Below, piece after piece: positions 1 through 64,000 of a stretch of DNA of 64,000 nt (its first letter is position 1; each line of letters starts with the position of its first letter). The translations under genes were made by a program, and so were the position numbers. The notes under the pieces are model-generated. The model had not been told where the DNA came from. It saw nothing but the letters and a program-made list of their open reading frames with translations, and did no database searches. Origin of the DNA: Psilocybe cubensis (Eukaryota); the NCBI GenBank assembly GCA_017499595.2, contig CM039000.1, forward strand, positions 744,001-808,000, in the 5' to 3' direction.

Positions 1-294
1 CTTAATCAGATCATACGGTTCCAGCCTGAATGATAGGTCCAAGAGTTGGTTGTGGGATCTTTCTAGGTAGTGAGCAAGCCGGTCAAGCTCCTTGATGAAA
101 TTCTTCCCGTTCCAATACGTGTACTGTGACCAAAGCTTTGGACTTCCAATAGCCACTGCACGCCAGGACCGACAGACTTGAGATATAGCCACTTGCAGAG
201 GCACGTCTTCTGAGGCGTGTGCCCCTGGAGCATGACAAGCCTCTTCAAATATAATTTGGAGTATTTCAGTAGGAGCATCCATTGCGGCGTGCAT
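1..294 (-). CDS. F-box-like protein, 5' part (runs off the left edge)
   Basis: Hand translation from ATG 294: MHAAMDAPTEILQIIFEEAC...AISQVCRSWRAVAIGSPKLWS...LAHYLERS, open to position 1. Matches the agaricomycete F-box-like pattern (P.EIL..IF...SQVCR.WR..A...P.LWS). Confidence 0.7.
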   Translation of the reverse strand, partial: MHAAMDAPTEILQIIFEEACHAPGAHASEDVPLQVAISQVCRSWRAVAIGSPKLWSQYTYWNGKNFIKELDRLAHYLERSHNQLLDLSFRLEPYDLIK

Positions 295-823
295 AGTGCG
301 ACTAGAGTGCGCGTCCTCCGTAATGCGATGTCGGTGAGTGTACAAGTTTGAAGAGAGTAAATTTTGAACCTTGTGCTTACGTGGCCCTTGTTCCCACTCT
401 CGACAGTGAGAGCACTGATCATATTCCTGTGAATGTGAGCCAGTCAGAATCTTATATCGATGATTGCAGATTTAACTGGGGGGTACGGGGGTGGACTTGC
501 ATTTACGGCTCGCCATGCGGTCCGTGTCATCAGGTACGTTGAGGCAGCATAGAACGGATCTCTAGTCCTATGTCCAGTCATTTTGTCTTCAGATATTTTA
601 CAATTACCAGAGAAATTGAAGGCAAGGAAATAATGCACCAGTGTAACATTATCTTTGGATTGTGGACCTCTGACAGTTATGATTCTTTCAAATATCTCAA
701 CATAGTCCAGATCCGGTGTAACAAAATTGTATATATGCTTTTCCAGTATTTCTCCTTGATACATATTTGTTGTCCTCTCTTTTCCTTCATCTTTGCTAGA
801 AATGTTGCCCAAATAGTTGTATC

Positions 824-1190
824 TCAGTTGCAGCCAATGCCGGTACCAGTTTCAGCACCGTTAGGGGCCTATAAGATGATATATTAATGAAAATGACTAT
901 GACTTTTGGCCAGCTAACGATCACATACCAAACGAACGCAGCACGCAGAGATTTGGCCGCCAAACGGACAGTCAAATCCAGGACTGCAGTTTACTTTGAA
1001 AAGAAAATCAGCTCAAACAAGTTCCTGCAATCAAAACGAAATCATACTAACTTCCGACGTTTCCAGCTGGGCGGATGCTCGGGACGAGAGCGTCACAGCA
1101 GAATGGGCGGCATTCAGGCGCAGTAGCAGCTGCGGAAGCCATGAAGGGCAACGTCGAGAGGGCGAGAGCGATGGCAGAGAGGAACTTCAT
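824..1190 (-). CDS. Small secreted 8-Cys hydrophobin-like protein, copy A (82 aa)
   Basis: Exons 1190-1052, 993-929, 868-824 with GT-AG introns give MKFLSAIALALSTLPFMASAAATAPECRPFCCDALVPSIRPAGNVGINCSPGFDCPFGGQISACCVRLAPNGAETGTGIGCN*. Signal peptide, C-CC-C-C-CC-C pattern and upstream TATAAAA. Confidence 0.85.
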
Positions 1191-1589
1191 CTTTGGTGAG
1201 TGACGATTAACTGAATGAAGAAAGACGACTTTCTGAAGAACATAGGCAGCTTCGACATCCATTTTATACCTCGCGATGACCACCCTTTTTTCATTTGAGC
1301 TCTCCAGTACAACTCCCAATTTGGTCTGCGTCGTATGCAAATCTTCCCAGAAATATGGCTCCTTGCTATTCCAATCCCAGCTTGCAATGAGGTGAGTTGG
1401 ACCACCTTCAAAACTGTGTTTCTTCAAGAGAATTGATTAGCATCTACCCTGTCTTAATTTTAAAGTAAAGCGATTAGAAGAGAACCTGGTATCTTTAGAT
1501 GACCATAAAACGTGCCCAACATTGTCGAGCCCGGGATTTAGGTGATTCAAATCTTACATTCGAATAACTTATTGATATGACTGGCTGAT

Positions 1590-2776
1590 CACTCACTTTG
1601 GTCGATTTTGTGAGTAACACAAAAAAGAACGAAAGAAAACTTGTCCATGTCGTGGATTTTTATCAAAATCCGTAAGAGTATGGGTGGCCTCTGGTGGATT
1701 GGAAGACGTCACATTCACATTCGCCAGAAGCAATTCTCCCGTCACCACAGGGCTACTTGTTCGTATATTACAAGTCATTCGTTTTTCCACGGTAATCTTA
1801 TGCACATTTGATTTTCATTTTCAGGTCGGTTTGAGCAAACCATCTTGGATGCACTTATGACAGCCACTGTGCAACAGATTCTTTTGACGACGCCCTCAGC
1901 AAAAAAGCATATGTAAATTTCCGAACACGGTCAAGTTGAGAAAGAGTTGAACGTAGCTCCGTGAAGAAGGATCGACGACTCAGAAATGGACTAAGCACAA
2001 GCGCAACGTCACAAGCTTTGTAAATAAAGAACATCGCTCATTGACTTGCCTTGGCAAAATATATCCAGGTGCTCGGAGATTCCAAAGGCTTTAGATTTGA
2101 GGTGAAATCACGGAATGAGTAGAAGCAACATTACGTACCATCATCCCCTACTGAAAGTTAGTTGATCCCAATTGATAGCTTCCCTACACGGTCAGGCTGG
2201 CATACACTAATGGTGAGGACATACCTGATATAGCATACGTTCAGGCTATGAGCCAGCTAGGAGTCAAGTATGTGCGTAGAAGAAGGGTAGCATTGTTGTG
2301 AAGATATGACTGTCAATGACACAAAAGTGCGAAAGACGTCCAGAGATCGGTGTGATACAGTACATTACCGCTACCGACCGCAACATCACTCGTTAATAAG
2401 GCCCGGGTGTCTTAGCGATGCTACCATTTGCAGAAACAGCAAAGAACGGATTTTTGAACCAACAAAAGTGCCCTAGATTCGACAGAAAGCCTGGTTGCAC
2501 GCAAGACGGGTTTATTAATTACATCATACGGTTCCAGCCTGAACAATAGATTCAAAAAGTTGTTTGTGGGATCTTTCTAGGTAGTAAGCAAGTTAGTTAA
2601 GTTCCTTGAAAAAATTCTTGCGATTGCGATACATGTACTGTGACCAAATATTTTGAATGAGATATAGCTGGCACTGGCAGAGGCACGCCTTCTGAGGCGT
2701 GTGCCCCTGGAGCATGACAAGCCTCTTCAAATATAATTTGGAGTATTTCAGTAGGAGCATCCATTGCGCTGTGCAT
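1590..2776 (-). pseudogene. Decayed F-box-like gene, paralog of the gene at 1-294
   Basis: 2524-2800 aligns with 10-316 (MHSAMDAPTEILQIIFEEACHAPGAHASE) but has a deletion, frameshift and stops. The 3' extent is inferred from homology with 26100-26720. Confidence 0.6.
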
Positions 2777-3817
2777 AGTGCGTCTAGAGTGCGCGTCCAC
2801 TTTATTGTGAGTGTACAAGTCCAAGGAAAGTAAATTATGCTCGTGCTTAATATTAATTATTTGGACTCCTCCAGTTGATTGTATTTTAATTTTCTGGGGT
2901 TGTTTTCAGGACTGTTACAGTTCAGGGACAGAACATAATGAAAGCTTTCCTGGAATTGAACGAGATCGTCCTAGACAGAACCTACTCGCCCTGGGATTCG
3001 GTGTTGCATAGATCACGAGTTGAAGAAAAACCACCCCGTTAGTCAGCAAGGTTCTTGTGCGGAGTTTAAACGGCATCTTCGGGGTGTGGAAAGCCGGATC
3101 CGGAAGGTAAGGTGTCCATGCCGACATACATTTTGTTTTTTTTCTTCCAGCACAGGAATTTAATCGACTCAGGCGCACTGGATTAGACTGGATTTACACA
3201 GAACACAGATCTAAAAATATTTTGGAGCTTCTGAAGTATAGCTGCTTCTCCGCAGGGGCATTGTATATTACCTTGGAGTTTGAATCAATGTTGGAAACTT
3301 CCAATGTGTCCACGGTTTGCTAGCTTGCTCTTTGGAGGGATGTGTTGAACGATTGGGGTGGAAACTTTGAGTGATGGAGAAGTAATCCATTTTTTGTATT
3401 GTATCAATGACATACAAACGGGCAGACAGCCTACAGGACGCCCAGGTACAAAAAACAGATATCTACTACTAGTAGCCTAAGCGGCGCTGGTTTGTTTGCG
3501 GTGCGGATGCAAAGATAGCTTGTGGGTCACTACAGCTGGACGGTAAGCCCGTCCTGTTCTGGTCAAAGTATGCGTGCGAGACGATGCGTAGGATTGGATA
3601 GGATAGTGTACAATGACGATGGGATAGAATACAATGCATGTAAGCGTCGAGCTTTGCTGTGGATAAATAGCGATAACAAGCGTCTAGCGTTTTCGTCGTG
3701 CGTGTATGCATCAAGCATACGTCGTGCGGTCCGGGTCGAGGCCATGATACTGATCAAATCGGGTCGAATCAAGTCGAATCGAGGCAAACCAAAAACTCAA
3801 GGCATTCAGAGCAGTCC

Positions 3818-4267
3818 TCACGCTCTAGCGGCGGCGGCGCGGCGCATCATCGCGAGCTGGAAGCGCTCCGCGCGCTTCATCATCGCTGGCGCCGCGTCCC
3901 TCTCCTGCCTCTCATACTCCTCCTCATCGTCCAAATCACGCTCGCGGTGCTCGCGGCGGTACGCAACGACACGGCCAAGTAGGCTGAGCGGTTTCAGAGG
4001 CTCAGCGAGTCCGCCGGCTGTGGCTGGGTCCGCGACGGGTGCCTCAACAGCGTTGGTGTTGGCGTTTGGGGCGCTGTTGGCAGCGGGGAGCGCCGAGAGG
4101 TTGTCGAGGATCGCGAGGGGCGAGGAGGCGGCGTTGGAGGACGACTCGGCGCCGCCTGAGAGGAGCGGGATGCCGAGGCCCGGGGCGGGAGCGGGGACGG
4201 GCGAGGCGGTGACGAGGCAGGCCATGGCGAGGAGGAAGGAAAGCGCAAATTTGACGAGGGCGAACAT
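3818..4267 (-). CDS. Small secreted Ala/Pro-rich protein (149 aa) with dibasic sites
   Basis: Intronless GC-rich ORF with signal peptide MFALVKFALSFLLAMACLVTA-SP, RR/KR sites near the C-terminus and a TATA-like element at ~4453-4460. Confidence 0.75.
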   Translation of the reverse strand: MFALVKFALSFLLAMACLVTASPVPAPAPGLGIPLLSGGAESSSNAASSPLAILDNLSALPAANSAPNANTNAVEAPVADPATAGGLAEPLKPLSLLGRVVAYRREHRERDLDDEEEYERQERDAAPAMMKRAERFQLAMMRRAAAARA

Positions 4268-5456
4268 TTTGGTTTGGTTCGGATTGGGTTGGGTTGGGGT
4301 GTGAGGTGGTTTGGGTTGGAGGTAGGTGAGTTGGAGTTGTTTTGCGGGCGAGTGAATGTGGTTGCTTGTAAGCGTGTTGTTTATCTGCGCTGCAGAGTGT
4401 GTTTGAAGACTGGGTTGTGAAATGCTGAAACTCGCCCGTCGAGAGCCTGAGCTATCTATACGTCGAGCGGGCGGTGTTTGAGCGTTGCCCGTGGCGGGAA
4501 ATGAGTATGCGAATCAACTCACGAAAGTAATAGAAGCTGCGAAGGTGTTGACGGTTACAAGTACTCGGGCGTTGGGCGGGTTCGTAGATTTGTGTTTAGT
4601 CGTGGGCGTGGGCGAGAAAAGAAGAGAAAAGTTGGTTGAAGTTTTGGTTTTATAAAAAGGATGATAGATATACAATAAAAATGACGTTCGGGGTCTGATC
4701 GATCGACGACTGACTTGACCTTTTGACCTGACTTTCGACGGACGGGCAGACGCGTTCTGGACGACGACGGCAAAGTACAGAAAGAAAAGAAATGTAGACA
4801 GTCGGGTATATAAACCAAATGGCTATTCCCACCCATTGTTCACATAACGTTTGTCCGCCATTGTCATTTGTCGCGATGTTATTTGCGTGCCACAGTGCCA
4901 CGCCTCTTGGCCTAATATTGGCCTGGCGCATTGATAGAGCGTCTATTATTGTCATCCGTACATTCAGCTTTGCTTCGAGAGTCGCAAAGAAGCCTTTCAA
5001 ACCCCCCACCCGTCGTTATAGCAAACAGCAACACCGCCCACTTACAGTCAAAGTCAAAATTGTTCCATCCATTCCAGAAATCAGAGTCCAATGACGAATA
5101 CCCTACACCAGTCTTTTGTTCTCCTACGTTTCATAATTGATAGTGCTTTACCCGAGACTGGGTGCCCCTCCCCATATGCATGGGCGCTGAAAAGAACAAA
5201 CAATTAACTGTCCATGTCATTAATGGTGGGTGGCAGTGGCGGTGATATGGTTCGGTGTCGACAATAACAGGCGCAAAGAGTCTGTCTAGTATCCAACGAC
5301 GGGTACTGAGCGGGACACCAGCCTGAGTGAGCAGAACAATCGAACAACAATGGCCCGCCGGAGATGCCGTCCATCAAATACATAGGTTCAATCTTCGCGC
5401 ACAAACTTACGGTGTAGAACTGGGCCCCGAGATGCCATGTACAATCGGACATCTAT

Positions 5457-5997
5457 CACGGCGGGCAAAAGTGCTGACTAGTCAGCCTGGGAGTTGGTCT
5501 GACCAGTCACCTGACCAGCGTGCTGACTAGTCACCTGACTAGTCATGTAGCTGTCACGCATTTATTGTCACGCTGCTAAGTTTCTGTAATTCCGCTCATT
5601 GATTGTAGAACAGAAGATCTCTTTTCTATGCCCCAGACTTACATTATTTGCTTCTTTCATGAATCTTGTTAAAGATATCTAGCATGCATCGACACAATTT
5701 TGGTATAGCATCTATTAATTGTCCATTTGTTTGAATAATGACCGAATTTCAACCAAACACAAGAAATGTCCAATTCATTCATTGCTTTTCTTCAGTGAGA
5801 TTGCTTCGGAAGACAATGGTTTATTCCCATTTAATCTTATGTTACTGAACTCATTTACCAATACTAACCAGCGTGACAACATTTGTGTGACCTCTCCTGA
5901 CTGGTCAGTTGATTCGTCACGGAACGCGTCACGATATGGTCAGGTGACTGGTCAGACCAACTCCCAGGCTGACTAGTCAGCACTTTTGCCCGCCGTG
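5457..5997. mobile_element. MITE with 61-bp perfect TIRs (CACGG...CCGTG), probably CMC/EnSpm-type
   Basis: 5457-5517 is the exact reverse complement of 5937-5997. 3-bp TSD TAT on both sides, subterminal CTGAC(T/C)AGTCA repeats and no coding capacity. Confidence 0.9.
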
Positions 5998-6057
5998 TAT
6001 ATAGAAAGAGAGGAAGGTCCCTTGCTTACCTAAATTTTACATAAGCAAGTCTCTCCT

Positions 6058-7257
6058 GTATGGAAAGCCGGAAGAGCGAGGTGCCCAGACACAAACCAAA
6101 CATCGTCCGGCAGAGATGCCGAGTGATCGCTAGGCAATTCACAATCCCGCTATGGCTGAACGACTTCCGACACCCCGCACCGAGTGCTCTATACAAAAAT
6201 CTATATTCCGTCACATACTTTAGGTATGTTTTTCGCCATCTATTATTTAGTTATGGCCTGTAAGAAAGGCAATAAATTCAATATTTTGCATGACTAAAAT
6301 GACTGCGGTGTTTGGGCCTTGGCTAGCACATTGATGACATGAGAGGAAGTGAACTAGGACAGGTAAACTGCTTGTAAAAAGATCTAGAGTACTTATACTC
6401 CCCCATTAGACCCAAACCAAACTCTGGTATGCGCTCAGCATGGCGGGACGGTTGATCATGGGCAACGGACGCAATGGACATGAGAGGAGAGGAGAGAGAA
6501 GAGATCTAGGGCAGGTGATAGAGCACGGTGAGTGGTCTAAGCTTGACGTCGTTGAGACCTTGAGCTGAAGATGTGAGCCTTGATATGAGCCTGTAGAAAA
6601 CCAATGGTGGGTGGCAGGGCGGGTTTGACGATCCTGACTGTTTCCCACACCGCCGATTATCTTCCTTTTATCTTATCTTTAATTTACTTTTCTGTGGACT
6701 TCACCTTCGTTCCATCCACCCGATACACCCAGTCCTTTAGCACATTTTCTTTACTCTATTTTCCTATTCCTTGAAACTGACTTATACTCGACCTTCATGT
6801 ATTTCCCAATTAACCCTGTTATCTCTTTCTTTGTCTATTTCTTTTGAACACCTTATTTTTACAATATAAATGAAGGCTACGGAACCGCTATTACTCTCGG
6901 TGTCAATATTGTCACTAACGTCACAGCGGGGGCGAGAAAAACTTGTAACTGATGCAAAAACCCTTTCTTACAGGCCATAACTAGTAAATAATAGAGTGCG
7001 AAAAATGACTCAAAAAGGCGGCTTCGCAGCAATTGCCTGCCATGCCAGTAAAATTGTGTTTGCTATTGTGTACTAGATTACATGTAATAATATGTGTATC
7101 CTGACAGAATATAGATATTTATATAGTGCACTCGGTGCAGGGTGTCGGAAGTCGTTCAGCCATAGCGGGATTGTGAATTGCCTAGCGATCACTCGGCATC
7201 TCTGCCGGACGATGTTTGGTTTGTGTCTGGGCACCTCGCTCTTCCGGCTTTCCATAC
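6058..7257. mobile_element. Non-autonomous long-TIR (foldback-like) DNA element
   Basis: 6058-~6213 is an inverted repeat of ~7102-7257 with a few mismatches. A second inverted block lies at ~6230-6270 / 6960-7005. 4-bp TSD TCCT at 6054-6057 and 7258-7261. Confidence 0.85.
6309..6925 (+). mobile_element. Solo LTR (617 bp)
   Basis: TGT...ACA termini flanked by the 4-bp direct repeat GCGG (6305-6308, 6926-6929). AATATAAA near the 3' end. Confidence 0.7.
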
Positions 7258-9046
7258 TCCTGTCCCCGGGACCGAGCAAGTCCGCCAACCAAACAAATAC
7301 GCGCACGCCGCGCGTGGTCAGATGAGGCGTGCGCGGCGTGAATGAGGGGAACGGGTTCATTTTTTTAATGCATTAGTACTTTTCTTTGAACCAAGCAAAT
7401 ACGCGCACGCCGTGCAGAGTCAGATGTGGGAGGTGCAGTATTTTTGTTTGAACCAAACAAATACGCACGCCGCGCATGGTCAGATGCGGGAGGTAAGCGC
7501 GGCGTGAATGATCACAACTTGAGGTAAACGGGTTCGTTTGTTTTAGATACAATGTATTTGCAATGCATATCCGTGTACAAAATGAAAGTGTGAGCATTTT
7601 TTTGGGTGTTCTAAGGGCATCTCTGTGTTCCTGAAAGATTCAGCCTGACGGGTTCAGAGAATAAATCTTTGGCAAAAATTTTGAGGTGTGCCTTTTCAAG
7701 TTGATATGATTTGCTATCAAGTACATTTGTGTACAAAATAAAATATTGAAAATTGAATATAAGTCTGTAAAAGCCTCAGAATACCTCCTGAAATGTTCAA
7801 CTTGATGGGTTATCCAATGTGCTACACATGGTTTCCGACTATTCCAATGGGTACTGGGTTTATAAATTTGGTGAAAATATCTATAAAATCCACAAGTCAT
7901 ATCTGACGGGTTGTGTATGGTACTACAGGGAAAGAATACAAAGGGATAAAAAGATTAAATTGAAATAATGTATCAATGAGGAGGCGCGAAGCGCCGACGG
8001 GGTCCAGGGGCGAAGCCCCTGGGGGGGTCGAGGGGCGCAGCCCCCGCGAGCTGTTGGCCCGTCAGCGAAGCAAGTGGGTGAGCGAAGCGAACCCCACGGC
8101 GCGTAGCGACGGGTCATAAAGCTCGTAGTATTAACGACATGACAGTTATTAATAAAGCTTGCGAATTTGTGCGTAGTTTATTTTGTCGATCCTTCTTCCA
8201 CGGAGTTACATTCAACTCTTCCTTACCTTGAGCAAATTTCCAGATGCTTGCCGTCGTCAAAAGCAGATTGTAAGACTTGTTCACAAAGTCCGATGCGACA
8301 GTAGACTCGCACTGTCGTAAGTACATCCAAGTTGCTTTGCTCAAACCAAGCTGATAATCAAAATCAAATATGCATAAGCTTTCCGTGGAAAAGGAAAAAA
8401 GGCCTGTAATTTACGTAGTCCTGTGGTGACAGGCCGCAAGCTGCTTCTGGTGAATCTGAATGTGATGTCTTCCATTTCCATCTGCAATCCACAATGGACC
8501 CAATATTTTTCAAAACCTAAAACCGACTACATTGTTGGTAGAACATGACAAATTTCTGTATAACAATTCATGCCTGCTTCCGCAATTGTGTACACAAGAA
8601 CCCGGAAGGTCCAGGAATTAAGCATGACTCCTACTGAAAAATATTGATGTCATAACCAAGTCAGAACTATCCGCGAACTGCCAATCGGAGTTTGTGCTAT
8701 TCACGAAACCGAACAACGAGCAACATCTCGACCATTTATATCAAGAAGTCATAATGTAAGATTCGGATTGCATGAATCGTGGAGTTCGTCGACGTCGGAC
8801 TCGTTCTCTCGCCGCCTGAATTCTGTGTATCATAGTTCTTCACATCGACGCCTTTCCTTTACGGAATGGGTCAGGTGGTAACCAATTCTCATCAGAAATT
8901 AAGAGAATGTAATTCTGAGAGTAGGATACTCTACCTCGTTGCCCACACTGGTGAATGGATTAGAGAGCAGCCAAGTTACCGGAGATACTCGTATACGATA
9001 TTATCCAAATTTAGTACCCAAATGAAAAAAGTGGGCAGTACGAGGG

Positions 9047-9053
9047 TATAAAA
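9047..9053 (+). promoter_or_regulatory. TATA box of the hydrophobin-like gene
   Basis: TATAAAATGGATGTC lies 78 nt before the ATG. The same element occurs on the minus strand at ~1262-1268, ~23504-23510 and 25560-25566. Confidence 0.65.
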
Positions 9054-9124
9054 TGGATGTCCTGGACATGTTAGCTATATTCCTCAGAAAGTTGTCTTTC
9101 TTCACTCAGTTCGTTTCACCAAAG

Positions 9125-9523
9125 ATGAAGTTCCTCTCTGCCATCGCTCTCGCTCTCTCGACTCTGCCCTTCATGGCTTCGGCAGCTGCGACTGCGCCTG
9201 CATGCAGCGCATTTTGCTGTGACGCTGTCGTCCCGAGCGTCCGCCCAGGTGGAAACGTTGGCAGTTCGTATCTCCGTATTTGACTGTGGTACAGGGACTC
9301 ATTTAAACTGACTTTGCTTTGTTTATGTGTTGCATAGTCAACTGCACGCCTGGTGGCCTCGACTGTGGATTCCATGGGCAAACGACTGCATGTTGCGTCC
9401 GTTTAGTACGTGATAACCTTCTGCATCGTTGCCGCTAGGCTCATCATAGTAAATTGACATTGACCTACGCTCCTATAGACCCCTATCGGCGCTCGAACTG
9501 GTACCGCAGTTGGCTGCAATTGA
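9125..9523 (+). CDS. Small secreted 8-Cys hydrophobin-like protein, copy B (83 aa)
   Basis: Exons 9125-9263, 9338-9405, 9479-9523 give MKFLSAIALALSTLPFMASAAATAPACSAFCCDAVVPSVRPGGNVGINCTPGGLDCGFHGQTTACCVRLTPIGARTGTAVGCN*. Same intron positions as copy A. Confidence 0.85.
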
Positions 9524-10353
9524 GATACAGACAGTACTTTGCATAACCTCGACAGCCTAAAAGAAAACAAACAAAAAAATGTGCAATGAGAAATAGCTGG
9601 GAGAAAATAATGTAATAAACCTTGTTTTTGGCAACATATATGAATTCAGTGGATAATTTTTAAAAAACCATAAGGGTCATCAATGTCAACGATCTGATGT
9701 TCCAAGATCATGCGTTTTGTTGTCTGTTGACCTGTTGAATTTCCAGAGTTTTGATTTGGTGCTATTCAGTTTAAACCTTTTCACTTATGGACGCCAAATG
9801 CTGCCATTGTGCCAATGTCCCAGTTCTCAAGCTATGTGTTGGTAGATCTCTGACGGCTGTTCGAATACCGGTTCCGGCATGGGACGAGAGACTGGTATAG
9901 TACAGTACTTCGCATAATATGAATATGTCTATTTGTGTGAGCACATCAATTATGAGGCTCACATCTAAGATTCATAAGTGACTTGCGGTGCGCGGTTTAC
10001 ACTGCCGCGCTTAGAAAGGTTCTTGGCATTTCGCCACTACGCCAAATATCGATAGGCGCCCATTGAAACCTGTAAGCGCCCGAGTCCCAACTCATCAGCA
10101 TGATCCATCATTCAAGCATTCCCGATATCTGGAGAATAAATGCAATGTTTGTACGACGCGGTGCATTTTGTACAAGTGGATATGTGTATGTAAGAGCGTA
10201 ATAAAAAAGCAATATAAGAGAACAATACCGAAACCATGAGATAGGGAACCATGTGTGCAAATAGTAGAGTAAACGTAAAAGCGAAAAAAGTGAAAAAGGT
10301 ACCAAACGCCCATTAAAAGTGTTCTCGCACAAGCATAAAAAAGGGCTCTCGTT

Positions 10354-13300
10354 TCAAGCGATAACGCAGCCGCCAAACAGGCCTCCATGCTCATCACACA
10401 GGCTCTGACAACACCCTCTATTCTTGTCCTCTCCCTCCCCGCCTTGCTGTTGCTGTCGTTTCCTCCTCTCCCTCTCCCTCCGACGACTTTCTTTATCCTC
10501 CCCCACCTGTTCTTTACTTCCATTGCTCACAAACAACGACAACATAGATGCCGACGCCCCAGACCACCCCTCCTTTCCATTCTTCGCTCTAGATTTCTTC
10601 TTATCCTGTGGCCCCTTGGTAGGCGGAACACCCACAGGCCCACCGCGGCGTTTCACTTCCAAAACATACTCCCGTCGCGGCTCACCCTCTTTTGGGATAT
10701 CGTACCACCAGAACAGGCGTTGGCCGCGGATAGAGTACCGCCCGCCAGAGAGAGAGACTTCGACGTCGATGAGCGGGTGCGCGCGGCGGTCGTCGTCGCG
10801 ATCGTCTTCGGGGTCAGAGGATGGAGACGGCGGTGACGAAGATGGGGAGAACGTATCCCCAATGAGCAGCGGTGCGCGTGCGGTGGGGTCAATACCAGGT
10901 GGGAACAGACTGCTACTCGGCTTGCCAGAGGCAGCGGTAAACGTCGAAATCGAGGATTTGGGGCCAGACTTGGAGGTACCGGAGGAGGTGATGACGTTCA
11001 CGAGCGTAGCAGCCGTCGTACTCGTACTCGCACTTGCACCCGTGCTCGACGCGCTCATAGGTCCAGGAATAGGGTTCGTCATCGTGCTCAGAGGCGAACT
11101 GAGCTCATCGCTTGACTTGCGCGTCACCGGTTCGAGAGCGCGCACATGCGGCGGTGGCGGCGCACTCGTGATAACAGGCGTCGGCGCCAGCGTGGTCACA
11201 CTCGACTCCAAACTCGTCCCTCGTCGCTGTGCGGCACCCTCTTCATCTCCATCGTGCGGGACGAGGCTTGCCATGCTTGCCGTAGGCGGGTAACCTCCTC
11301 GCCCACGCTCATCTCTCAGCTTCAAGTTTCCCTGTGCTGCATATTTCTCCATCGCCTTTGCTTTCTCCTCCTTCGAGCTCCTCCGCGTGCTATCTTTCCC
11401 ACTCCGTGCGCTCTCAAGCAACCTGGGATGTGCATAGTGCACAAGCGGTAAGAACACCTCAGTTGGCATCCGTCTCTCCACTCCCCCTTCATCACCGTCT
11501 TCCTGGGTTCTGGTACCACTACTCCTACTGCTGCGATTACTGCTACCAGCAGGCGGCCGGTCTTCCCACCCAACCCATACCACAAGCTTGAACACGCCCT
11601 TTGCCACGTCAAATCGTACATCCACTGCACGACCCACAACGGCAACAGGCCACGGCCGCGCGAACGCACGCACAGCGCGGGCGCCATTCGTCAGGAATGT
11701 GTACGGGTTCAGGTCGTAACCCGCACGGAGGAGGGGGAGCGGGATACCGGAAGAAGTGGAATTGGAGGATGATGAACGGGTGTGTGGATGATGTCGGGGA
11801 CATGATTTACTGTGATGATGATGGCGATGTTTCACCAAACTTGACTTTGACGTACGCTCCGAATCAAACGACGACGCCGTCGCGGTCGACGCAACCGACA
11901 CCTTGGACCTCGAGCGCGCGTTCCCCGGTCTTCCCCGTTCATCCTGTTCAAGTTGCTGGGCGGAGGACTGGGCGCGAGTGAATCGCTGCCTTTGAACTTG
12001 CTGCGAGAGCGCATGCACATCCACGCCCATACCCGTCGACGACCCGAGGGTTGCAAGACTCAAAGACGACAACGCCGCTGTCATAGGCAGCGACCGCTCC
12101 GGCTGCTGCTGACGCTGTAACTTGCGATCAGCTTTCACCAATTTAGCACTCGACCCCGCCCGCGAAACTTGGGGACGGCGTCGGCGGCGCGCGCAGTTGC
12201 GAGGAGAGCAGTTGCATTTGATCGCCGACGCGCTGCTAGCATGAGCTCCAGCGCCGGCGAGACTAGCGAGCGCATCGGCCTCGCGTTCACCGTCCATGAG
12301 GAGCACCGCACGACTGTCCGTGCGGAGCGTCGTGGCATCGGCCTCAGCAACGACGTCGTCCAGTTCATTGTTGTCAGAGGAGACGCGAGGTATGCGCATA
12401 TCCTGCACGTCCCCGTACACACCCTCCGCCTCCCGCTGTTGCTGCTGTTGACGGCGCACAATGTCTGTTTCATCTTCTTCATCACAGCAACAACAACATT
12501 CCTCCTCGTCGTCCCTAACAACATCATCTGGACTCCACAAACTCAAATCCTCCAAGTTCCATCCATCTCCCCATTCATGTGAATGGTCGTCGGGGACATA
12601 CGTCCACACCGTATAATTCAAACTATCCCCTCGCCCATTACCCCCACCTGTTTCGCGTTCCCTCTCCCTCTCCTTACCCTTCGTCAGCACCCACGCATCG
12701 CACGCCTGTAGACTGGCGTCGAGCGCCTTTTCCTGTGAGCTGTAATCCCCCTGGTGTTTACCCGAGTCCGTCCACCCATACGCACGCTTCCCATCCATAT
12801 CGAACGGCGTCCCGATCTCCCCAATCACCGTCGGATACCCGCGCGTCGAATCACCACCCAGCACGCCAGATGCCGCAGACACGTCGCCCTGGAGGTACCC
12901 CAGCTGCTCGTGCAGTGACTTGCGGATCGCGCCCTCACCGAGCTTCACCGCGCGCAGCGCCGACGTATACTTGCCTCGCAGCAACCCTAGCGCATCCGCG
13001 TTGAACCAGTTCCAGTGGCGCGTGACAAGCGTGAGGCCGTCATAGTAATGTGGCGCGTATGCAGTGCGCCCACCGAGCTCTTCCTCTGTGAACGCAGGCG
13101 GAATCGCAAAGACCGGAGGCTGGACGAAGACCATGCCTTCAGGGTGGGCGCGCCGTACACGAGCGGCGTACGCAAGCCAATGCGGCTTCCAGTAGTCGGA
13201 CAGGAACTCGACCTCGACGCCCGTCACCGGGTGCGTGCGGAAGTACGCAGGACGCAGCACAAAGCCTGTCTCAACGTCCCAGACGCCGTGCTGTGCCCAG

Positions 13301-15157
13301 ATACACGTCCCCAACGGCCATTTCGACACATCGCGCTTCCACCCCCAGCGCGGATGCGTGCCGTCTGGCAACTCGCCACCCGCCCAGTCGGAGTCGGCAT
13401 CAGGTGAGAGTGCAGCAGCGTCCGCCCATACTTTGCGTCCCTTGGGGTCAATCTCAACTACACCGTCGCGCGTAGGACCGAACGCGCCGAACGTCCAGTG
13501 CTCAACCGTTTGCTTTTGGCCCATGCCAAGCCGCAGACTCTGTGCCGGTGTAGGATACGTGCCTTTCTTGAGCGTCGATCCCTGAGCGGTCGGATTCACA
13601 GCGAGATCTACCCACCCACACAAACCCTCAAACGGCTCGTTCAGCGAGTCCCATCCAATCACACATGCATCCAGCAAGCCCTCGCCTCTCCGCCACACAC
13701 CCGCTGCAATCTGCGCGTCATCGTACGCGCGAATACGGTCCGCAAGCCGCCCGCAAGCTTCAATGTAGTGTGACTGGAGGTAATCTTGGATGTTCACGCC
13801 ATCGATGATGCAATTTGGCGCAAAATCACGTCCGGCAAAGAAAAGTGTGAAGACGGTCTGTGAGAGGAGACGGCCATAGTTTGTCGACCAGGCCATGGCG
13901 GGGAGCGTTGCGGGGGCGGGGCCTGAGGGGTCGTATGGGGATGGGTATTCGCAGTGGAGGAGGGCGGCTTGGGTCGCGGTTATGTGTCGTGGGTTGATGC
14001 CGCAGGCGGGGAGGGTCCAGAAAGGCGCACCGGAACCGCCAGAGAAACGGGACCACTGCAGGATGTGAGTGAGAGCGCAAAATGGTTTGCAGAAGACTCA
14101 CAGTGTCTTGGTGTGGATCCATGTATACTCTGAAACCGTACTCTTTGCATTTACAGAGAACTTGAATCGTATAGTCCATGAACTCGTAGTCGTATTTGCC
14201 ACTAAAAATCACACACAATCATGTCAGCGAACGGAAGGTTTAGAATGACAGCAAGGAATAAAAGAAAGACACAAAAACGACAATGAAAGGTAAAGATTTG
14301 CCTGAGGTCAGACAAACAGAACTTGACCAGTTAGGCATGGGAAATCGTGCAATGGAAAATGGTAAGGTTGTTTGTGCTGTCTCGCGAAACAGTGGAGAGC
14401 ACATGATGGCGTCCTAGGGAACATATACCTCCTCCACAATAACTAGGCCAGGCAAGCCGGGGTTTAATGAGTGTAAGTCATTGGGACAATAACTCTTGCG
14501 GCTGCCCAGCGACATGTACCCAAAGACATCTTCAGTGGCAATACCTAACGGTAGTGCATTCCTTCTAGCTTCCTACGCGCGCAATGCATCCGACCGCGGC
14601 AGCTTCCAACAAAAAAAGAAAAGGGAAAAAAAGGAAGGAAGAAAGGGAAATACTTACGGCCCTTCATGCTCCAGCGCCTCCCAAGTGAATGGGAACCTGA
14701 GCAGATTGAAGCCCCATCCACGGAGGCGCGCGAGGTGGACATCCGCACTACCATCTTCCAGCCGCAGGGGGCGCCCAACAAAGCTCAGCTTGTCCCGTGC
14801 CTTGCCCTTGCCTTTTCCTGAACTTCTACTGCTCGCCCGACTACTCCGCCCGGAGCTGCTGCCCGAGCTCTCCCCAACCCTATCCTCATCTTCTTCGTCA
14901 TCTACAATAGCTTCTTCGTCATCTTCTTCTTCCCCGTACCAACAATCCGTATCCTCGTCTGCCCCCGCACTCTCCCAGAACCCGTCCAGCACATGCGAGA
15001 GGCGACCCACGGGGGCTTTAGACGCGCCGCTCAGGTTCACACCACGCAGCAGCAGCGTGCGCCCATGTGTATCGACGAATGAAAACGATGTCGTGTGCAG
15101 GAAAGATGGGGTAGTCGGGAGGCCTGTTGCCGGTGAGGTTGCCGGGATTTGGGGCAT
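10354..15157 (-). CDS. GH5 endoglycoceramidase-related protein (glucosylceramidase / steryl-beta-glucosidase-like), ~1433 aa
   Basis: Exons 15157-14658, 14201-14102, 14055-10354. Motifs [50 protein letters not shown] (acid/base), APHYYDG, VIGEIG (nucleophile) and [11 protein letters not shown]. Confidence 0.9.
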
Positions 15158-16615
15158 GAGTGTCTAGAGTATAGTGTTATGGGATAGATAGGGTGCGCTG
15201 TATGCCGCAAAGGTTGGAGGTTGCTTAGAGGAGTAACGGTTATCGGCAAATGGTTGACTTACTTGTTGGTTCGCTTTCTTAGTTCCCTGGTCAAGCAAAT
15301 CTTGGTGTTATTTAAGCTTGGGCCCAAGTCAAAAGTCGCACTACCTGCTCGTCGCTCGTGAGTGCGTAATACGTATCTGTTGTGTTGGGTCGCTTGGTTT
15401 AGGAGATTGAATGGCGGTCCAGTGAATGAAACGGATATGGGGTCCCTCCGTCAGTCGTCAACGGTGCGACGGGGCGTGGGTGGATACGATATGATGCGAT
15501 ACGATGGCTGCTGTGGTGTCTGAACGAACAGCACCGTTGTATTGGTAGTGGTTTAGTGTCGTATATGTATGTCAAGCAATGTTATCCAGGTATTGAAATT
15601 TGAAGAAGTAAATGTGTGCGTCTGAATCCCAAATGTGCCAATATCGTTAACGTAATCTCCCGTTCAAAGTTTTATCGTGGTTCGTTGAGTGCGTCGTCTT
15701 GGAGCAGCTCCTGGCGAGCTAAGGGTGCGATTGCTTGGAACAGAGCGAAAGGAAAGAAAGAGGAGCAACGTCGGCGACGACGACAGCGGCGGCGGTGGTG
15801 GTGGTAGATACACAATAGGTGGTGAGGTCATCCAACGCCAACCATAAACGGACAACAACAACCAAAAATCTAAGGTCGTACCACAATGCTTTCATTCATT
15901 ACATAACCCCACCACCGGAATTAAAGCCTCACTGGACTTGAACTTGAACCCGAGCAACCCCTTTCAGTCGATCTCTGAATCAAATCAGGGAAGCGCAGCC
16001 CAGGTCAAGTCTCAAGATCTCATGCCACAAGTTCATGGCGGTGCAGCTTGCAGTAGCAGGCATCGATATTATTTGCCATTAGTAAGTCATCGGCTGGATA
16101 ATAAACGAATGCATGGCACAGCGAGGCCGCCCCCGGCCCCGACTTGGACTCGCTTGGACTGTGCTGGAGGCTCTAATTGAATGTTGGAAGGGGAATGGAC
16201 TACAGTTTCCCAACTGGAACATTCTGGGGTTCTATGCGAAAACCGGCCCGATACTGATAGGAGTGATGCGAAAAATAAAAAAGGAAAAAGAAAAAGAAAA
16301 GAAAAAGGGAGAGGAGAAAGGAAGGGATTATTGCTTAGCTTTGCGACAGTTTAGATAACACTGTACCTGTGATGTCCAATAATGATTAGTAGGCTCGCAT
16401 GGCTAGTTCGGGGGACCCTTTTTTATACCTTTATGAGCTGGATTGTCGCTTAACTGGTTTGGTTCTCTCTCAAATTAGCATGGCATTGGTTCAGACCCTT
16501 TTTCTTGTATTTTCGGCACAGATACTCGCGTAGATTATATTCGCAGACTAAGCTAAAGTTGGAAAGCACGATTAGATTGCAGGTTACGGTAGTATGTAAG
16601 TATGCTAGTAGTCCA

Positions 16616-19600
16616 TTAATTCCATCCCTCATAACACTTCTTCGTGGGTCTCTTTGTATTTCTGCCTTTGCAGCTATTGTATTGGCCGCAATCTTGACAG
16701 CGGTTGCGACACAGGTTAACGTTGCTGCTTCCGGAGCAGTCTCTTTGGCCACATTTGCGGCACGTCCGCCGTTTTCGTGGCTTTTTGATTGGCTTTGTTT
16801 TCTGGAGTGATTCAACCACTCGTTGACGCGCAAGCTTCTCCATAATGATTTTGTTCTGTAATTGATGGCTTCTAGGCGAGGTAGGGCACATTTGCTGATG
16901 TTCGAGTTGTTGAGGAGCTGAAATAACATCTGTTTCGCGCCAAAATTCAATGTCCCGGCTTGCCATGTCATCGCGAGAAAGCTGTTGACTTGGTAAATCC
17001 GAGTCAACATGCATGGCATTTGTTGTAATGGGCAACGGTGCCAACATGCGATTTCCATTATCATTGGTTTCTAGCAAGCCTTCGCAAGCAGTGAGAGGTT
17101 GTGGGCACGGTTTGAAAGGTACAACAGGTGCTTTTCGTGAACGTGATGGGTCGTGAATGATGATTGAGAGTGGTCCACGGATATCTGCAGTAAGAGACAG
17201 AGTTTCGTGGATGTGTGAAAGTGTTTTCCATTTATTATAATATGCGCTCAATTGCTCAACAAGCTAAAAAAAATGAATATTTGGACTAAGATGTTACTCA
17301 CAAACAAAAAGACCAAAACAACATACCTTGTAAGAGACATCATTTGTTATGTCAGCCTTTGCATTCCATACTGGAACTGCATCTCGCCATTGTGGCTCTC
17401 CAGACACCGGACTAAAGGCAGCGTGACTTTTGATCAGATCATGGAAGAGCTTCTTTTCCGTTGCTGTATGAACAGGTAGCACAGGCTTTCGAGTGCCCTG
17501 AATATTGGCAAGATACTGATGCATTTGTGGCTGATTAGGAATAACAGTATTTGAATTATATGGAAGCATGCCTGTGGCCGTTCGAATGCTTTCTGGAATA
17601 GGCAGAATCCCAAGAACTTCAGTCGTTGGCGAATAGAGGTTGCCATTGACCCAGCCATCAATTTGGACTGGGTTGATGAGTATATTGTCGAGTGAAATTG
17701 TAAGTTCCTGGAGTTTGTTTATGATCCATATCGAGAAATGACTTCGATATGGTTGGCCAGTAGAGTTGTATGTACCCGTCTAAAGTCATGTTTAGTTAGT
17801 AATTGTTGAAATTTGATTGAAATAGTAAATTTACTTACCTGGAGATTGTGCCGAAGAACAAAGTCCTTAAGACAAGCCTGCATATGTCGGAAAGACGTGC
17901 CAAACTTTGGCAAGCGGGACCGTATATGGGTATGAACACCGCCTTCAGTTGTATTTGTACCACGGGCACATCTGTATATGGGAAGGCCTGTTGATTTGTC
18001 GGTCCCAATTCGTGTATACAAAGGAATTCCAGGAGGATCAGATAAATATCCTCCTATAGCAAGTTCAAGAATATGTTTGGCAGTTTTCCAGCCTTCCACT
18101 GAAAACAGGGGCTTTTTGGTTTTGGGATCCCTCAAGGGACCATATGTGCGAAAGACTTTGGCAAGATATTCATAGACAATATGTGGTGATGGAATATGGT
18201 GCTTGCATCATTGACGTACCCATTCTGAGCGTGAATTTCGTAGCTGCTCATATGTTTGAGGTGGAGACCACGTTGCACCAATTGCGTCAATACGATCCTT
18301 GTCATCTTTATCAGGAATAAAGATTGCATCGCGCAGATCACGAGTAAACTGCTTTCGGAGCCCATGAGTGGCGGGAATGTAGAACATGTGGAAAACATGC
18401 CACACGTCCTTGATGACACGACTGTGCAGTGTATAATCCCACTGATCTGGATCTTTTCCCAAGTACTCCTTGCAGAATAACACACTTTCAGGATCAACCT
18501 CAAAGCCTTGCACAGAATCAGTAGAACATCCTTCAGAGAGGTCATCAGATAAGAGATCCCCAACCGAGCAAGAAGGCTCTGAATCATTGGGTGCAGCAAA
18601 GTCACATTCGGAATCAGCATCCTGAAAAATGCTTGCAGATTCATAGGGGGTTTCGGTTTCAGGCTCGGAGCTGGCAGATTCACAAAATTTGATTGTCCTT
18701 GTTGATGAGGCGGCAGGATCATAAAGTCGAAGATGGCTCTGTAAGCAGACTATCGAAAACGGTGTTTGGCCAAACGATTTCAGAGTTTGCCGACGATGCT
18801 GTGGAATAATCGCACCCGGAACAAGAACTTTGAGAACATCAATAACTGTTCTCCGTGCAGAAACTTTGATTCCATCATATGTTTGGCTTCGGGCGTGACG
18901 TGATATTTGACCTTCTGCAATGATTGTAGTGTTATCGTTGCTGAAGAGAATGACCGGCATGCAAGGTTCCACCAATGATGGGAGTAGAGATGGCACTTTG
19001 ATGTTTTGCATTTCTTTGTAGAGGCAGAGCGAAGCGTATGCATCTTTTGCAGCATAGCTTAACTGCTCGGGGGACAAAACAATATTCTCCCACAAGTTAC
19101 TGATTCGTTCTGGTACATTTTTGTCGAGACGTTTATGCAAAATCCGTGCACACAGATCTGCCAGACTTGTTTTTGAAATATTTGATATTAAAAGGCGATC
19201 TTTGGCAAGTTTTCCAAGATCAACTCCCCCGACAAAGTCATACGACGAGTTAGAGGCTTTTTGGAGATAAGAGAGGTCAGATTTGATCATCCGACCCACT
19301 TTCAAAATTCGTGGATGAGCGAGTAACAGCTTTAGTTGATGTGGCAGGTCCCCCTTTGCAAGCATTTCACTAATCTAATTTGTAAAAGCAGGTCAGGTCA
19401 CTATACTATAATATTCATCAACAAAAACCCACCTGAAGCACATATATGCAATCCTGATAAGCAATTTGTATAATCGCTGTCTTGCCACGATGGGTCACGT
19501 GACCACGAGACGAAAGCTCTACATTCCATTCAGAATCAAAACCAACAGCAATATATCCCTGATCCTGGGGAACATCATCGAGAATAGATCGTGCAGCATC

Positions 19601-21756
19601 ATTGATTGAGTGTGGTGAATCCTTGGGAAGAAGCTTGACCTGCGGAGAAAGTTCAAAGGGCTCCAAATCTGCATACTTTTCAACTGGCACTACACCGGCT
19701 CGAAGAGAAGGGAAGCACCGCTCCAAGAATGCCTTATCGGTGATATTATCGGTGAAGAAAAGTTGAGGCTGGGAGTGACCGTAAAGATCAAGAGACTTTG
19801 CCATGGCTTTCAAAGGCAATTCAGATTGTGATTGCGCTTTGGTTGCAACAAGATTGCACGTCCTTATTTCGCCTTTTTCATTGGTTACCGTAAGAAGGCC
19901 AGTGAAAACCTGTTCACCTTCGACACGGGCTAAGTGTTTTGTAATCTATATTGCTTCCAATTAGCAATTAATCAGAGAATTGAAGAAAATATACTGACTT
20001 TGTGGCTATGGTCAATAGCACATATCTCACCCGTCAACATCGCCGTGTGCTGGTTGAAATCGTGGCCGTGCTTTTCAATAAACGAGTCATACATATCTCG
20101 AATCCATTGGGCACTAGGAATATATCCATGACGTCCTCTTGGGCTTGTGTCATTGAAGGGCAGAAAGGATTCAAATTTTCTGTTATTCCAGGTGCCATCC
20201 AATGTGTTTCTTCGTTCGCAAAGGTGTGTCAGATACTGCAGATTGAGCAGGTCATGTCGAAGCAGATGCTGTGTACGCAAACCGTCGGAAAATTGCTTTG
20301 TTCCCATACCATTCTGAATACAGGTTCTCAACCAATTAAACGCTGTCTTGGATATGGCACTACGATAACTTATTCTTGCAAGGAAGCATTTTAAGGATCT
20401 CGGGATCCCAACTTCGAAATGTGACTGTACGTGTTCCAGGTTTTGAATAAATACATGTGGGGCAACGGTAACGATATCCGATAATATAGAATGTTGAGTC
20501 CATATCAACACATCGACGAGGACGTGGAATTTCAGAATGCCGTTGCAAGCGTCTTCCGCACTTGGGGCAAGAGATACCGTCGTTGCAAAGAGGAAGGGGA
20601 TCCCAGAGCATAAATCGAGAGTCATAGCAATCGGGAGGTGATGGGTGCGACGAGTTTCGAAGAATGAAATAAACCGATTTTGTCGGAAACCAAAATGTGT
20701 GTTGATTGGCATATAATGGAGGCAGACCATTTGCGTCGCGTTGCCGCGACTCTTTGAGATGTTGTCGAAATTGCTCCATCAGCCACTCGGGTAACGGCTT
20801 TACCATGGGAGCTCCAGAAGACAAAGGTGAAGGGCAATCTTCATCGTCATCCAAATCATCTTCGACACCAACACCATCTCCAGATGCATCGTCATCATCC
20901 AGCGGCACAATTTCGCGCTGTGGATCTTCACTACCAATAATTGTATCATGTGGAGGCGTTGTGTGGGTAGATGGTGGCGGACGTGTGGTGCAGGGATTGG
21001 ATGCAACCAACTGGCCGCTGTGCAGTTGAGGCGGTACACTGGGTCTGGGACTATGATTTGAACTGCGGGATGGTGGAACAAAGGAATAAGGTGGGGCAAG
21101 CAAAGCTGGAGGTGTTATCCTGCTAGTACCAGGATTTGTCTAGAAAATAATGAGAAGAAAGATATCACAAAACAAAAAACCACGCACCGATGTCCTGAAT
21201 TCGATCGACACTGCAGGAGATGCCAACTTCTGTTTTTTTGGCCTTCCTCGTGGACGTTTTGCAGGCGGCGCTACTCCCTCTAACGCTAGTGCAGCCGCTC
21301 GCTTTTGTTTGTACCCGGATCCAGGAGGTCGACCGCGTCGTGGACGTGGGGAATCGACGGCAACGGTGTGCGCACACGTTGCAAGAGGGGCCGTCACCGA
21401 CGACGAAGGTGTCCCAAGAGCTGCATTTGGGGCATCGGCAAGATTATCTGTGTGGGAAGTGACAACCGTGAGTGTGAGTACCCTAGAAAGCAGATTCTGA
21501 TGAACTAGTTCGCATACCATTGATAGTGATGTTGTGCAAGTTTCTCGTATAGGTAAGCCTCCCAGCCAAGTTCCTAGCACTGCCAGTGCACTTTAGTCAC
21601 GGTTCAAACAAGCAAACAAGGCCTTCTGGCTCACCTTGCGTCAGCATTGCCTCCGAGCCTCAAAGGTGCCCCAAACTGGCTCTGCATTCCATTCTGTGCA
21701 GCCGGAATGTGATCTTGTTCGCGTTCGTTGTTCACAGGAAATAATTCCGTGTTCAT
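16616..21756 (-). mobile_element. Zisupton/KDZ-like transposase gene with embedded DEDDy 3'-5' exonuclease, disrupted
   Basis: N-terminal AT-hooks (RRGRPP, RPRGRPK), CPKC...YRCPTC, candidate catalytic motifs AIDHSHK, FTDN, DVWH and YRCARGTNTTEG, exonuclease motifs GFDSEW...YAAKDA, and a Cys-rich C-terminus. In-frame TGA at 18208-18210 and a frameshift near 20380. Start codon and element ends uncertain. Confidence 0.7.
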
Positions 21757-23445
21757 AAATAAACGAAGCCGGTTATCGAAGGCAGTACAAAGAGATTTAT
21801 AGCTGGAGTTGTCGTTCTCGTTGGGTTCTCGAGAACGGATGCACGGGGATGACTTCATAATTACATAATATTTTCCGTGATTTTTTTCAAACTCAGAATC
21901 CGTATCCGTATCCGTCACCGCTATCAGTATCGAGCCCGAAAACCAATTCTAATTTTCTCGGACCATGGGGAGTCAACCCACAGGGGCTTCCAGGGGCTTC
22001 CCCACACCCAACTGGATCAGGACATCGAGGAGAAATTGAAATTATCTCGGGAGCTTTCAATGCATGTATTTATTTTTATCTCATGCTTGTTTAGGGGAGA
22101 GAGTTAATTAGGAGAATCGGGAGGAGGAGGAGAAATAGATAATAAGGGACAAGGCAAAGTCAGTTGAACTGAACGACGGGAATATCAGCATTGAGGCGCA
22201 AGGAGATCTAGTACAGGAAATAAGTTGCTCAAGGTTCTCTGTACTCGAAATATGGGCGTTGAAACTTGGAAAGCCTTTCAGAAATAAAATGGAAAACAGG
22301 CCAAACTTTGAAATGAAGTAAAATACATGAAATCATCGTCGTTCCTGGAGTTTGTTCCTGCCCATTGAAAAGTAACGGTAATCAAGAGCAAAGTGCACAC
22401 GAATGATACCATCAAGAGTATTCACGCGCCACACAAGTTACGACGCCATCCTACCATTAAGTTCCTTTAACATATCGGATCGCATCACAACCTCAATATC
22501 TGAAGCTCACCCATTTACATATCATCTCTCTAGGGCCATTCTATACATTCTACTATACAAACGGTCGATCCCGTCGCGCCCGTATCAGTACCAGTACCAT
22601 GCTGACATGTCATTGTCACCCGGATTTTCACTGAGATTGACATTAACACGGTCAACTAAATACACAGTCAATGCTCGGGTATCATCTCTCCGATGAGTAG
22701 CCACGAGATTTGCGCCGATGCTTTTCCAGCAAGTAAATGTAAAAGACTAATCACAAATAATTCTTAGAAAAGGGCGGAGAGCGCAGTAGAAACATATCTT
22801 TCGGGTACAAGTGCAGCCAGAGGTCCTCTCTTTGTTTAAATTCTTTATTTTCATTGTCCTTCTTTGCTCACTCGTTGACACGCTGAATCCTGCGAGGGAT
22901 TAATAGGAACCACGGAACTCATGAGGTAGTATGTCTGGCATGCGAATGGCCAAGAAAAAAGGACGAAACTCATCATCAATCTTCAAAACTTCAGGATTGG
23001 ACAATGAGATGTACATTTATCTTTCTTTGCATTTAAATGTCTGATAGAAGAGTTCTACTGCTACAAAATGAAATACAGATAGTATAGCATCTAACATCAC
23101 CGCAGCTACAAACCCAGTCTCTCATCTTGATTTACCAATGCAGGTCCAGCTGATTAACACCCTCCCGGCCTCGGCCTCTGCCCACAAAATAGCAGTACAG
23201 CCTTGAACGGACCGAAACCCATGTATCATACAGGGATATTTCCAATGCTCTGCTCTTCCTTGCTCCTTGCTCCCCCGTCCGCGCTACATGATCTCCTTTT
23301 GCGTCTGACCTCATTTTCCAAAAATAGACCGCTGATCTGATTTGATCCCTCAGTTGTGATTGCTGATTGTCGCACAACGATCCCGTGGATCTGGAGAGCC
23401 GTGCGCGGGAAACCGCGCCTCTCTTGCAACGCGTACGTCGTTATC

Positions 23446-24370
23446 ACGATTAACTGAATGAAGAAAGGCGACTTTCTGAGGGGCACAGTCAAGTTCGACA
23501 TCCATTTTATACCTCGCGATAACCACTATTTTCCTATTTGGAAACTACAGTACAACTTCAAACTTGCGTGAATTTCTCCAGGAACAGGGTTTCTTGCTAT
23601 TCCAGTCCCAGCTTGCAATGAGGTGAATTGGACCACCTGTCAGAGCTGCATTTCCTTTTAACTCTATGGAGAATCGATCGATATTTAGCCCTGTCTTGAA
23701 GTAAAGCAATTAGAAGAGATGTGATTTGCCGAACCTGGTATCTTGAACCGGCCAGGAAAGGTGCCACAACGTCAACGAACCCAGAGTTAATGTATTTAGA
23801 ATTTTACCGTATGACCCATTGATGTAAATGGACAAGGTGCGCGGTCACTTTGTTCGGTTTTGTGAATAACAAAAGGCCCAATGAAATTACCTGGCCTTCT
23901 TGTAGATCTATATCAACAATGTAGATGGGTGTGAGCTTTAGTGTCAAGGGTTCGAAGAGTATGGATGGATCATATTATACTGGAAGACGTCACATTTAAA
24001 TTCGCCAGAAGCAGCTCGCCCGTTGCCACAGGTTCCATTTGCGCGTACATTACAATAAAATTCAAGGCAAGAATCTTCTCCCTTTTTCACAGAGCTTATA
24101 CCTATTTCAAGATTCTGATTTTTATTTTCAGCTCGGTTTACTAAGTAAAGCAACTCAAGATAAACTGTGTCTAACCTTGTGCGAGTCTTGACTGCTGCTT
24201 TAGTTTTTGTGAATAAGTCTTACGACCATGCAACATATGCGTTTGATGACCCCCTGAACCCACAAGCATCTGGAAAATTCCGGAGACTCTCAAGTGAGGA
24301 AAACTTCAGAGGATTTGAGTTTGTGGAGTTCAGCAGGCGACACTCGCTAGTCTCAACGGTCGGTGCTATA
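23446..24370 (-). pseudogene. Orphan hydrophobin-module remnant (promoter and 5' leader, coding sequence absent)
   Basis: 23446-23800 aligns with 1203-1560, including the TATA box. Similarity stops ~13 nt before where the ATG would be. 23850-24350 resembles 1600-1990. Confidence 0.75.
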
Positions 24371-24392
24371 ACAGCAGTTTCCGATTTTTTTC

Positions 24393-26085
24393 CTCTTATA
24401 TTGCTTTTTTATTACGCTCTTACATACACATATCCACTTGTACAAAATGCACCGCGTCGTACAAACATTGCATTTATTCTCCAGATATCGGGAATGCTTG
24501 AATGATGGATCATGCTGATGAGTTGGGACTCGGGCGCTTACAGGTTTCAATGGGCGCCTATCGATATTTGGCGTAGTGGCGAAATGCCAAGAACCTTTCT
24601 AAGCGCGGCAGTGTAAACCGCGCACCGCAAGTCACTTATGAATCTTAGATGTGAGCCTCATAATTGATGTGCTCACACAAATAGACATATTCATATTATG
24701 CGAAGTACTGTACTATACCAGTCTCTCGTCCCATGCCGGAACCGGTATTCGAACAGCCGTCAGAGATCTACCAACACATAGCTTGAGAACTGGGACATTG
24801 GCACAATGGCAGCATTTGGCGTCCATAAGTGAAAAGGTTTAAACTGAATAGCACCAAATCAAAACTCTGGAAATTCAACAGGTCAACAGACAACAAAACG
24901 CATGATCTTGGAACATCAGATCGTTGACATTGATGACCCTTATGGTTTTTCAAAAATTATCCACTGAATTCATATATGTTGCCAAAAACAAGGTTTATTA
25001 CATTATTTTCTCCCAGCTATTTCTCATTGCACATTTTTTTGTTTGTTTTCTTTTAGGCTGTCGAGGTTATGCAAAGTACTGTCTGTATCTCAATTGCAGC
25101 CAACTGCGGTACCAGTTCGAGCGCCGATAGGGGTCTATAGGAGCGTAGGTCAATGTCAATTTACTATGATGAGCCTAGCGGCAACGATGCAGAAGGTTAT
25201 CACGTACTAAACGGACGCAACATGCAGTCGTTTGCCCATGGAATCCACAGTCGAGGCCACCAGGCGTGCAGTTGACTATGCAACACATAAACAAAGCAAA
25301 GTCAGTTTAAATGAGTCCCTGTACCACAGTCAAATACGGAGATACGAACTGCCAACGTTTCCACCTGGGCGGACGCTCGGGACGACAGCGTCACAGCAAA
25401 ATGCGCTGCATGCAGGCGCAGTCGCAGCTGCCGAAGCCATGAAGGGCAGAGTCGAGAGAGCGAGAGCGATGGCAGAGAGGAACTTCATCTTTGGTGAAAC
25501 GAACTGAGTGAAGAAAGACAACTTTCTGAGGAATATAGCTAACATGTCCAGGACATCCATTTTATACCCTCGTACTGCCCACTTTTTTCATTTGGGTACT
25601 AAATTTGGATAATATCGTATACGAGTATCTCCGGTAACTTGGCTGCTCTCTAATCCATTCACCAGTGTGGGCAACGAGGTAGAGTATCCTACTCTCAGAA
25701 TTACATTCTCTTAATTTCTGATGAGAATTGGTTACCACCTGACCCATTCCGTAAAGGAAAGGCGTCGATGTGAAGAACTATGATACACAGAATTCAGGCG
25801 GCGAGAGAACGAGTCCGACGTCGACGAACTCCACGATTCATGCAATTCGAATCTTACATTATGACTTCTTGATATAAATGGTCGAGATGTTGCTCGTTGT
25901 TCGGTTTCGTGAATAGCACAAACTCCGATTGGCAGTTCGCGGATAGTTCTGACTTGGTTATGACATCAATATTTTTCAGTAGGAGTCATGCTTAATTCCT
26001 GGACCTTCCGGGTTCTTGTGTACACAATTGCGGAAGCAGGCATGAATTGTTATACAGAAATTTGTCATGTTCTACCAACAATGTA
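24393..26085. repeat. Right arm of ~1.69-kb near-identical inverted repeat (partner 8528-10220)
   Basis: Reverse complement of 8528-10220. More diverged similarity continues outward at 26086-26555 versus 8126-8527. Confidence 0.95.
25090..25488 (-). CDS. Small secreted 8-Cys hydrophobin-like protein, copy C (identical to B)
   Basis: Mirror of 9125-9523 inside the inverted repeat. Exons 25488-25350, 25275-25208, 25134-25090. Confidence 0.85.
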
Positions 26086-26099
26086 ATCAGTTTTCAGCC

Positions 26100-27170
26100 T
26101 TAGGTTTAAGGTTTTGAAGAATATTGGTGGTCCATTGTGGATTGGATATGGAAATGGAAGGCATCACATTCAAATTCACCAGAAGCAGCTTGCCGCCTGT
26201 CACCACAGGACTACGTATATTACAACAAAATTAAGAGTAGGCCTTTTTTCCTTTTCCACGGAAAGCTTATACATATTTGATTTTGATTATCAGCTTGGTT
26301 TGAGCAAAGCAACTTGGATGTACTTACGACAGTGCGAGTCTGGACTGTCGCATCGGACTTTGTGAACAAGTCTTACAATCTGCTTTTGACGACGGCCCAA
26401 ACAGACAAACATCTGGAAATTTCCGAACACGCTCAAGGTGAGGAAGAGTTGAACGTAGCTCCGTGGAAGAAGGATCGACAAAATGAACTAAGCATAACTT
26501 CACAAGCTTTATTAATAACGAATGGCATCTGTCATGTACTCACCTCGTTAATACCACGTCCTGGTGCTCATCAAGTCCACCTTGAGGATTACGAATGTAA
26601 AAGCACAACCTTCCTATATTTCCGTGTACAGCAAAGCGCACAGAAAACTGTAGTATTTGACTAGAAGCAACGTCACATACCTTCATCCCTCAAGTCTGTT
26701 AATTCCAATTGAGAACTTCTACTTTCTTTACCATCAGGCTCCCAGATACAACTGCCAACTGTCGTACTCTTGATTGACGAAGGTTAAAGAGGCAAGGTTT
26801 TTGCAGTAGTTGTCGCGACTGTCCACAAACTCATCAAGTATGTACTTCATGAGGTAGCAGAAACTACAATGGTGGCTTGTCCGAAAACGCCCAGGAAAAC
26901 AAACGGAGATCCAAGGTGGTTTCTCAGATGAAGCGTATGGCTCTAGCAGGAGGGACAAATTCAAGGGCTGGTTGCGAGATCTTTTTAGGTAGTAACGAGT
27001 CGGTCAAGCTCCTTGACGAAATTCTCTCTGTTGAGATACGTGTACGATCCACGATAGCCATGAACGCCAGGATAGACAGACTTGCGATAATTAGAAACTT
27101 GTATAGACACATTGTCAACCATAGTCCAGAGGCTTCACCGCTGTCATCGTGACTACATCGCTGCATTTCT
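26100..27170 (-). pseudogene. Decayed F-box-like gene, third paralog
   Basis: 26975-27085 resembles 55-185 and contains SQVCLSWR on the minus strand, with frameshifts and stops. 26100-26720 resembles 1690-2180. Confidence 0.55.
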
Positions 27171-28349
27171 CCGTGCCATCAATGCAGATTATACCGTCAG
27201 AATTGTCATACGAAGCATTGGTTCGTAATCGTCCTAGAGAAGGCATGGGGTGAAATCTCATTCGTCATTCAATTCAAAGCTTTTAAGTCTAACGTCGTGA
27301 TCGGGAAGTTTGAAGAATTGTAAAAGGGAGAGAGATCGTCCCCAATATGCTGACCTGGCAGGTGCGTTTTCTGTGTTGGCAATTTATTCACCCTCCAGTA
27401 TATAACGGTGTCATCTATTCGAGTGTGTAATTGCACTTTCGAGTTATTGTAGGGTTCTCTTACCTACATAACAGTCCAGTCCGGCGGGAAGGAGATAGGA
27501 GTCACTCTCCAACACGAAGTCAAGTCTAAAAATTGTTTGCGAGGTTTCACTAGAGAATACTTGGTACATACTCACAGGTTCGCGCCCGTGTATCTTTCCA
27601 CTGTGGCCGTGTAGTACGACCACATTCTAGAGCATCCTAGAGCAACTGAGAGCCAGTTCCGGCAAATGTGCGAGATTGACACTCCTGTCTGACAATGAAT
27701 GTTACAACCATGTTCGAATATGATAGCTACAGTCTCTGTGGGAAGTCCATATTGGCCCTAATTGTTTTGGAGGATCGAAAGATGAGTAGAATGCCAGATA
27801 CTTTCAAGTTTCAAATTTCAAACGTTGTCCCGATGGCCTTGAGTTGCTTGTAGTTGTACATGTGGCAACCATCAGATACAAGCGCGTGACCCACTTTTCT
27901 TAGCACGTGGTCCATCAAAACGCGTCGCGTATAAGTTGGCGCCGTTGTAAAATATTACGACTCGTCTAATAATTGACCTAATCTCCTACTCTTTGAATTT
28001 TAAAAGCTTTAAGCACTTCCTTCTATTTACCAACTACTTATCTTTAAGTATCCAAGACTGGAAGTACCTCAACTTCAAACGGGGGAAGGTCGCGGAGAGA
28101 GAAGGTTCTAGGGATTAAAGGATATCAAGGTTATTATCAGCAGGGTAGCACATCTAGCTAGAACGCTCCAAGCCAAAACTGTAAGAAGGTTGCGGTGTAA
28201 TGCGGTGTTCTGTGCTGCGCCAATTTAAGTAACAACCAAGGAAACCCTTATCAATTCACAGCCATTGGAGTAATTGGCTTTGGTGTACCTAAAAATCGTG
28301 AATTCGTATTCAAGGTCGTGGATACGTATAAAAGAGGGGATAGAATAGG

Positions 28350-29286
28350 ATGAGAAAAGCCAATTCGACTACTATGATTACTGGTAGCTTCCAAACCGAC
28401 AGCAATTTCGATTTAATCTATTCCATGACACTCGCTTGTATTACCATCTTAATATTCTTGGTTTGTCCACGGGGGAGCATCCTATCGGTCATTGGGCACA
28501 GAATTACGGATTGTGTATATCGTTGGGCGGGAGCCACCGATAACCATTCTACCCAGTCTGGAACTGAATTGCGAACGATGCCGACGAACCCCAGCTTGAG
28601 GGTATCCGCGACCACAGTCCCCGAAATTCCCAACCGTGACGCCCAGTGGCCAGCGCCAGCTGCCGTCATTAAAATGACTGCAGAATCCATTTCTGGAGCG
28701 TTCTCACCAATGCGAGAGCCTATTCCGCTTTCCACCTTAGCCACGGATATCACTGCCCGCATAACATTGCGCACGTTCCTACCCAGCGCAGACGGTGATG
28801 TGAGACTCAACAATTCACAAATGACTGCGATCAAACATGCCTTGGAGCATCCCAACGATACCAATTCCCCAGAGGCATTGGTAAATAGTCAGTCTTCCGA
28901 CTGGAGACTATACGACGTCCTGAAAACGGCTCGTGTATTGAGGGCTCAGATATGGAATGGACTGGTGGACGAATCGGAGCAGCAGGATTTAGGTGAGGGT
29001 TAGGTCAATTTTTCAATTATCCATGACAATTTCACAACTCACCGTCACAGGATTTTTACGACGCTGCAAGCAACTTTGGGTTACTAGACCAACTGAGGAC
29101 AACGTGGATTGCACCAGAGACCTTGAAAGGGGAGAAGAATTGTATGAGGGGGAGAGAATGGGATTAGAGAGGGTAGTAAAGGCGGTTGTGAAAGAAGTGA
29201 CGAGGGAGTGTGAATTAGTGGCTGTAACGACTCCGGGCGGTGGAGACGTAGATGTAGAACGTGTTTGGATGGTCAAGTTGAGGTGA
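28350..29286 (+). CDS. Hypothetical protein with an N-terminal hydrophobic segment
   Basis: A GT-AG intron at 28993-29050 joins the two ORFs in frame. TATAAAA at ~28327. The start may be 28425 instead. Confidence 0.5.
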
Positions 29287-29708
29287 ACCGAAGATTAAAC
29301 GGAGTAAGGGAGTGGTTTCTTGGTTATCTTTCTTGGATGTTGTTATTCATAAATTTTTCTTGGATCTCAATGTGTTAATATCGATTATAGACTTGTGGTG
29401 CCACATTCTTCAAAGGCACTAAATCGACTGATGATTAATGAGTCTTTCATCGTGCCTCAAATCGGACAAAGTGCCTATGTAAATGCACCCAATCTTCTCG
29501 ACTTCGACGAGCAAAAAAGTGGTACATAAAATGATGGAAGAAACCAACGTGTCTATAAGGGTGTGTAGAGCAGTGACGATTTGGCATGAAAAAGATAAGC
29601 AAGCACTTGTGATCACATATAGTCGTGGATAATTACGTGTAAGGGTGATAGAAAGATTGGAAATCGAAAGCAGTGTCAAGCAGCAATCCTTGAGCTCAAA
29701 AATAAATG

Positions 29709-32607
29709 TCAACTTTCAGGATCCTTCATGCAGAAGCCGTTTCCGTTGACTTTTCCCGAATGAGGTTGCTGTGGTTGTGAAAGAGAAGGGAACCAAGGAT
29801 GATACTCCGGATCCCACTTTAGATTCATTGGCCTAAAGTCTTCCATCTCCTCTGCTGTACTCGGAAGGCCTGCAAGGTTATCACATACGGACAAAAGATT
29901 TTGGATGAGCTACATCCAACGCACTTTTATTAATATTCTACCAGCAAGAAATAAGGCTGAGATACACACCTGGACTCTTTCTCTAGCCCACAGGCCTGCC
30001 CAACCGCCGACATTGTTTGATTTGACAAGATCAGTCAAAATTGATTTAGCCAAGTGTACGGGTTCCACCGGAACAGGGTTCCCGTTCTATTGAGCGATTG
30101 TGGATGAGCATATATAATGATCTATTGCTACAATAGCACTTACTTGCAGTATATGAGCACAAGTTCGTATGAACTCATGCAACTCTGGTTGTGCAACAGG
30201 CACGCTACTGAAGACCTCATACTCCAACTTGAACGCCCACTTGTACCGGCGAAAGAACGTTGGCTTCGTCCGCGTCCAATCGAATGACGTTAACGGGAGA
30301 GACACCTAGGAATGAACTTTGTTAATTGGACCAAACTAAGAGAAAAGAAGAGGGTACGCATACCACAAAGGAGGCTGTGCACAAAGACTGTAATGCGGTA
30401 AGGAACTGTATTTGGAACAGCATCTCGTTATGCACGCTTGAGCCTATCAGATTTGTCAGGTAGGGGGATCTAGTGGTGCCAAGGTTAATCTTACCGTCAT
30501 CCACCACAGGTAGCAAATCATCAAGACAAGCAAGATGCTTGTCGATGACTTGGGCAGCATACCAATATGCAAACGATTTTTCCTCTTTTGCATACAATTC
30601 CATTTGAAAGCCCGAGAAAACGATTTCACGGATGTCAGATAGTCGCCACAGAAGGGCGGCATCGGGTAGGTGATTGAGAATATGCCCTCGCGGAAGACCC
30701 TAGAGTATGAGCATTAATCTCCGTCAATACAAGGCCCATGTCCACGTAAAGGTACACCCACCTCGAGGTCGGTGTTGTCTCTAATCTGCAATAGAATGTC
30801 ATACAATGCATGCCACTCTATTAGCAATTTCATAAAATGCCGACGTTTCCTCGGGGGGTTATTCCACAACGCTCTGATACGTGGTGTGATAAGCTACATG
30901 AAAATGGGGTGAGCAAGAGGCCTATTTACCATGTAGAACAGGTTATACCTTATACAGTGTCCGTTCCGCCTTCTTGAAAAATGTTTCCGCCTCAGTTCCT
31001 TTCCACCTTATCGTGACCAATGACTTTATGGCGTCGTATTTGACTCCAACCGTTTCGAAGAAAAACCGGTTGATCATCCATTCAAATGAGTATTTGTTGA
31101 GGATCAAAACGCCGTCGTAGAATGTCGTCTGTTGATATTAGTAAGAATAAACCTTTTTCTCTTTTGAATTCTCTTTTGAAACATACCTGCAATAACGATC
31201 TTACATATGGTGTGGTTGGAGGGGGTTGCGCTAACCAGGATTTCAGGTTCCCTACGATCTGAAAAAATTCATTCTATTAAGTCATACATTATTCAGCTAG
31301 AGGACGGCTTACCTCCCACGCGGTTATTTGGTCGAAGGTTTCCAATAAACCAACTTCGTATAGACCGTCGAGTAAACGATACAAGCTTTTGTAAGTGTCT
31401 TCAATGGATGGCGGAGTAACAATACGAATAGGTGTCGCAGTCTGTAGGCGTCTGCCGATGTACGGATCGAAAGCAAGTTGAGCTGGAGACCCAGGTTCAC
31501 AGTCCGGTGATGGATTTGATTTGACTGTATGAAGATGATCTCTGGCGAGTAACAGAAGCCTCTGGAACTCAAACCGATCTTGGCTAGGTATGGTGCTCAT
31601 GACTTGAAGCATGGTCTGAAAGACGTCTAAGATATTATGCCGCGTAGGTACTTTCATAACTAACCTTTCGAAGAAGCAATCGAGCTCTGAGCGCGTTTTT
31701 CCACGTTATGGGCACTGTATTGAATGGTTATCATCGAAGATCGAGCTAGAACGTAAATGAAACTTGCAAGAAGATTCAAGCAGCCAGATAATCGAATCAT
31801 CGAGTTTGGTGATTATGTGGTGAGTAGGCATGCCCTCAAGGAGACTGACTTCACACTTGTCGCTTTGCCAATCTTCTGTCTGCCAACATTTAGACGCATA
31901 TATGGAGAAACGAAAGGCGATTGAGACGAACATCGTACATCCCGCCTCTTGCAAGCTCCCTCCAAGTAAGATCGCAGCATTTTAAGAGCCCCTGAACGGC
32001 GGATCGTAGAACGATTGTAATAAGTTCTATAGGCCGGGCGGGGTCAACATTGGCGGTGTTCCGCACTAACACGTCAGGATCAATATCTCGTATGTGGTGA
32101 ACATAAAGGAGGGTGTGGACGGTATGGGCTAAGAAGTTTCCGGCGTGAAATTCCAACTAAAACAATTCATGAATTGAACTCGATGTTTTGTGCAAAGAAA
32201 TGCGAGCATACCTCAAACGCCAGCGCTTTGTCCAGTATCCAGCAAACCTCCTCTGGTAGCAAAGGTTTCAGAGGGTCAAAAGGCGGTCTTAGTTGCTCCT
32301 GCACGACTAGTCCGCTGTCTAATCGAGGCTCGCCAATCTATACGGAACGTTGGTAAACATTCAATCGCAAGTTCTTTTGAAAGCGCTTCACCTCAAGGGC
32401 ACTCATGGCATCTTGCAACGTGAAGTTCTCCATGAAGAGTAGGTTGTCAGGCTCCAACTCTACAGTTTTTTCTTCTTTGGTAAGATGGTCTTAAACAATA
32501 AGAAAGCAACACGCACCAGCAGAGGCCTCGAGAAAAAGACTGGTGACATCTTGAAAGGCGTACTCAGCGCCTGGTAGTTCACATTCGATCGGAATGACAT
32601 CTGCCAT
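29709..32607 (-). CDS. MAK10: N-terminal acetyltransferase C auxiliary subunit (Mak10/NAA35)
   Basis: Multi-exon gene with FQDVTSLF, EFHAGNFLAHTVHTLLY, EDWQSDK, AFDPYI, FKWELYAKEE...AYWY and RRYKWAF. Confidence 0.8.
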
Positions 32608-32744
32608 ATCCTTGGCCTATGCAAGGACCAGGAAGAGCACCCGAGGACTATCGTCTTGATGGTGGTTCGGAATAAATCATGGTTATGTTTGGGCATCGCA
32701 TCACTGCACAAGACAGTCTGAAAATGGGTTGTGGCTGTGTGAAA

Positions 32745-34086
<1,342 letters not shown>

Positions 34087-34690
34087 TGTGGATTGGTTAG
34101 ATTCCCTGATAGAATTGGATGTAATTCATTTTTGATTTGCATATGCAGTAAAATGAAAAGAAGCAGGCGGATTTGTACAGTGTGTCGTATCTGGCTACGT
34201 TGAAGTATGAACGGATTGCAAAGGATAGTGTGGAGACACTGCTGGTACCCATTCATATATTGTTTGATTTCCAGATTCCGAAATATGTAATCGGAATCCG
34301 AGTCTGTGCCATAATTTTCTGAAAACACCAAAACAACTTACAGAATATTCTATCTTGATTCTATCTGGAATTCATACAAGCGTCTGAATCGATGGTAAGT
34401 CGATGGTTAAATTTAGATCGTGAATAAATCATGTGATCGTGGTTCAAAGTCAAAGAAAAGCTCGCGTCGTTTAGAACACGCGAATTGCCACTTGTTTTCA
34501 CTCTCAATTGTACGCCACGTACCAGAAATGACAACCCAGATATTTCTAGACTGTGGAATATGCTATGCCTCGAGGATACCACTTTCTGATATTCTCTTTT
34601 TGCACTGTGGTATGTTTTCCAGGACTTTTGGCTTCCGTTCAGGGGTTTATGATTGGAACTCAAGCACTCACAACCTACGCTTTCTTGTGA

Positions 34691-35020
<330 letters not shown>

Positions 35021-35023
35021 TAG

Positions 35024-35590
<567 letters not shown>

Positions 35591-35687
35591 ATCAAAATAC
35601 ACAAACTGTAAAGTAAGTAAATGTATATGTATGCTAGGGTTTTGTATTACGAGCAAGTAAGTAAATAAAGGAATCAATTGCAATATT

Positions 35688-35957
35688 TCACTTCAAACCT
35701 ATCATAGCATAGAATATGGCACGAACCTCGTCAACGGCATTGTTAACGCCAATAAAGCCCAGAATGACCTTTTCAAGATTGGTAAAAATAACCAAAGAAC
35801 TGAAATGGCTATTTGCTGGGTTCCACAGCTTGCGTCTGTAAAGGTGGAGAAGAAGATTGAAGAAAGGACCCCAACTGCTAATGTTGATACGGAGGCGGAG
35901 GCTTGACCAGGGGCTGATGAGGATGCTTCCGACGATTTGCCCACGATTTTTCATCAT
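35688..35957 (-). pseudogene. Partial duplicate of the C-terminus of the adjacent TPR-CCCH gene
   Basis: LGFIGVNNAVDEVRAIFYAMIGLK versus LGFIGVSIMDENIRAIFYSMIGLI at the end of ORF 36104..38932. Confidence 0.6.
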
Positions 35958-36103
35958 TGATGAGACTGTATTTTATTCCATGACGGCTACTCCGCTTTGA
36001 AATATTAACAAGTACTCTGTAACATATGCGAACACAAAGAGAGGAGTATGAGTACATTAATAGGTCGATAACAAGTAAAAAGCGAGATTAAGGGATAGGC
36101 CCA

Positions 36104-39100
36104 TTAAATCAGACCTATCATCGAGTAGAATATGGCGCGAATATTCTCGTCCATGATGCTTACTCCGATGAAGCCAAGGTGACCCTTACCAACATCAGTA
36201 TATACGATAGATGAACTAAAGTTGCCGTCTGCTGGTTTCCACAAACGCTGTCGCTTCTGCGGAATATACACAGCCATCGAGGAGGTGATCCCTCTGACAT
36301 AATTGGCCCCATCGAGCTGGAACGTGTTGGGTGCTTTGAGCTGGTCCAGCTTGCTCGCCAATGGATTTTTGGCATTTTTCGCAACTACGGCGTCTTCTTC
36401 TCCCATGAACATTTCCCAGTCTAGCTCCCAGTTGTTCCAGAAAAGCGGTCGAAATTGACTCAAAGAGACCAGGCGAGAAAACACACATCCAAAAACGACA
36501 GTACCACCCTGCTTCGAATATTCGACCACTTTGGAGAGTAAGTACTCATGTTCGATGTTGAGGATGTATGGGTCAGTGATAAATATACCAAGCAGGTCGC
36601 GAGAGGGCAAAAGGTCGATGACTCTGGCGTTCGACAGGCCAAGAAGTACTTCAGCTTTCTTTTTCGCGTCCTTAATGAAGTCGCCCATGAAACGGTTCAT
36701 ATACTCTTCATCCTTGTTCATAGATGTCAAGATCATGAAAAACTTCTTCGAGTCAGGGACTACTTCTCTCTTTGATGACAATAGCTCCAACATGGCAAGG
36801 ATGATATCAGTGGACTCTTCTTCCGCGTTGACGTCGCCGATGTAACCAAAATGCCCATTTCCACGCTTAGTCCTTAGAACGGGTGCTTCCCAATTATTGC
36901 TCGTTTGAGGATATTGTTCATAAAAGAGATCTTCGGGGTGAAATCCAGTGAGGTGGACAGCTTTCATGGAAAATTCCTCGGAGAGAGATGGATTTCTGGC
37001 AGCCGTTTCGTGATGGTTGTTACGTTCCACTAAGGTGCGAGTATATGACCCTGCTTTCCAAGGGACTCCGAAAACAGACAGCACTTTTGTGATGTCTGGA
37101 GGTCCAGTCATACTTGGAAACAGTCCGCCAATGACTACTTGTCCTCCTCTTTTGAAATATTGAACAATTTCGTTTAGAGCTTGAGAATTTGCCGGCCTCG
37201 CTATCCCTTCGTCTGCAATGTAAACACCACGGATGTCCGGAGATTTGAGGTGCTCTAGGACCTGTGAAGGCGTCAATGCCGACTTGACCTCCGCTTTCTG
37301 CTTAATAGCTTCGATTTGCTCCGTATGGATTCGCATAAACATGTCGTAGTTAGAAAGAGCTACGACGAGAACAAACCCAGAGGTTCTTGAGGCAGCAGCA
37401 ACGCGTTCTGTACCAGAGGCTGCGCCTGTGACTTCCGTCTTCGGGGGTTCTTCACACACCCGAGCATATCCTGACCTAGCCACTATCTCCTGCTCACTAA
37501 CTGCGCGCGATGATTTCTTAACTTCAGATGTTTCCTCACCACCGTTCTCATCATCTTCAGACATATATGCATAGCCGGTCTGTTCACCCCATTGACTTCT
37601 TGGGCCTCGTATGAAGTCGGTCGCGAGCTGGATGTTTCCACTGTTGCCGTTGAGAACCGCATATCCTGACCTTCCTTCCATACCATCTCCGGAATTCTCA
37701 TTTTGGGGATTGGCCTGAGCGTTACTGCGCTTCTTCTTTTTCCCCTTCTTTTTCTTGGAAGACGGTCTGCTATCTGGATTACCGTTGGTGCCATTCGATG
37801 GGCCAGCAGCGTTACATGAGCTCGAGAGATCCGGTGGCGGTGGATCAACAACAGGATTAGGTTCATCAAGGAGCCCTAGCATAGCGAGAGTCGTGTTGGT
37901 TGAAGATTCTTCCCCATTGACATCACCCAGAAAACTGAGAAGACCTCGTCCGACTCTTGCGCATACAGCAGGTGATTCAGAGGTATCCTTGATGAGATGG
38001 GCGGGAAACACCATGGATTGCAAACGTGCACCATCTGTCGGCACGTAAATCGCCATATCAGGAGAGATGTCGGCGATGTGTACGGTCTTCATACTATATG
38101 TCGCTACCAAAGACGGGTTCCGATTGACGAGCTCGTTTGAAGGGTTGACCTTGAAAGTAGTGCGATGATATGCTCCAAATTTCCAATCAAGGCCAAAAGA
38201 CCTCTTGATGAACCGGTCAAATTGTGGAGGTGAAATGTGGTTGCTGAATTGACCTGCAAGCGCGACGGATCCGCCAGTTTTCACATACTCGACGAGTTTA
38301 GACACCACTCCCGCATATCGATGTTCCTTCGCTATTATAGGATCGGCAACCAACACTGCTGCAAGGTTGGGCATGGCTAGGTGTTGTAATGCACTGTCAA
38401 TCGAATTTGAGATTTCTACGACTTTTATTTTTCGCCGAAGTGCAGCGAGTAGGTGGCTGTGAATGCTTCTGACTAGGTCGTCATATTCGAATACCAGAAC
38501 AAGAACAAATCGGTCAGATTGAGACGGTGTCCGTGGAGGCGTCTTGGATTCCTCTTTAATCGCTTGATAGTATTCATAGAGTTGACTCATGATGATCTCG
38601 TGGCGCCTCCTAGCAGTATACCCACTGATCTTTGAGTCAGTGATTAAAATGCCCTCATGAAACATGTCGTCGAGATCATCCCCATCGTTTCGCATTTCCC
38701 TTGCTGCCTGAACTTTGGAAGGGTCGTTCCACCATCCAGTCGCGGGGAGGAAACTTGTATCATGCGAATATATGCATTTCGCATCGCCAAACTTGCAAGT
38801 TCCCAGAAGTAGTTCGACGCATACATTCTTGCCCAGATTATCACGGATACTGTTGTCGTCTGGGGCATGCGAATACTGACATTGACTTCCTCGCGCACAG
38901 CCAGCGTGGTTGTAAAATCGGCAAGGGGTCAAATTTCCTTTGTGCTCACAATCTTCGGTGTCAGACTCTTCGTATGTCTCCCATGGCCCATCCTCGATGC
39001 GGGGATGGTCGCGTACTATTGCGCTGAGAGGCAGTCCTCGGTCACTTCGAAAAAGATTGCGTATGGTGTTTAATTCATCCTGTGCCTCTTTGTTGCCTGG

Positions 39101-39639
39101 TTGATATTTTAGTACGACTTCAAGGTCTGTTCACTTGTCAGAGTATTCTTCCTTTGACAACAAAAGAAAAACGTGCCTTTGATGGCAGCAGCGTAAAACT
39201 TCAGTTGCTTGCGCGCCATAGCCCTCCTGAACCGAGCTTTATGAAAACGTGGATCACATTCGAGAGCAGTTGACGCTGCCCAAATTGATTCTTCGACACT
39301 ATTCAAGAGCGTTGGAAGGTTAATTTCAGAGTTGATTATGAGCATATAAACATCTCACTAATTCGCTTTAGCGAACGCCGCCGACAAGTTGGACAACAGG
39401 ACGGCCGTTGGACCACAAACGTTTATGGCTTCGACATAGTATTTGACAGCTTTGAGATAATTTCCGCTTCTGAAACTTTCATTTCCCTGATGCAGAAACC
39501 GTTAATACTAGAACAGATTCGAGGTAAATGGGGCAGTACATACCAAGGTTTTCAATTCCTCTGCTTGCTTTGCTTTTTCATCAGTCTTCTTCTTCCGAGA
39601 CTCTACGCGTCGTGCGGCTTGTGCTTCAAGAGGATCCAT
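36104..39639 (-). CDS. TPR + two CCCH zinc fingers + three tandem copies of an alpha/beta domain
   Basis: 5' exons encode TPR-like GNESFRSGNYLKAVKYY...LLSNLSAA...KARFRRAMAR. Fingers CRFYNHAGCARGSQCQYSH and CVELLLGTCKFGDAKCIYSH. Three repeats with Y.K.GG.V...W...G.lG.V...AMLGL. Confidence 0.8.
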
Positions 39640-40293
39640 ATAGAGAGATTCACATTCAAGACTTCTGGGCGAACGAGCTTATGAGATGATGCGGACAAGA
39701 ACCTATATACAAAGGGGTATTGTTGGTGGCGGGTCTTGGCACTTTTTAACATCCGCTCATCTTATCTTATCAATGTAACAAAGAACAATTTTATCTTCCG
39801 CCGACACCGGCTTCAGTCCCTGAACTAACCTTCACCTTCCAACTTGTACTCGTTCCTTCCGTCTTCCAAGTAAATCGATCTATTTGGTTTAATAGGCGGA
39901 TTATCTTTCATTTCTAATGTCTCATGACCACCAACAAACGATAATTTTGTGTTCTAAATCCTCACACCGATCCGAGTCCTTCAGGTATTCAAAAGTCAGC
40001 TCTAAAGGAAACCTTGAACGCTGTCAATAACATAAAAACGGTCAAAATTATGGTCAAGAGGTTTAATATTTCTAGTAGGATTATAATTAATTATTGGCTT
40101 GCGGACGACCACATGCATTAGGACACTACACTTCATTTGCTTCCGCCGATCTCATGGTTTATAAGAATCAAAGACATCCCAAAACAATTTTGGATACGCA
40201 CCATATTGCACAGGATGACTCTGGATTCTACCAACATCCTGTACTAGAGCTGGTTCTTACCCACATCAACATTCCTGTGGCTGCTCATTCAGG

Positions 40294-41870
40294 ATGGAAG
40301 AAGCAGGATCCGTTCCCATTCATTTATACCTTGGGTAAGCCAACCCTTCTCTTTTCAAATCATCTTTAACTAGGTTTCATTCACAGACCACCCTTGATTG
40401 GGACTTTCTTCAACACAATACTGTACACAGTGGAAGTTGTGTCGGTAATCATTTACTTTCGGACACCGAGGGCGAAGAAGGAGCGAAGGCTTATCACCTT
40501 CGCTGTGCTTTTTAATCTAATAGTGGACACAGTCGGGAGTTTTTCAGCTTGTGCATGGGCATACACTGTATGTTTTCTTTTTCTTTGGATATCACAGTTT
40601 AATCTCATCCACTATAAGTATTGTGTAACATTCTGGGGTCAGTATTTCTTCTCGGATAATTGTTATGCCTACTTACTTGACCCCAGGCAATGGTGATAGA
40701 ATTCGAAACTCTCACTGGTCTCTGATAACCAACATCGTCACTAACTCCATTTCTTCATTTGTGGTACAAAGTTTTCTCACCTATCGATATTGGAAGCTGT
40801 AAGCCATTAACTAACACTTGATTGTTTTTATTGTTGATATACACTTCTTATGACAGGTCATCCAATATATATGTCACAATCATAATCGGCTGTTTGATGA
40901 TTTTTGGGGTAAGAAGGCTTTTGAAAATTGTTTCCCATTCATCGACGTAAGGCAATAACAGTTCGCGGGGGACATTAATCTCGCAGTGAGATCTTCACAT
41001 TCCGATCGAACAGCCGATGATCGATTAACCGACACTCGCGACGTTGTGTGCGTATTCTCGCTCGTCTCGGTATTGGGGCGGCTCATACTCAACTTTCAAA
41101 CAGAATATCACTTGCTGGAACAGCAGCAGCAGACATCGCTATTACTATAGCCCTCACATTGACCCTATACGCGACAGAAACCTTTAACAGAGCCACCAAA
41201 CAGTGCGCTTGCTTAGTTACTGTGCAAAAAATTGGCCGTTACTGACTCTACGTTTAGCCTCGTCAGACGAATCATGACCATGGCAATAGTCACCGGAGCT
41301 GTGACTTCCATCGCTGCCGTTGTTGTACTAATTTTATTCCTGTGTTTACCTCTTTCCAGAGGTAAGTTGCTCTCAGACCTACGGGATTCTGTAATGACAT
41401 TTTATTTCAGTTTCCACGTGTTTCGCCTTGTTCCTTGGAAGAGTATATACTCTTACAATGCTCTACGTCTTGATACACAGAGATACAATGTCTCACGGTC
41501 TCATGAACGAGGTGGTTGATAGTTCAGGGATGCACAGCACAAGCGCAACAGAAACAGCCTACAACGGCTGTAAGTTAATTGGAAATGTTCTGCAGAAATC
41601 TACTCACGTGTATCTCTTTTCGTCTAGCTCAAGGCCCTCGACCGTTTTCGTCACATTCGGATAACATCATCTTCTCCCCACATCAAGTATGCCGTTGTCT
41701 GGTCCTAGTCTTGAAGTAACTCAAGATTTACACACATTATCTAGGATACCTTCCCTTCCATTCAGTCTCATTCTACCCCTGACTTGCACCATGGCTACTT
41801 GCCGAAGAGAATCATATCACGCCTCAGTGATAACGTTTACGCCAATAAAAACGACCGTTCGAATGTATAG
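40294..41870 (+). CDS. Multi-pass membrane protein, DUF6534-like
   Basis: Multi-exon gene with LGPPLIGTFFNTILY, FVVQSFL.YRYW, AAADIAITIAL, AIVTGAVTS and LGRVYTLTML. Confidence 0.7.
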
Positions 41871-42852
41871 CATCAGCTTCCAAACCATGTCATTACAATG
41901 TACTACTCAATATACGCGACCTGTATTATCGAACTATTCAAGAGTTCCCATTCCTGTATATTGATTTGCAATAGTCCAACAGTGTGCGCGCTGCGTGTCC
42001 ACTGTCCAGGACAGTTCCCAAATGTGACAGGTGAAGCCGGACACATCACAGGATAAGATAACGTCAGACGATTGGATCAGAAGCAGGTACTGTACAGTCA
42101 ACCGTAGCCTTGCAATCATAAGAGATGCAAACAAGGTTGACTGTACCTAAGGCACATCCACAAAAGAGTGATTGTCTTTTGTGTGTGATTTTCTGATCCC
42201 AATCGCGTTCTAGGCTTCAGTTTTCGTTTCCCACCCACCGCTCCCTTTTCAGCACCTGGTATAGCAGTCTCGTCCCAATCTCCATGTTACTAACCAGGTG
42301 CTCTGGTCTTACCCAGCTCTCCTTCTCTTCAGGACTTGCTGAAAGGTTTGGATTTGATTTAGTATGGGCATTCTTCGTGCCCACGAGCATTGGATCCATT
42401 TCATCGGGACCATGCTCTCGGCGTGCTCGCCTATTCGAACAAGTCAAGCAGGACGCGTTCGAAGTCACGTGATTTGACACGCCGATCACGCTCAAGCCCA
42501 AGGCACATCAAGTACTCTGTGAACAACGGTTTACTTGCGTATCTTCTTGCAGATATCTCATCTGACCGAATAACTTGGTTTGCACGGTTTCACACATACT
42601 GAGAACCATTTTCAGTTTATTACTCATTGGCTTCCTACACAAGAGGCAAGTTATCTTATCCAGGACCTACAACTGTTGTGCTAAAAGCACCGGCATGATG
42701 ACATCATGATGATCCCACAACCATGAGATAAGATAACGGTTCTAGGCAGTTTGTTCTTGGCTGGTTGTTACCGTGGCGTTGATTGATTCTGCTCAACTCG
42801 ATGTTTGCGCTTTGTCAAGTTCCTTCAGATTTTGTTCACGTTCGATTCTGCA

Positions 42853-45039
42853 ATGAGCAACGTTGTTTTGACCATTGCAGGCTCTGACTCTAGTGCTGGA
42901 GCTGGTATACAGGCGAGTGCTATATTCATCGGACCAGCAGCTCGCGGCTCAAGTTGATACGGAACAAAAACAGGCCGACCTGAAGGCTTTCGCTGCTCAT
43001 GGCTGCTACGGAACGAGTGTAATTACCGCCTTGACCGCTCAAAACACCAAAGGAATACAGGGTGTTCATGCAACTCCACCCGGATTCGTAGCGCAGCAAG
43101 TAAGCATCCGTGTTTCTCAAACCTCGATTCTCACTTGTCTTGGGGCGGTAATGGTTATGAACACATTTTGACATATGAATTGCTCTATTTATCATAGATA
43201 ACATCCATATTCGACGACTTGGATGTTCGTGCTATCAAGACTGGAATGCTTTTCGATGCAGCAATCGCGACAGTGGTTGCTCAATGCCTCAAAACGCATG
43301 TAGCACAGGGTGCGCTGCCCCCTGTCATTTGCGATCCAGTTTGCGTTTCGACCTCAGGCCATACGCTGTTACATGAAGATGCCCTTCAAGTCCTCATTTC
43401 AGAGCTCTTCCCTCTTGCTACTCTTATCACCCCTAACAAACCTGAAGCTGAGCTTCTCCTATCAAAAATGGGTGTGCCGGATGTTGAAATCAACAACTTG
43501 GATGACATGTTGTCATCCGCGAAGAAACTGTTATCGGTCGGATGTGAAGCTGTACTTCTCAAAGGAGGGCATGTCATTACCAGCATTGACGAAGTCGTTT
43601 TGGCTCAGGAAAAATACTCCGGTTTAAAGGTCATTAAACAGGGCATGCTAGGAGACAACATGGAGATTATTCTGGTCAACTACCCAGAAATCGCGATTGA
43701 GAACTTGGAACTGGTCGCAGATGTGCTCTGTCAAAAATCTGGCTCAACGACAATCTTTGTACGCCCACACATCAAATCCTCGAGTACACATGGTACAGGA
43801 TGTACTTTGAGCTCTGCCATTGCCGCGGAACTCGCCAATGGATCTCCTTGTACGTACAAGATCATCCGACAGGCCTGCTTCACAGTCTCATCGATGTGCT
43901 AGTGGAAGATGCAGTTGCGAATGCTGCGTTGTACACACATCTCGGAATTCAAGCTGCGGATCCGATCGGCAGTGGACATGGGCCTCTAAATCACTTTCAC
44001 AACGTCACGAAAATTTTGATTCCACAGTAAGCACAGGAAAGGTTGGTAAAAGAAAACTGATTTTTACTTACGAATTTAGGCGCACGGAGACAAATCCGTA
44101 CCCTTTCACTCGACTCCTCATTGAAGGTGCCTCATCCAGTTGGAAAGATTATGTCGAGCACGCCTTCGTCAAGCAACTTGGAGAAGGGACTCTCGATCGA
44201 GCTCGATTTATTCATTTCATCAAGTATGTGTGTAATTTACTGCATATGCTTCGCCACAGAAGCCTAGTTGACCAATACTGACACTATTTGTATCTGGTCA
44301 GACAGGACTACCTGTACCTCAAATACTATGCACGGGCATATGGGTAAGTACAGTATTGCTCATTCTTTGCGCAACACTTACGTGTATCGCCATACAAGGC
44401 TCCTTGCCGCGAAATCAACATCCTTCGGGTGGATACGAAGCGCAACAGAGACGATCCTCAACGTCCTTCACGAGATTGGAAACCACAAAACGTACTGCTC
44501 CACTTTTGGCATTACAGAGGCTGAACTAGAGAGCACACCAGAGTCAGCAGCTACAACTTCCTACGGTGCCTATATCATGGATGTTGGCTTGCAAGGTAAG
44601 CTCAAACGTTGTGCTCAACACGTTCTACGAGCCAAGAATTAAATATAATATCTTCCAGGCGATTCTATGAAATTGGTGATGGCGTTGACAGCATGCTTAC
44701 TCGGATATGGGGAGGTGGGCCTTTGGTTGAAAAAACAAGCCAGCACAAAAAACAGCTGGGTTATGCTAGAGGGAAATCCGTACAAACATTGGATCCAAGA
44801 ATACTCCGGATCGATGTACCAGGACGCCGTTAGAATTGGTTTAGGTGGGTATTGATCCCTGTAGAATGTCCACCGTCTCCTGACACCGTCGTGAATCCGA
44901 AAATATAGAAACAATAGAATCGTACGCCGTAGCCGACCCGCCATCCGCACAAAGGCTGAAAGAGTGGCAGACCGTTTGGGAGAGATGTACGAGGTTGGAG
45001 AAAGGGTTCTGGGACATGGCGATGCAGTTGAGCGAGTAA
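42853..45039 (+). CDS. THI20: Hydroxymethylpyrimidine(-phosphate) kinase fused to a TenA/thiaminase II domain
   Basis: VLTIAGSDSSAGAGIQADLK, ALTAQNT, IKTGML, TPNKPEA, HGTGCTLSSA, GHGPLNH, then the TenA part (QDYLYL, LEKGFW). Confidence 0.92.
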
Positions 45040-45162
45040 GATGTGCAAAGAATTATTGATATATGTATGCCCCGATATATATACAGCGAATAGATTAAGG
45101 AATAGAGATGGTATAGCATGGCGAATAACCGAAAACTTCTGAATAGAGGGGGATGATATTGC

Positions 45163-46797
45163 CTATGACTGCGCTGGTGGCGGTGGCGGCGGTGGAACGT
45201 ATAACTCCTTCCTTGGTTTCTTTTCTAAATTGGCATCAACTTTTGGAGGTTCATGTAGTATAGGTTTTTCATCTTCAGTTTCTTGCTTTAACTCGAGTTC
45301 TTCGCTGGGTCTCGGTGGTACATATTTCATTTCTTCCGTTTCTTCCTCCAGCTTTATTTCGACTTTCGGTGGTGAATCCTGAACTTTGGTAACATTGGTG
45401 AAGATGATTTCTTTCCGATTCTTGGTGGTCACTGTCCTAGCGCTTGGGCAAAGGCCCTTGGCGCTCAAGTCACACATATCACATCTAGGCCCTACAGGTA
45501 GGCAAACGACCTGATAACCATTGAGTATGATGTATCGCAATACAAAGCCAGCGTCAATCATAGTTACCTGTCCAAACCCCACCAGCATGTGGTTGATATC
45601 GCCGAACAGTTCTTTTGGCAGCCAGGATTGCAAGTTAAGTCTATTGGGGGCAATCGCCGTTCAGTATTCAATGAAACCATTCACGAGGATCAATTTTGGA
45701 CGCACCGCGTTTGCTCTGGCGTGGTGGTAGGGGGTTTGTGCCATCCGAGAAGGTTGGTTATACGATGAACATGAACGTCCACTCCAATGCCATCATACCT
45801 AACGTGCGGGATTAGAAGCGCTAGGCGATTTATTCACATTGTTACTCACTGATTCCACGCAATCTGCAAAGCAAGGAAAGCCATCTTGGGTCCCACTCCA
45901 GGTAAAGAGCATAACTCGTCCACTGAACTAGGGACATCAGAGTCGAAATCGTCGCGCAGACGAATGGCAGCTTGCTTGAGGTAGCTGTTCCAGTGCACCG
46001 CGTTAATTCAAAGTGAAAATGAGGAAGATATAGAAAGCAAATACGTAGTCTTTCTCCTCCAAAAGCCTACTTTAGCGATTGCTTCTGAAATAACGGAGTC
46101 ATCTGCTGCGATCATGGCGTCGACGGAGATGCTGCCTCCGAATGCTTTTCTGAGGTTGTCTACAGCGGCATTCGTCACTTCGTCTTTTGTTTGCGAGGAG
46201 AGCATCAACGAAACGAGTGTCGCGTAACGTCGATTCTGTAAACAGCAAATATGTGAGTAAATGCCGCCGCGAAGTTCTATGGACGGACAGCACCTTAGGA
46301 TCCGTCTCCGCGACCTGTGCTTGCTGGCAACCCATAGTGTCCACAGGTGCTACAAAACGCGACCTCATTTCTTTAATAGTGTCGTATGTCTCCCTCCACT
46401 TCGGAGGAGCTGGATGTGGGGTGCCCAATTCCTGGGGTATAGCCTTCGTCTTCCCTTTCTTCGGAGACGTCACATTGGTAGCAGGTTTCTTCTGCGGTGT
46501 CGGGTTGCTTGACTGTGCAGCATCTTGTAAGGAAGGTCTAACCACCTTTGTCGGCGTTGCTCTTTTGCGTTTCTTCGGGGTATCTGTCTCTGACTCCGGG
46601 TCGAGCTTGACCAGGTTAAGGTCTTCCAAGTCAACCAAACTTTCGGTCTTGACTTCAGCTTTGATCTCTGTTTTGATTCGTTTAGAGCGACGCGGGGAAT
46701 CCTGAGGGCCCGAAATCTCAAGTAAGGTAACTTGAGGGTCGAACTGGCTAACCCGAGATGTTAGTCGATTCGACGCTGTTCTCTTTGAACTCGACAT
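45163..46797 (-). CDS. NTH1: Endonuclease III homolog (HhH-GPD DNA glycosylase/AP lyase)
   Basis: [46 protein letters not shown] and the FeS motif [11 protein letters not shown]...C. Confidence 0.93.
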
Positions 46798-47144
46798 TGT
46801 CCTAAATCCAAGGCTAAAGAAACAGTGAGGTTGGAAAATACGCGCCACTCTGAATTATACCAATTTACGTTCAGCTCGACGTTTTGTTCTGAGACCAAGA
46901 GCAAGAGGATCAGTAATACCGGCAAAAGCCGAACAACAACAACGCGACTGTTCCTCCTGTCTACATCTCACACTCACCAGTGATATCAGCACGTTAGAAG
47001 GCGTATGCATGTTGTCCCCACTATTCGAAGAATTTTACACATCGGAGAAGATCAAATCTACATGTACGCTATTTCACTTTGATTTCAACACTCCAATCCT
47101 CATTTATTTAAAAAGATACTCAACCACACCAATTCTAGATATCA

Positions 47145-48878
47145 TTACGCGTTATACGTCAGCGAGAAATCCTTGAACCATACATATTGGTCCTGAGGAG
47201 TCGCATACTTTGATTCATGGCCACCAAAGAAGGTACTTGAAGGCGGGGTAGTCAGTTTGTGAACGAAGAATGGGCATACGTGAATTGATCTTACCTGAAG
47301 AAGATTCCAGCAAATTTTACCTCCGATTCTTCGACCGATTCGATTGCAACTGGGATCGCTGTCGTTGCGGCTGCGACTGGCACTCCTGTGGTGCTAACTA
47401 TTACATCGAACGTGCGAGGCCCCCGCGGTTGTAATCTAGTCTCCCGTAACCTGGGGCCCAATGGATCGGAGAGTGTAGTTTGCACAATCTGCCGACTGCC
47501 ATCATGGGAGCCTTCTGGAACTGGCGTTCCGCGACGGCGGATACCAAGTATGCCTCCCAAGATTGGTCCAAGAAGCCCTCCGTCATCTCCATCATCTGAG
47601 GTGCTGGTCGGTGCTGGGTGCTTCGTTGATGTTTTTTTGGGCCGCGTTGTCTTTCTGGTTTTGCTAGGTGATACCTTCTTGGCTTTAAGATCGTCGCGGT
47701 AAAATATGTCGTCTCGATGTATGGCCTGTTCTCCGTTGACGTGTAGAGTGAAACGTCCATCTTGCTTCCCGGGAGTATTCAAGACGACAGTTTGCTTTAC
47801 CGTTGTCCATGAACCTGCTTGCCAGTTGAACAAACCACGACCTACTGATAGTCCGTATGTGGCATCGCAAACCGAATTCGGATCTGAACAAAGAGCATCT
47901 GTTTGTTTGTCTTTTGGTGCGTACTATGCGATTTTCATGAATGATAAGTAGTAGCTAAACGCGATGCAGACGTACCAGGTACAATTCCCCTGCTCCATCC
48001 TCCCTCCACATGAGTCGGGTACTAAAGCAATCCAACGCAGCATTTCCTCCTGAACACCCTGTATGTCCGCCATACAAACCTGGAAGTTTTCCGCCTAGCA
48101 CCCAGTCGAAATTCTCGGGAAAGAAGACGCTATAACCCATAGTTACGTTACGCGCATTCGAAATATCGATAGGGGATGCGTAAAATTCAGCACCTCCTTG
48201 TGGCTTATTCGCTGGGTCGATGGAGTTGGCGGGATACAACAACTGCATAACTGAACTGTCGCTGTCTGGAACAGGGTTTCCTTGACTAGATGCCGCAAGA
48301 TCTGAATCGTTATTCCTTGATGACGTGTCTACGATAATCTTCATGTTTTTTTCACCTCCGGCAAATTTGGAGATTTGGAATGAACTGAGATCGGTCATGT
48401 CTGGAGGTGACGACCATGTGGTTTTCGTCCCATCCGTGGGCAAATCATTGGGTGCGGAGTTCGTTGGAGTTGAAGGGATAATAGAACTTGTTACAGTGAT
48501 AATCTCCGTTACTGTCGTCGGCGACAAAGACACTGTGACAGTGGTTACCTCCTCTTTGGTTATCGTTATCGTTAACGTTGATTCTGTTGTTGAAGGGGAA
48601 GGGGTCGCCATATATGAAAAGGAGAACGGGTATTGGTGTTGATTAGATAAGATGTTTGAAGAAACCGTCGGATCGGGTGGCGACCATGGACCGAAAAGAA
48701 GGCTTTCAACATCGTCCAACATGAAGGGTATAGCTTTTTGGCAAGAAAAACATGACGCCATGCTTGGGTACGCTGCGGAGTCAACCTGGGACGAAGGCTC
48801 ATCTACCATGGGGGCAGAATGGATAGAACGAAGACATGAAAACAGAATCGTCCATAGCGATACCTTCGGTGCAACCAT
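47145..48878 (-). CDS. Polysaccharide lyase family 14 protein, secreted, with a Ser/Thr-rich linker
   Basis: Signal peptide, GGAEFYA, FDWVLGGKLPGLYGG, CFSTRLMWR, YGLSVGRG and STFFGG. Confidence 0.88.
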
Positions 48879-49203
48879 TCAGGAAATTCAGAGAGGTGAC
48901 GATAAAAGGGCGCGTAAGGTTAAATCGCATGATACGAGTTTCAATAGCTGGTTCTACTTATTTCCCTTGAAAATGAAATTCCAGGCTACCCTCAAATTCG
49001 ACTCAAACCGAGACACAATGCCATATACGACATAGAAAAGATAGATGTATCGTGCCCATTTACACGGCTAGGATATAATGAAATATCAGCTAGATGAAAA
49101 TTTTGACACCATCAACTCCCGTTACGATATGCGTGTGCGTATCAAAATACTATGGAAGTCATCGAAGGTCCTAATTCCTATGTCTCTTTTCAGATATTGC
49201 AGG

Positions 49204-50394
49204 CTAGTCGTGGCAATCTGAGCAACACGAAGCGGCGCCGTCCATTTCTACCTCTTTTGATTCAGGAATTCTGTGCGAAGGAATTATGTTTTGACACTTA
49301 GACGCCGAAGGGAATTCGCAGCATGGTACATGTTCAATTTTCGTTGTTGGTTCGTCGATTCCACTTCCCCCAGGCCGAAATGAAATATCACCTTGACCAG
49401 CTTTTGCCACAGGAGTTGCAACGGGAACTGCGCAGCATTTTTCTCTGGGTGTAGGCCCATCCAATTGCATCTGTGGAGGCTAGTTTAATTCTGCATCTGC
49501 TCACACGTATAAAGCATCACCTGGGAACTTGGCAAACAGTCATCCGACTTATCAGCATCATAGCCGCCACAACTTCCTTTTTCGAGATCCGAGCAACAAC
49601 CACATCCGCCACTCTCCTCTGAGGCACCGTTCCCTTTCTCACCATCCTCGTTCTCGGGACATTCCTTAACCTCCGGCCTTGCCCGACAGTCTTCGCAGCA
49701 TCCACCTGTAAATTCATTGCTACTAGCCCACGCAACCATCTTGTACCCCTCCCAACCGAATAACACGCTCAGGATCATAGATGTCGCCCCGTCGATCCAC
49801 CATCCTCCATGCCAGACTCGGAATATCAAGCTACCAACAAAGAGCACGCAGGTTAGCTGAATACAGCTGAGCGAACATACGGCCTCTCCTCGCATCGTGC
49901 TACTGTTCAGGGCTGTGGCCAGATAACGCTTTGGCAACCAGATAAGGACCATGATGACAAGAGCGGAAGCAGATATGATCAGGGATGCATTCGATGTGTC
50001 TGGTTCTCTGTGTAGGACCAAAATGGCGATCGAGCTGGCTAATGTCCCTAACCCTAGCGCGATGAGGAGAACGCCAATGCCAAATGTCCCATACTTCTCG
50101 AATCTAGATTGAATGTAAGCTCAGAAAAGCCATGCAATCATTGCCGTACTGCAAGTCCTTCGTGTTCAAAGCAGCTCCTCGTTCCTCTCCAGGTTTTGCT
50201 ATCTTTCTAAATCTCCAAACGACAAGAAGTGCTGATACGACTTCGATCCCGGATTGGATGCCGAAGAAAATTAATGATCTCGAATTGGATTCAGCTCCAA
50301 ATCCGATGGATATACCGCCTTCAAGACCGTTGTATATCACGCTAATAATGCTTATGCCTATGGCATACTGCTGGAGACGACGGTAGGGAGGCAT
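49204..50394 (-). CDS. Cation-efflux (CDF/TMEM163-like) membrane protein with a Cys-rich tail
   Basis: YNGLEGGISI...SLIFFGIQSGIEVVSALLVVWRF and WWIDG. CC/CxC clusters in the C-terminal region. Confidence 0.7.
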
Positions 50395-51597
50395 GGTATT
50401 GTGGTGAGAAATCCAGCTACGGTCAGGAGGTATCATGGTGGATTTAAAATCAATCACCGGGCTCTAGAAGCTTAGTGAAAGAAGCCATGATACTCACTTA
50501 AAAATAGACTGACTAAAGACTTGGAAAAAATTAGTTGGTGACCGAGACGACCAGCAAATAAACTTGCACGGCAAAAGGCTCCATTTGTTGTGAGGTCCTG
50601 AATATCTTCCTATGAATGATTTAGGGACTGTATCATGACAGGCCTCAGTGCTTCCAAATGATCGTCGTCGTCGCTAAAGTCATATCAACCACAGTACCCG
50701 TGTACTCCAAACTGGACAGTGAAATTAAGAATATTCGAGATTAAGGGAATCGGAGGTTCTAACAGCATCTGAAACTCGCTGTGACAGATAGGTGCAAGTT
50801 ACGAGGTGCGATTGTTGTGATTTCTATTAGGAAAAGTACACCAAAGGGTTTTGTGCAAACAAGCACGGTTTTCCATGTTGTTCACAAACGTCGTGTTAGA
50901 GGCAAATTTTAAGGCTACTGTTTAGCTTTAGCGCTCACACGCACTGCTAATTACACGGTTTGGTTACCCATCACTGCCTTCCATTCGTCGTTGTCAGGCT
51001 CTATCAACCATTGGTCTTGCCTGCTATTTTTAATACTGTCAATCCCTCCCATGTACCCCAAGAGTTGCCGTTCACCTTTATTTGCCTCTGTGTTGGTGAA
51101 TGGCCATGCAACTAACGAAGTGTGATGAAATTGAACGAAACGATACAACAACGCTACAGCTTTGAGGTATTTTCTGTGAAGGAACTTATTTGGTCCCTCC
51201 CTCCCTAGGTAACGAGAAGACAGCCCGCTTTGAATCAACATCGTGCTAAAGAAGAATGAACTAGCTCCACTGGGATCGGGAGTTTCTCTGGTTAGGTGGA
51301 GATTGACACATGGTATGTCGGTAGCCTTGGGTTTCCCCTTATGCTGCATAGCAAAACCGAGCGCAATGATTATACTACAAATCGTGTCATACCTGGGGGT
51401 CAGAATTGGATAAATACCTGGCATATTGCACCAGGTCTCTGCACCCAATCACCCTTTGCAGTTTCTTCCCTTTCTCCCAGGACAGGTTCCTTGTTTGTGG
51501 CAATTTCCTTTATTTTGTTCAAATTCACACTTCTGGTTCTTTCCATCTCCCTTCTCCCTATCTGTCTGCGACATTTTAATTTTCCACTCCCACTAAT

Positions 51598-52765
51598 ATG
51601 TTCTCTCGTTCATTCATTCAATCTGCTCTTGTGTTGGTCTTCGCCCTACAGGTTCATGGGCACGCCGCAGTCGCTCCCGTCCTCGGTGTCTCCGGTAACC
51701 CGGTCCGCGCTGACGTTAAGCGCCCGAATAACATCAACCCGTGCGGCGCTGGCGTCAACATTGCCAGTGAATTTGACTCCTCGACGGCCGCTCCCGCTGA
51801 CGCTTCGGGTTCATTCAACGGTGTGGTATTTAACTTCAACAGGTCGATATTCAATATCTATAGAAATTTAGAAAGCATTTAACATTTTTTCAGATTGTTG
51901 GACGGTTCACGACAAGTATCAGCTGCTGTCGACCCGACCGGGACAGGCTCTAGCTTCACCCCCATGACTGTGACTACTAACGGCGACAAGGTATGAATTT
52001 TATTTTCCGATTTCATGGAATTTTTTAAATATTATGTATCAGGTTTCTCAAAACCTCGGCTCTCAGCCAATTGTTGCGCAACTTCCAGCTGGAATGGTTT
52101 GCACAGGGGGAGCGACCAAAAACAAATGTCTCGTCGTAAGCAAGCATTGAAAATAATATCTGCAGTATACCTAACCTCTTTGTAGCAATTTAAAAACGTC
52201 GCTGGGTTTGGAAACTGTATGGTTGTATCACAGGATAGCAACTCCAGTTCAAACTCCACCTCCTCGGATGATAGCAGCAGTACAACAGTTGACTCAACAT
52301 CTACAGCGACAGACTCGGCCGATCTTTCTACCGCCACAGATAATGTGTTCTCAACGGATTCGTCTGACCTCTCTACCACGAGCGTTGCGGATATTTCTTC
52401 TGCGACCGTAACAGCGGCCGCTGCGACTGCGACCAGCACCTCATTGTTTGGGTCCTCGCAGAGTACTGGGAGTCAAAGTACAGGATCCAACCTCTCTGGA
52501 AACAGTGTTGCAAGTGGAATCAAAGGAAATATTGCCAACAAACTTACTGGATTAAAGGTATTGTGTTTTAATCCTTCGCTCAGAATTCGATATTCACATG
52601 GTATTAATCTTCTACTTCCTTTAGGAGAAGCTCCAGGGTGCAGCCAAGGTTCCGGTAAGCAAATCTATGAAAAATGTCAATGACATGTAAGCTGACCTGG
52701 CGAATCTTTAGGGAACTCGTGCTGCTAGGTCCTTGTTGGCCGAACTTGCTGGGATCGACCATTAA
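51598..52765 (+). CDS. Secreted GAS1/Egh16 (DUF3129)-like protein with a Ser/Thr-rich tail
   Basis: Signal peptide then HAAV..., PCG, DGSR, LPAGMVCTGG...CLV.F...GFGNC. Multi-exon. Confidence 0.7.
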
Positions 52766-53166
52766 GTCGAACTTTTTCTTTGTTATTTATGTTGCCTGGA
52801 GCAAGAAATTTGACGCATAAAGGACAGTAAAATATATCTTAGACACACTGTAGAGTAGTGAAGGGTCTCTTAACGTGAAGTAATGGGATATGTCCCTTTT
52901 CCAGAGTATTCCATGGACAATGCAAGAAAGATATACATGCTTCAGTGTTTAAAACATGTGTGATATTTTTGAAGTCGCGTCTTCCCCCAGCTTAGACTTT
53001 ATTGCGATGTTTATTGTATTTTCCCAGTTGCACACTACTTTAGTTAACATAAGACATAAGTAATAACCCAGAAAGAAATAGAGAAGAGACATAAAATATC
53101 ATCGAGGAGGGCACGAGCTGGTACGAGGCATTTGTCGAACAGGAGCACAGGGGGACATTTGGAATT

Positions 53167-53910
53167 TTAAGCCTCTGTGTCCTCTGCTTCTTGGTCTGCG
53201 GAGTTTGATTCCTCCTCGACCTCGTCAGCAGTGGCCTTGCCACCTTTCTGTTCTTTCTTATCTTTGGAAGGCTTACTTCCAACAACGGTGGCATTTACCC
53301 TAAAAACGAATGAGACCCTCTATCTGACAAATGAAAGGCGCGATAAGCTTACGAGAGCATCACTTGTACTTTTTCCCTCCCCCCTTCCGCATCGACATCG
53401 CCGCTTTGCAACTCGACAACAATCTTCTTGCTACCTTTCCAACCGTAGCTTCCTGTGCTGAACGTTGTTGGCACGAGAGTGAGATTGCCGATGAATCCAA
53501 CATCGCCAGACGTCGAATCTGTGGCGACTTCCACTGGAGTAGGATGCTCTTCGCGGCCTTCGGCGTCAATATCACCGTCTTTGGTGATGCTCGGTGGGGT
53601 ATGCGTGAGGTTCACATGTAAAGGCAAAGCTTTTGCGGTAAACTGCTCCGTCGAAAGAGGAGCCTACGAGCGGGAAGTATTAGTTACATATTTTGCAGAA
53701 GAGCGAGTAACTCTACCTTAGCTGGGGCTTTCTTAGTTCCGTTCTTCGATGCAGCACCGTTCTTTGACGTGCGTGCCACTTTACTGGCTCGTCCAGTGGG
53801 CTCAGCCTCGCTTTCCTCTGTGCGTTTGGTTTCTGAGGAAGGAGATTTAATTAGCTCCACCTCAAGCCATACATTCAAAAAGTAGGGTCAGACAACATAC
53901 TGGGTGCCAT
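53167..53910 (-). CDS. Conserved-looking hypothetical basic/acidic protein
   Basis: Spliced model MAP...KKAPAK/APLSTEQF...PLHVNLTHTPP...STGSYGWKGSKK...VNATVVGSK, followed by an acidic tail. Confidence 0.65.
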
Positions 53911-55802
53911 TTGGTGAGATGTACTAGTGTAAAAGGCGACGTGCGCTTACTGGTGTGGGTGAATTAAGTTTAGGAGAGAAAGAGAAATGCGCCCTGTTGT
54001 CCAGGCTCTGTGTTATATATGATATGTGATGCGCCATGGTTACGGGCCACGGTCCCATTGTGGCCCATGTTGACCTATGACATCACGCGTTGGTGCCTCC
54101 TGTGACAATTTCAACGCGTAAGGTCACGTCACACTGATCCCGCTTTTACCCTTTTTTTCATTGACACTCAAACCACAACGTCGACAAGTTAAACTTGAAG
54201 CTTGAAACCGCAAAGGATGTCGTGCATATACTCCTATTCAATTGTCCAGTGGATCTCTGTTATCTTTATCTTGAAGACGCCTCCGCATCGTTGTTGTGCC
54301 TTTGGCCAGTTGCTTTGACATACTCTACGCAAGTTGTGCCAAAGGGCCTCGTCACTGACCTGGCGGGTGGCATTCCTCAATTCCAAAAAGAAAAAAAAAT
54401 GCTTTGGTCTTCCTACCAAATACTCTAGGGAGCCATGGACACAGCTTTCGGGAATGATAATTCAATAGGCAGAATTGAATGTCTAAATTGAGAAGGTTCT
54501 TCAGATGTGACCTCATGCAGCTATGTATCCTAGTACTTCTCTTGAATGCACCACTGAGGAAACACTCCTTGAACGAATCAGATACTTCAGCATGATATGG
54601 TATGTCTTTGGACTTTGATGGCCATCATGTTCATTGGAGTAGCTTTGCTCATTCTACCGTCTGTAACTTAGGGTTGGCTACATATGCCCGTCGAGACTGA
54701 ATGGCGTTATAAACATCATTTTAGCTTACAAGTTTGGTATGTCTTCAATCTTAAGCCCCTGTTTGATGGTTTACCAGATTTAGAGTGTACGCATTATTGC
54801 AGAAGATATCCAAAGATTGACAGATGCTCCCGAGCTGAGCCCCTGTCGGCCGTGTTGGAAAGAACGGGGTACTACAACGCAGATATTTCAGCTTATATAT
54901 AACATTGTTGGCTGGTAAGGCCAATGCTGTATACCAACTCAAGGTATTCTCATTACACTTTCAATATGTGTTGCCACCAACAGGTTGGTGCAGTGTGGCT
55001 GATCATTACTTCGTTCGGGCAAACAGAGCCGGGAAAAGGACGAGGGCAATTTAACATCAACCGGATACCCCGACTGATTCGATAGGTATAGCCTTCACGC
55101 GCCATGTCAACTTGCTATGAGGTGGGCTGCGTCCTGTCCGATAGCTTATCCAACCCATCAAACCATATTTTTATCCAGTGGGTAGCTGGGCTCCATGCAA
55201 CGGTATTGCCGTCAGGGTATTTTGGTCGAATACAATCTACAGTGCAATATTCTCAAGAAATAACTCGGAATGTGATTTCAGAACCGCAAACTTTTTTAAG
55301 CTACAAGCTCTCTATTCCGTAAGATTCCTTTTTACTATGAATCAAAATTCTCTTGACATACTCGAGACCAGTTATGCGATAAAAATAGATGATCTAAAAA
55401 TAACCTTGTGCCATAGGATGCGTTTCTACGTCAATGGAATGATCACCTGGATGTGTTAGAAGGGGTATAGTTTCTGTCACATAGTGGGCTATGAGCGATC
55501 CGGGATATCGCATCACGACCGCCCAGATATAAAAACCTTGGTGGGGCACCTGAGATTCCCCAAGTGCCTGGTGCATCTTCCCCATTTCACGCATAAACAG
55601 TATGTGCCCTACCGCAAGTTATTCGATTTCTACTTACTGACTTTTATTCAGAACACTACTAGGGCCGGCTCCCTAACCTAATATCTTCACGACATCAACT
55701 TTTCAATCAGTGAGCTACCGAAATCTCAGCTTCCTCCTCGTTCGCAATGCTCATAACTGACGTCGTTTTTAGAACTCTTTTATTAAATTTCCATTCTTTA
55801 AA

Positions 55803-57360
55803 ATGCCTTCAAAATCTACTCTCGCTCTTGTTGCCTGCCTTGCTTACGGTGGTGTCGTGATGTCTCTCCCCATGGTATGTTCTCGAATCTGTTGGCAGTG
55901 TGTACGGTAAATGCTCATATAAATCTTAGAAAAACTCATATGATCTTGCTGAGCGCGACTACACCGACCTCGAGACCCGCATGTACGACATGGATCTCGA
56001 AGACTTCGATGCACGTGCAGATTCCCCGACTGCGGCAACTGATGCTACTACTGACGCCACTACTGGGTCTTCGTCCACGACCACTGCGGCTGCAGCTGCC
56101 ACTACCACTGCATCTGAAGTTTCTAAGTCGACGAAACATGGGAAGCACCACCACAAGCACCACCATGGTCACCACCACCACAAGCACCACCATGGCCACC
56201 ACCACCACCACGGTCACCACGGACACCACCGTCTACACCACAAGGGAAAATCCCAGAAGGGCACTTCCAGTGATCTCGCTGGATCGGCAAAGGAGTCGGC
56301 GGCTGCGACTCCTGCTGACGCTTCCGCTGCGCAGGCAACAGTACGTCCATTAGTATGAAGATCAAAAAATGACACCGTTAATAATTATTTTATTTAACTT
56401 CTTAGCTCGCAGCACGAAGCCCTGTGAGTTATACTATCCTTCTAGCTAAAGAAATTGATTTTCTGATATATTAACCTCAGATTCGGGGAGCGTACGGTGG
56501 AGTCCGCCCAAGAGTTGGTTTGCGAGGAGGTGCTAGATTCCGCCATGGCGGCAAGTTTGGCAAATTCGGTAAACAAGGAAGACACGGCAGACGCCCTCAC
56601 AGGCACGCAGGACACGCTGGCGGTCGCCACGGTCAAGGTCAAAAGGTAATTCATTCATTTATTGCCTGGTTTACAAATTCATTGTGTTAATTGGATTGCA
56701 ATCAGGCCAAACAAGCTGACACCAGTACTCAGACCCCTGCTGGAGCAGATACGGGTGCTCCTACTACTCCTGATGCATCTTCCTCTGATGCTGCTTCTGC
56801 TGTAAGTGCCGTTGTTTCTTTCTTGGATAATAATAAGTGCTCATCTGACTATTTCATGAAGCCTCCGGTTTCCGCACGCGGTCTTCTCAGCTTCCTCAAG
56901 AAGAAGGTTAGTATTACAATAATTAGCGAGATTATACCCAATCTTACATCGAACCAAATCTCAGAAGGCTGACCCGACTACTTCCACTTCTGCATCTGAG
57001 CCTACCAAGACTGGCACAGATGTAGCAGACGCTGCCAAGACGCCGGCTGCAGGTAGTGAAGAGGCTGCCCCCAAGAAGCCCGTAAGTTTTGTCTTTTTTT
57101 TTTTTTTCATTTGTATAAAGGCTAAAATGTGATATTTTTAAAGCACCACCACCACCACCACAAACACGGCAAACACGGCAAGCATGGAAAGCACGGCAAG
57201 CACCACAGGAAGCACCGCCACGCAAAGGAGTCCGCTACCACTACGTCTGCTCCCGCGGCAACAAAGACTGATGCTTCTGCCGCTGCCCCGACCACTGCTG
57301 TAAGTCCTATTGATATTTGAAACTGGGCCCGGAACTCATGGTTAAACTTGCGGGTAGTAA
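55803..57360 (+). CDS. Secreted His-rich/cationic modular precursor protein
   Basis: Signal peptide MPSKSTLALVACLAYGGVVMS-LP, acidic pro-repeats ending in R (DLAER, DLETR, DFDAR), two poly-His/KHG tracts and a Gly/Arg-rich exon. Phase-0 GT-AG introns keep the frame. TATAAAA at ~55527. Confidence 0.75.
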
Positions 57361-58165
57361 TGGAGGATTGTATTAAGGATTTTTCGGATAATTAACTGAG
57401 AGTTCAAGTTCATGTTGTAAAAATCAAATAATACACATGCGTTGAATTTTTAAAAAATGCCTGCGGAAGTTATGAATTCGTGTCTTTTCTTCTTGAATGG
57501 AGCAATTAGCGCTTAGTCGCGACGCGACGCATTTCACGTGACGTGAAAATGGAAGTCTTGCGTGAGAACTACAACTGTATCCGTGATTATCGTTTTACAT
57601 TGTTCCCGACTGTCGACTCTACTCCTTCGCATTTTCTTAAGAATCAACTTTTACTCTTGTGGAGATTCTTATGCGATTTTCTCTCCTACTGCTCCCTGAT
57701 CTCTAAACTTCAATATAAATGATGATAAATCTGGCCGATTGTCCTACGGGGACCAATTTCAGTTCTATTCACTGGATCTAATGAGGTCTAATGCTGCATG
57801 GTTTCGGGCATATATAAAAAATTGCACCCAGAGTGACATAACTGAGATCTTAATAAAACTCAGTGCATACTATCTCAATCAGGTCAGCCTAATTTTCTTG
57901 ACTCTCACAGTCAGTCCAATTCTCCAAATTAACGCTGTTGGTTCTCACTTCAGAGATATCTGTGATTTTGTAATTAAGCTGACAAGGAAGGCATATCAAC
58001 AATGCCCTGGGATATCAAGGCATTGCTCCAGAGACAGAATACAATTCACTCACAGGTCCTTTTGAGGAAATTCTCACACAAAGGGGCTTTAACCAACGGA
58101 CTCCATGAAATGTATATCTCACCCGGGTGTCAACCTGCCCTCAAGCTTAACTCCATCTTCCAACC

Positions 58166-60496
58166 ATGCTGGGTACAGATTTCTTTAATTTTGGACAACT
58201 TTTCTGGTCCTTCGGTGTCGCCTTTGTCGTTTTTGTGGTGTATAAGGTTGCCAATCTCATATATGACGAATTTACGTCCTCCCTGCGCGACCTCCCTGGC
58301 CCTCCAAGCAGAAACTTCATGTTCGGAAATATGCAGGAATTAGGGTTAACGGTACGTCTTTACCTAGCTTGTTGGGACAGACACCAACTTCCTTCGATGT
58401 AGAATGCTTCAAATCCATCGGTACTGCAGAAATGGGAGCAGCAATATGGGAGCACGATCAAGTATAAGGGATTTTTCGGGGTAAAACAACAAATCATCGT
58501 TTTTGGGGCATACCATTATTCAAACTAACCCAATCTTTCTGGTTTAGACAACGTATTTCTATTCTACGGATCTCAAGGCTATGAATCATATTCTCATGAA
58601 CAACTATGAATTCCTAAAGCCCAATCCCAACATCTACATTTTCAAGCGCATCCTTGGAGATGGTTTGATTTCTTATCAGTCCTTATACGTTGGGCACAGC
58701 TGCTGATACTTTTCTAGGACTAGTCTTCGCGGACGGCGACGTGCATAAGAAACAGGTCAGCACTTTTTGTCATAGTCAGTATACACGGGCCGCGGCTTCA
58801 TGACAAATGATATGTTTATAGAGACGACTTCTCGTGAGATTCTTCACCTTTACCTTGACTACGCCACATTGAATTATTGCCGTCTCAAGAACCCAGGATT
58901 TGCACCTCAGCAAATTAGAGAAGTAACAGATCTATTTGTCGAGAAGACGGCTGTGGTGAGCATCTTCTATCTGTATATGCAACACGCGTGCTAATTGAGT
59001 GTTTAGTTGCGAGACATATGGGCAGAGAAATTGAGCCAAAAGAGCTCGGAAGAGCCTGAAGTGATCGATGTTTTATCGTGGTTTAGTCGTCTCGCCCTTG
59101 ATATAATTGGTATTGCGGGTAATAGTCGACAATTTTCATTTATCTCATGCACAATCTAATAATTTAATACAGGATTTGATTACAACTTTGACGCTCTAGT
59201 AGATGATCCCAGCAAAAATGAATTGGGCAACGCATTTGCTATCACCTCCAACGTAGAAGACAGAATCAATTTCATCGGCTTTCTCAAATTTATCTTTCCA
59301 TCTTTGTCTTTTCTGGTGAGACGGTCCGATAGACTATGTAAACTTATGATTCATGTATTGGCGGTACAATCTAGCCAGGAGATGCGGACCCCGAGGGAAA
59401 GAGGGCTGCTGATACTTTGTACCGTATTGCAGCTGAGCTGTTGGAAAAAAGCAAGGCTGCCATACGCAAGGCCGACGGCAAATCGACTCTGTCCCGAGAT
59501 ATCCTTACTCTGCTCGTGCGCGCGAATGAATTGGACGATGTTCCCGAGTCCCAGAGACTTACTGACAAGGAAGTAATAGCTCGTAAGTATCTCTGACAGT
59601 TATTGTCTGGCACCCCTTTTCTTGACGTTACCAACAGAAATTCCAACTTTCCTAATCGCTGGTCACGAGACGACTGCAGTTGCACTCGCTTGGATGTTTT
59701 ACGCTCTTACTCAAAACAAGAATGCTCAACGAAAACTTCGCGAGGAGGTGTCCAACGTGGCTACTGACAATCCTTCGATGGATGAGCTGAACGATTTGCC
59801 GTATCTGGATTACGTAGTACGAGAGTCGCTGCGACTTCACGGCCCTGTGCCAGCCACGTCGCGTGTTGTTGGGCAGGACACGTTTGTACCTCTCAGCAAA
59901 CCAGTCGTAGATAAGAAAGGTGTTGTACACAACGAGATCAGGTAGGTCTTAGTGGTGTCGAATACCGTAGGCGTTATCACTAAATCGTCGTTATTCATAA
60001 GGCTGCAGAAAGGGCAACGCGTAATGGTACCAGTGATAGTCGTCAATCAAGCAAAATCGATCTGGGGAGAAGACGCTTTGGAATTCAGGTGATACTTTTG
60101 TATTCATTTACTAAGGTCTGGTCCTGACAAGACTATATGCGAAGACCCGAACGCTGGGAAAATATTCCAGAAGCCGCATCCAGTATTCCTGGAATATGGG
60201 GTAACAGCATGACTTTCATCGGAGGACCAAGAGCTTGTATAGGATGGAAGTTTGCTGTCGTGGAGTGCGTGTTAGATTGCTATCCTTCCTTGCTTACAAT
60301 TCACTGATTTTTGTCTGTCAACAGAATGAAAGTAGTTCTTTTTACCATGATGAGAGCATTCGAGTTTGACCTGGCCGTTCCCGGTGAAGACATCGGGACC
60401 CAAAAGTTCACGCTTCGAAGGCCTGTTCTCAAGAATGAGACTGATCGAAAGAAGAGGGAACAAATGCCTTTGATTGTGCGGCCTGTAGGATATTAA
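58166..60496 (+). CDS. Cytochrome P450 (CYP5139-like)
   Basis: N-terminal TM then LPGP, AGHETT, ESLR, PERW and [10 protein letters not shown]. Confidence 0.92.
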
Positions 60497-60911
60497 CAAA
60501 GAACGGATGCTTTGCTTTGACATTCGGAATATGTAATTCACCGTCACGGCGGCCATGGATTTCTGCTCGTTTGTACTGTTCACTAACACTCCTCAGTGAA
60601 ATGTGGAGAAATTCTTCATATTTCCGTTCGAGCTAGATTCAATTTACATCGACCTTCAAAAAAAGATATCATAGCGCAAAGGTATCAATTACTGTTGAAT
60701 TTGAGAAATAATTTGAAGCAATGGCACACATGTCCGAGATCACCGGGCCAATATCAAAAAGGTTGTCACTGGTCCATGACCTCGTTGTACCATGATCTCA
60801 GGATTAGAACGGCTTCCGAATGTCAGGAAATCACTGTCTTAATGGCAATATCGTACTGAGACCTCTTAGCGGGGGTTGTCTTACTCGAAAGCTTGCCTCG
60901 CTTTCTAAATC

Positions 60912-63283
60912 ATGTCAAGCACAACGAAGCTCCTGCCTTTTGATGTTCCAAGCTCTCTAGGACAGTTCATTTGGTCTGCAATAGCTCCTTTGGCTCTCTA
61001 TACGGTCTATAAACTTGTCAATTTGATACATGAAGAGGCCACATCACCGCTGCGTGGTCTGCCGGGCCCTGAAAGCCCTAGCTTTATCTGGGGAAACATA
61101 AAGGATATCTGGAACTCAGTGAGTGCTGCAGAGGTGTACCGCGTAGTTCACTCATGTTATACATTTTGGTATAGACCGACTCTGCAATCTATGACAAGTG
61201 GGTTGAGGAACATGGGAGTACTATCAAGTACATGGGTCCAGCCGGAGTATATCTCTTTCATTGTCACTCCAAGAGTCGTAGTTGATTTGTATTCGCAGCT
61301 TAAGAGGTTGTACACTACCGATCTCAAGGCTATCAACCACATTCTGGTCAATTCTTACGATTATCCAAAGCCTGAATCTGCAGTATACAACATCAAGCGT
61401 ATTCTGGGGGAGGGTATGACCACTTGCTTTGGTTACTTGATGGTAACTTCATTACAGTTTTAAAGGAGTTCTACTGGTCGAAGGCGACATCCACAAGCAA
61501 CAGGTATGATGCGCACCTTCGAAGATTTCATATTTTTCAAGTTGACGCGTCGATAATGCGAAAGCGAAAGATATTGGTGCGAATCCTTTTACTTCTTCGC
61601 ATGGCGAAAAAATTGATGAAAAGGTAGAATCCTGCCTTTGGACCTCAACAAATTCGCGAGCTGACCGAAATTTTTATTGAAAAGGCCATTCAAGTAAGAA
61701 CATCATCGTTAAATATATTTTGAATACACTGTGACTGTGCTTAAGCTCAGAGACATTTGGTCTTCAGAGATTAAAAGGCAGAATGATGATGGACCAGCGA
61801 AGGTTGACGCTCTTTCTTGGCTGAGTCGCTTGACGCTGGATGTCATTGGTCTAGCAGGTTAATACCTCTTTCACAATGGTGGTATATCAAACAGGAGCTG
61901 AATAGGTTTTCAGGGTTCAACTATAATTTTCATGCTTTAACTGATGACCCAGAGTTGAACGAGCTCAGCAAAGCGTTCGCAATTATGTTCAAAACCGGTA
62001 CCAAGATCGACGTTATTGGAATAATGAGAGGTATATTTCCATGGTTGAGATTTCTTGTAAGTCATGCTTTGTGTATTGTATATTTTGTCAATACTTATAT
62101 GTTCGGTCAGCCAGCAGACAGGGATGCGGAAGCGAAACAGGCCTCTCAGACCATGTTTAGAGTGGGCACAGAATTATTGGAAAAAACGAAAGCATGTATC
62201 AAGAAAGAAGAGTCCAATAAGAGAGCGTGGGCAGCTCGAGATCTTTTGTCAATTCTTGTGCGTGCAAACGCCATGCCTGATATACCTGAAAGCCAGAGGT
62301 TGTTGGACAAAGATGTTTTGGCTCGTGAGTTATATAGCTACTTGTGGCATTTAACTTTCTTTCTGACTTTATTGTAAAGAAATACCAACCTTTTTGATCG
62401 CTGGTCACGAAACAACGAGGTACAACAACATCAACCATCTTGCAAAGATTTACTGACAGGAATTTCAGTATCGCCACAACATGGGCGCTGTACTCTCTTA
62501 CCCAAAACAAAGATTCTCAAACGAAGCTTCGAGAAGAGCTCTTGACAGTTTCCACGGACAACCCAACGATGGATGAGCTGAATGCATTGTCATATCTTGA
62601 TGCCGTGGTACGCGAGACCCTGCGTGTCCACGCCCCTGTCCCAGCTACCATGCGCGTCGCCTCGAAAGACGACGTTCTTCCTCTCAACGTACCATATACC
62701 GACAAAACTGGAAAGAAACATTATGAAGTCCAGTATGTTGACCGCTCCTATTCAAACCGGATTCAATCCATTGACACAGAATAAATATATTAGTGTTCGC
62801 AAAGGTCAGACAGTTATCATCCCGATAACACCCATAAATCGCTCCAAGTCACTGTGGGGAGAAGATGCTTCTCTATTCAAGTATGCCATTCTCCTGGCGT
62901 CGCTGTCTTGCTGCTGATATATGCGCGCGTTGAAGACCAGAAAGATGGTACAATATCCCCGAAGACGTTGCTGCCATTCCCGGAGTTTGGGGAAACACAT
63001 TGAGCTTCCTGGGAGGGCCCAGGGCATGCATCGGATACCGATTTGCTCTCGTCGAGTAAGTAATAATCCAAGAGAATTTCGGTCTGTTGACCCATACATT
63101 TGCTAACATTTTACCAGAATGAAAGCGCTCCTTTTCACGCTAGTTCGAGCTTTTGAGTTTGAGCTAGCAGTGCCGGCCTCCGAGATCCAGAAGAAGTCAG
63201 TAATTGTAACGCGGCCTGTCCTCGCTTCGGACCCAAACAAGTCGAACCAGATGCCACTACTTGTGCGGCACGTAATACTTTGA
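60912..63283 (+). CDS. Cytochrome P450, tandem paralog (CYP5139-like)
   Basis: LPGP, AGHETT, ETLR, PERW and [10 protein letters not shown]. Intron positions largely shared with the upstream P450. Confidence 0.92.
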
Positions 63284-63673
63284 TGCGCCCACGTCCTTGA
63301 AACTAATCGCAAATGCTATATATCGAATGTATCAGATATCCCTCTATGTATAGATGACTAACCCTATGTACCAAATAGTGTGTATAAAACAAAATGCTAA
63401 ACCTTCAGGAGGCGTAGATAATGCGTGAAATCTCTCAAAGGTTTTACCGGTCCAAGCTGTGGTCCATGGCGTATGTAACACGCTGGCGTTCCCTACGCAC
63501 CAGCCCGAAATGCATATGAGTACAAGTAACATATCAAATCAACAAACCTAGACTGAAGGTATCATTCAAAAACAACGGTATCTTCAGCAAGTCGACGACG
63601 CCCCGCCCCTAGTAATCTCCGCAAAGCACATTCATGTCCATTGCACTACTGAAAACCCCGAATCCGAAGCCAG

Positions 63674-64000
63674 TTAAGCTCGCTTCGGCGGCGAGCCGAT
63701 AACAGTCTCCCACTCAGTACCTTCCGGGACCGTCCAATCGCCATGACAGTCGTATAGCCAGTCGACCTCCTTGATGATCTCCTTCTGTGCTGCGACGAAG
63801 GTGTCCACTGGGCACATGCCGTCCTTCTGCTCGGGACATCCGCGGATGCCTGTGAGTGGCACGACGCCGTCGTTGATGATCACCCTGATCTGTTGGCCTG
63901 GGGTCGACGTACATTCCAGAACTATATGTGAAAAAAAGGTTTATGAAACTGAGTTATGGTAGGTATGGAGTTCAAAGAAACAGGGGTGCGTACGTTGGAA
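63674..64000 (-). CDS. Histidine acid phosphatase/phytase-like protein, 3' end (starts beyond the window)
   Basis: LEC...QIRVIINDGVVPL..I.GC...DGMCPVDTFV resembles the C-terminus of fungal phytases. The catalytic RHG motif is outside the window. Confidence 0.7.

What the first reader, a model, noticed from the sequence alone, without database searches (positions are those of the whole stretch)
16616..21756. Zisupton/KDZ-like transposase carrying a complete DEDDy 3'-5' exonuclease inside its catalytic core
Seen: along the minus strand the order is AT-hooks, a CxxC Zn module, AIDHSHK (~20005), FTDN (~19750), then ExoI GFDSEW (~19535), ExoII KSDL and ExoIII YAAKDA (~19045), then DVWH (~18403), YRCARGTNTTEG (~17950) and a Cys-rich tail. 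Established: DEDDy motifs define WRN/RNase D-type exonucleases; a D..D..(C/D)xxH..E layout is typical of the MULE/hAT/KDZ-related transposases; YRCARG..E is recalled from Zisupton-type proteins. Inference: an exonuclease with all acidic residues retained sits in the transposase insertion domain. It could trim ends or flanks during transposition, or degrade silencing RNAs. I cannot say how well this fusion is already documented.
Basis: partly seen in the sequence, partly recalled or inferred. Interest (0 to 1): 0.75.

Follow-up and report, generated by a model that had tools for sequence, protein, structure and literature searches.

The report
Dada transposon with built-in exonuclease
This is one slightly broken copy of a still-mobile jumping gene of the mushroom Psilocybe cubensis whose cutting enzyme carries a built-in DNA-trimming module, a design already reported in 2013 for the related mushroom Laccaria.

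Summary

The DEDDy exonuclease shares open reading frames with the transposase motifs on both sides. A spliced contig removes the intron inside it.

The gene is the only gene of a 5,692-bp DNA transposon (16245..21936). The element has 22-bp terminal inverted repeats and an 8-bp target duplication (CGAAAACC). Other P. cubensis strains carry the exact empty site, and the same element sits at other loci.

The window copy is broken by a 23-nt deletion and one TGA. A near-identical intact copy exists elsewhere.

The family assignment (Zisupton/KDZ) is not supported. The architecture matches Dada, for which Kojima and Jurka (2013) described this same exonuclease insertion, between the second D and DxxH, in Laccaria. 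Laccaria homologues score E=0.

So this is a new member of a known kind.

New here for this lineage:
- a conserved terminus motif;
- 8-bp duplications in 6 of 7 complete elements;
- near-invariant catalytic residues across 137 homologues;
- three head-to-tail end junctions with 6-8-bp spacers, which recall IS256 circles.

The parts
16237..16244 (.). Target-site duplication, left copy (CGAAAACC)
   Evidence: Searches show the repeat. One search shows the empty-site joint 16236->21937 with 8 letters fitting both sides.
16245..21936 (-). Whole transposon, 5,692 bp (exonuclease-bearing Dada lineage)
   Evidence: a 26-kb contig of run X9 and 18 reads of run X14 skip exactly 5,700 bases. Loose ends at 21936/21937 lead into other flanks in X7 and X14.
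16245..16266 (+). Terminal inverted repeat at the 3' end of the element (GGCCCGATACTGATAGGAGTGA)
   Evidence: 19 of 22 bases complementary to the other end; it matches the family terminus motif.
16265..16327 (+). Purine-rich (A/G) tract just inside the 3' terminal repeat
   Evidence: 63 nt, 95% purine; the same feature is in all 7 complete elements compared.
21915..21936 (-). Terminal inverted repeat at the 5' end of the element (GGCTCGATACTGATAGCGGTGA on the minus strand)
21937..21944 (.). Target-site duplication, right copy (CGAAAACC)
21635..21756 (-). Exon 1 (start codon at 21756)
   Evidence: identical to protein P0001 except L49P, which lies in the next exon.
21518..21579 (-). Exon 2
21188..21447 (-). 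Exon 3, with two AT-hooks (21346-21314, 21259-21227)
   Evidence: Its 3' splice joint 21188->21139 is seen in a spliced X8 contig.
19999..21139 (-). Exon 4. It holds the acidic/low-complexity region, the DUF6729 region with the CCCC zinc finger (20569-20453), and the first catalytic D (AIDHSHK, 20019-19999).
20379..20380 (-). Lesion 1: site of a 23-nt deletion. It removes residues 402-409 of P0001 (SSLAAEFP) and shifts the frame.
19433..19945 (-). Exon 5: second catalytic D (FFTDN, 19759-19745) and ExoI (GFDSEW, 19543-19526)
18991..19576 (-). DEDDy 3'-5' exonuclease domain (about residues 660-835 of P0001). It is interrupted by the 58-nt intron 19432-19375.
   Evidence: Pfam PF01612. Profile match to the WRN exonuclease, 7e-25. 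Intron removal is seen.
17839..19374 (-). Exon 6. It holds ExoII (19284-19273), ExoIII (19056-19039), a conserved post-exonuclease block, an acidic linker, DxxH (18408-18391) and the catalytic E motif (17976-17938).
18208..18210 (-). Lesion 2: in-frame TGA where intact copies have CGA (Arg1096 of P0001)
   Evidence: In run X14, 22 of 22 reads carry the intact base at 18210.
17327..17779 (-). Exon 7 (conserved region after the catalytic E)
16616..17263 (-). Exon 8, with a conserved C-terminal cluster of eight cysteines (16762-16619) and the stop codon at 16618-16616

Best explanation
The region is one copy of an autonomous DNA transposon of Psilocybe cubensis. It belongs to the exonuclease-bearing fungal lineage of the Dada superfamily.

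Its single eight-exon gene encodes a transposase of about 1,585 residues, built in this order:
- AT-hooks
- a CCCC zinc finger within DUF6729
- catalytic D532 and D602
- an inserted WRN-type DEDDy 3'-5' exonuclease plus a linker, about 400 residues together
- D1030xxH1033
- catalytic E1184
- a C-terminal cluster of eight cysteines

Shown:
- The element has 22-bp inverted ends beginning with GGC.
- It inserts with an 8-bp target duplication.
- Its presence is polymorphic among strains, with an exact empty site.
- It exists as an intact copy elsewhere in the genome.
- It is transcribed and spliced.
- The window copy is inactivated by a 23-nt deletion and one nonsense codon.

Inferred:
- The DDE/DxxH core binds the conserved ends and carries out strand cleavage and transfer with an 8-bp stagger.
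- The exonuclease is an active, selected part of the same polypeptide. It works on DNA 3' ends created during the reaction, trimming flanking or transposon 3' ends, as Kojima and Jurka proposed.
- My odds for the exonuclease's role: about 0.5 for a DNA-end role in transposition, 0.2 for a specific role in an IS256-like circle pathway, 0.1 for an RNA role, and the rest unknown.
For: Identity of organism and gene:
- The window exon is 100% identical to P. cubensis proteins P0001 and P0002. Cluster members are named 'Werner Syndrome-like exonuclease'.

Mobility:
- Inverted ends and an 8-bp direct repeat flank the gene.
- Joint 16236->21937 skips 5,700 bases with 8 shared letters. It is seen in the X9 contig and in 18 X14 reads from 15 start places.
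- Loose ends at 21936/21937 lead into two other flanks: 25 reads in X14 and 1 contig in X7.
- One assembly holds an intact copy and the window-type copy on different contigs.

One transcript:
- The motifs share open frames.
- Spliced joints are present in run X8.

Selection across 137 homologues, counted among rows with a residue at that column:
- D532 118/119; D602 125/126
- D673 125/130; E675 128/132; D740 126/130; Y814 128/133; D818 128/132
- D1030 125/127; H1033 125/127; E1184 111/112
- Mean pairwise identity is 0.46 in the exonuclease block, 0.55-0.56 in the catalytic halves and 0.23-0.29 in the variable regions.

Dada assignment:
- The paper states the same insertion point in Laccaria and Ectocarpus Dada, an N-terminal CCCC finger, and a D-D spacing of 68 against 70 here.
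- Laccaria homologues: P0010 is 43% identical over 1,138 residues (E=0); P0062 is 36% identical (E 3e-135). Their contig lengths are compatible with the published Dada-1_LB and Dada-2_LB coordinates.
- Look-alike clusters of both flanking halves are commonest in Chordata, with scores 0.90 and 0.98.

Family-wide ends:
- 29 termini matching GGCNCGNTAYNNRTGYNNGTGG were found in 65 metagenome loci, against 0.8 expected in shuffles.
- The target duplication is 8 bp in 6 of 7 complete elements.

Exonuclease type:
- WRN 7e-25, EXD2 3.7e-18, Mut-7 1e-12.
Against: - No direct alignment with a named Dada reference was possible.
- Three points depart from the published Dada diagnosis: an 8-bp rather than a 6-7-bp duplication; true terminal inverted repeats; and no small-RNA gene at the target (Rfam and ARAGORN found nothing), with three different flanks seen.
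- The C-terminal cluster is eight cysteines, not CCHC.
- The RNase H fold was not shown here.
- Profile-profile comparison with IS256 transposases aligned only the E motif and was not significant: probability 1.4%, E 0.037, and probability 0.3%, E 0.22.
- The MULE Pfam matches are weak (E 0.019-0.058) and occur in 4 of 34 proteins.
- Nothing tests what the exonuclease acts on.
Confidence: 0.85

Rival explanations
1. The element moves like prokaryotic IS256 elements, by copy-out/paste-in through a circle or tandem dimer with abutted ends. The built-in exonuclease serves that pathway, for example by processing the nicked or branched donor.
For: What is known for the IS256 family (PMC7780238, passages read):
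- a C/DxxH motif in an insertion domain
- 8-bp A/T-rich target duplications
- circle junctions with 6-8-bp spacers (5, 6, 7 or 19 bp for IS256 itself); a 6-bp spacer integrates best

What is seen here:
- The duplication is 8 bp in 6 of 7 complete elements.
- Three loci have a right end abutting a left end, with spacers of 6, 6 and 8 nt (L034, L065, L046).
- Contig L034 has a 123-nt terminal overlap, which indicates a circular or tandem path.
- The L065 spacer AATATC equals the flank-proximal 6 nt expected from its right-hand flank TAATATC.
- The Dada paper itself reports tandem copies separated by 6 bp where the flanks look like 8-bp duplications, and reports a distant similarity of Dada to IS256.
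Against: - The junctions come from metagenome assemblies of other family members. Tandem insertion next to a resident end would give the same contigs.
- No 'goes back' joint between 21936 and 16245 was reported in the X14 reads.
- Similarity to IS256 is not significant in hhalign.
- A 3'-5' exonuclease has no obvious step in the bacterial pathway.
Confidence: 0.2
2. One reading: the transposase belongs to the Kyakuja-Dileera-Zisupton (KDZ) group.
For: Zisupton makes 8-bp target duplications (PMC12730594, passages read), as this element does. KDZ elements are common in Agaricomycetes.
Against: - No PF18758 (KDZ) match in 4 proteins at E<=5 or in 30 proteins at E<=1.
- The domain found instead is DUF6729.
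- The DxxH motif, the D-D spacing and the exonuclease position are those published for Dada.
- Kyakuja ends are CA..TG without inverted repeats. These ends are GGC..GCC with inverted repeats.
Confidence: 0.05
3. The exonuclease acts on RNA, for example by degrading small silencing RNAs or their precursors, and protects the element from host silencing rather than taking part in DNA chemistry.
For: The domain is also related to Mut-7 (1e-12) and NanoRNase C (5e-10). These enzymes act on RNA (from general knowledge, not tested here).
Against: - The best matches are the DNA exonucleases WRN (7e-25) and EXD2 (3.7e-18).
- The domain is embedded between catalytic residues of the transposase rather than appended. 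This argues for action at the transpososome.
Confidence: 0.1
4. It is a host gene, a Werner-syndrome-like exonuclease as the databases name it, possibly domesticated from a transposase, and not a mobile element.
For: Sources name it 'Werner Syndrome-like exonuclease' or 'Werner syndrome ATP-dependent helicase-like protein'.
Against: - Its presence is polymorphic, with an exact empty site and an 8-bp duplication.
- It has inverted ends that are conserved across the family.
- Copies sit at different loci.
- Two copies 99.3% identical lie at different sites with different duplications in metagenome contigs.
- Many copies are decayed.
- No helicase domain is present.
Confidence: 0.02

Closest known systems
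Dada superfamily, families Dada-1_LB and Dada-2_LB of Laccaria bicolor (Kojima and Jurka 2013, PLoS One 8:e68260)
   Same: - A DDE transposase with DxxH after the second D.
- An N-terminal CCCC zinc finger.
- A multi-exon gene in an element of about 5.7 kb (Dada-2_LB spans 5,652 bp by its published coordinates).
- A DEDDy exonuclease with all four acidic residues, placed between the second D and DxxH.
- Laccaria homologues of this protein score E=0 and 3e-135.
   Different: - The published diagnosis gives 6-7-bp duplications, no terminal inverted repeats, and insertion into U6, U1 or tRNA genes.
- This lineage has 8-bp duplications, 22-24-bp terminal inverted repeats and no small-RNA target.
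- The paper names no target for the Laccaria families, and says that all elements with clearly definable termini lay in small RNA genes.
- The C-terminal cluster here is eight cysteines, not CCHC.
IS256 family of bacterial insertion sequences (IS256, ISCth4; Kosek et al. 2021, PMC7780238)
   Same: - A C/DxxH motif between the second D and E.
- An 8-bp target duplication that tends to be A/T-rich.
- Abutted-end junctions with 6-8-bp spacers.
- A TN..E motif around the catalytic E, which is the only region hhalign aligns.
   Different: - Prokaryotic, about 400 residues, with no exonuclease.
- Similarity is not statistically significant here.
- Circle intermediates are not shown for this element.
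Kyakuja-Dileera-Zisupton (KDZ) transposons of fungi
   Same: Large transposases with cysteine clusters, common in Agaricomycetes. Zisupton also makes 8-bp duplications.
   Different: - No KDZ Pfam match in 34 proteins.
- The ends differ.
- No TET/JBP partner gene lies in this element, which has a single gene.
Other eukaryotic transposons that carry an exonuclease: KolobokD (DEDDh) and KolobokE (lambda-exonuclease-like) (PMC9587614)
   Same: A DDE transposon of the C/DxxH group that encodes its own exonuclease, thought to act on transposition intermediates.
   Different: The exonuclease class is different (DEDDh or PD-D/ExK), and so is the superfamily. Here the domain is embedded inside the catalytic region.
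WRN exonuclease domain (PDB 2e6l, 2fbt), EXD2 and Mut-7
   Same: The DEDDy motifs ExoI, ExoII and ExoIII. Profile E-values are 7e-25, 1.6e-21, 3.7e-18 and 1e-12.
   Different: Those are host repair or RNA-processing proteins. No helicase is present here, and the domain is a module of a transposase.

Membership tests
Dada superfamily | DDE triad with a DxxH motif after the second D (D567, D635 and E811 in Dada-U6_DR; D-D spacing 68) | tested here: met
   D532, D602, D1030xxH1033 and E1184 in P0001, with a D-D spacing of 70. Each is kept in at least 98% of the homologues that have a residue there. That these residues are catalytic is inferred from the motif pattern, not shown.
Dada superfamily | N-terminal CCCC zinc finger (Cx4C...CxxC in Dada-U6_DR) | tested here: met
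   C339-x2-C342-x31-C374-x2-C377. The first three are kept in 103-107 of 108-110 rows with a residue; the fourth is kept in 73 of 89.
Dada superfamily | C-terminal CCHC zinc finger | tested here: inconclusive
   A conserved C-terminal cluster exists, but it has eight cysteines and no conserved histidine.
Dada superfamily | Sequence homology to named Dada transposases | tested here: inconclusive
   Strong homology to Laccaria bicolor proteins with the same architecture. These are taken to be Dada-1_LB and Dada-2_LB from the paper's description and from compatible contig lengths. The named reference sequences could not be read. No animal relative was retrieved. Chordate look-alike clusters appear only through language-model features.
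Dada superfamily | 6-7-bp target-site duplication | tested here: not met
   8 bp in the window and in L043, L055, L056, L058 and L064; 7 bp in L042. The paper itself notes apparent 8-bp repeats for Dada-U1. I treat the length as a trait of the lineage, not as a bar to membership.
Dada superfamily | Insertion at a fixed site inside small RNA genes (U6, U1, tRNA); no terminal inverted repeats | tested here: not met
   No Rfam or tRNA match at or around the target. Three different flanks are seen. Terminal inverted repeats of 22 bp are present. The paper gives no target for the Laccaria families.
Dada, exonuclease-bearing lineage (Laccaria, Ectocarpus) | DEDDy exonuclease with all four acidic residues, between the second D and DxxH | tested here: met
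   Residue order D602 < D673, E675, D740, Y814, D818 < D1030. PF01612 matches 29 of 30 members. Residues are conserved in 125-128 of 130-133 rows.
KDZ (Kyakuja-Dileera-Zisupton) | Match to the KDZ transposase family (Pfam PF18758; accession recalled) | tested here: not met
   It is absent from the families listed for 4 proteins at E<=5 and for 30 proteins at E<=1.
IS256 / MULE group | Significant profile similarity to Transposase_mut (PF00872) or MULE (PF10551) | tested here: inconclusive
   hhalign against 16 IS256-family proteins gave probability 1.4% (E 0.037) and 0.3% (E 0.22), over the E motif only. MULE gave E 0.019-0.058 in 4 of 34 proteins.
RNase H-like DDE transposase fold | RNase H-like fold carrying the three acidic residues | not testable with these tools
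Profile searches of the PDB found exonucleases only.

The most novel reading that the evidence does not exclude
The exonuclease-bearing fungal Dada elements, and perhaps Dada in general, may be eukaryotic counterparts of IS256. On this reading they transpose by copy-out/paste-in through circles or tandem dimers whose abutted ends are separated by about 6 bp, and then insert with an 8-bp duplication. The embedded WRN-type exonuclease would be the adaptation that lets a transposase that nicks only one strand work on eukaryotic DNA. This reading would also reinterpret the '6-bp duplication but 8-bp flanking repeat' puzzle in the 2013 Dada paper.
Probability: 0.2. Interest if true: 0.8.

Novelty: new member of a known kind. 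Interest (0 to 1): 0.42.

Why it matters
Three reasons.

1. Annotation. Genome annotations call these genes 'Werner syndrome-like exonuclease' or 'helicase-like' host proteins. They are transposases of a very large family. The exhaustive search found 1,698 representatives at 50% identity with E<=1e-30, and named relatives occur across Basidiomycota. Filing them correctly removes false DNA-repair genes from mushroom gene sets.

2. A usable model. This element is young and probably still active in a cultivable fungus. An intact copy exists, strains differ in where it sits, and it is transcribed. That makes it a practical system for asking what an exonuclease does inside a transposase, a question left at a single sentence in 2013.

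3. Mechanism. The 8-bp duplications together with the 6-8-bp end-to-end junctions make it testable whether a eukaryotic DDE transposon uses the bacterial copy-out/paste-in route.

Tried and rejected
- **Whole genome:** none is held for this window, so copy number came from reads and protein records only.
They may hold the direct proof of identity with Dada-1_LB and Dada-2_LB.
- **Structure prediction:**
  - The first job was interrupted.
  - So there is no fold evidence and no fold search.
- **Exhaustive profile search:**
  - The first job failed because the profile had 1,206 positions.
  - It was repeated with a smaller alignment.
  - The 150 rows listed were all strong family members, so relatives without an exonuclease could not be seen.
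- **Word-based searches for animal relatives**: only fungal or unnamed hits.
- **Small-RNA target:**
  - Rfam at gathering threshold found nothing on the window.
  - Rfam at E<=5 found nothing on 15600-22600.
  - ARAGORN found nothing.
  - The left flank TGCGAAAACC resembles the Dada duplication GCGAAA. I reject this as chance, because the two other flanks share nothing with it.
- **IS256 similarity by hhalign:** not significant. NCBIfam showed only exonuclease-type weak hits. PDB profile searches showed only exonucleases.
- **Terminal hairpins:** none.
- **L034 as a solo element:** rejected. Its apparent inverted repeat and 8-bp duplication lie inside a 123-nt terminal overlap of the contig.
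- **RNA runs:** no RNA holder is listed in the run index. The only expression evidence is the spliced contigs of X8, whose RNA label is a guess.
- **Earlier scan notes:** none on this genome or this sequence.

Full report
**What is in the sequence**

On the minus strand between 21756 and 16616 there is one gene of eight exons:
- 21756-21635
- 21579-21518
- 21447-21188
- 21139-19999
- 19945-19433
- 19374-17839
- 17779-17327
- 17263-16616

I fixed the exon limits by requiring GT..AG introns and agreement with a database protein. Pfam finds DUF6729 (PF20499) over the zinc-finger region and the 3'-5' exonuclease family PF01612 over the ExoI-III region.

The exonuclease is not a separate gene. ExoI shares a stop-free frame with the second catalytic aspartate (FFTDN). 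ExoII and ExoIII share a stop-free frame with DVWH. The intron that splits the exonuclease domain is removed in a contig of run X8, as is the intron at 21187-21140. The flanking host gene is spliced in the same run. X8 is only guessed to be RNA, but its spliced contigs say that it is.

**Organism and state of this copy**

The window exon is 100% identical to two Psilocybe cubensis proteins. P0001 (1,585 aa) is an intact version. The window copy differs from it by:
- three substitutions (L49P, S636P, H1141C);
- a 23-nt deletion at 20380|20379, which removes residues 402-409 and shifts the frame;
- a TGA at 18210-18208 in place of Arg1096.

P0002, and P0257 from a second assembly, are gene models spliced around these lesions. 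That same second assembly has the intact type (P0256) on another contig. A second subfamily, 43-47% identical (P0006), has three copies at 99.8% identity or more on one 3.05-Mb contig.

**It is a mobile element with defined ends**

- A 22-nt inverted repeat (19 of 22 complementary) lies at 16245-16266 and 21915-21936. It is flanked on both sides by CGAAAACC.
- Public reads settle the limits. A 26-kb contig of run X9 joins 16236 directly to 21937, and so do 18 reads of run X14 from 15 start places. The skip is 5,700 bases, with 8 letters fitting both sides. This is the exact empty site with one copy of the 8-bp target.
- Reads and contigs that run out of the element at 21936/21937 into two other sequences show copies at other loci (25 reads in X14, 1 contig in X7).
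- In X14, all reads carry the intact-type bases at 18210, 18074/5, 19648 and 21556.

The element is therefore 16245..21936 (5,692 bp) with an 8-bp target duplication, and its presence is polymorphic among strains. The rest of the window holds ordinary host genes (a GH5-like gene, a kinase, a PL14 lyase, a cation-efflux gene) and no second copy. The element sits about 470 bp beyond the end of the X8 contig covering the neighbouring GH5-like gene, on its upstream side.

**The family**

- Two word-based searches gave 66 and 107 relatives. Every named one is from Basidiomycota: Agaricales, Polyporales, Boletales, Atheliales and Rhodotorula.
- A third search added short fragments, including Tulasnella.
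- The exhaustive profile search counted 14,447 hits at E<=1e-3 and 1,698 at E<=1e-30. The first figure includes ordinary exonucleases. The 150 hits listed all scored above 520 bits.
- In an alignment of 137 relatives, the DDE, DxxH and DEDDy residues are all close to invariant.
- The exonuclease block is as conserved as the DUF6729 block (0.46 against 0.47 mean pairwise identity). It is far more conserved than the linkers (0.23-0.29).
- The exonuclease is closest to WRN (7e-25), then EXD2 and Mut-7.

**Which superfamily**

KDZ/Zisupton is not supported. No KDZ Pfam match appeared in 34 members scanned.

A literature search for Zisupton plus exonuclease led to Kojima and Jurka 2013 (PMC3706591). 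The paper defines Dada by:
- a DDE triad with DxxH after the second D;
- an N-terminal CCCC finger;
- a C-terminal CCHC finger.

[quoted passage not shown] It proposes that the exonuclease processes cleaved 3' ends. That is exactly the architecture found here.

Further agreement:
- The D-D spacing is 70, against 68 in the paper.
- Two Laccaria bicolor proteins are strong homologues (E=0 and 3e-135).
- Their contigs are long enough to hold the published Dada-1_LB and Dada-2_LB coordinates.
- Dada-2_LB is 5,652 bp by its coordinates, against 5,692 bp here.
- Language-model look-alikes of both halves flanking the exonuclease are commonest in Chordata (0.90 and 0.98). This fits the fish Dada families but is only a lead.

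I could not align this protein with a named Dada sequence, so the assignment rests on the description and on the Laccaria link.

What the searchable library holds:
- Only that one paper joins Dada and DEDDy in the transposon sense.
- DUF6729 occurs in no paper.
- Muszewska et al. 2017 (passages read) count 1,023 fungal Dada copies without mentioning the exonuclease.

**What is new for this lineage**

From 65 metagenome loci encoding relatives I recovered 29 termini matching GGCNCGNTAYNNRTGYNNGTGG, against 0.8 expected in shuffles. I also recovered six more complete elements.

| Element | Target duplication |
|---|---|
| window | 8 bp |
| L043 | 8 bp |
| L055 | 8 bp |
| L056 | 8 bp |
| L058 | 8 bp |
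| L064 | 8 bp |
| L042 | 7 bp |

- L043 and L055 are 99.3% identical copies at different sites.
- All seven elements share a purine-rich tract inside the 3' repeat.
- These traits depart from the published Dada diagnosis: 8 bp rather than 6-7 bp, true inverted ends, and no small-RNA target.
- The paper gave no target for the Laccaria families.

**An unexpected observation**

In three loci a right end is followed directly by a left end, with spacers of 6, 6 and 8 nt (L034, L065, L046). Of 26 termini with at least 30 nt of outside sequence, 6 (three junctions) abut another terminus. Contig L034 has identical first and last 123 nt, so it closes on itself with a period of 5,962. The L065 spacer equals the six flank-proximal bases expected from its right-hand flank.

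This is the signature described for IS256-family elements: 8-bp duplications, and circles or dimers with 6-8-bp spacers (PMC7780238, passages read). The Dada paper reports tandem copies 6 bp apart despite 8-bp flanking repeats.

Against this reading:
- Tandem insertion would give the same contigs.
- No such joint was reported in the P. cubensis reads.
- hhalign against 16 IS256 transposases aligned only the catalytic-E motif, without significance.

I give this reading 0.2.

**Mechanism**

Shown:
- mobility with an 8-bp staggered target;
- conserved ends;
- one polypeptide carrying both sets of catalytic residues;
- transcription and splicing;
- purifying selection on the exonuclease residues.

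Inferred:
- the DDE/DxxH core performs cleavage and strand transfer;
- the exonuclease acts on DNA 3' ends generated in that reaction.

Its similarity ranks WRN above Mut-7, and it is embedded between catalytic residues. Both points favour DNA at the transpososome over an RNA role. No experiment or structure bears on this yet.

**Verdict**

The fusion has been in print since 2013. This is a new, recently active member of a known kind, with lineage traits and end junctions that deserve a bench test.

Noticed in passing
L034 (junction near 5951-5968), L046 (4022-4041), L065 (26-43): The right and left ends of family members lie head to tail, with 6-, 8- and 6-nt spacers. Contig L034 closes on itself (123-nt terminal overlap, period 5,962). 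These are tandem dimers or circles.
   Followed up: partly
window 16265-16327, and the matching place in L043, L055, L056, L058, L064 and L065: A 60-80-nt purine-rich (A/G) tract lies just inside the 3' terminal repeat in all seven complete elements. A shared GATTCTGAGTTTGAA block follows the 5' repeat in four of them.
   Followed up: partly
window 13000-25000 as laid in run X7: Of the 252 places where the X7 contigs differ from the window, 183 are C>T or G>A. This looks like deamination or RIP-like mutation of diverged copies or of another haplotype.
   Followed up: no
window 20430-21448 against 19566-20358: In the spliced run X8, the contig over the 5' part of the gene has a word depth of 366, while the downstream contigs have about 8-11. 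This could be a short abundant 5' transcript or a contribution from another copy.
   Followed up: no
window 22680, 22856 and 23008-23085: Many X14 reads leave the window at 22680 (114 reads) and 22856. A 76-nt stretch is replaced by 26 other letters at 23008-23085. This points to another structural difference or a repeat boundary close to the element.
   Followed up: no
window 24333-24388: The X9 contig carries 2,305 extra letters between 24333 and 24388. This is a second insertion/deletion polymorphism between strains.
   Followed up: no
Proteins P0055, P0115, P0147 and P0241 (relatives): Some database models of this family are fused to protein-kinase or other domains, or reach 2,000-3,350 residues. 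They are probably gene-model artefacts around transposon copies.
   Followed up: no
L043 5308-5400 and L055 215-360: The 5' end of this related element carries 3 to 6 tandem copies of a 19-nt unit just inside the terminal repeat. The copy number differs between two copies that are 99.3% identical.
   Followed up: no
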